A stretch of 63,496 nucleotides of DNA, counting the filler, from Collodictyon triciliatum (Eukaryota): NCBI GenBank assembly GCA_043381765.1. It is 11 parts of 11 records of this genome, joined end to end, with 100 filler letters (N's around TTAATTAATTAA, not from the genome) between each part and the next. Parts side by side here need not be neighbours in the genome. Positions count along the whole stretch, not along the records: positions 5,926 to 11,732 come from JBHJMP010004924.1; 10 more parts are not named here. One strand, given 5' to 3'. The notes under the pieces were generated by a model. That model did no database searches. It was not told where the DNA came from and saw only the letters and a program-made list of their open reading frames with translations. Each line of letters begins with the position of its first letter. Position 1 is the stretch's first letter. The translations under genes were made by a program, and so were the position numbers. This document shows positions 1 to 63,496 of this stretch, piece by piece.

Positions 1-5549
<5,549 letters not shown>

Positions 5550-5729
5550 GAGATCGACTTACTTAATGGGTGGTATCGTTTCTTTACTTAAGATGATAAG
5601 TACTCGTCATTCATAATGCAAAGTCTCTCTTCCTTCTCTTTTCCTTTTGCTTTGATATCGGTCGTTGATTGTATTCCGTTTTATAATAGCAATTGTTTGT
5701 TTTTTCTTGTTTTTTTTGGTTCTTTTAAG

Positions 5730-5825
5730 TTTGTTTGTTTGTTTGTTTGTTTGTTTGTTTGTTTGTTTGTTTGTTTGTTTGTTTGTTTGTTTGTTTGTTT
5801 GTTTGTTTGTTTGTTTGTTTGTTTG
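5730..5825. repeat. (TTTG)n microsatellite at contig end, upstream of WDTC1
   Basis: Perfect tetranucleotide run abutting the linker. Confidence 0.9.
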
Positions 5826-5925
5826 NNNNNNNNNNNNNNNNNNNNNNNNNNNNNNNNNNNNNNNNNNNNTTAATTAATTAANNNNNNNNNNNNNNNNNNN
5901 NNNNNNNNNNNNNNNNNNNNNNNNN
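5826..5925. other. Artificial contig linker N44-TTAATTAATTAA-N44; identical copies at 11733-11832, 17640-17739, 23545-23644, 29452-29551, 35358-35457, 41261-41360, 47163-47262, 53065-53164, 58966-59065
   Basis: Exactly 100 nt each; the palindromic 12-mer puts a TAA stop in all six frames; genes are cut mid-exon at 11732 and 29451. Confidence 0.97.
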
Positions 5926-7174
5926 CAAGAGCAAACAGCACAAGTCGAATCCAAGCTTGGAACTTCACACACCAAAGACAGTCCGAGCAAGCAGGAGCGT
6001 ATGTTTCTAAAACCACAAACGCGTATCCATACTCCGGTTAAGCATAGTCCACTGCCGGCTACGCATGGTTCCGAAACCAGGGGACGGTCAAGCGCCACTT
6101 CCGATAATACCAGACAAGCAGCGATGCATCGCTTTTTGTCAGAGTCGCCCAGCAAGAAACGCAAGGAAAGTGACCCTTGTCCCCTCAAAAGACTCATCCT
6201 GTGGAATGAAATAGGATGTAAATCTTGTCTGAGATAGACGGTTGAAAGGACCCGTCGGAATCGATTTGAGAAGTAACTGCCATGTGCGCACTTTCATCGA
6301 CCCGACAACTCTATCCGCTCTTCTGTCAGTCTCGGATACAACCAGAAATCGCGTTGGAGCTGATTCACCTCGGGTAGAATAGTCTGCGCGTGAGAACACT
6401 TTCTCTCCTTTCTATTTTCTTTTCTTTTTTTTCTCTTTTTCTTTCCTTCTCTTTCCAAAACACAAAAACTCCAACCACACAATCCGGGTGTTTGCACTGT
6501 CTCATCCACAACTCATTTTCGTCCTAGAGGCGAAGGCAGTTTCCTCGGCTATGTTTTCTCTCAATTAACTGTTGAAAAGAAACCAAAAAATGTAAACATT
6601 AGAAAAAATAAGGTGTGGCGACAATAAAATTTGGAGTCTCTTTTTAAATTCATTCGGAGAACAGAGGCCGCCACCCGCTCATAAGCCGCAAAGCATCTGC
6701 ACCAAACACAACCACCCAAGTCACTCGCAACACACGCGCAACACAACACAACACAACACAACACAACACAACACAACACACACACACAACCCGGCCCACG
6801 AGTGGCAGAGACCGATCAACATGCCGCATGATTGATTCATAGCAAAGAGATATTGGCAACCGCTCACGAATCTGCGAACTTAATCAGCCATGCTTTGCCG
6901 TTTTCTTGTCATCGTGCTGTATCTTTTATTTGGAGACGCTTTTCTTTCTTTTTCTTTCCTTCTTTCCTTCTTTCCTTCTTTCCTTCTTTCCTTCTTTCCT
7001 TCTTTCCTTCTTTCCTTCTCTCCTCACCTCGGAAAGAAAAAAGAGAGAGAGAAAGAAAAAGAAGAAGCATGTGCCTCAGCTCTCATTCTCAAACGAGTTG
7101 CTACCCTGCTCCTTCGGCAGATTCTAATCCAACACTCATACTTTGTCGATTCTCGTGTGCAAGATCTGCAGGGT

Positions 7175-10100
7175 ATGGATCTTTCGAGTCTCGGTTTGCC
7201 GAATGCCACGAAGGCGCTGGAAGCTGATGGAATTCCGTTTAGTGATATGATTCTCGCCCTTTGTGACGAGGAGTATTGCCAGAGAGTCACGTCCAAATGC
7301 ACACCCATCGAAAAAACTCGGTGCCTGAAGTGGGCCAGCCGAGCTACTTATTGGATGACTGAGGTCGGGATAGAAAACCCAACCTACATCATCCTGCACG
7401 GCTTTAGGAGAATAGAGCAGCTGCTCCCCTTGCAAAAGAACCTGGCACTCCTCCAGATTTCCCCAAGAGATATGCACATTCTTGAGGCTCGTATTGGGAG
7501 ACAGCTTCTATCCCGCTCTGATGCACGCATTTTCCCTCTGCATGAAGAGCCCCTATCTGTCTATGACAGTTGCTTAGAGAAATGTTTAGAATCATTCAAG
7601 GGAAGCCAGTTTCAAAATCTCCTCAGCAAACTCAGGGACGACTTTGGATGCCACACCATCCGTGACGTTGGCTACCTGGCAGCAGAACAATTGGTGGAGT
7701 TGACCCGGTTCATTCCGACGCATCAGAAGAGAGCGTTTGAGCAGTTTCAAGATAGAATGCGCAGTTGGAGGTTGCGGCTTGGAGATGAAGAAGATGCCGC
7801 CTATTTGGCTGCTCAGGGATTCAATACTTTTATGCCTGCCACTCACCCTAAAGTCTTGTCCCTAGGTCTAGGTCTGGCGACAGTGTGCTCCATCTGCGTC
7901 GGTGGTATACCCCTAATTATTATTTCTTTTCTTTCAGTAAAATTCATGGGCCTGTTTGAAAGCCCGATGTAAGAAAGTTGAAAAGTCCGATTTTTTTTTT
8001 TTTTACAATATTGATAAACAGATCAACTATATTCATAAAAAAAAAATTGTTTCTGTACTTTTTATCAAGTGTATCGCAATGTATGAACAAAACAAAAGAA
8101 AAAGAAGAAACCATCAAATTCTTCGAAAACTGACCTGGTGAAAATCTGATCTTTTCAAACAGGAGAAATCATTTTGGGGCAGAAAAACTTCATCTCCGAA
8201 TGGAAAATGATAGCTGAACTAATGAAGCTGAGCAGGTGGGGTGTTCGCCATGGCATGGTGAAGTTCGATGAAGAAATGGAAAAAATTGTGGCTGGCTTCG
8301 AAAGCACACAGCCGATAGATATTGGTGCTGTCTCAAATATCCCTGACCCCACAAAATATCTTTCCGTGTTTTCTATTCCGGAGAGCAATAGACTCTTCGC
8401 CTTGTTCTACCAGGAATTCATGAAGCACACAAAATTAGACTATTCAAAACTATTTGACTCCGTATCATCATTTGCAAATGAATGCACCCATAATTGGCTT
8501 GAACCTCTGTTACTAAAATTATCTACGTTCTTGATGCGCATTTCCGAATTAGATATCGACGTCATTCTATATGATGAATGGCATCAAGACAGTATTGACG
8601 TTATGGCGAATTTCAAGAGCATTTTGGACTCTTGCCAGCATTGTCTGCCTGAAAGTATCGCTAATATTCCTGTAAATCTTAGGGAACTCTACAGCAATTT
8701 CAAGAGTCTATACGAGCGCTCACAGAAGATTATGGGGATTATAGACAAAATCAAGACTCACAAGCTAATGCAGCTACCTGCAGAAGCTGAAGAGGCCAGT
8801 AGTATAATCAGAATGTGGTTAGGACTTTACCAAAAAAAACCTGAAGAATCAAAGTATGATACGTTTCCACCACAATGTTCTCTGACACTTCGTCAAGTAG
8901 GAAGAGAATGGAAGATTTGGATGAAAGATGTGGTTGTTATTGAACCACAAACCATAGAGACAGAAAAGTTTAACTCTGTATCTGGGGTTATAGAGTTCTT
9001 TGGAAGGTTGCACTCCGAGAACCAGGGAAGTATTGTTGACTTGATTAATTTTTGTCGCTTCAGATTGGATGATTCAGATAATGAAAAGAAGGATTTGATC
9101 GAAAAGGCCAGAGAAGTATGGTCTATTGTTCGTTTGATAACTGAATACAATGGGTCCTCGGATAAGACCCTTCCCCGAATGTTCCGGGCGTGGTCATCGT
9201 TGGTTGAGATGTCCCAAAATCCAAACCTAAACCTAAGTAGTGAGGAACTAAAGGTTCTGGGTGAACTTTTGAGAGGAGTGATTAATGCAGAAGCAAAGAA
9301 AGCCATGTATAACATGAAACAAATAAAATCGGTAACAATTCCTGATTATTTCTACATAATCGTCATACTTCATGCAACTCATTTTATTTAAATTTTCCTT
9401 AGTTTCAATCACGTTTTATTTGCTCTATATTTTATTCATTTAACATAATTTTAAAAAAATTAGACATGCAACTTTTGCATCGATATGCAATATGATGCCG
9501 AAAAGGGTGCACCTCTTCGAGTCAAACGCAAAGAATCCTCATCCGAAAAAGAGAGCCTGCCCATATCTGGTATTCGTCAGCTTCGTGAGCTTTACGAAAA
9601 AGTGAACCTTATCATTAGCGCTGGAACAAACCTTAGTAAGTCGGAGGATTATGGAGACCAAGAAGCAGAGAACTTTATCAGAGTGCTAGGTGCATTATTT
9701 GAATACACAGATATTTTGGTAGATTTGAAGAAAGATGGCCATCCTCATTACCAGGTTTCACTTTACTTTATGATATTCTCTAGATACATAGATATTACCC
9801 TTATATGCAAAATCAGTTTTATGTGTTTGATATAGCAGATATTAGACGAAATAAGTTCATATATAGAGTGATTAAACCTCGTATGAATAGGCCCACAGCG
9901 AAGTGATGGAAGGGAATATGATTCCGGACTATATCGAAAACAAGATTAAAGATCTCAAGGAAGTGAAGAAAGAATGGGGGTTGCATATGACAGATATTCG
10001 AGAAACGTATAATATTATCAACTTTTTCACCAATCAGCAGATTCTGAAACTGTATGATATTAAGTTTCCAGTTTCCATCCCTGAAGATAACAGTGTTTTT

Positions 10101-11732
10101 ATCAATCTTTTGAAAATCATATCACCAAATAAGGGTGAGGAAGCTGTAATTGTTTTAGCTAGAAAATGCAAAATTGACATAATGCCAGAAACATTTCAAG
10201 AATTTCACCACGCCATTGGGTCACAGTTGGACAAAGTGTTTTTGGGTATAGACATACCGACAACTTCGTGGAAGCCTCAGATGAAGCAACTTTCCGAGCG
10301 TGAACCAAATGTCTTTATGATTGAAAATCATGAGGATATTTGGGCGATGACATTCTCAATTTATGACGAGTTCCAGGACCGACTTCCGGTTTTTGAAGAA
10401 ATCCTGGAATGTTCACTACAAACTACAAAGGGAAACATCGACACCTTCTTTCATAGACTGAATCATAGCCAAAAGCGGGCGAATTCAACTCGAGAGGCAA
10501 AGTTATATTCTATTCTGGAGCCAGCAGGGTTGCCTCAGCACTTGAAGCTTTATTTCGAAGATGTTCTCATACAAAGTACAAAAACTGCCCATTTCTCGTA
10601 TAACCTTCTAATCATAGCAACTTCAGGTCTGAGCGACCCCATTACCGACCTGATTAAGAAATGGGACAAGAAGATTGCCATAAATGTGAGGAGCCGAGAA
10701 AAAGTTGCGGGTTACATTCAAAAAGCCATGTCTTTAAGCAACATCAAACTAGAGATTGTGACTTCCAAGCAACCGTCTATTGGAAAATCGTATTGGATTC
10801 GACGCCAAATGAAATCGGCCAATGTGGACGCTACTCCTGTGCTTGTTAACAATTCAACCACAAATGACACTTTCCACGAGAATCTGAAGAATGTTGCTTC
10901 AGAGAAAAAGATTATATGGCTGAACTTGGGGGTTACATGCTCCAAACAAACATCGGTTTACTTGTTCAAGTGGCTGATACTAAGAATTAATATACACTCT
11001 AACGGAGCAGCGATTCACCTTGAAGACAACACAGTAATACTAAATTCATAATAATTTTTTCCTATTTCCTTTTTCTACATAACTGTGAAGGATAGATATT
11101 ATGAAAATAAATGTTGTACTCACCCTTATGTGATAACTGTTAGACTGTCTACATCGAAATTCCTGTAATGAGAGCAAACAAGGCACACTCATGCTATGAT
11201 TTGCTTCAATTCATCGGAGAAGCTAACTGGGACGCTTCGCTGGATGTCTCGCTCGATAACTTAGACTTATGTGTGACTTACAAAACTCAAGAAAATGGAA
11301 GGGGACTTTATGGAGCTGACCATGCAAGACTTGTTGACGTCGAACCCACACAGAACATGATACAATACGTATGCAAAACTCTGAATGGTAGTATGCCAAG
11401 AAATCAAGACTCCGCCATAGAGAGAGAGTTTGAAGAGTCTGTTTTCCGTCCCCACAAAAAGACAGAGCTTACGACTCAACAGTAAGAATTTCTTTTACTC
11501 ATCACAGTTTCCAAATATTTTTTATAATAGTTTGTTTCAAAATGTACTGCGAATCTGGTTTTAAATAGATTAATAACTTGTTACTTGCTATTTTTATTTC
11601 CAAATAGGTGTGAGGAGACTCTCTCCTTTTACTGCCGCTCTGACAGAATGATGTGGATTAGTTTTGTGAAATTCTGCTTCACTCAGTTTCGCATATTCGA
11701 AGAAAGTGAAATTCTACATCCAGCAAAACTGA
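7175..11732 (+). CDS. RNF213: RNF213/mysterin-like giant AAA+ ATPase, 5' part (about 1265 codons), with SAM-like N-terminal repeats; truncated by linker
   Basis: Phase-consistent GT-AG exons 7175-7904, 8163-9331, 9464-9754, 9891-11033, 11144-11481, 11608-11732. Motifs in RNF213 order: GHPHYQ, YNIINFFTNQQILKL, RLPVFEEILECSLQTTKGNIDTFFHR, Walker-A-like IVTSKQPSIGKSYWIRR (10761-10790), VYLFKWLIL, TVYIEIP, CEETLSFYC...WISFVKFCFTQF. Start ATG 7175 is inferred. RING/RZ E3 part not in window, so strict orthology is unproven. Confidence 0.78.
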
Positions 11733-11832
11733 NNNNNNNNNNNNNNNNNNNNNNNNNNNNNNNNNNNNNNNNNNNNTTAATTAATTAANNNNNNNNNNNN
11801 NNNNNNNNNNNNNNNNNNNNNNNNNNNNNNNN

Positions 11833-11902
<70 letters not shown>
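11833..11902. repeat. (TC)n microsatellite at contig start
   Basis: Perfect dinucleotide run. Confidence 0.95.
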
Positions 11903-11904
<2 letters not shown>

Positions 11905-12258
11905 ATCACAAAGTTTCGTCCAGTTTAATCACGAGAGAGCCACACTACAAGATCCACAACAGAATGAGAGAGGGAAAGAGAGATCGTAAAGCCACTCACG
12001 ATCCAACGAAGGCATCGTTGTTGTGAAGTGAAGGTGGTGGAGGTTTCCGTTTCCTTTCTGTCCAGCTCTTTCTTGCTCTTTTTTTTTTCTTTTTCATAGC
12101 AGTCTATCTGTTTGTTCGCATATACTGAGCCTCTTTATCTTCCCTTTTTTTTTTCTTTTCTTTTTCTCCATGATTAGAATTGTCGTGGTTCTGTTTTAGC
12201 TTCCTTTATTGCTGTTGTCATTACTATTTTAGTTGCCATCAGAAGCTGAAGCCAGAAA

Positions 12259-15200
12259 TCAGTCCACTTTGATATTTTGGTAGATGCGTTGCACAAAGTA
12301 CCAAGCACCAACAAACCCGATAGTGCCTGCACGGAGGAAAGAAAAAATGAGTGGATGAATGAAAATGGAATAAAAGCGAGTAAAAGTAAAGCTAATAAAA
12401 TAAGAATTTAAAAGAAAAAGGAAAAGGAAAAACAAAGAGTAAAATAGAATGAAAGAGAATGAAATATAAAAGATTTATTCACAAGTGCGCAGGTGTTTGA
12501 AGATTGCTCCAAAGTGAAAAATAAAGAATAAAAATATAAAAATAATAATTAAAAAATAAAAAGTAAAACCAAAAATAAAACCGATTAATCACTTCAAATA
12601 ATTAATCTGGGAGATATTCGAAAAGCCCACCACAAAGGATTGCCAACGCTATGCAAAAAAGGAGGGCGTGGCCAAAGTACAAACAGGTTTGTAGAAATCC
12701 GGTCATTTGTGTATGCCGAACGAAATAAACGATGGCATAGATAAAAGCATAGAAGGCCGTGGAGGCAGAGGATAAGAAACTAATCCAAGGCCATCGATAG
12801 TCCTCCGAGTTCAAGAGAAAGAAAACTGTGACCACAGACATGCATATCGTCACAATGAGAAGCACACTGTAGATCAGGAGCATGAATCCATAGACATAGT
12901 AGAACTTGTAATTCCAGAACGACGTGAAGATGAAAAACATCTCTATATAGATAGATCCAAACGGAAGAACACCACCAAAGAGAATCATAAAAACTGGCTG
13001 CATATACCTGGTAATATGTCACTATAAATTGACAATTGCAAGTAGTGCGAGAAAGTGCAAAGGTGATTTTATTGTAACATTATTTCAGTTAATGGAAATA
13101 GCAATAAAAAATATGCAAATATTGATGACGAGAATAAAAAATAAATCAGACACAAACACAAACACAAACACAAACACAAACACAAACACAAACACAAACA
13201 CAATAGGCGATTCAAAAACTCGAACAAAGACAACCACACAAATCATGATACCATTTCTTGTCTGGTATCGGCCGGGGTATATTTGTGATTTTGTGTTGCT
13301 GCTGCTGTTGTTGTTGTTGCTTCTCACTTATCTTTCGACCAATCAGCACACCTCCCACTGTTAAAGGAAAAGATACCGCAATCCAAATAAAAATCACGAC
13401 AATCTGATAATGATAGTGTTACAAGAATTAATATTTTCAATTTCTCGTAACAATCATAAGTTAATTTCCATTCCATAATAAAATCTAACCGATGAAGATA
13501 TCAGTGGTCGAAATAGTGGGAACACATATGATTATGATTGAAAGTATCCATGCAAATTAAACTCACAGCAGTTCCAAGTGGAATCGCTGCCAGCGATTTG
13601 TACGAATATGATACAAGATTCAACAAAAGTCCAGTAACAAAACATATACCGGGGAAGAGACATATAGTATATATTAGGCTGCGTGTCCAATTAACTCCTA
13701 TATGGATGGTTTATAATTCAGATTTCGTGCGTAAGTTACAAACATTTTTATTTTCTTGAAGAAATAAAATGCAAATAATACATGAATGCTTATTCCCGGT
13801 TAAACTGGAAAAAATAGATAAATAAAACCTCTATATTTCATATAAAGCGACCCGCTAACAAATCCGCCTATAAATGACGTGAGGGCATATGAAATAATAA
13901 AGGAAGTAGTGATAGAACCCAGCCTAAACGATCATATATTATTACTTAGATAAGTTTAGCAGAAAAAATGGAAGTGAATCCCGATTTACCGATGAAAGGG
14001 TAAATCTTGCCTTCTTTCTTTACAAGATAGCTCAATTTAAAGCTCGTCGATTTGACGGAAAAATCTTACTTTCTATACAAGGTGCCAAATATTGAAATGA
14101 TAATCATAAGAAAAACTAGAACGGTCATCTATAATTTAGAATATGTTGATTAATGAAACAATCTTTCATGGTGAGATCTATTCTGATGTAAAGTCACAAA
14201 TCCTTCTTGCATAGGTATGTTTTGTGAGTTGATTCCACACCTTTCTGCTTTTTGTTTTACATGCCCCTTTTACCTCTTTTGTTTCTTTATGGGAAAAACA
14301 ATGATACCATGCAAGAAATGAATTCAGAAATACCTGAGAGCCTGTGCCAATCAGAGCACAAAAGAACGAAAGATTTTCTGGTGGACGAAACACATCTGCA
14401 TGAATTTGCTTCCAACCGCTGTCATCAACCAGATCGAAGTCCTTTACGAGAAAGAAAATGCTTCAGACTAGAAAAGATACAGAATGGCACATGGCATCTG
14501 GATGATAATCAATCATAATGCGAATAATACCAACAACACTAACACTTACACGAGTAGAATTAATAAAAAAAATTCATGGAATATATTTATATTTCGATTT
14601 ATTGTACATAAAAATTATTGTTGGTTCTGAGAAAAGGATATAATAAAACCATTTCTTCGTATGCCTCTATATCTCGGGATTCAAACCCGGACATGTCTTT
14701 CTTTAATGTTTGTATGAGAATTATAGTAACCAAACCAACTAAAAAGGTTACGATCATAAAGGAATTGAGTATGGAAAACCAATGGACCTATAAACCCAAA
14801 ACCGAAGCATACGAATATCAATAGGAAGGTTAATACATGAATTGCATTTTTAAAAGATTAGAATATGCTTGAGAAGTCAAGGGATATGACTACTAAAGAA
14901 AAGCATGTTTTTTTTTCTGGTTTGATGACTTTCAATTTTTTTTCCCATTTGAAATAATTGGAATAGTAATGGCATGCGTAAGTGATAAGTACCTGATGTT
15001 CAAAAAAGTCGTCGTCAAGATAAATGTCAAATCTATCGGCGAATTTTGTATTCACTTTATTCCACGTAACCGAATAGCTGAAATTTATGGTTGCATGTTC
15101 CTTGATCAGAACTGGATCCTCTTGTGAGACATTAACTTGAATTATCTATTTCAGTATTTTGTTGGGTGTTTTGTTAGAATGAGAAAGTAATTTGAAAGCA

Positions 15201-16760
15201 AGGTGATGTGACTTTGCTTCATATGATATATAAGGATAAACATTAACAAAATATCCTAATATGTGTAATTGGATTTTTTCATTTATTGTGTTCTTTGAGG
15301 CTGCAAAAGACCATGTAATAGGAAAGTTGAACTAAAAGTCATACCCGATCCTGGTTGTATCCAATTAATATGGCATTTCTCGCGTAGAGATAATACTCTG
15401 GCTTGTGAGTTTTGCTTTCATCAGCATCTATAACTTTGCCAACCAATCCCCACAAAGGCAAATCATCTAATTGGCATAATGGACGGGGGAAAAAAAAAAA
15501 CAAAGGAAGAGGGAAAAACGAAAAAAAAAATGAAAGGATGAGTATTTTATTCGTATAAATACAATTGATGACGAGTGGACAAATGTGTTGACTTATTATG
15601 AAAGCACTTTCTTATTTTTCATGAGCACCAACATGGGAATATTGATAAATTTAACAACACCCATGAACATTTGGACCCAGTAGTGGTTTTTTACAGCATA
15701 TAAGAAGGTCTCGGCATCGTTCTTCGAGAGCGTTTTTACACAAAATGGTGTTGTCTGCTTATTCTCTGTGCATAATTACCCCAAAATTAACACGGTTTCA
15801 TAGTAAATATGGGGTAATGTATGTTTCTTCATCAACACATTAAGATATAGTGTAAAGATAGCACAATCAAAACAAGGTAGACATCTTTTTGTCTAAAAAA
15901 TATATAGATATACTATGAATAAAAGAGAAAAAGAAGTATTCGTTCAGAGAAGATTTTAAAGGTTCTATGAGCGATTAAGCATGTATCAACTTGGAAATGA
16001 AAGAAAAAAGAAACGGGAAAAAAGTGAAAATGGACATGTAAATATAATTATGTTTTAAAAAAAAGCTACCTCTGAATTTTATCGTATAACCGCTATTGAT
16101 AAGTTTGTTTCCCTCTAGCGCTGCACCTAAACCTTCCTTGTGCTGTTCGGGTTTGTCATCATCTACTCTACAAAAAGGTAGGGAGTAATATGGATATATT
16201 TCCTGAGGGTTGAAGTATGGTCCAACTTTGTTAACCCAGAGCTTTACGGGTTCCCTCTCTTCGTACTGCACAAAAAGAATGGTTTAGGGTCTGAGAAATA
16301 TTGGTGAAAATAAATGCATAGCATCCAGATCATGAGGTCATCATGATTTGAATTACATGTGTTATTTTCAGTATAAGGTTCAGCAACAACAATTTCACTA
16401 GTATTACGATTGTATTTTCTGGTGTTTATTTTTCTTTCATGTTTGTTGTTAATATGAGATCATCTATTTAGTATAGAGCTGAAGACAAAATCTCGAACAA
16501 TTCTTGTGAGATATTAATACAGCAGTTACGCGAGATAAATGAATAAGCTTAAGTATATAGACAAATATAATCGGCAATAAAACATAGATAAAAAAAAAAG
16601 AGAGAGAGAGAGGATATGGTGAAATAGTAAGGAGCCCGAAAAAATTAAAGAAGCAAACCCGATGGCTGTGCTCATCCGAAAGGGCACTTGAACTAAATAT
16701 CAAGAATAGTCCGATTGTGCATACCAATACAAAACTGGCTGCACCCTCCGACTTAGTCAT
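12259..16760 (-). CDS. TM9SF3: Transmembrane 9 superfamily protein (nonaspanin/EMP70; TM9SF3/TMN1 type), complete multi-exon gene
   Basis: Signal peptide MTKSEGAASFVLVCTIGLFLIFSSSALSDEHSHR; LWVNKVGPYFNPQEIYPYYSLPFC; HWFSILNSFMIVTFLVGLV; SGWKQIHADVFRPP; GGVLPFGSIYIEMFFIFTSFWNYKFYYVYGF; EDYRWPW; C-terminal YQNIKVD* (KxD/E COPI motif), stop 12259-12261. Confidence 0.93.
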
Positions 16761-17049
16761 GCTATCTTCACAAGATTCAAAAGTAATCCCTCGTCTATTC
16801 CTTAAACATATAAAGACAATTAAGAATAAAGCGTGAATATAGATTGTAAGACGATTGCTATGCATCATTAATAGTCGTGGATATGATACCCTAGATTTAG
16901 ATACTCAAGAAAAGCACGCTTTTTTTCTTTCATTTTCACTTTTCATTTTCTCAAAATGCTTTACGAGGGTTTACTCTTCATTCAAAATGGCATGGTTTCT
17001 GCACCACTGAATCGCCTCGGCTTGTAATAAAAAAATGCTCTTCCAAACA

Positions 17050-17465
17050 CAAAAAGAAAAAGAAAAAGAAAGGGAAAGGAAAAGGAAAAGGAAAAGGAAA
17101 AATGAAAAATGAAAAATGAAAAATGAAAAAAATGAAAAAAAAATAAAAAAATGAAAAAATGAAAAAATGAAAAAAATGAAAAAATGAAAAAAATGAAAAA
17201 AATGAAAAAAATGAAAAAAATGAAAAAAATGAAAAAAATGAAAAAGATGAAAAAATGAGAAGGAAAGGGAAGGAAAAGAAAATGAGAAGGAAAGGAAGGG
17301 AAAGGAAAAGAAAATGAGAAGGAAAAAGAAAGTAAAAAAAATGAAAAAAATGAAAAAAATGAAAAAAATGAAAAAATAAAAAATAAAAAATGAAAAATGA
17401 GAAGGAAAGGGAAGGAAAAGAAAATATGAAGGAAAAAGAAAGTAAGAAAATAGAACTTGAAAAGA
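17050..17465. repeat. Composite purine-rich low-complexity tract, including (TGAAAAAAA)n, upstream of TM9SF3
   Basis: Almost only A/G with periodic TG; source of the Phe-rich pseudo-ORFs. Confidence 0.9.
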
Positions 17466-17794
17466 AAAGAGGACATCACCAATCAGCGCCACGATCGCAA
17501 ACACCAACACCGCCGCTGCCCAATTCCAACCACAATTATCTTGCCTGATCCTTCATTTTCCACAATTGAACAAATATTCCACAATAGAATTATTCCATAC
17601 ATAGCATGATAAACTTGGTTCCGGGTGATCGCCAGCCTTNNNNNNNNNNNNNNNNNNNNNNNNNNNNNNNNNNNNNNNNNNNNTTAATTAATTAANNNNN
17701 NNNNNNNNNNNNNNNNNNNNNNNNNNNNNNNNNNNNNNNAAAAAAGAAAATATTTTTTAAAATTTTTTTTATTTTTTTTTTTTTTTATTTTTTT

Positions 17795-17833
<39 letters not shown>

Positions 17834-17940
17834 TCGATGGATTTCCTGGCGATAATGATGCGATTGCGACTGATTAGACGGACAAGAAAACACAATATCT
17901 TCCACAACGGAGATGTTTTATCCAATTGAGTCTGGGGTGG

Positions 17941-19288
17941 TTACGAGGAGGTCGAGTTTGCGATGTTTCGCAAGATTCGTAGGGCTTTGATGCGGCGAGT
18001 ATCAGAAAGAGGGTAGTGCGGGGCCGCAGATAATATCCTCTGCTTAATTAACTGGGAGTAGCGCCCAATCAAAGTGAGCTGCTCGGACTAGATGATAGTC
18101 GATAAAGCGTTGAAGTCGAATAAATAAATGAGAAGGTTGTGGCCGAATATAAGAGCATCTCCATATTTTTCTTCAATGCAATTTTGTGCTGCAAAAAAGG
18201 AAGGAGAAAGTATGCCTGAGCGAGGATTGAGATAAAAAACAAAAACAAAAACAAAAACAAAAACAAAAACAAAAACAAAAACAAAAACAAAAAACAAAAA
18301 ACAAAAAACAAAAACAAAAAACAAAAACAAAATACAAAACAGGACTATGTCGCTTTTTGTGAGAGCGACGTAGATAATTGCCAGAAAAAATTAAACGCAC
18401 TTTTTGTTGGATGCGATCAATCACCACTTTCAGTTGGGCAGATACATCAATGCCACGATGGAACTGATCAATTAGGCTCTTGTAATCTCTGAGATTAGAG
18501 TATTTGGTGGACTTAGATTTTTTCCTTCTGGAAAGGATGCCACACCATACATTTGTGGTATATGAACAGGGGGTTCGATAAGCGCATAATCGTAAAATGA
18601 AAGTTTTGAATCAAATAGTTCCTACTGGTTTAATGTCTTAAGCTCCTCACTCAAAGAGTTCATCAAGTCTTGCAGATAGTCTTCAGCGTCGTCCTCAGAC
18701 GGGCCTCCTTGCTTATGATTTCTCGATTCTATCACACGAATTATATTAACTTGCTGGATGAAATACTTCTTGGTTGAATTTCAAACTTAAAGCATTGCAC
18801 ATAAGAAAGAAAATAATGTTTAGAGTAGTACAAACTTCGATAGCTCTCGAGCCTCCCACCCAACACATCATGAACTACTGAATCATTCATCCTTGAGGAT
18901 GCTTCACGAAAGGTGAGTTCTGGCGCCCTTAAACGTCCCAGAACTTTTTGAGCGTTGACGGGCAATGAGTATGAATCTCGTGTGGTCTGTATAATCAATT
19001 ACATAAAATAAGCGAGTTTATAAAATGGTATTACAAAGACTTCTGGGATACAAGCTATTTAATTAGAAGAAAATATAATCTTTGAATCAAATATAAAAAG
19101 AGAAAAGTCAACATAATTAGCATCTCACCGAGCCAATCACAAAAGGAGGGGCATTTTCGAACAGTTTTTCAGGTCTCTTTGGCCCTTGGCTTTTTGACCT
19201 CGTCTAATTTGATAAAATTGAGCGGGAATGAATATTGACAAATGAAGCAAAAAGTTAAAGTATTCAAGGATTTATACCATGATTATAG

Positions 19289-19386
<98 letters not shown>

Positions 19387-22300
19387 CAAAAACGACCGAA
19401 AATTGATCATAATGATATGTAATGAATTACTGAATGCTTTTTTGTCTTTTCTTTCTTTTTCTTTGGGCTTGGATTGGACGTCTGAAGGAATATAGTATGA
19501 AAAAAAAAAGCTTAAATGTCATATATTGCCGTAATTCAAATGGGCAACTATAAGCCATTATGTATGACATACTAGGCTAGGATTGACAGACGACAACGAC
19601 TTCTGCAAAAGTGAGGTATTGATATCTAACACTCTTCTCAATGATGCCTCAGTCTAACAAAATATTTTGTATATTATTATTATTATATTTATTTATATTA
19701 TTATTAATGGATTGAAGTATTACTGAAGCAAATGCCTACAATATTAATTGTTCAGCTGTGTACCTTTTTCTTATCCTCTTCGATAGATTCTCTTAAATAT
19801 CGCTCGACATTGATTTGATGTTCCATTTCTAGAAGTCTCTAAATCCAGGGATTGAAAGGGTTGGTACAGTTGAATTCAAATAGAAAAAATTGATGAGAAT
19901 TTTTTTTTTAGAATCTTAAAAAAGAATACACCTATGGGAGCAATATGAACGAATGTGCAATTACTATCGGGATATGCAGCGAATAAATATATAGTATACA
20001 TCAGCTTCTTCTTCAGATTCTGATTCGCTGGATGAAGGGTCAGTTTGAAGGCCAGTTGTAATTTTTCGGGCAGATGAGTTAGCAAGGCTCTGTTACCACA
20101 TTTACAATTGTTAGTACCGAGAACAAAACAAAAGAATAAAGAATGAATTCAACGAATACAATACTAAATACAATACTAAATACAATACTAAATACAATAC
20201 TAAATACAATACTAAATACAATACTAAATACAATACTAAATACAATACTAAATACAATACTAAATACAATAATAGCGATGGTAATTAAAAGCAGTGACTC
20301 AATCAAGCAATATTTCTATTATCATACCAGTTTTTCAAGTTCTTTTTCCATCTTAGCTATCTTTGCATTGGCCTGTTTTAAAACGGAATAAGAGCAACGT
20401 TAATGCCAATCAAAGGGTCATCACGATCTGGTAATTAAGAAACATGTGAATGTGTAAAAATGCAAACAAATGTTAGTACCTCCATTTTTTCTATCTGGGC
20501 CTGTTGTGCTATCGCCCTGATTTGGTCCAACTGCTTCTCAAGAATAGATATCGCATATTCTTCTGTAACGGTACCTGACAATAAAGCGTTAGGTGGTATG
20601 AAATGCATAACTGAAGCAATACGATTATTATCCGATTTAGGATATGCACTATAATCAAAATAATTAAATATAACACATGATCCTATTTTATCTAATCATT
20701 CCATAAAAATTTTAAAAAATAAAGCCATAAGACTCCAATCACCAGCCACAGCACCAAAGGCAGCCTTTTCTGTATATGACGGTCGACCTGAAATCGAAGA
20801 GTCATACATTTGAGATTGTCTTAATTGCTGCGATTGTCTTACGGGAGAACTCAGCCCTTCTTGCCGAGATGAAGCTCTCTGAAAATGCAATACATTTAAA
20901 ATAATGCATGAATTGGGTAGATTTTATTATATTCTGAAAGTATTTGTGTAATTTATTTATTATCTTTTGCATCGCTGGTCGATAATTGCATCCAAACTCA
21001 CATTAGGCGAGCGAGAATCATCCTTTATGGAATATGATGCCGACGCAACATGCGCTTTGTTATGAACGGTGGCATGGCCTTGGTGATCGGCTTTCCTGAG
21101 TATTCGGTCGTGATTTGTTAGATAACTTGGGTCTGTACCAGAGTTTGTCTGAGGTTGTAAATCCTGTCGTCGTAGTGATGGAGGACTAAAGTGTTCAGAA
21201 GGCCTTGAATCCATAAATGCCATTCGATGTTCTGGTACATTCTGCGGAGACTGTTTTGCAGTTGTTGCAGGTTGCACTTGAGGTACTGGATGTGTGTGAA
21301 AGTCGTTCGGTCTACTTGGTGAGTTCCTTATGCTAACTTGTTCCAAGACAGGAAAATTCTGAACGTTGCGAACAGAAGAATACGACGCATAGTTTTGGGA
21401 CAGGGTTCTACGGGTCGATAAAATATCAGATTTATTATATTGGATTGACTGTGTAACTATAATGCATATATCAAAGTGTATTTATCAAAATTGAGATGGA
21501 AATCACGGGTTAATATATACGCATAATTATCACCTGTCATCATAAAGCGTTTTCGGGCGTGCGTCTTGCTGTAAAATAGAACCGCTGTTTAGTTGCGCAT
21601 GGCTGACGCGGTATTTAGTGCTTTGTACAGGTGATACGGAGGGGATTGGGCCTTAAAATTATATTTGTTTAGGGTATTCAATCAAAGCTCCATCTCAGAT
21701 ATAATCAAACTGTAGGATTAAAGAGGAGAAGGAACACATTTTTTTTTTAAGAAACTCAGATCACTCAAGGTATAAATGTTATACCTTGCAATTCATGCGA
21801 ATTGTACCCATTTGGCTGGTGGGCAACTTTATCGAGGTTTGATTGATACGCTTCCTTCTCTTTTTCTAGTTTTTGGACCTTTTCTTGAAGTGATTGAAGA
21901 GCAGAAAGAACAGCTAACAAAAAAATCCATGTTACTGTATACTAAGGTAGAAGGTCCCTTGATTACAATATTTAATCATTCATAGCCGAACAAATTCAAT
22001 TAAAATGAGTACCACGGCTCTGACTAGGTGATGGGCTAATGCGAAAAGTTGATTGTGTTGAAGTAGTCGAAGAGTTCCTGGTATCCCGGACTATATCGAG
22101 TGGTTTCAAGTTTATTCTCTGGCTAATATACATGACTTTATACACTTTTTTAAAAAAAGTCACATAAATTTTTATTATGAGGAAAAGACTAGAAAATGAA
22201 TATTCAAAAATATATTTCTTTCAAAATCTACCAGGAGTAGATATATCTGTTTGTGGAGTAGAGTACCCAGACCCAATGCCATTAGCAAATTCAGTGCCTA

Positions 22301-23413
22301 GTAATTATAAAAAAAAGAGCCTTTTTTTTATTTTTGCATGCGAGACTCTACAATTCTCGATAAATACTTCAATGGATGATGAAATAATGGAATTCCCTAT
22401 CAAACAGTTTCAAAGGGAATACACGATATGTTTACCAGCAACAGCAAGGTCCTTCAAGTGTTGATTAATTTGAGCTAGCTCTAAAAGTTTTGATTGGCTA
22501 GTTGGGGTTGCGCTTTCAGCAGGGTGCATGTCCTTCTGCGTCCTAGGAAGCGACTAAATATCCGATCAGTTATGATGGTGCACATATTATTAGTTGTGAA
22601 AATATTTAAACAAAAACGCAACTAAGTTATTTTCCTCAAAAGACATTTCACCTGGTAATTAGACTGAAGGGACTCTGAGTAATCTTGCTGCAATAAAGAT
22701 GCGATTGACTTTCCAGAGGAGTATTTTGAAGTAGCATCAGCAGTGAACTTGGTCCCGACTACAGCGTTTGCGGTTGGTGACATGAATTTCGTTGGAATAT
22801 GTGATATTCTATTCGAAACAGAGCTCGTCTCGTCTGCAAGATGCTCTTTTTGAAACGAAGAGTTCGTTCCAGTCCCGTGAGTCATTTGAGAGTTCCCTCG
22901 CTCCTTTGCATCAGGAGATTTTGTTCCCATCAAAGTATCTCTGATAGTATTACTCAGTTCCTGAAGTTCATCGAATGGTGAAGAATCCTGGCATGACGAA
23001 TGACAAAATGATGGGTCATGAGATTGACTGGAGTCATAAAGAGAAGCAACATGTAATCTTGAGTATCAATCGATTGAAAGTACTCACACCAGCAAATAGA
23101 TCATAGTCCTGGCTTAGGCCAGTAGCAACCTTTTAGATATATTGGGGTGAGGTCTTGTTTCCAAACAATGTGCTAAAGTCAAGGAATAGACAGCACTCAT
23201 AAGCAGCCACAAGCAAGATAAGATAAAACGATCAAATAAAAAAACGAAGAGAAAGAGGGAGGTATGCAAGGAACTCCCAACAAGGTGTAAATATACACTG
23301 CGAACTCAAGAGGAAGACGAGGAATTTGATGGACTTAAAAAAAAAAAGAAAAAAAAGTGCATTACATAGTCGGGAAGCGGTGGCGGTCCGAGGCTGGTGT
23401 GCAGGTGATTCAT
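17941..23413 (-). CDS. CEP57: CEP57/translokin-like centrosomal protein with long disordered N-terminus; multi-exon
   Basis: Spliced peptides ISILEKQLDQIRAIAQQAQIEKME (cf. LLEKQLEYMR coiled coil), APPFVIGS|TTRDSYSLPVNAQKVL (cf. PFVAGKSTSPSH..ANVQ.VL) and DYLQDLMNSLSEELKTLNQDYKSLI...QLKVVIDRIQQKSEQLTLIGRY (Cep57 microtubule-binding domain pattern). Stop 17941-17943; start MNHLHTSLG at 23413 is inferred. Confidence 0.75.
20154..20270. repeat. (AATACAATACTA)n 12-nt minisatellite in a CEP57 intron
   Basis: Tandem 12-mer visible; gives the TILN/SIVF pseudo-ORFs. Confidence 0.9.
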
Positions 23414-23841
23414 CACGTTTCGTGTCTTTGCTGCAAAGGTAGAATCAAACGACTTCTTTCAAACTACTATTATAAAAAGGTCTACGTCGGAGCAATCCAA
23501 AGAACCGTCAATCAGACAAAAAAAAAACCAAAAAAAAACCAAAANNNNNNNNNNNNNNNNNNNNNNNNNNNNNNNNNNNNNNNNNNNNTTAATTAATTAA
23601 NNNNNNNNNNNNNNNNNNNNNNNNNNNNNNNNNNNNNNNNNNNNAAACAAACAAACAAACAAACAAACAAACAAACAAACAAACAAACAAACAAACAAAC
23701 AAACAAACAAACAAACAAACAAACAAACAGGCTGAAAAAAAAGCAAAAGCCAAAAGTAGGATTTATTTGCTATCTCAATCACAATTTGGCTATTTTACTG
23801 TCGCACACATCTCAAGATTATACTGAATTATTCTGTCAAAC

Positions 23842-26800
23842 CTGATAATATGTGGGACCAAGGAAGTGAAGAGCCTCTAGTTTTCGGCCAGTGTGTCCAC
23901 TGTACATAACCTCATTTCCATAGCGTTGATAGCCAAGGCGGTGAAGTTCCTCCGAGACATCACGAGCGATATTCTTTGCCACAAACGGAGTTGCATCTCC
24001 TGATTGCCCATGCAAGGCTGCGACCTGTAAATTAACATGCACATCATTTGTTGTTTTTACCACCAAGGAAAAAATATATCATAGTTATCATTTTTGTCCT
24101 CAATGATATTATGCAATAACAGTAAATAAATATAAACGAACAATTAAAAAAAAATTCGAAAGTCTGGAAAAGAAAAAAAGACAGGGACGGTGGGAGTGTC
24201 CCACCGAAGTGACAAGAGATGAATTAAGTAAGATCGAAGATAACGATGAACCAAGCTACGCATGTTTTGGGGAACGATAGCGAAAAATAAATAAATAATA
24301 ACACCTTGACAGTGTTTGACTGACCTTGCCTTGTAGACACTCGATCAGTTGTGCAATTGTCATGCGGGAGGGAATAGCGTGTGGGTTCACAATGATTTCT
24401 GGGGTAATTCCTTGGACAGAGAATGGCAAATCCTCTTGTCTATACGCGATACCACACGTTCCTTTCTGTCCGTGGCGACTCGAAAACTTGTCACCAATTT
24501 GGGGGATTCGAATCGAACGCACACGAACTTTGACGAATTTATGTCCGTCGGCGTTTTCTGAGTACAACACCTGAGTGATGAGAGTTATCGCGTTGTAATA
24601 TACGACACAATGGAGAGATGATACCGGTATTTAAGAGATTGAGGGGAAAACGTGAAAGAAGTATGAAAAGAGGCATGCAAATCTGCGAGGAATAAGCAAG
24701 CATATTTATCATGATTATGGTTATGATAAGAGAAAGGCATGAGGAGAAATGTGGAGAATGAAGTGAAAGAAAAAAGCCCACCTTGTCAACAACTCCAATT
24801 TCTGACGACCGCAAACGAACACTGCTGTCCATTTTAGTGAAGCGTTGTCGGTTTTCTCCGACCTCTTCTGGTGGTAAAGGTGTGGTTTTGCCGATGATAA
24901 CGTCTCCAGATGCACCGTTTACCTGATTTATTTCCAAAGGTTAAAATATGAATGTGTCTGCCTTTTTTTTTTTTTTTATACTAAATATGAATAGTGAGAA
25001 CAAGAACAAAAACGAGGAAAAAAAAAAAAAGCAAAATACAACAAGAAATAACAATATATATATACACCTGAACTCCAGGAGCAACGAATCCGTCGTCATC
25101 TAGCTTATCAATATTGGAGTGGCGCGTAATTCTACACGTCAAAGGATTGGGCTTCTCTATTTCTTCGATTGTTCGCCTCTATTTTCCACAAGGATTGTAG
25201 AGACAACAGAACATACATTGGTCATTAATAGTTTAAAAAAATTGTTAAAATATAAATTCAACCCTTGGTTTGTAAATAGTAAGATACCCCAATAATAGAA
25301 TCGACCTTCGCGGCGCATGAATAATTTTTATAAACATATAATCAAACGGGTTTAAATCACATAGAGGTGAGAGAAGTTTTCTGTCTGAAGGATTACAAAC
25401 CAGAGTTCTTGCTTGCTCCTTATAAGTGCGATAAAATATGGATCTGAAAAGTCCGCGGTCGATGGCCGATTGGTTCATGATAACAGAATCGTCCTGGTTA
25501 TATCCAGAGTAGCATGCAATTGTGGTTATGGCGTTTTGTCCTGCTGGGAGTTCGCGGAAGTGGAGGTATTCCATAGCCCGAGTACCAACCAAGGGCTTTT
25601 GAGGATAGTAAAGAACATGGGAGAGCGTATCAAGCCTGAGTTGGTAGTTAGTTGCGTAAATTCCCATGGCCTGCTTACCCATGGCCGATTGGTACGTGTT
25701 ACGTGGAGACTAAGCAGACAGATGCGTAACATATGAAGTTTATGTTAGTGGTGTTTGGTGTGAAGAAAAATAAATATACATAGGCAAGGTCTACATATCA
25801 TGAAGCAGTATAAATCGGCTTTTTTTTTCTATCAAACTAAATACTTGATTGTGGTCGGGGAACGGAATGATGGATGCACACACGCCAAGGATCATGGAAG
25901 GATGAATTTCACAGTGCGTATACACTTTTCCTGTTTCAGTCTCTGGGTTCATGTAGAAATCATCGACACTCATGGCACAGAGAATACTTTCCTCCTCTTC
26001 CACGTCAATGTACTCGACCATTCCCCTTTCCAGCAAAGATCTCCATCCCATGTCGACCGACTACAAAAATAAGAATATATATGTCACCTTACCCAAAACA
26101 AGAGCTGATTGTTCTTCACATGATAGAAAAAGGAGGGTCAAAATAAAGTTAGCTAAATACCCTCTGCTGAAGCTGTATTGTGTCGCTCTTTTTGATAACG
26201 AGATTCCCTTTCTCCACGATGAAGAGAGGCCTCATGCAACGCCCTGGATCGCTGCTGATTCTAATCTCTGAATCCCGATAATCCCATGAGATACCAATCT
26301 CGTAGTTGAATTCACCGTTGCGGCGCTTGTACTTGAGATCGTTGTAGAAATCAGAGGGGTTGTCATGGATTCCAACCCAAGCACCATTCAAAAATATTTT
26401 TGTGCCAGAGGATATTTCAGAAGGGGTGATCTCTTGCAAATTACGACAACCAAGCTCGTTCAAATCATTGATTAGCGTGTCACACTCGTCATTGATGGAA
26501 ATGTAGCACATAAGGGACAAGTTTTTAACAAGCCCACAAGCCTGTCCTTCTGGGGTCTCTGCGGGGCAGACAATGCCCCAATGTGTGTTGTGGAGCTGAC
26601 GGGGTTTGGCAAGCTTTCCTATAATTTTGAGTCATTTACAATCCATTAAGTTGAATGTTGTTAAGTTACGGTTGTTCAGGTCCCATAGGCATTTGGTCCC
26701 GAATTCACCCCATTCATATCAGTGAGAAGAAAGAGAACAAAATTGCAATGCGGTAGAAATACAAAACAGAATGGAATCGTAAGGTCAATTGTAAAAAGAA

Positions 26801-29451
26801 AAAGGAATATGTGTATTTAAAAAAAAAAAAGAGAGATATCAAGGAGGGAGGGTGAAAGAGAGAGGAGGAGAAGACGTATTATAGAGAGCATCGAACAAAT
26901 TGCATGGTTGACCTTCTCTGCCAACTGGAGTGTTGACTCTACGGAGATGAGACAATGCGGACATGAAAGTCAAGCGATTGAGCACTTGTGAAACACCTGC
27001 CTTTGTCTCGTGAGCCTTTTTCTTATCACCCCAATTGCCTGTTGCGAGAGAGTATTTGAGTCCGTCTGTAATGGATCTTCTCTCCAGTGTCTTTTTAAAG
27101 TTTGCTTGGTCTGCCCACTCCGTTGAACTTTTCATTTCCTAGGTAACAATTTTCATTAGCCCAGCAAACAAAACTTCATAGCTGTCGACCAGATTGTTCT
27201 TGGGGGGGAGGTTTAAAATTAACAGCCAATTGGATAATTACTGTAACCTTTGATATTTCAAGAATAAATAAAATTATGCCGGGCCTCGGGGAGGACTTTG
27301 CTTACATATTTGATGTAGTTTCCTGCCTCCTTCAGATATTTTTTGAACAGCTGTACAAAAAGCCTGGATAAGAGGATTCCGGTAAGGTCAACGCGCTTGT
27401 TTCCATAATGGTCGCGGTCATCTTGGTCTCTACGGCCAAGCGCAGTGAGAAGCAATCTGTGTATCATGTATCCATAGAAGTAGCCCTAGGCAGAGTAATA
27501 CGATGATACTTAAAAGGCGGTAACAAAAAGGAAATATGCGAAGACAGGGATGGGTACATCTATTGCAAGGACGAATGCGCTGAGTTGGAATAGTCCAGTT
27601 AAATTCACTCTGAAAAGTACTCTGATTATCATTATATGTTATCATATTTTGTGTTATGAATGATACTTTTGTGGTGGTGGCTTCTACACCACCAATATGA
27701 GGGAGAAAATATTTGCCCATAAGTTCTCTACTGTAGAGTATACGCTGCTGGGGAATGGTAACTCTGCCAAAGAGTGCACGTCGTGCGATATAATCCAGAG
27801 CATCCTTAGTTGAACGGAAAAAAAAAATAATTACTTGAGCAGATAAATGCCTTTTATACATAACAATTTCCATGTATACATAGGGTATCTCACGTTGCAA
27901 CCAATTCTAAGTGGTGGTGTTTATCCTTTGTTAATAACTCGACAAACCGTTTCTTCTTGCAGCTCGGGATATATGTTCATGGAACTTCTCAAGGCATCCA
28001 ACATTTGCTGGTCGTCAAATTCGTAAACAATATGCTCGAGGATGACTCGGTCGGCCTCGAATCCTAAGGAGCGGAATATGATGACCATGGGGATATCCTT
28101 GCGAACATAGTGAATTGCCGTGGTAATGGACCCCGGCTGGTCTGTGTCCTTGTCCTTCGCCTAGAAGCCGTATGTGTGAGACATGTGATTTATGCTCCTT
28201 AATTCCAAACTGACATGATCACAAATAACTTACATCGATGTTATTCGAGAGCAACTTCACGGTGAGAGGGATTGTCATTTGATTCCCTTTGTCGCCCGAT
28301 GTTCGGATTTCGGCGACATGTGAGTGCTTCCCTTTTCCTTTGAGATCGAAAACAAACACTTTCTCGGTGGCCATTCTTTCCTGCGCGATGACGACTTTCT
28401 CGCTCCCGTTGATGATAAAGTAGCCACCCTTTCAGATTAAGGCTCATTACAAGAAAAGCAGAAGGGGAGGAAAAGACCAAGGAGATATGAAACGAAAGAA
28501 AATATCATAAGTTCTGATGCTTTTTTTTTTTTTTACCTTATCGCAGGGACACTCTCCATATTCTTCCATGATTTGTTCGCTTCCTGTTTTCAGGGAGCAG
28601 TATTGGGACTTGAGCATGATCGGAATCTGAGCGACGAAAAGATATGTTACAGAGAATACTAATTGGCAAAGGTGAGACCATGGAATGCTGCGCTTAAAGT
28701 ATATAATTATTTTTCAATGTGTTTGATTACTTTGCAAAGTTCAATAGGTTTTCGCTGCATGTGCTGTTGTTGTTCATTGGAGGGATTCCTTTCTTGCTGA
28801 AGTGTAAACTCAACCTTAAAAGTGGAGGCGTACCTAATTCGTAGAATAGTCGTCTGTATCTCATTTCAACACACTATGATGGTGACTGTAGCAACCGGGC
28901 CATAATGATAGCGATAATATCCATGATAATCGCAACGAGAAGATACACATAACCCATCTCAGATTATGCACTTATATGTTAAATTGGAGGTAAAAAAAAG
29001 CATAGGTGATAAGATGCCCTTTTTGTAGTCACAAACTCACGTTAGGTTTCTCAAACGGGCTTCGTTTGGCAGGATTCTCACGTTGCGTCCGCTTCTCTCC
29101 GAATGCTGTGGTCTTGTGATAAAAACCTGATGAAAACGAACCAAGGCGTACATCTAAAGAAAGCATGAGAGAAAAATCATCAGCTTCACATAATTTACGA
29201 AGCAGCGTGCAAGAGCGTGCATCCAAACACTCCGTTCACTTAGATATTCAACCAAAAATTACACGAAATACAATGATGAAAAAGATTATGAAAAACTGGA
29301 TAAACTCAACGTACGCTGCTATGTCGTAATTCTTCGCGTGAGTTTACGATGGGACAGTCCACTTCGACGATTGAACGCGGGTCTTGAACAACCTCCATGA
29401 TTTTTGAGCGGGCAAACTGGTCGAACGACGCGATCTGCTGCTGCACAAGCG
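23842..29451 (-). CDS. RPB2: RNA polymerase II second-largest subunit, multi-exon, truncated at both ends by contig limits
   Basis: [143 protein letters not shown]; Pol II-type rather than Pol I/III-type. Confidence 0.97.
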
Positions 29452-29758
29452 NNNNNNNNNNNNNNNNNNNNNNNNNNNNNNNNNNNNNNNNNNNNTTAAT
29501 TAATTAANNNNNNNNNNNNNNNNNNNNNNNNNNNNNNNNNNNNNNNNNNNNAGTGTCGGTTTTCTAATGCCACCCTGGTTGAGTTCAATTCTCCTTTTGT
29601 TAATTTTTTTTTTTTAAAAAAAAAAAAAGAAGAAATAATGGCAATCTGGATATTTTGGTATATATTTAATCAAGTTATCGTTCTTTATGTGAAATCGAAT
29701 TGCGAAGCTTTTTTTTTCTTTTGTCAAGCTCTTTATTCTTTTGATGTTCTTGATGCTT

Positions 29759-32620
29759 TCAAAGAAATATCTGTTTGGCCTGGGAATGAAGCTGCTCCAC
29801 TGGGCAGTAAGGACACTTGAATCTGCCAAGGGTGAGTTGTTCATAATTTGATGATATTGCACATAGATGAAAAGAAATACTGCAAAAAAAAAAAAACATT
29901 TAAAAAACATTTAAAGAAATAATTGCATTCAAGTAATTCTAATTCAAAAAAATGAATGGGTATGAGTAAGGCGAGACGAGGACTTTCTGGTGGTATGGTA
30001 TCACTGAAAACTTGAAGTAGACAAGAAATGGAGTGGCTTCTGCAGCTCAAACCTCATAGAACCCTTCGCAAGTTTCTGGATTGATTGCTTTGCAATAATG
30101 TGTCCGCACACAAGCGCCATGGGAGGATTCTCTTCGGTGGTTAATTCACGCGAAACAGGACAAGTAAGCACAGAGTGGTATTGATAATTGCGCCCCAAAT
30201 CAATTTCGACCTGTAAGTTTGGGGAAAATGTGCGAGGTAAGAGTATATTTATGAGTAATTGAGTAGATAAAAAAATTGAATGGTATTTTGGAGTAAGGAA
30301 ATAATAAAATAAAAATAAAAATAACATTATCAAATAAAAATAATCATTGACAATATATATAGATAAAAAGGGGATATAAAAGCTAAACACACCGAGAGTT
30401 TGTCGGAGGTATTCCAATCGCTACTTTTTCCGGACATGACGGAGGCCAGCTTCAGGAGGGTTGGGAGGGCGATAGTACCAGCGCAAATGCTGTATATTTG
30501 ATTATATGAGTGGTACGCATAACATTCGATATGTGGCCTTATGGTAGCCAGTAGAAGAATCCAAGGAAATATGTCATGGAATGAGAGATAGATTGCACTC
30601 ATAAAACAAGAAGGCTGACATGAAACCTTGTGTATAGAGGGCTGTCATGCGGTATATCCATCATTGCACAAGCATCCCGAACAAATGTTTGACTGAGGTC
30701 GATCCAATTCTCCTGTGAGAACAAATCTGCATATGGGGATGATTCGAGACGACCGAGGTAGGGAATGGCACCCATGAGTCTTTGAATCTCTGGATATGAG
30801 TATGGATGAGTTTGAGTGCAATAAAAAGCTGGCGAGAAGGGGACAAAAGGACTGTGATTATCATATCTCTCTCTGAAAGTCTAGTTAACCAAAACTTGTC
30901 GCACAAATAAAAGTCCGTAAATTTGTGAAAAGGTGTAAAGATGAAAAGAAAGGGGCTAATAAGAAAAATCCACTTTTGTTCGATTTTTTTTTCCTTTATT
31001 CTATTAAAGGGAACTTTTATTCGAAAAGATATTATGACCAAAGAGGAGTGTATCTCTTACGAATAAAAATAAATAATTCATTAATTAATTAAATGAAAGC
31101 TCAAGAAGGACTCACCTTCTAGGTGAATCTCGCTGTGGTTGTGGAAATTATGGCGTGCATATTGCAAGGCTTCTTTGTTTTTCTTTTCGGACAGAAGCTG
31201 GATATACTTAAGTCGGTGAATTCGAAACTCTACATCGCTAGCTATTTCGAATAACTTGTCTCGATTTTTGATCGCCCATCTAGAAATGTAGAGATTAGAT
31301 GATTGGATCAAGCATATCATGCTAATATAAATGTAATTGAATTTTATATAAAATGAGTATGTGATGAATGACTGGAATAAATTATAAGATTCCTTTGTTT
31401 GATTCAAGGGAACTGGAGTAAAGAAATATGAAATAGAGTTATTGTTATTTTTAGATGTAGAGAGTAACAGTTTCATGAGATGAACTTACTGCAGCGGAAT
31501 ATCAAGGTCTTGATGTCGAATTGATTCCAAAACTGCGTATAAATCCGCAAATGGAGCTTTGATTGATTCGGGAACGGTGACCTTCGATTCCTATACACAT
31601 CCACATTTTGACTTATTGAGAGTGCTTGTGATGAAGGGGGACAAATTCATGAGACCATATGTGTTACAAAACGAAAATGCATGCGGGAGTTAAGTAATTG
31701 CATTCACTTGCAATGTACATTATTACGTTTGCTTGATTTCAATTATTATTGTAGATAGAAAACGCCACCAAAAAAAAAATCAAAGAAGAAAAACCTGCAC
31801 AAATGTATCTGCAACATGGAAACGACCTTGTCTATACAAATGTCCAGCGATTACTTCATTTATTAGTGTCTGATCAAAGGATATAGGTCGGTGCGCCTTT
31901 GTTAGATCGCTCATCATTATCTAGAAAAAGGTTGGAAGTGTTTTGACAGATTTTGTATTTAAGAATATGTATTAGAGTGATTGCCTACATTGGGTAAAGT
32001 CATCAGAGAAAAAAAGAGGGTATTGAAATGAGTGCCAACAAGGACTCTATAAATCCCTGTAAAATTAAATGATATGAAAACAGATATGAAAACAGATATG
32101 AAAAGAAAATGACAGTATAAACCTTTTCAGCTGTTTTTCCAAACATGATGACGTGTGTTTGTAAGTCTTTCACTTCCTCCTGACAATCGAGTCTCTTAAC
32201 ATTTGTTGATAGGTCGGACAAAGTCTTCGCGATAGGTATTTCCGCAGTGGAAGGCTCATCTGTGCAACATATACAATTTACTTTCGGAATGAAGCCATAA
32301 GCTGCTAAAGTGTGAAGTTGGATATTATACAAGGCTAGGGTACTAGAAACAGATCAGCGGGTATATATCTCCCCCAAACCAGAGCGAAGAATGCTTTGCG
32401 CTTTGCGGATCTCAATGATCATCTCTTCGATCGACCGTATTGTGCGCTGCTGAGCTACCTGGGACGATGATGAGATGTAGATTATGTAATACGTTAGACT
32501 GGTCCACATCTAATATGACAATAATAAATAAATAAATAAAAGAATAGAATTAAGTGTCACTTTTTGCTTCTTCATGGCACGCTCAAGGTCTTTAGAGAGA
32601 GTCTCGGTAGCCTGTGACAT
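29759..32620 (-). CDS. RMND5: RMND5/GID2 RING subunit of the GID/CTLH E3 ligase, complete multi-exon gene
   Basis: LisH (INEVIAGHLYRQGRFHVADTFVQE), CTLH/CRA (WAIKNRDKL..SDVEFRIHRLKYIQLL..EALQYAR; EIQRLMG), AGTIALPTLLK, degenerate RING YHSVLTCPVSRE...NPPMALVCGHII...RFKCPYCP; stop 29759-29761. Confidence 0.95.
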
Positions 32621-32676
32621 CTTGTAAGCGCTTCGTGCGATTCCCTGTGGATTGTTTGGGGAGCCGTAACAAGCGA

Positions 32677-32802
32677 TTTTTCTTTTTCTTTTTCTTTTTC
32701 TTTTTCTTTTTCTTTTTCTTTTTCTTTTTCTTTTTCTTTTTCTTTTTCTTTTTCTTTTTCTTTTTCTTTTTCTTTTTCTTTTTCTTCTTTTTCTTCTTTT
32801 TC
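32677..32802. repeat. (TTTTTC)n microsatellite about 60 nt upstream of the RMND5 ATG
   Basis: Tandem hexamer; gives polyK/KR pseudo-ORFs. Confidence 0.9.
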
Positions 32803-33279
32803 TTTGTTTTTTTAATCTTCGTTTGCCCATTTATTAGAATCGTGTCCTTCGGCAAAACATATCTATATATGGAATCTTAATATGGAATTTATAATTTAGT
32901 AGAATTTTAATTATATTTGTACCCTTAATTTTATTATCAATTTATTTAAAATGCTAATAGTATACAATAATAATTAAAAATAGAGACAAGATTCAAGAAA
33001 TCTAGCCTCAAACCCGTGATATGCACATTTTCGCTCAATGGCCCCTATGACATACCCAACACACTCCACTTTCAATGAGAAAATTCCGTTGGGCCTCGTG
33101 CAAATTAGGAAACTCCAACGGAATCATTTTCCAATTTGGATGTCGAAAGACTCTTCCCCGTTTCGCCTCCAAAGCAGTTCTCCGCAACCAATCACAACAA
33201 ACTTGTGCCGAGTGTACAACAAGACAAAAGACAAACAAATCTGCCGCGGAGCCGAATGGCGATGCGCGCAACAAAGCCG

Positions 33280-34225
33280 NNNNNNNNNNNNNNNNNNNNN
33301 NNNNNNNNNNNNNNNNNNNNNNNNNNNNNNNNNNNNNNNNNNNNNNNNNNNNNNNNNNNNNNNNNNNNNNNNNNNNNNNNNNNNNNNNNNNNNNNNNNNN
33401 NNNNNNNNNNNNNNNNNNNNNNNNNNNNNNNNNNNNNNNNNNNNNNNNNNNNNNNNNNNNNNNNNNNNNNNNNNNNNNNNNNNNNNNNNNNNNNNNNNNN
33501 NNNNNNNNNNNNNNNNNNNNNNNNNNNNNNNNNNNNNNNNNNNNNNNNNNNNNNNNNNNNNNNNNNNNNNNNNNNNNNNNNNNNNNNNNNNNNNNNNNNN
33601 NNNNNNNNNNNNNNNNNNNNNNNNNNNNNNNNNNNNNNNNNNNNNNNNNNNNNNNNNNNNNNNNNNNNNNNNNNNNNNNNNNNNNNNNNNNNNNNNNNNN
33701 NNNNNNNNNNNNNNNNNNNNNNNNNNNNNNNNNNNNNNNNNNNNNNNNNNNNNNNNNNNNNNNNNNNNNNNNNNNNNNNNNNNNNNNNNNNNNNNNNNNN
33801 NNNNNNNNNNNNNNNNNNNNNNNNNNNNNNNNNNNNNNNNNNNNNNNNNNNNNNNNNNNNNNNNNNNNNNNNNNNNNNNNNNNNNNNNNNNNNNNNNNNN
33901 NNNNNNNNNNNNNNNNNNNNNNNNNNNNNNNNNNNNNNNNNNNNNNNNNNNNNNNNNNNNNNNNNNNNNNNNNNNNNNNNNNNNNNNNNNNNNNNNNNNN
34001 NNNNNNNNNNNNNNNNNNNNNNNNNNNNNNNNNNNNNNNNNNNNNNNNNNNNNNNNNNNNNNNNNNNNNNNNNNNNNNNNNNNNNNNNNNNNNNNNNNNN
34101 NNNNNNNNNNNNNNNNNNNNNNNNNNNNNNNNNNNNNNNNNNNNNNNNNNNNNNNNNNNNNNNNNNNNNNNNNNNNNNNNNNNNNNNNNNNNNNNNNNNN
34201 NNNNNNNNNNNNNNNNNNNNNNNNN
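33280..34225. other. Sized intra-scaffold gap (946 N), distinct from the linkers
   Basis: Uninterrupted N run without the TTAATTAATTAA spacer. Confidence 0.95.
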
Positions 34226-34425
34226 GGTAAATTTTGAGACAAGCTATCGCATCAAATAAAATCAAAGTAAAGCAGAACACATTGAACAATTTGAGTGTCA
34301 TTTGATTCTCCTCTTGTAGGGGCTTAATCAAGAAGAAAGCCCAACCGCTTTATTTACTCTTGTTTTCTTGCAATATAGCGTCAAACATATTGGAATGTTA
34401 ATGAAATAACGAAAGAAATACAAAC

Positions 34426-35216
34426 TGAAGTTCTTTCCATATTGCTTTTGAGATAGTCTTCTAAAACTTGAGTTGGTAAGCGCATATCAGACCAGAATTT
34501 AAGAATCTACAGCGTGTTAGAAAATATGTATATGTAGACGAATAAATCGATTAAAGTCTCATTACTGTGAATTGGCAACACCACATGAAGTTTTGATAAA
34601 CATTATTTATTTCCTAATAAAATGCATGGTAGACAAATGCATCTTTATTTGACAATACAGTGAATAACCAGAACCTGTAAGAGAGTTTGAATCTTCCCCT
34701 GCAAGCTTTTAGTTCTGTACAAAAAGGAGAAAATAGAATCCAGATTTTCGGTTGTGATGGACTCCTCTTCTGCCAATGACTCTCTGTTGATTAAACGCAA
34801 CTTGCATTCAAGAGCCTCTGGCCAATCTCCCATCAGTTCGTATATCTAATAGCAACAAAGCTTTAATTAGCAAATAGTTAACTAAATCATAAACAAACAA
34901 ATGAAGAAATAAAATATAGCATAAATGAGGGATAAATCGAGAAAAATTATAAAGACAATACAAGAGACATATTACGCTATTGTGCAAAAAGCAAGAGACC
35001 ACGAAAACGATTTCATCAGAGGAGAATCCAAAGAATATACGAATAGTTGTTCACTTTCAAGACCAAATTACATGTTTATTTATGAATGATATGTTACCAC
35101 AGAAGCGGCCGACCAATTTTCCCAATCCACGCAATGACGCAAAATAACACTGGGGCGATAGTACTTAAAATGATCTCTGAGACAGTCTTCTAACGTCTCT
35201 TGTCGATATGAGTATT
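34426..35216 (-). CDS. Internal exons of an unidentified alpha-helical repeat protein (partial)
   Basis: Three phase-consistent GT-AG exons: YSYRQETLEDCLRDHFKYYRPSVILRHCVDWENWSAASV|IYELMGDWPEALECKLRL...KIQTLLQ|ILKFWSDMRLPTQVLEDYLKSNMERTS. Confidence 0.65.
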
Positions 35217-35269
35217 CTTTGGAAGGATATTTTTTGGATTATCAGAAATTGCCGAATAATAATAATAAC

Positions 35270-35357
<88 letters not shown>

Positions 35358-35768
35358 NNNNNNNNNNNNNNNNNNNNNNNNNNNNNNNNNNNNNNNNNNN
35401 NTTAATTAATTAANNNNNNNNNNNNNNNNNNNNNNNNNNNNNNNNNNNNNNNNNNNNAAGAAAGAGGAACTGGCACCCCACAATCACCTTGTCGTGAACT
35501 TGATGCACTTTGGTTAAAATATCAATTTGTTTTTTTTTTTTGGTTTATTTTGCATTTAATCAAATTCATCCAATTCTTGCTTTTATGCTGACTCGCCCTT
35601 TTCCTGAGCTTTTGGTTGTGTGCAGCGTGTTTCTCTTCGGACGAATAAATGGCAACGCAGACACAAAAGAGAAACAACCAAGCGATGCGCTGAGGATATA
35701 TTTCACGATATTTGACAATTCTTTTTTTATTTATGCTTTTTCCTTTGCTTGGTTTCTGGACAGACTTT

Positions 35769-38700
35769 CTATATCTTTGATTCTGTAACAGAAACATATG
35801 AACTTCCGGGTCGAAGTTGTCTGGATTACAATTTGTAATGAGCAGATTTCATATGCCACACATTAACAAAATAGTGCTAAACCCACGGAAATAGCATGTT
35901 CATCTAAATACAAAGCAAAACAAAGCAAAGCAAAACAAAACAATACAATACAATACAATACAAAACAAGTGGGCATTCATCTTTCTATTTACCTAGAGCC
36001 CGACGAGATAGATTGTTTCAGCATGTGATTAGCGGACTGGCTATCCACCACCCGAGCACGTCTTCTATCCGCGCTACAATTCAAGTATTTTAAGTATCAT
36101 TAAGAAATACGAACTCAAAAGGAAATAAATTCACTTCCACAAATGTTAAACAAAAAGGATGCTTTATTTATACGCGACGGAATATATTTGTAATTTACCT
36201 TGGGTTTGGGTGCTCATCCATGTCTTTTGAGGCTCCCTTTCTCGAGGACTTCTCTGATTTGCATTCGCTGCGTGGCGAGTGGTTTGCTTCGTGTGATTGG
36301 TTGAGAGACTGTAGGGATGTGTTTTCTGTTTTATAGTTTGTGCCGGTCTCAACTTCCGTGTTAATTTGAGTTGCTCTCTTTTGTTGGGGTGCTTTGTCGG
36401 ATTTCTTTTGAGGAGAGCGGAATCTTTCAGCAGCATCTTGCAATTCTGCAATCGATCCAGTCAGTTGAAAAGGGGTTATTGATTGCTACTTTGTTTTTAA
36501 AAAAAATCGCCAATAAACAAATACATTATGATATACGACATCAATAATGTGCTCTTGATACCGGTGAGAAAAGAGTTTTTTTATCGAACTATAATATTTT
36601 TCCTATTTACTTTTAAGCTTTGATGTAGTAAGGAAAACCTTTCCAGTGCCTGTATTTGAGAGAGAATTGAGCTTTTGAAAGAGCCGCAAATGTTTGAGCT
36701 GCATATGACGGTTTTGAAGCCTCTCTTCCATTCAGGTCGGCTACTAGAGACTTGACATGACTCTAAAATTCGATTCAATTTTAAGGACAAATTACAGAAA
36801 AGGAAAGCAAAACATAGAACCAACGAAAAGGACCATTATCATTTTTATATATTTTTGTCATATTTTTCTTTTTTACTTCCTATTTCTGCTTTTTCTTAAA
36901 TATTGTATCCACCTGTATTTTAAGAGGTGGTTGACTAACTTTGGATGGCGTTTTGCCTCGAGTAGATTTTGTGCTCTGTCATGTAAATTGGAGCGATATA
37001 TTTCACATTAATTTAGGTTTTTCCGTTTGTTTGTTTGTTTTTTTTAAAAAAAAAAAAACTTTCAAGAAAAACAGTGACTTATGCATCCAACATGTTATTC
37101 TTAATTTTACCGGGGCTGGCTGGAGGGAGGGTTTGCCGGGTGCAGACGAACTTCTGTTCGGGTGTGATTTAGGTGCGTCCTAACAAAACGATTCAACACA
37201 CAGAAACACATCGTTCATTTACAAACACAAATGGATTTGTCAAAATTTGAATCACTTCGATAGAAATGAGGCGTATAAATATATTTGTCCTATCTAGCTC
37301 ATATGTGTGGTGCAATTACATAACCATCATGATATTAGATGGATACATACCTTTTTACTCACTTCATTTGACTCATTCTTTTTCATTCCTTTCTTCAATT
37401 CTGCGATTTCCTCATAAAGATGTCCTGTAAAGCAAGAGGGAGTGTAACTTTATCAGATTGAGGAAAATTGGTATCCATAATTAATTTTCACGCAAGATGA
37501 AAAAGAAATAGTAAAATTTGATAGTGGAAATAATGCTTACTAATCATAGCGTCACGTTGGTCCTCCAAAGTATTGTCATACTGTTCTTGAACCTTATCTG
37601 ACTCTGCGACCTGGTTCACACGAGGCTCTTCCTGTCGCATAGGCTTTCCTGGGCTCCGCAACATTTTATCAAATACACCACCGTTCGAATTATGGTATAT
37701 GTGTGCTTGCGTACTGTTTTCTTTTGAATACGTTACGCAAAAGGAGATGAATGGGTATAAATAAGTAAATGTGTAGAGGTAAAAACGCGATTTAGAGAAG
37801 AGCCAAAAACTGTGACTAATGACGATATACCTTGGATATTTGCGTGGGATTTATTGCCCTGGCGTTTCATTGGTGGGCGTGTGTACTGGACAGGTTCGAT
37901 GTGAGCGTCGGTTGAACCCACGGGTAGAGTTCCTTGTGTTGTGTGAATTTTCGAATTTGTTTCTTGGCCCCATCCAACTCTTCTTTGTCTTCCTGTGATA
38001 ATGAAGAATACATTATAACTATACATAGCTCCAATATTCTCAGATAACATAATTATTTAAGTGTGAAGTCATTACCCAAATCAGTTGATTGGAATATATG
38101 TTGCTTCTTCGCTGAAATTTGGTGTGTCTACTTTGCCTCGATTAGTTTATGAATATAATCTTGGATTTTGTATTATTATGGGCCCGAGGCTGCAAATATT
38201 CTCGACGCAGAATTGATTTGGTATGTATTTGTGTCGAAAATTCAACATGAAACGGCACCTTGTGCACTAAGCGCTGGATATGGGGAATAATAGCTGCGCC
38301 TAGGCATCTAATGCGGATATCTACACGTACAGTAGCAACTTGTCGCCCCTGAATTGCATCTCAAAGTCATATCGTGCAACTCAAAATTGAAATATGGCTC
38401 TTTAAACATTATCTCTCGCCCTCGTACCATGAGGTTTCCTAGCGGAAAATCTTCGTCTATATGCACCATGTATTCACCTCCCTTCAAAGTCATAAAAATA
38501 ATGTGAACTCGCAATATAACATGTTGTGTATATCTGTGTATTGATTTTTTAGGGTAGAATTTCCAGCAAACCTTATCGATAACCGTAGAAACGTCAATCC
38601 CTACACTTCCCACCAAACGGTGCTTGCTCGGGTCTGTTGTATCAATCAGCATGACGTAGAGGGGCGTAGCGTGTAGGGAGTCCGTCAGGTGTCCTTTTCA

Positions 38701-41046
38701 TAATTGAAGTGAATTGTAAGAAAATGCGTACATAAATTGTAGATATTAGAATAAGTTGTGCTCAGTGCTAACAGGAATGAAAAAAGATTCAAGCAATCAG
38801 ATTGTGAACTGAAGCAACACCTATATTCGATCGGAATAGACAAGATTTTCCCCTTTCAAAACTAAATGCGGTTGTGTCATGGGAGTTTGCCCCAATCTCT
38901 TGTTCATGCTAAACCATAGGAAAGAGATATATTAAATAAATATTTTATTTCTATACCACTCTTTTACATACAAATTATCCAAATAGCTCAAAACTGTTTA
39001 TGTCAGCATACCTCGAGTTTGTTGGATTGAATTATGACAGCTGGGAAGTCTAATAATTGTACAGCTACGGCTGGTGTTCGGGAAATAACTGGCGCGACAT
39101 CCAATTTGTGAATAAAAGCTTCGAATGTGAACCTATTTGTAATCCAGTTTATATCACGTTTGGAGGGAGAAGAATCGATATGAATGAAAATGTATATTAC
39201 AAAAGAATATCAAACATTTCCCCTCCATCAACATCAGGAACATCCACACCCATGAATACATCACCCAAATCTTCATATGCTTGGTTGATTTCTTCATTCT
39301 CAAGGTCCGCCTATAACATATACATATATTTGATGATAAGTTCTTTGAGCTGAATAAAGGGGAGGATGTATGTAATCACAGACTATATAAATTTTTATCA
39401 TATAATGCATTAATTCCTCATTAAACGCCCATTTCTCTTCTATTTTATATTTCATGTTTAATAGAGCATACTTGCAATGCTATGCTATTTCCTATGGATA
39501 CTTGAATTCCTTCACTCTTGTGAAACTGTTTTTGACGCCTAAAAGTTGAAGTTAATGGTCATTACCCCGCTTCAGGATGCGATTGCAAACTTTTAACGAA
39601 ATAAAGTGTTTATGTTATAGTTGAAATAACTAGGAGAGAAAGAAAAGAAAAGAAAATATACTAACGAGTTTGTGCGGTTTTGAAATTCTATGAGACCCGG
39701 CTGATTTGATGGATTCTTTTATGATAAATGTATATTAATCGTCACAGTTATTCTATAAAGAAAAATTATGTGCAAAATAAAAACAATGATATGATGGCAT
39801 TCGTATTGAATCCTGTCTATGAGCTAATAATGTAACTGTTTTATAACGAATGAGACGTGAAGAGAAATTCATCCATTAAACCACAATATTCACTCATACC
39901 TGAACATCCATAGATGCATCTGCACTTGTACTTGGATGTGCATTTTGATGATACTGGTTCAGAATCTTGTCCGATTGAAGTTGAGGCAGCGGGGAATAAG
40001 GAAGATCGCTATCGTCTCCTAAAGAAGAGACTGGTAGCTGCTTCAAAGCTGGTTTATTGTCATTTCTATTCATAGCTACGTTATTACTCTCATATCCTTT
40101 TGAGTGTGTTGTGTGAATTCCTGGTTTTCTCAAGGACTCTGCAGAGGATGAAGACAAAGACGATATGTCTGTCAAATTCATCGTAGAGTGAGTCGTATTG
40201 GGCGATTGCTTCGGAGGCTTTGTCTTTATTTGAGGACTATCATGATAAACTTCTGGCTCTACTCTTTTTGACACTTGGTTTGATGAAAGAACACTGTTTG
40301 CAGGCAAAATGGTGGTCTGCTTCTAATTTATAGCCAGGTTGAAATAGAATGGGTTTAGTTGTTCCGTCATCGCCACTTTAATGAAAATTAAATTAAACAC
40401 AAAAATTGATGATCAGATTTTCACACAAATATCAAGTATAGTCATTTTACTGGTTATGACACCCCTGCTGTTTCATTTTTCTGCTATTGTCTTTTCTTTT
40501 TCTTATTTTTTCCGTTTATTTATTCCTTAAAATATGTTAAATATGGATTGAAAATAAATATTATTAACCTGAAATTGCTGATGTTGGTTTGAAGGTGGAG
40601 TATGTGTAGACGATGATGTCGAGGTGGATGAAGGGTGATCGATTACAACTGGAGTTTTCACAGGGGTTTGTTTACCAATCTTCTGCGGTGTTGTAATGCT
40701 TGATTGATGATTAACCCTGTTTGTGATCGAGGATGATGAAGACTCGCTGCCTAGTTCATCGCCTTTGTATGCAGATACTTCAACGCGACTGCTCTGTGCC
40801 TCACTTTCAAAGTCATCATCTTGGTAATTTGTGCTCTCTTTGAGGCTCTGACCTCTCCCATCGTCCTCATCATCGTCATCATCATCGTCATCATCATCGT
40901 CCTCTTCCCGCGTAGATTCCAATGCAAAGCGTGCTTTATCAGTCCTTGTAATGACACCACCTCCATGAACTCTGTCGTGGTGGTTCGGTCGTGTTGGTGA
41001 AGATTGTGAAAGCGACTCGAAGTCATCGTCTTCGATGTAACTTTCC
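35769..41046 (-). CDS. MAP10: MAP10-like (HPHLAWLY/C2-like domain) protein with acidic and Ser-rich disordered flanks; 5' end truncated
   Basis: Exons at about 38570-39132 give FTFEAFIHKL..TPAVAVQLLDFPAVII...FSFERGKSCLFRSNIGHLTDSLHATPLYVMLID...RLVGSVGIDV, matching the MAP10 pattern PAVAFRLLDFPTLLV...FGRGKSCLF...LLRTPL. Stop TAG 35769-35771. Confidence 0.7.
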
Positions 41047-41197
41047 TAATGTTTTACGTGGACAGGGTAAACAAAATGGACTGGAACATAAATGTGTCCA
41101 TCATGGTGTTGTGTTCATTTATTTTTGTTTTTTGTTTTGGTTTTCTTTGTTTTGTTTTTTAGTTTTTTAGTTTTTTTTTGTTTTTTTTGTTTTTTTT

Positions 41198-41260
<63 letters not shown>

Positions 41261-41360
41261 NNNNNNNNNNNNNNNNNNNNNNNNNNNNNNNNNNNNNNNN
41301 NNNNTTAATTAATTAANNNNNNNNNNNNNNNNNNNNNNNNNNNNNNNNNNNNNNNNNNNN

Positions 41361-41463
41361 TGTTTTGGTGTTTTGGTGTTTTGGTGTTTTGGTGTTTTGG
41401 TGTTTTGGTGTTTTGGTGTTTTGGTGTTTTGGTGTTTTGGTGTTTTGGTGTTTTGGTGTTTTG
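41361..41463. repeat. (TTTTGGTG)n octamer repeat at contig end, within an intron
   Basis: Perfect 8-nt tandem repeat following splice donor at 41531 on the minus strand. Confidence 0.9.
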
Positions 41464-41531
41464 AGAATGCCTCATGTGTCACTTTCGGATATTGTATTAT
41501 CACAACCAATAATAATTAAAGAATACATTAC

Positions 41532-44500
41532 CATGTTGAGCTGGTGCATCTCCAGGTTAAATCCTGTGTCAACCAACTTGAATTTCTTCCATTCGTAATC
41601 ATTTGGCACTAATGCGCCAGATACTGCGTCAAATTTGGCTCTGCTTTCATGGCCATTTCTATTGATAAGAGAGTGTAGTTTTTATATATTTTAAAAGATA
41701 TTATTGCAAAAAATGTATATACTCCTGTCAATTTTTTTAAGAAAAAAGGTAATTAGAACTAGAATCGATATCAAAATTTACAAGAATCTGAATAATTATT
41801 GAAATAATTCCTCATTTATCGAACAAAATAAAAAAATACGATTGAGAATCTTTGGCTGACGTTTTCACTTTCTTTTGTTGAGAGGTTCTTTTTGTATAGC
41901 GACTCGGTCTCGTTCTTACAACCTCATTACTTTCTGATAAAACTGGGTCCAATGATTCGTTTATGCTACTTATCTGTCCGAGAGAAGGAATGATTTCACA
42001 GTTCAACAAGTCTTCCTCAAAAGGTTCCGTTGGTGTCATCCTTTGGAGCCTCTGTTTGGCTGTTGTTCCCTTGGCCCCACTCCCATCAATTTTGATTTCA
42101 TCGTCACCCGTGGATATGTCCAGATTTCTGACAGCTGGTGCATTTGATGGGTTCTGGTGCATAGAACCATCGGCATATTAGTAAAATTTAACTCATGATT
42201 ATATTCCAAAAATTCACATCGATAGAATATCCACTACAAGACGACAGAAAAAACCTTATCTATGGGCCTCGTGGAAAACCGGATTATGTATATGTTTATG
42301 TTCGAGTGTGATATCTACAATATTCAGGTTTTGTGTTTGTGCTTGAACGTCGTGAAACAAGTGTCATTTTAAAAAAAAAAATATTTACGTGTGCATTGAA
42401 TAAAGAGAAGATTATTTCATATTGTTCAGTTATTGATATCTTATATATTTACTAGAAAAAAATACAGGGCAACTTACCTGCTCGATAAGGACATTTTGAT
42501 CATGTTTTTGGTAGTGAGAGAGGATTTCACCAGTAAATTTACTATTACAAATCTTGCAAACGAAGGACGTATGTTTGCTAATCTATTCGCAAGGAGGCAA
42601 GAATAATGGCCCAGTAAGTAATCTGCAAATATACTGAATAGCAATAACTTAGAACATAATGACCTGTAAAAATATAATTCGAAAAGACTGAGCGAATCAA
42701 AAGAATGAATTGACCTTCTGTTGAGAGCCGAAGTATACAAAACATTTATGGACATATTTTTTTTCATCTGTTTGAAGGCTAGAAAGGGTACTGTTTAAAA
42801 AAAAAAGTGTGACCTCAATTTAAATTCAGTAATTAGTATTGAGGTAACAAAAGTACACAAAAATAATTTTAATGCTTCCTTGATGCAGTAAAAAAAAAAA
42901 AAAATTAACCTTGAACCCAACATCGATTTTTCAGAACTTGTTTCATTTCTTAAGTCGTACGGGATACCGGACAGATTCACAAAATTTTCTGTAAGGTGAT
43001 TAATATGCACAACCAACGATTCAAACTCAATCTCATGCTTCTGAATTTTTGCCATGAAACTCTATGATAAGAAAAAAAATTGACTTAGCGCGTGAATGTA
43101 ATTGCTCACCACATATCTTTTCAGTCGACACAATACAAATGAATTTTTCATATCATTTTTACAATTATGTATTCGTTTTAGAATAAGAAGAAACCCTCTC
43201 GAAAGGAGATGCCAAATCCCCATTGCTGGATAACATATCAACATACTCCAGCTGTAATGTTGATGTGACTTCATGTTCCTTTATAGTGTGCATTGGATTA
43301 TACAGAATAGATCCACACGAAAATACGTCGGGAAGAGCATCTGAGGCCTTTTCTTTAGATTCTAATGTCGATAATACCTCAATTTTGCTGTATCGAATCA
43401 AACATAACGTTTTTATTTTTAGATTAAACTTCATAAAGTTTGTTACGTTTTCAGGTCAAGAAATCAATACTGAATAATTAAATGATTCGCCTCCTTTTTA
43501 CCACCGATAAAGAAATATAGAGAAAAGTTTAGGGGATCGTTGCAGTTCTAATCTGAAGTATATGGTATAGATTACCTTCTGTTTGATGATAGTACTCACA
43601 TACCATGAGGATTTTTACTTTGGATAGCTCATGTCGCTGAATGTACCAGTCGAAATTCAATTCACTCGGAATTTCTTGAATCCGAAAAGTAATTGGAGTG
43701 TGGAAGCTCACATTTTCTCTTCGCTACGAAATCAAAGATATATGGGAGATGCATGAGTGAGAAAAGTACTTTATATTATTTCATTTGCAAAGTATCGACT
43801 CATATACCGAGGAAGGGTCATAGGTGAAGAACATCATCGACATTTTCAGAGAGCCTTTCATGGCTCTTTGTTGGCAGTCAGATTTAAAATCATCTATCCC
43901 AGGAAGATAAATATTGATTCTACGTATATAAGGAGAAGAAAAAAAAAAAGAGAGCGTGTGTGTGGTTGATTTTGTTAATAAAACATGATGATAGATAAGC
44001 AAAATCGAAAAATATTTTCATCGTAGTTCATACTAACAGTAAATGGTTACCTATATCCACTGTGATGGAGTATACTATGGACTCTGTATAAAAGTAAAGT
44101 AAGCACTTAATTATCAAAAAAAAAAAAAAAAGCAGGAAGAAAGTAATTATCATCGGAAAGGTATTTAAAATTTTGACCCATTCCATGAACTTTGACTCTT
44201 GGGCTTGAATATTATATCAAATCATTAGTAGTATAATAGATATAGGTAATGGATGCATCATAATTATTATATATTCATTTATGTAAAAAAAAAAAAAACC
44301 TTGTAGTTTTTTATCGATGGTGGTGTCTTTGGATGTCTTTGACTTGCTGCATCCTTTGTTTAAAATGAGATTCAATTGCAACTCATTACACCTTTTTTTG
44401 GGTCCAAGAAAATAATTTATCATCCTTTTTTATTATTATTTTTGTGTATCGTGATTGATGGTAATTTTTTTAAAAAAAAAAATGGAATACCACCTCATAG

Positions 44501-46855
44501 TATGTCAATAAAAGATAAACTATTGACATGTGACATTACCAGAGAAATATTTGATAGAGATCGTAATTCTTGGTCTTTAGTAATAGCTGGAGAGGCCCCT
44601 GGTTCTGCCAAGGTGAAGACATTCCAATTATTAGAAAAAAATACATCGCAATATCAAAAGAAGAAAAACCTGATTGTGGTACCATGGAAGATTTCCTAGG
44701 TGATATATTGTCGGTGTAACAGGTGTTAGTGTTGTCAAGAACAGATGGTGCTGTTTGTCCTATACTCACTTTTGACTCCACATCTTCAAAGTATGTCCAA
44801 TTTGTTGTGCTGTCGTCTATTTCATCACTGTCTCCATCAGAATCAATAATAATTATACGAGCGGGAGCTTTGAATTTTGGAGGATTTGATACTTTAAGAT
44901 TGTCTCGGGACTTTTGTATACTGGCAGTAGTATGTGTTTTTAATGCTTCGCCTTCTTGTCTATGCCTTATGGGTGACATAGCATTAATTTTTGATTTCAT
45001 CGGAGATGATGGAATATGACTATCAAGTGCTGCTCCATTAGCTATTGTGCTTTGTGCTGATACAAAAGTGGAATTAACTTCTTTTTCACTTCCACTGTCT
45101 TCTATAATCGTTACATGGGTCGAAATAGATGAAGCTATATCTCCCTGGTTGTTATTGCTTAGATTTTGTACCCCTTTAGAATTAGGTATGACCTTTTTAG
45201 TCGAAAAATGGGTGTGAGCGTCCGTTCTCTTTTTCAAAATGAAATCAGTCCTCAACTGCTTATTAATTGATGACTCCCTGGTCTGTTTTTCTTGCAAGGA
45301 TGGGAAAGCATCGCTCGCGATCGTGTCTCGAAAACATATGGGTACTCCATTTTGATATATTGTCGGTGTTTTGGAGCTGTTTGCGCCCGTTGTTTCGATT
45401 GTCTCATCTTGCTTACGCTTACTCCCAATTTTATCAGAGGCTGAGTGTGAGTAAGGACGTATTGTTGATGAATATTCCACCGGTGAAGACTGTGGTTTCT
45501 GTGTAAGTTAAGGATATAATTGTACAAAACTGCGCATACTTGACTGGGTTTTAAAATGGAAAAAAAAGTGAACAAAGTTAAAATAACCCATCAGGAAAGT
45601 TAAAAGTGTTACAAGGAGGAAAATGAAAATATCTATGAAAAAAAAAGGAAATAGAATATATATAAGTGTCAAGTATTTATTTGGATTCACCAGAGGTTAA
45701 TTTTACTTGAGGATAACTTATCAATGTCATTTTGATATCTTGTAAATATATGATTGACATGATTTAACAGAAAAATGCAACGATTTTTCCTTTATTGAAT
45801 AGTTTACTTTGCATTGATCTTGGTGATATTTATTGCAATTTATTTCGATAAAGGCAAATAAAATGTTTAAAAAAAACCTTAAATATTTTAGAAGTATGGA
45901 AGCCAGGCCTTCCATCTTGGAGACCTTTGTCTACCTGGTGAGAAAAGCTTGATAGATGATTATCTTTACCTCTTGACATATCTAGATTTATTAAGTCGTT
46001 TTAACTGAACCAAGTCAAATTGATAATTATTTATTTTATAAAGTTGTTTTAACAAACAAAAAAAATATTAATATCATTCTTGTTGGATGTATTATGGCTA
46101 ATTTATTAGATTTTATCACTTTTTTTTTCGTTTTTTATTTGAAGTATCAAAAAATGTGCGAGAGAAATAAATTATGAATGCCACAACTTAATCTTCTTCA
46201 GAAACAACAAACCCGAACGAAACGACTCCTTTGGTTGCGATGAAAGAGAACCTCGAGTGCGCTGGTCTCCAACATCATCAGCATCGCTTCGATGCCGCTC
46301 TGCGTGTCTCACAGTGGAAGGTTGCCTAGCAGTTGAGAGCTGACCCTTTCCGTTCGTCATCGTAGAGCAAGAGTCGGAGTCTATGGAGGCCTTCGGTATC
46401 GCAGATGGTCTTTGTGGGTTGGTTATTCTTTGAGACGAAATGACTGGAGAAGCGCGCGGGCTGGCCGAGGACACACTCCCCGCATGATGCAGAGATGCCG
46501 TCGAGTTTGGTGCAGCCGTGTTCTCAAAGAGATTGCCTTTGGCCGAGACCAAAAAGATCCCTGTGGTGGTGGACTGCATGTGTTGGATTTTGCCCATCAG
46601 TTTGATGAGCCCCGTAAGCATGCGCTTGAGGCAGTTGTATTGATCAGGACTGTGAAGGATGTGCTGCGCCACGACCAACAAAGACGAGCGGACGTGCTTC
46701 GGGACACAGGATACCCTTTGTTTGTCCTCAAAGATGTTGTTGACGAGCTCCTGCAAAGCCTCATCGTACGGCCGGCTGGGTGCTTGCACAACAATCTGCC
46801 TCCTTGGGCGGGTTTGCGTAGGCTGCTCGATGGTCACGTCCGAATCCGAGCTCAT
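41532..46855 (-). CDS. Large multi-exon protein with C2H2-like zinc finger; possible divergent SUZ12/EMF2 (VEFS-box) protein; 3' end truncated
   Basis: Coding status clear from long exons (46855 to about 46213; about 45498-44684) and phase-consistent splicing. Exon 42478-42582 gives FVCKICNSKFTGEILSHYQKH. SUZ12 identity is tentative (see findings). Confidence 0.6.
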
Positions 46856-48418
46856 CGGGGGCTCTTCTGAAGCAGCGCCTTGTGTTTTGCGCACGCTTTG
46901 TAGGATCCACAGAGAAGCTAGTGCGGAAGTGGGATCGTAAAGGGTCCGGGTTTAATGTGCGGAAAGGCTCCTGCGCTGATTTCAATCTGATTGATGCGGC
47001 GGTACAAAGGGAGTGTGCAACGAGCGGACGTTTTTGTTTATTTTTGTGATTTTTTTTGTTTTTTTGTTTTTGTTTTTTTTGTTTTTTTTGTTTTTTTTGT
47101 TTTTTTTGTTTTTTTGTTTTTTTGTTTTTTTGTTTTTTTGTTTTTTTGTTTTTTTTTTTTTTNNNNNNNNNNNNNNNNNNNNNNNNNNNNNNNNNNNNNN
47201 NNNNNNTTAATTAATTAANNNNNNNNNNNNNNNNNNNNNNNNNNNNNNNNNNNNNNNNNNNNGAATGTTTGAAACCTTTCACAATTATCGGACGTAAAAG
47301 GATTTCAGAAGAAAAAATATAATCACACGCTCTCGGTTACTTTTGATAGCCAAGAGTGTTTGGATGAGATAGACTCTGGTAACTAAATAATGCAAAATCT
47401 TAACAAAAAATGGTTCAGTTTATTTGCACCATGAAAGGTAAAGGCAAAATCAGCGACTCCATATACTTGCTTGTTGATTTTGTGTGTCAATAAAGAGAAT
47501 AAGCTCCTGGTTCGATGCGCTGATTACGAGTTTATCGGCATATTCTAAAAGTACGACATTTACGAAGGCGTCATCGGACTGGAACATCCAACAAGATTCG
47601 AAGCCTAGAGGCATATATTCCGAGCCTCATATGGTATTATGGTGTCTGTGAAAACAAAAGTGAGATAATACGTCCTTAAGTTTCATAATGCAGTTCAACA
47701 CAAGATTATCCTGGAATGTTGTCATGGGTGCCTGCTTTGGAAATAACAGCATATTATTGTATTATACATCACAAATTCTTGGCACATATTTGTTTCTTCT
47801 TTCATCTCTTATTTAAAACACTTATTTGTTGTATTTAAAATTGAAAATATTGAAAATAAAAAGTTATAACACATTTCCGCAACAAGTCCTTTATGTTAAG
47901 AGTAAAATAAGATATATAAACATAAAAAAGTCAACGCATAGTGCCTTCATTTTTTTTTTGTCAATTTTGTTGATTTTAAAAACTGTTCTTTTTTTTTTTT
48001 TAATTATCTGCGCAATTAACCAACTTAAATATGAATTCTTTGATTATTTATCAACGTGGGCTGTGAAAATCTGTGCCGTTGAGGACAACGCTTTTTATTC
48101 TGGCGGTTTAAATGATTTTTTGCTTCATTACATCAGTTTATTGAAAGGAAACAGAGCCGAAAAAAATACACTCCTTTCAAGTTACATTCACGCCATATTG
48201 AGTGCCCCTAAATAACAAAAAAAATATCATGTCCCACAGAAGTTAAATATACTTCTTGGCTGATGATGAAGAATCAAGAAACCCATCACCCACAAAGATT
48301 AATATAAAAACAAAGTCAAAAAGAGAGAAAATAGAATCAAAAAATTAATAAACAATGCCATACTCCACACAATAAGTGCATTTTTTGGTGGCTTTGTGCA
48401 CAAAGAGAGAAAGGAAAC

Positions 48419-49300
48419 CTCATTCCCTCGAAAAGTGAGTTGCGTAAGATTCGTAAGATATTCTATTTCCCCCGGGATTTTAACAAAACAATTATGATCA
48501 AATGCCAGCATATACAAGGACGTCATCCTCGACAACACTCGCGGGAATTCTCTCAATTGATTGTGCTCTAACCTCAAAGCTCTTAAACTTGCTAGGGCCC
48601 GTATTGCGTCCGGTATTCCTGACAATGCGTTGTGACATATACTGAGTTCCTTTAGATTCACCAGCACTGATATGTTATTCGGCAACACGGTGAGGCAATT
48701 ATGGTCCAAGCGGAGGGTATATATTCTCGTAGGGTTTAAAACATCATCAAAGCCGATTGAGGAGAGGACATTATTAGACAAGCACATGTTCCCCAGAACT
48801 GTCCAAGCCTTCAAAACCTCTGGTAAATGACTCAACTTATTGCTGTGCAGACTCACAAACCCCATGTTACTCAGACGAGAGAGTCTTTTTGATAAACTGT
48901 CCAGTTTATTGCCATTCAGCTCCATCCAATCCAAACTCGCCAGCAACGACAGCCCGTCAGGCAATGACTCCAGTCGATTTCTAGCTGGCCCCATGAAAGT
49001 CAGCCGCAGCAGCCTTGATACAATACACGGCAACAAAGTCAGCTCATTAGAGCCAAGCTGAAGTCTGCGTAGATTTTTCAGAGACGAGAAGTCGGCTGGA
49101 ATAGAGCTCAGTTGGTTTTGGCTTAAAGAAAGCTCGCAAAAGTTGGTAAGAAGGATGATTCCTTCGGGTACTACTGTCAGCCATTTGCCATCGAGACTAA
49201 GTGCAGTACTATTGACGATACTTCCATCACCACCGCTTGTTTGTGGCACGCGTTCCTGGACTCCTTCAAGTAGAGCTTGGCGACTAACTTGGTTTCCCAT
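48419..49300 (-). CDS. Leucine-rich-repeat protein, first exon (about 11-12 23-aa LRRs) with N-myristoylation motif; downstream exons toward about 47450 unresolved
   Basis: MGNQVS start (MGxxxS); repeats such as LSSIPADFSSLKNLRRLQLGSNE and LTVLPNNISVLVNLKELSICHNA; GT donor at 48418. Confidence 0.88.
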
Positions 49301-49681
49301 CAACAGCGGCTTTCCTTTCTATTCCTTTCCTTTCTTTTTTTATGTTCCTCCTTTCACGCTTCCTTCTTTTGTTCCGTTCCACCTGCTTCAAGTGTCCTTA
49401 GTAGGCTGCTCTTCTGCTTCACTATTGTTCTTACTCGTCAGTGCCTCCCCTGTATCGTGATATCTTTGCCTCTCAGCGCAGCTTTTTTAACAACATTTTT
49501 TTCAAGTTCAAAAAGGAAAAAGAGAAAATTAACAGGGGTTTGTTTCTGTGGCGCGTACATCAAAAATAAAATAAGGGTCGTTTATTCATCCTGACATCTA
49601 AACAGAATTGCAGCCACCAAAGAACGAAGAAGCGGGCAACAAGAGCGTGCTTGATTGACGTGGGGTACTTCTTTCTTTTCT

Positions 49682-52600
49682 TCAAACAAGTGGGTTTATA
49701 TCTGTCAGGTCTGCGATATTGAAGGCAAGGCCAACCAGAAATGTCAAGACACCCGCGATAATCATAAAGATGTTCAGATAGCGAGTTCGGTCGGACATTT
49801 CGTGACCTCTTAATTCGAGGTAGAAAAGGCACGGGAAAATCTGTTTGGTAGTTGAATAATGTTTGTGGATATTGGAGTGCGAGTTTGGAGAAGCAAGTAT
49901 GATATGATTGCGACATGATAATGATTATTATTATTATTATTATTATTTTATTTTTATTGCAAATAAACTAATTCCAATGGTTTTCTATAATTTGGATTGC
50001 TTTCTGATGTCGCTATAGTTGCTTTTATGTTTATCATACCAGTGAAGTAAGAACCGCAAATGCATATCCAATCATCGATATCAGACGTTCCAGGTCGGTC
50101 ACCTATGATTAGGTTATTTTTTGGGGAGATTGATTTTGCACTCTGCAATCTCTTTTTCATAATCTAATTGAAAAATCACATACATAGGTTTCATAAGAGA
50201 CTAAATATGATAGAAAGCACCGCTATGAAACTTGCCACACACCAAGAAACAAAGAGCGCCACTAAGCATAACCATTACAGAGCGAACAATGATGCCACGG
50301 ATTCCAACAAACGATACGAATGAGAGCGTTCGACTCTGAAGGAACCTTTCGGTCTGAGGGTTCGATTAGTCTAGAAGGTGAAACAGAAGCTGCAAACACA
50401 GACTTTGTAATACAAACAAGTATTCTTAAAAGAAAGATAATGTTGAAGATGAATGTAAGGGCCAAACCACGAGAGCTATGGGCGATATGTAAATACTGTA
50501 AGTGACGCTCAGAGCTATAATCATCACCGAGGCAATCGCCCGACGAATGTAATAATTGGACACTTCGATGATGACAGTGTCTTGTAATTCACCGTAGATT
50601 GTGAAACTCAGTATCCCGGTTACAAGATACAAGGTAGTGACAAATCCATAGCTTGTGTTTACAACCCAGTGGTAATCCTCTTTGTTCTTCATGCTGGTGT
50701 AGAGAGACGGGAGCTGTTGTGTAGCGAGAATTAAGAAAATATTGGAAATAGTTTTGATTGCAAATTCGTAGAGTAAGCCATGGAAAGTAGCCAATGGAAA
50801 CACTAAGATAAAGAATCGGAGGGTCTACCATGTCTGAAATTTATTAGTCGATAAGTTTTAGGAAGGAAAAATGGATTCATATTATTATTTCACTCACAAT
50901 CGCATGACCTGTAAGCTGTTGATCAAGTTTGGAGCGAAATATAGGCACACGAAATAGAGGGGTAAAAGAAGGCATGTTAGTTTCGAAAATAAAAGTAGTA
51001 ACAAAATTGAATCTTTCTTTTCTTCACATAATTACGAGAAGCTAGGAAGCAATATGAATTGAAAGGATTATTTGAGTATTCTTTTTTGACGCACAGAAAG
51101 ATAAACGATGCCAGCAGCTATAGGAAGCTCTTTAAGTCTGATAAATTCTCTGTCTACATCAGCTACACCGCCAATAAGTCCATCCACAGCTATCATGACT
51201 ATCTACAACAAGACAAAGTCAGAAAAGATGGATGGTGAATAAATTCAAATAAAATTATGATTTAAAGGACTTGAAGACAGTGCAAAAAAAAAATAGGTAA
51301 AAGAGTTGTGCAATGATTTAAGAGACATATTTATTGATGCTAAAATAGACCAGAATCAGAGTGCTCACAACCCCAACAAAGCTATATAAATCATGTGTTA
51401 TGTAAGTATCCCACGATGCAATACGCTCCGTGCAAATTTCATAACAGGATAAAGAAAACAAAGTCAGGCAAAAGTTTACATGATGAAAGAATGATATCGA
51501 CTTATAATTCGACACCTGAAAAACGAAAGCTTCTGAAAACTCCAAAACCAAGACAGTGGCAGCATTGCACATGTACATATGATTATCCAAATATTCAGAG
51601 AGTAGTGTTCAAACAGATCTCGAAAAACAGTAGCTACAAAATGAGGTTAGAGTTTGTTTTTTAAGGTTGTTTGGTAATCATTATATATATATATATAAAA
51701 GGACATATTATCGATACTAACACCATAATGATAACGAAATGCGTAAGAAGAAAAAAAGCTGCCATAATTTAGAACAAATTAAATATGAATGCTCTGGGTT
51801 TATTACCAATTAAGAGGATGATTATGGAGCAGACACTAAATAGCTGAAAGTAAACTACAAAATTAACAATCTGCCGACCAAATGTGCCATATGCTTCCTC
51901 TCCAACATCAGCGTATCTTGACAAAACAAAAACAAAAACAAAAAAATAGAAAAAAAGGAAACAAAAAAATCACTGAAACGGAGAAGATTTGATAATAGTA
52001 TAATTGATTATGGATGCAGAGTACGCAATCCACTATTTTGAAGGTAGGTATGAAATGAGGCAGCGCTGTCTTGCTATCACTTAGAATAAAATAAACATGT
52101 AAACAGAGCTCCTTACTCTCTCAAAAGGCGATGCCCACGCTTGCGGCGATATGATAGCCCGTATCCGATTGTGTGCGCTGTGTAGGTAACCACACCAGCC
52201 AAAATGACAATCACAACTGCAGTTGACCATCCAAGAGCACTGAAGGCAAAGGGGAGGGAAAGCTTTGGAAGTTAAGAAGTAATGGTTTATTAGTTTGATT
52301 ATTATTATTGCCAAAACGATTTTAACATTTTTTTAATGCAATCGAGCAACCAAAAAATGGTCAAACAAATGAAATGAAAGAAATTTTTCATAATTTACAT
52401 AAATATGTATATGTATATGTTAGTAAATGGTTACGAAAGCAGGGCCGATGATAGCATTCGTCATGTTTAACAAAGCCTGCCACGTAGAACAGGTGCCCTC
52501 CGCTGTAATGAACCCCAAATATGGTTTGTGCAGGGTGAGTTAGAGTCAATAAACAAAGAAATCAGATGTTAAATTATAGAAAAATAAAAGGAAAGGAAAT

Positions 52601-52851
52601 GAAAAAGAAAAAGAAACGAAAAGAAAAGAAAAGAAAAGAAAAGAAAAGAAATGAAATGAAAATGAAAAAGAAAAGAAAATGAAAAGATATTTCAACCACG
52701 TCCACTCACACGAGGGAGCACCCATCAAAGGGACATCCTCTCCGTCCTCGTCATCATTCAGTGGCGCTCTTTCTCGTCGCAGTTGTGGATCCTCCAGCAA
52801 TGAGGAATACTGGGCTTCTCTAATCATCGGTGCGATTTGGAGCGGCTGCAT
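49682..52851 (-). CDS. Amino acid transporter, Aa_trans/AAAP family (AVT1-like vacuolar/lysosomal), complete multi-exon gene
   Basis: TCSTWQALLNMTNAIIGPAF|LSLPFAFSALGW; EYADVGEEAYGTFGR; LPSLYTSMKNKEDY; LISMIGYAFAVLTSL|IFPCLFYLEL; N-terminal acidic dileucine-like EDVPLM; stop 49682-49684. Start may be 52851 or 52827. Confidence 0.9.
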
Positions 52852-53164
52852 CAACTGCGAAAAAAAGTGTCCGCCTGCACAAGTAAAAGAAAGACTCCGG
52901 CTTAGACGGCACACTATAAAAGACACGTAAGCAGGGAACATTGATGCGCCTTTTTATCTTTTATCTTTTGTCTTTTTGTCTTTTTGTCTTTTTGTCTTTT
53001 TGTCTTTTTGTCTTTTTGTCTTTTTGTCTTTTTGTCTTTTTGTCTTTTTGTCTTTTTGTCTTTTNNNNNNNNNNNNNNNNNNNNNNNNNNNNNNNNNNNN
53101 NNNNNNNNTTAATTAATTAANNNNNNNNNNNNNNNNNNNNNNNNNNNNNNNNNNNNNNNNNNNN

Positions 53165-53259
<95 letters not shown>

Positions 53260-53356
53260 GATTCCACCATCCTGCACAAAATTGAAAGGAAGAATAAAAA
53301 AAGAATAATAAAAAGTTGCAAGGGTAGTATTCATACAACAATCTTGGCAGAATAGG

Positions 53357-58485
<5,129 letters not shown>

Positions 58486-58798
58486 GAAGCAAGCAAATAA
58501 ATTTCAAACCCACGCTGCAACACCCTGGTCTTCTGGTTGCTCGTCTTCTAAAGCCTCAATGGCTGCATGCACCAAAGAAAGTCAAGAGTACGCCTCAAAA
58601 TTTATTTATTTTTATTTGAAAAGAATAATAATTTAATAGGCATCTCTGTTGGGCACGAGGAGCTATTTCCCTTTCTCTTTTAAACGATTACATAATCCGC
58701 TTATTCATTTCAGATGCAAGGAAAAAGAAGATTGACGTATGAATAAAAGCTTCGAAAGCTAAAGGAAAATAAAGAGATAAAAAAAAAGAAAAAAAAAG

Positions 58799-58965
<167 letters not shown>

Positions 58966-59493
58966 NNNNNNNNNNNNNNNNNNNNNNNNNNNNNNNNNNN
59001 NNNNNNNNNTTAATTAATTAANNNNNNNNNNNNNNNNNNNNNNNNNNNNNNNNNNNNNNNNNNNNAAAAAAACATAAAAAAACATAAAAAAACATAAAAA
59101 AACATAAAAAAACATAAAAAAACATAAAAAAACATAAAAAAACATAATAAAAATAATAAAACATCATAACAAAACATAACAATTACACAACAATTACACA
59201 ACAATTACACAACAATTACACAACAATTAGACATTTGCGGCCCATTTCGTTTGTTGCACACCATTCGCAAGAAATTTGCTGATTGTTTATTTTTTTTTCG
59301 GATTGAAATCAAGGAAGCAAACAAAACCTCTAACGATCAAAGCCCAACGCGTATTATTAATATTCTCTCACTGCTGTTCCGTCAGGGAGAAACCGGCCAC
59401 AAACTAAACAATAATTACCGCCTCCTCGTATTCAATTGCTGCGTAGTCTCGTCTCGCCTGCATAGAAAATCTCTGTTAGACGCGATCAGCAGT

Positions 59494-60960
59494 ATGAACT
59501 ACGCCGTGTGGGCCTACCGCATCACTCTCTTCCAACTTGTAAGTGTCAGTCGATTTTCATCGCACCGCGCAACCCTGTTTTATTTCCTTTCTTCTCTATT
59601 GGCAGACCTCACTAGGTATTTTCCCACGGCAGAACAAATATATATATATATATTTTAAATTGCACTTCCTGCGGTGAATAATTTATCTGGGAATATTTGT
59701 TGTGTTGCTGATTAGGTCGTCGCTATTGGTGGAAGCCTCGCTGAGGACGGAGCGAGCTATAATGTTGGCCTCTTTGTGCTTGGGTTGTGGGCCATTGAAT
59801 CCGGAAAGGCCGATCCGTCGCTTATTGTAAACATGAAATACAAGGACACAAACACAAAAGCCCATATAATTTTTTTTTGGCGCTCTATTACGCTCGCCAA
59901 CAATGATTATTTTATACGAATTATCCTAATTAATGTTCTTTTCCCTGATAAAACGGCTAGTATGTAGGCATGATCTTTATCACTCTTATTTTTGACTGGG
60001 TCTGGCTTGGTGTTTACGCTGACGATATCATCGATGCTGACGGTGGAAATAAATTTGCACGCACCTCGAAGTTCTCCCTTACGTATGTTAATGGTTGTTT
60101 TCATTCCTTGCCCTTCTCTCATGTCGCCACGTTGTTGTCAACGTGAATCCTTTGTTACGCAAACACAAACACACTTAGTTTTCAAGAGCACAACTTAACA
60201 CACTAACGAGATACTTTTATAATTTTTTTCTTAAAACTTTGAACTTTAATCCACCGAAAGGAAAAACACACAAAATAAAATAAACAATACATTTATGTCC
60301 TCTTCGTGCTGGAAACTTATCAATTTTTTCATAAATAATTTATCTACAGAATGACTATAATTGGGCACGTTATTAAGGTATTCCGCACATGAAGTATAGA
60401 TACGAAGCAAATTATATATACACGTCAAAATTTTTTTTAAAGCAGACATACTATTCCCTCTGCAACCACAGCGGATTATGTCTGTATTAATCACCTCTAC
60501 TAAAAAATGAATACATCGATAAACAATACGACAGCCCATCACGAGCTCTTTCACTTACTTTGTCTTCCGTGAACGCCAAGAAAATCCCGAATTTTCTGGA
60601 AATGGTACATCTTTTGCCGTATTTATCAGAGATGTAGTTACATAGACCTCGCCTCGTGAAGTATTTAATATAATAAATTATATACTGAACACATCTTCTT
60701 GTAGCCAACCAATACGAACACACCGAGCCTGCTCCTGCTCCCAGTGCTCCGGCTGCAGACGGTATGATTTTCCAATACAGGCTCGCCCAACATATCTAAC
60801 ATAAAAACATGGGACCGATACTCTATTGCATTTATTCGTACCGGATAATCGGTGCAATCAGACCTTTTAGGAATATACCCACATATAAGCAGTAGCCATA
60901 ATAGAAAAATCAACTTGTTAATTATAATGTTTTATAGCACAATATTCTGGCTTTGCATAA
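59494..60960 (+). CDS. AGTRAP-like small multi-pass membrane protein, copy 1 (7 exons)
   Basis: MNYAVWAYRITLFQL|VVAIGGSLAEDGASYNVGLFVLGLWAIESGKADPSLI|YVGMIFITLIFDWVWLGVYADDIIDADGGNKFARTSKFSLT|MTIIGHVIK|PITSSF...|AQYSGFA*. The N..LGLWA / D..W / KFSL.M.I...KP pattern resembles the AGTRAP family. Confidence 0.75.
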
Positions 60961-61661
60961 TGGGCCGGGCTGGGACTTCTCTCATCCCTAAAACTTCATG
61001 AAACGAAAATGCTCAAGGTCGAGATAAAAACTGATTTTCATCCCTCGCCCCTCACACAAACAAGGCTCTGATTTTCTATACACATTCTCTCTTTCTGTTT
61101 CCATTCCTTTCTCCCCTTCTGCAATTCTTCGCAGCCTGGGCTCCGCAATATCGTCCATAAACACGAAGCAGAGAACATAGGCATACGAATTAAAATGAGA
61201 ATGAAAATGAAAGAGAAAAGAAATGAAAATTAAGATTGGGTAAGACTGACCCGAGATTTGCTGTTGGCTCGAACTCGGCCCTTGTATACAAATACGGAAT
61301 TTCCATTCAGGCTGAATTCTAGGAATATGCATGTACGTAGAAAAGTCCCCAATACAGCTCATTGGACACATATATCTGGAATTTATTCATAAGTGGAAAA
61401 TATGGTTTCTTCGTCAACGAGCCAATCTAGACGCCACAATCAATCGGCACAACACAACGCAAAGCAACGCAGCAACACACGCCAACTCTGATCGAAGCAG
61501 GCTTCTGTGGGGCTGTTCGTTGAAAGAAGCTGCTCATTCTTTTACTAAATAAACTATGGCACTGAAAAGTTCAAACTCTCTCGCTCAAGTGGCAACACCT
61601 GGCCTCGCTTACTGATCAACCAATCGCAGGCTTTTTTTTTTTTTCCATCTTCACAACTACG

Positions 61662-63309
61662 ATGTTCTATCTCGAGTGGGGCATTCGACTCACGCTTCTG
61701 CAGTTGGTCGGTGATCTCTTCGTTTTGTCCAGTTTCTTGTAGCTTCGTCAATATACTCGCCGTTTCAGTCCGTATGGTCCCTGATGTGTGCTTCATGGCT
61801 TATTTTCTTTCTCCTGTGATCTAATGGAAACTGCCTTGCTATGCCGCAAACAGATTGTTGCCATCGCTGCTGGTGTAGGTTACCCGGCGGCGACCTTCAA
61901 TGTGGGAATTTTTGTTCTCGGGCTATGGGCATATTACTCTGACAAACCGCATCCTGTTGTGATGGTGACACACTATTCTTCTCTTCTCTTCCCTTTTTTT
62001 TTATTTTTTATTTTATTTTGTTGTTTATTTATTTATTTGTTGTTTTTGTTGTTGATCATTTGCTCTTCTCACGCTTGTCTATTTTAGTTGCAATTATCCT
62101 TTACTTAACATAGCTTTCGTTCGCTATTTTTTTTTCTAAATAAACCACTATATAATAGACGGGGTCTCTATTTTAACAAGACACAAAAATTATCGAATAT
62201 TAATTTAAAATAGCAGACGCATGTTTATCTTCCTCTATTGACCCCTTTAAAAAAATTATGATTGTGCCAAATATGCTCAAACTAACATGAATGGTCACAG
62301 TACATTGTGTTCTTGCTTATCACACTTGTCTTTGACTGGGTGTGGCTGGGCGTTTATGCCAAGGATATTATCGACGCAGACGGAAACACAAGATATAGCC
62401 GAACCGCAAAATTTTCTCTAGGGTAATATTATTTATTGTAATCTTGTTGATTAATGTTCGAAAATCCTTTTCCTTTCTTTTGCTTTTACGCGGCGAAGCA
62501 GTTTTCCCTGGCCGTCTCTCACCATAAATAAATAAATTAAAGTTACTTCATTATATTTAATAAACAAGACCCATCAAAACTTTGTGGAGCAATCCCAGCA
62601 TCCCCTTTTTTTTAAAAGAAAATGTCCTTTTAAACAACAAATATATCAGCATATTAATATGGAACTTACATATAGGATGACCATCATGGGTCACATCTTT
62701 AAGGTAAATTAAAACATTCATTTTTTCTTTGCGGATTCTTTTGGTTTAAATTGTGATGGAATAAACTGATATGTATATATTTTAGGTATATATATTATAT
62801 AAATATCACATGCTAGCGTAATTTACGTTGTATAAAAGATTGTCGAATAATAATAATAAAAAACACCGCCTCATATCTGTAGCCCTTGACAACAGGATTC
62901 ACTGTCATGCATATCAACGAGCAAGGAGGCTTCTCCAATTTCCTGTCATCCGGAAGTGAGTTCTATCCACAATAAAACTGTATTTGCCCCGTCAAACACC
63001 AGTACATATCGCAATCATCCACGGTTGAAAACCTGTCTCATATATGTATTCACAAAACCCAGGTGAACCCGCACCCAACTACGACCATCCACCCCAACCA
63101 GCGAGCACTGCCGACGGTATGACTATCATCAATCCACTACATCCCAGATATTCCTCTCTTTTCAATTTTGCTTCATTTCCATAACTGTCCCGCTAACCCA
63201 AAAAACCAATGTCGTTTGCATCACACTCCCACACAAAATCACCGTTGTTATCTCCATTCAACCGTACTAATCTCAATCGCATTCAGCTCAATACTCGTCG
63301 TTCTCATAA
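61662..63309 (+). CDS. AGTRAP-like small multi-pass membrane protein, copy 2 (7 exons)
   Basis: MFYLEWGIRLTLLQL|IVAIAAGVGYPAATFNVGIFVLGLWAYYSDKPHPVVM|YIVFLLITLVFDWVWLGVYAKDIIDADGNTRYSRTAKFSLG|MTIMGHIFK|PLTTGF...|AQYSSFS*; same intron positions and phases as copy 1. Confidence 0.75.
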
Positions 63310-63496
63310 AATTCATATCACCCCACCAAAATGTGAGCATTGAGGCCTCCTTTTTTCTGACCTGTGTATTCCCTACTTTTCTATCTGGCCGCCATATGCT
63401 ATTTTTTGTTGTAGGCAAAAAAAAAAAAAAAAAAACAAAAAAAAAAAGTTTTTTATCAAGGGTTTTTATACAAAAACTTTTTCAAGTGACAGGCTT

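Follow-up and report, generated by a model that had tools for sequence, protein, structure and literature searches.

The Collodictyon triciliatum DNA between positions 7175 and 11732 very probably carries the 5' part of a nuclear gene that is expressed in this freshwater eukaryote and belongs to the RNF213 (mysterin) family; it would encode a giant dynein-like AAA+ protein. RNF213 counts among the human disease genes, and its product is a ligase of cell-autonomous immunity. Profile and bridging comparisons establish the predicted protein from exon 2 onward as RNF213-family sequence, and not as dynein or midasin. Exon 1 is probably an orphan N-terminal region, helical as judged from predicted models. 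The locus itself shows only the existence and transcription of an RNF213-family relative. If its head is indeed much shorter and very different, such a distant relative would be a natural experiment on how members of the RNF213 family are targeted, and it would be a further data point in favour of an old origin and wide spread of the family beyond vertebrates. The N-terminal part of RNF213 is described as the probable variable, pathogen-facing surface (PMC11549300).

Gene model, transcripts and assembly context

The window, which is the whole stretch of 63,496 nucleotides that was analysed, is a series of contig pieces of ~5.8 kb connected by linkers of the form N44-TTAATTAATTAA-N44, so the gene is truncated by a contig end and the adjoining pieces are not genomic neighbours. 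The gene lies on the piece 5926–11732 (5.8 kb), and its 3' part is cut off at 11732, with a run of N from 11733. The model has six exons and 1,265 codons on the + strand with consistent phases, and all five introns are bounded by GT..AG. In the list below, P0007 is a Diphylleia rotans EukProt transcript product of 4,817 aa.

7175–7904, + strand: exon 1, open reading frame and ATG, 243 codons and, at its end, base 1 of a Gly codon divided by intron 1
7862–7904, + strand: first part of the hydrophobic segment (residues 230–248), which resumes at 8163–8176 past the splice
7905–8162, + strand: intron 1, 258 nt, GT..AG, GC 28%
8163–9331, + strand: exon 2, weakly colinear with P0007 residues 1089–1429
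9464–9754, + strand: exon 3, aligning with P0007 residues 1452–1518 (linker), BLASTP 1.4e-06
9891–11033, + strand: exon 4, predicted linker end, AAA1 and start of AAA2 including the P-loop
10764–10790, + strand: P-loop SKQPSIGKS, residues 1022–1030
10911–10931, + strand: IIWLNLG, strand at the Walker B position, aligned to mouse VIFHIDI
11144–11481, + strand: exon 5, including NMIQYVCKT
11608–11732, + strand: exon 6, still open where the contig ends, 51% identity to P0007 residues 1989–2029, BLASTP 1.6e-11

The transcript evidence consists of contigs from four public sequencing runs aligned to the window. The gene is transcribed, and introns 1, 2 and 4 are bridged by spliced contigs. The join 9331|9464 is bridged in two of the four runs (X1 and X8) and the join 11033|11144 in one (X2). 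The splice between exons 1 and 2, on which the original prediction depended, is supported by a single X1 contig (one of four runs) that bridges 7904|8163 with GT..AG borders and a shorter side of 50 letters, the RNA label of this run being a guess. Intron 1 is removed in this contig and kept, with small indels, in X4 contigs. On the other pieces of the window a tblastn search found no RNF213-like sequence, and Rfam and tRNA scans found no RNA genes in the window.

Assignment to the RNF213 family

The AAA-proximal motif series of RNF213 that had been recognised in this gene stands far above chance, as shown by a bridging protein, by the colinearity of the exons and by a profile search. Exon 4 matches four proteins at E ≤ 0.001 among 1,835,955,588 representatives, and the best match in these 1.84 billion sequences is P0007 (E 2.6e-14, P0007 residues 1552–1899). 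P0007 has a Pfam AAA match (7e-07) and an RZ-type zinc finger match (6.7e-05) whose 22.9 bits are under the cut-off of 27, and it matches mouse and human RNF213 in nine chains with E 1e-127 to 1e-120, the mouse protein at 1e-127. Exons 2–6 are colinear with residues 1089–2029 of P0007, aligning in order to residues 1089–1429, 1452–1518, 1543–1898, 1903–1965 and 1989–2029. For exon 2 the pairwise values are 1.3e-05 (phmmer), 0.001 (BLASTP) and 8.3e-04 (tblastn), and in exon 5 the nine residues NMIQYVCKT are identical in P0007, at residue 1954. The identity of exon 4 to P0007, its nearest full-length relative, is only 25–26%. Another exon 4 match, P0010 (E 5.1e-04), belongs to a 90%-identity cluster with a carp protein, which matches RNF213 at E 0.

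When the profile of the exon-4 region (alignment A1) is compared with the PDB, all nine matches are RNF213, the best at 1.9e-53, and mouse RNF213 chain 7oik is matched over residues 1644–2125 at E 2.2e-53; this profile takes in P0007 and the carp-related fragment, which supply much of its score. No dynein or midasin chain is among the PDB matches at E ≤ 0.01, and by these profile matches the AAA region is of the RNF213 type, as had been proposed. Single-exon searches yielded no meaningful match in Pfam, NCBIfam or PADLOC and no RNF213 match among PDB sequences (exons 1, 2, 4 and 6); the family assignment is transitive or profile-based. A word-indexed search with exon 4 at longer and near lengths, covering proteins of up to 2,000 aa, found no match, and a scan of metagenome contigs yielded pattern matches only, none of them confirmed. 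The language-model neighbours are mostly rotifer and mollusc proteins, and the closest relative by sequence comes from a protist, Diphylleia rotans. No specific account of how RNF213 is distributed among protists and invertebrates emerged from a literature search.

Between the gene described here and mouse or human RNF213 (6tax, 6tay, 7oik, 7oim, 8s24, 9g08, 9jw1) the pairwise similarity is undetectable without an intermediate, yet the order late linker, AAA1, AAA2 is colinear, the P-loop context VTS-x5-GKS is common to both, and the acidic Walker B residue is absent in both at the unit with this P-loop. The RNF213 N-arm has no match in the gene, and any AAA3–6, hinge, RING, RZ finger and C-terminal domain would lie in the part past the contig end.

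The AAA1–AAA2 region and its nucleotide site

The Walker-A-like SKQPSIGKS, expected near residue 1025, is located at residues 1022–1030 of the model. Its aligned counterpart in mouse RNF213 is SERAGVGKS, and the motif matches the conserved S-x5-GK[ST] site of the family, with S292 and G298 invariant in all five aligned sequences. IIWLNLG, the strand located where Walker B is expected, has no acidic residue. In the alignment of P0007 with mouse RNF213, the aligned mouse GKS is ~427 residues ahead of the GETGCGKT site. According to the report on mouse RNF213 (PMC7311170), the AAA core begins at residue 1775, AAA1 is without Walker A and B, and AAA2, with ATP bound in a proper nucleotide site, is without Walker B and sensor I. 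From the alignment we infer that SKQPSIGKS is the Walker A motif of AAA2. Its colinearity with P0007 weakly places exon 2 in the final part of the N-arm and in the linker, and together exons 2 and 3 would form these parts; exon 4 would form the last part of the linker, a degenerate AAA1 and the AAA2 P-loop, and exons 5 and 6 would continue into AAA2. With the GK[ST] core kept and the Walker B acid absent, the site is predicted, by analogy with mouse RNF213, to bind ATP without hydrolysing it, and by the same analogy the ATP-bound site may keep AAA2 packed on AAA3. AAA3 and AAA4, the working ATPase units, would be expected past the contig end, together with any ligase module. A truncated paralogue, or one without the ligase part, is also conceivable.

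Properties of exon 1

Exon 1 differs from the rest of the gene in composition, with GC 50% versus ~40% and GC3 0.55 versus 0.39–0.46 in the other exons, and it is richer in Ala, Arg and Leu and poorer in Lys, Asn and Ile. Residues 230–248, a transmembrane-like stretch that straddles the exon 1/2 junction, have the highest Kyte–Doolittle mean (1.96 over 19 residues) within the N-terminal 300 residues. No homologues and no Pfam or PDB matches of exon 1 were found. A word-indexed search at near lengths, covering proteins of up to 2,000 aa, gave no match, and scans of metagenome, prokaryote-genome and viral contig collections gave pattern matches only, with none confirmed. P0007 has no equivalent of exon 1, the best BLASTP value being E 0.35 and off-diagonal.

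Exon 1 is helical in the predicted models, which are of low confidence: both were built without an alignment, and the pLDDT is 42.9 for the whole exon and 64.3 for residues 131–243. With these two weak models Foldseek returned no match at E ≤ 0.001 (0 of 431 and 0 of 435), the best VIA Z of 7.6 does not rise above the noise seen with helical models, and the fold searches retrieved generic helical bundles only. Our reading of exon 1 is that it replaces the variable N-arm, or is what remains of it, in a lineage-specific and much shortened form, and its terminal hydrophobic segment may anchor or bury the region.

Possible identities of the N-terminal head

The original prediction described exon 1 as three SAM-like repeats that form a swapped polymerisation or sensing head. 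The strings on which it drew are all in the sequence, LSSLGLPNATKALEADGI at 7181–7234, WMTEVGIENPTYIILHGFRRIEQLL at 7352–7426, LLSKLRDDFGCHTIRDVGYLAAEQLVEL at 7619–7702 and QKRAF at 7724–7738, but the interpretation given to them is not supported. The likeness to SARM1 and SAMD9 is only visual, in helical units ~55 residues long, and none of the profile, sequence and fold searches linked exon 1 to a SAM family. Pfam scans at E up to 10, with exon 1 whole or with each unit alone, gave no SAM family, and no SAM chain is among its ten PDB sequence matches at E up to 10. The three units have no detectable mutual similarity (Smith–Waterman z 1.0–1.65, the observed score being reached by 36 to 84 of 500 shuffles), which speaks against repeats. 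The three fold searches have no SAM entry among the matches listed (at most 50 each), which is weak evidence given the poor models (pLDDT 42.9 and 64.3), and both models are too weak for any fold to be assigned. Among the literature matches listed, as far as titles and the starts of abstracts go, there is no RNF213 with a SAM domain. As the SAM and repeat assignments are not borne out, the swapped polymerisation head stays a guess, and an exon 1 made of three polymerising SAM domains, and serving an RNF213 body as a swapped head for oligomerisation or sensing, is distinctly unlikely. The helicity of the low-confidence models is in agreement with such a head, as are language-model neighbours that include the SAM_TNK (0.78), SAM_NCD1 (0.76) and SAM_1/SAM_2 (0.76) clusters, all of these scores being below 0.9, the level above which a match exceeds a lead, with a recognition value of 1897 that is below 2300. 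Even less probable, and in our view very unlikely, is that the units are helix-hairpin-helix-type nucleic-acid-binding motifs instead of SAM domains. The best language-model neighbour is the EcoEI_R_C cluster, but its score of 0.84 is within the range that shuffled sequences attain a third of the time, and Pfam has no helix-hairpin-helix family at E up to 10. In favour of such motifs, units 1 and 3 space their hydrophobic and Gly residues in a way reminiscent of the helix-hairpin-helix consensus.

The hydrophobic stretch of 19 residues (mean hydropathy 1.96) across the exon 1/2 junction could instead suggest a membrane or lipid-droplet targeting device, in which residues 230–248 insert in the bilayer or monolayer and tether the RNF213-like body. 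Hydrophobic helices that occur singly in large helical proteins are, however, often just buried, and the N-terminus is without signal peptide-like features; we regard this function as unlikely. We also regard as improbable, to a similar degree, the broader scenario in which an N-arm of more than 1,000 residues was lost and replaced by a gained orphan exon of 240 residues, distinct in composition and with a transmembrane-like segment at its end, providing a new, possibly membrane-tethered or self-associating head.

Translation start and length of the N-terminal arm

Translation likely starts at 7175, because a second + strand transcript ends in a poly(A) loose end near 6590, 585 bp ahead of this ATG, and because G occupies both −3 and +4 around this codon. 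Upstream of it lies microsatellite sequence. The region 6702–7283 is uncovered by the contigs of all four runs, which says nothing on the 5' end. From 6884 to 7175, a stretch of 97 codons before the ATG, the frame contains no stop, and there is an in-frame AG at 7170–7171 with a pyrimidine-rich tract before it; hence upstream exons may be on another contig, and the short N-arm could be an assembly artefact. A tentative but serious alternative is that exon 1 lies inside a long N-arm of the conventional kind, with the preceding exons on another contig and no domain swap at all. The open frame and the AG with its tract are in agreement with this, as is an assembly in 5.8-kb pieces, and the mouse N-arm is a string of helical bundles (PMC7311170), just as exon 1 is predicted to be helical. 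Against an internal exon are the poly(A)-ended + strand transcript so close to the ATG, the microsatellite before it and, weakly, since the gene is thinly covered, that there is no spliced joint upstream of 7175. The start at 7175 is the preferred reading.

A Pfam scan of the gene model with its putative start at 7175 found no CBM family; the CBM20 of human RNF213 (residues 378–515) was itself discovered by cryo-EM (PMC11549300). The mammalian N-arm is described as carrying a positively selected stalk and a CBM20 surface. If 7175 is the start, ~300 residues precede the P0007-colinear part, versus 1,088 in P0007, and the N-terminal arm is ~800–900 residues shorter than in the relatives. The gene likewise has ~900 fewer residues than mouse and human RNF213 ahead of the aligned region, again provided that translation begins at 7175. 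In mouse RNF213 the N-arm is 1,290 residues long. On the same condition, the earlier claim of a longer arm in animal RNF213 stands for the mouse protein, and the Diphylleia protein, too, has a far longer N-terminal part.

The gene model and its transcripts

The RNF213-like gene is read from the DNA as six exons, with GT..AG borders and consistent phases at every intron, which together sum to 1,265 codons.

Exons of the partial RNF213-family gene, as read from the DNA
7175-7904, plus strand, exon 1
8163-9331, plus strand, exon 2
9464-9754, plus strand, exon 3
9891-11033, plus strand, exon 4
11144-11481, plus strand, exon 5
11608-11732, plus strand, exon 6, open

The GC content of the introns is 22-28%, as compared with about 40% for exons 2-6, and none of the three standard stops occurs within the 1,265 codons, so that there is no hint of a variant genetic code. 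The residue numbering of the original prediction agrees with this model, and all the strings quoted in it are found in the sequence, with SKQPSIGKS at residues 1022-1030.

The splicing was checked by aligning to the window the contigs of four public sequencing runs (X1, X2, X4 and X8) having near-identical sequence; freshwater metagenomes and metatranscriptomes make up the runs with parts of this stretch, together with three coded organisms. In X1, one contig of depth 7.3 omits exactly 7905-8162, with 50 letters lying in exon 1. The joining of the exon at 7175-7904 to 8163, on which the original prediction depended, is therefore supported by this single contig, from a run whose labelling as RNA is a guess. 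The region 9332-9463 is omitted in contigs of X1 and X8, and 11034-11143 is omitted in a contig of X2. For the exon 3/4 and exon 5/6 junctions no bridging contig is found in the joints table of the four runs; contigs end within two letters of both junctions (at 9889 and 11483), where the intron shares these two letters with the exon that follows or precedes it. In X4, intron 1 is retained unspliced, with three small indels, all of which are inside the intron.

Assignment to the RNF213 family

None of the exons has a direct Pfam or PDB match. In an exhaustive HMMER search of 1.84 billion representatives, exon 4 has four matches at E <= 0.001, the best of which, at E 2.6e-14, is P0007, a 4,817-residue transcript product of Diphylleia rotans from EukProt; residues 34-379 of the query align to its residues 1552-1899. 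Across residues 1651-3041, P0007 matches RNF213 chains of mouse and human (1e-127 to 1e-120); it has a Pfam AAA match at 2183-2250 and, under the Pfam cut-off, a match to an RZ-type zinc finger (4091-4137). In pairwise alignments, exons 2 to 6 are colinear with P0007: exon 2 aligns to 1089-1429, exon 3 to 1452-1518, exon 4 to 1543-1898, exon 5 to 1903-1965 (with an identical nine-residue motif) and exon 6 to 1989-2029 (51% identity). The fourth exon 4 match, P0010, shares a cluster with a carp protein whose identity as RNF213 is plain.

When the alignment of exon 4 with its four matches (A1) is used as a profile against the PDB, all nine distinct sequences matched are RNF213 (best 1.9e-53, much of the score coming from P0007 and the carp-related fragment, which the profile includes; exon 4 itself is included on the basis of the exhaustive HMMER search). 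The match on mouse RNF213 covers residues 1644-2125 of chain 7oik, and no dynein or midasin chain is present among the PDB matches of this profile. This is in agreement with the earlier proposal of an AAA region of the RNF213 type, not of the midasin/dynein type. The locus is a new member of the RNF213 family, which is already documented outside animals by the Diphylleia transcript. By sequence the closest relative is this protist protein; the nearest clusters among the language-model neighbours are mostly rotifer and mollusc proteins.

The two other exon 4 matches, P0009 (572 residues) and P0008 (625 residues), are RNF213-like fragments encoded on short public contigs of 5,670 and 15,651 bases; they may represent paralogues, or relatives whose assemblies are similarly fragmentary. 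P0008 extends to a GETGSGKT site about 290 residues past its first P-loop.

The P-loop and its probable place in AAA2

For mouse RNF213, Ahel et al. 2020 (PMC7311170) give the limits as N-arm 1-1290, linker 1291-1774 and AAA core 1775-3405. There, AAA1 is described as having no Walker A or B, AAA2 as having a proper nucleotide site, occupied by co-purified ATP, and no Walker B or sensor I, and AAA3 and AAA4 as being the competent units. Both the alignment of P0007 with the PDB chains and the A1 profile alignment place VTSKQPSIGKS of the window on mouse VTSERAGVGKS, which is about 427 residues ahead of the GETGCGKT site. Together with these published features of the AAA units, this suggests that the P-loop motif belongs to AAA2.

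Every aligned member lacks the initial glycine of the canonical Walker A motif. All five A1 sequences share Ser292 and Gly298 (exon 4 numbering), and the Lys-Ser/Thr after Gly298 is kept in all four that reach it, P0010 stopping at that glycine. The strand after the P-loop, IIWLNLG, has no acidic residue. By analogy with mouse AAA2, the site would likely hold ATP without hydrolysis, gluing AAA2 to AAA3.

The N-terminal region encoded by exon 1

For the 243 residues of exon 1, searches of Pfam, NCBIfam and PADLOC at E up to 1 return no match, the PDB sequence search returns nothing informative, and neither the word-indexed search of proteins nor the scans of metagenome, prokaryote and viral contigs give a homologue; P0007 contains no counterpart of it. 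The original prediction saw here three SAM-like repeats, but the units are not significantly alike (z 1.0-1.65), and at E up to 10 Pfam matches neither the whole exon nor any single unit. A language-model search returns EcoEI_R_C at 0.84, followed by SAM-type clusters at 0.76-0.78, all of them below 0.9 and to be read as leads only; recognition in this search was low. The AlphaFold2 models made without alignment are all-helical, with pLDDT 42.9 for exon 1 and 64.3 for residues 131-243, and for these two low-pLDDT models the Foldseek and VIA matches are all helical bundles of a generic kind, no better than noise. These results give no support to SAM domains in exon 1, which are considered improbable. 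A fusion of RNF213 with SAM was not found described in the titles and abstract openings of 10 of 19 papers. The unexplained head is possibly lineage-specific.

The only similarity inside exon 1 is short, between residues 164-186 and 206-226 (z 3.9, reached by 3 of 500 shuffles). The similar pair, DVGYLAAEQ... at 7664-7690 and DAAYLAAQ... at 7793-7816, may be a small internal duplication. The GC content of exon 1 is higher at all three codon positions (0.54/0.42/0.55, with exons 2 and 4 at about 0.44/0.31/0.44), and its product has more Ala, Arg, Leu, Gly and Cys and less Lys, Asn and Ile. A 19-residue stretch formed by the end of exon 1 and the first residues of exon 2 (7862-7904 and 8163-8176) has a mean hydropathy of 1.96 and is transmembrane-like, in an otherwise soluble-looking giant AAA+ protein. 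Residue 57 of exon 2 aligns to P0007 residue 1089, leaving only about 300 residues before the colinear part, where P0007 has 1,088; in the profile alignment with mouse RNF213, the RNF213-like protein has about 900 fewer residues ahead of chain residue 1644.

The likely start site and the neighbouring sequence

The open tail of another reading frame, Ser/Lys-rich and having no Pfam match, occupies 5926-6234 (plus strand), likely followed by a 3' UTR to about 6590. Over 5926-6590 the depth in X1 and X4 is 1,000-2,000, versus 2-10 over the RNF213-like gene, and a poly(A) loose end is seen near 6590, together with many different loose ends; this region is either a gene with very high expression or a transcribed repeat. 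The RNF213-like transcript probably begins within the 585 bp of microsatellite-rich DNA from 6590 to 7175. The good ATG context and the ending of the upstream plus-strand transcript in poly(A) near 6590 argue for 7175 as the start, whereas the frame is open for 97 codons further upstream and has an in-frame AG at 7170-7171; on balance, 7175 is somewhat favoured as the true start. Microsatellites of the types (CTTTC)n, (CA/ACACA)n and (TC)n are dense at 6401-7076 (the putative promoter region) and at 11833-11901, the start of the next piece.

The gene sits in the piece 5926-11732 and is cut by the end of this short contig. The window is made up of pieces, each about 5.8 kb long, chained together with N44-TTAATTAATTAA-N44 between them, every 5,907 bases, and has one additional 946-N gap at 33280-34225. 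Because it consists of joined contig pieces and is not one genome stretch, synteny between pieces is meaningless, and the remaining pieces are not genomic neighbours of the RNF213-like gene. No further RNF213-like sequence is present on any other piece of the window; these pieces carry ordinary nuclear genes.

Genes on other pieces of the window
12605-13018, minus strand, EMP70/TM9SF C-terminal exon (E 3.4e-37)
24542-27906, minus strand, RNA polymerase second-largest subunit (RPB2-type) exons (Pfam RNA_pol_Rpb2 domains 3, 4, 6, E 8e-18 to 1.4e-35)
48302-49318, minus strand, leucine-rich repeat open frame of 339 residues (LRR_8, E 2.8e-24)
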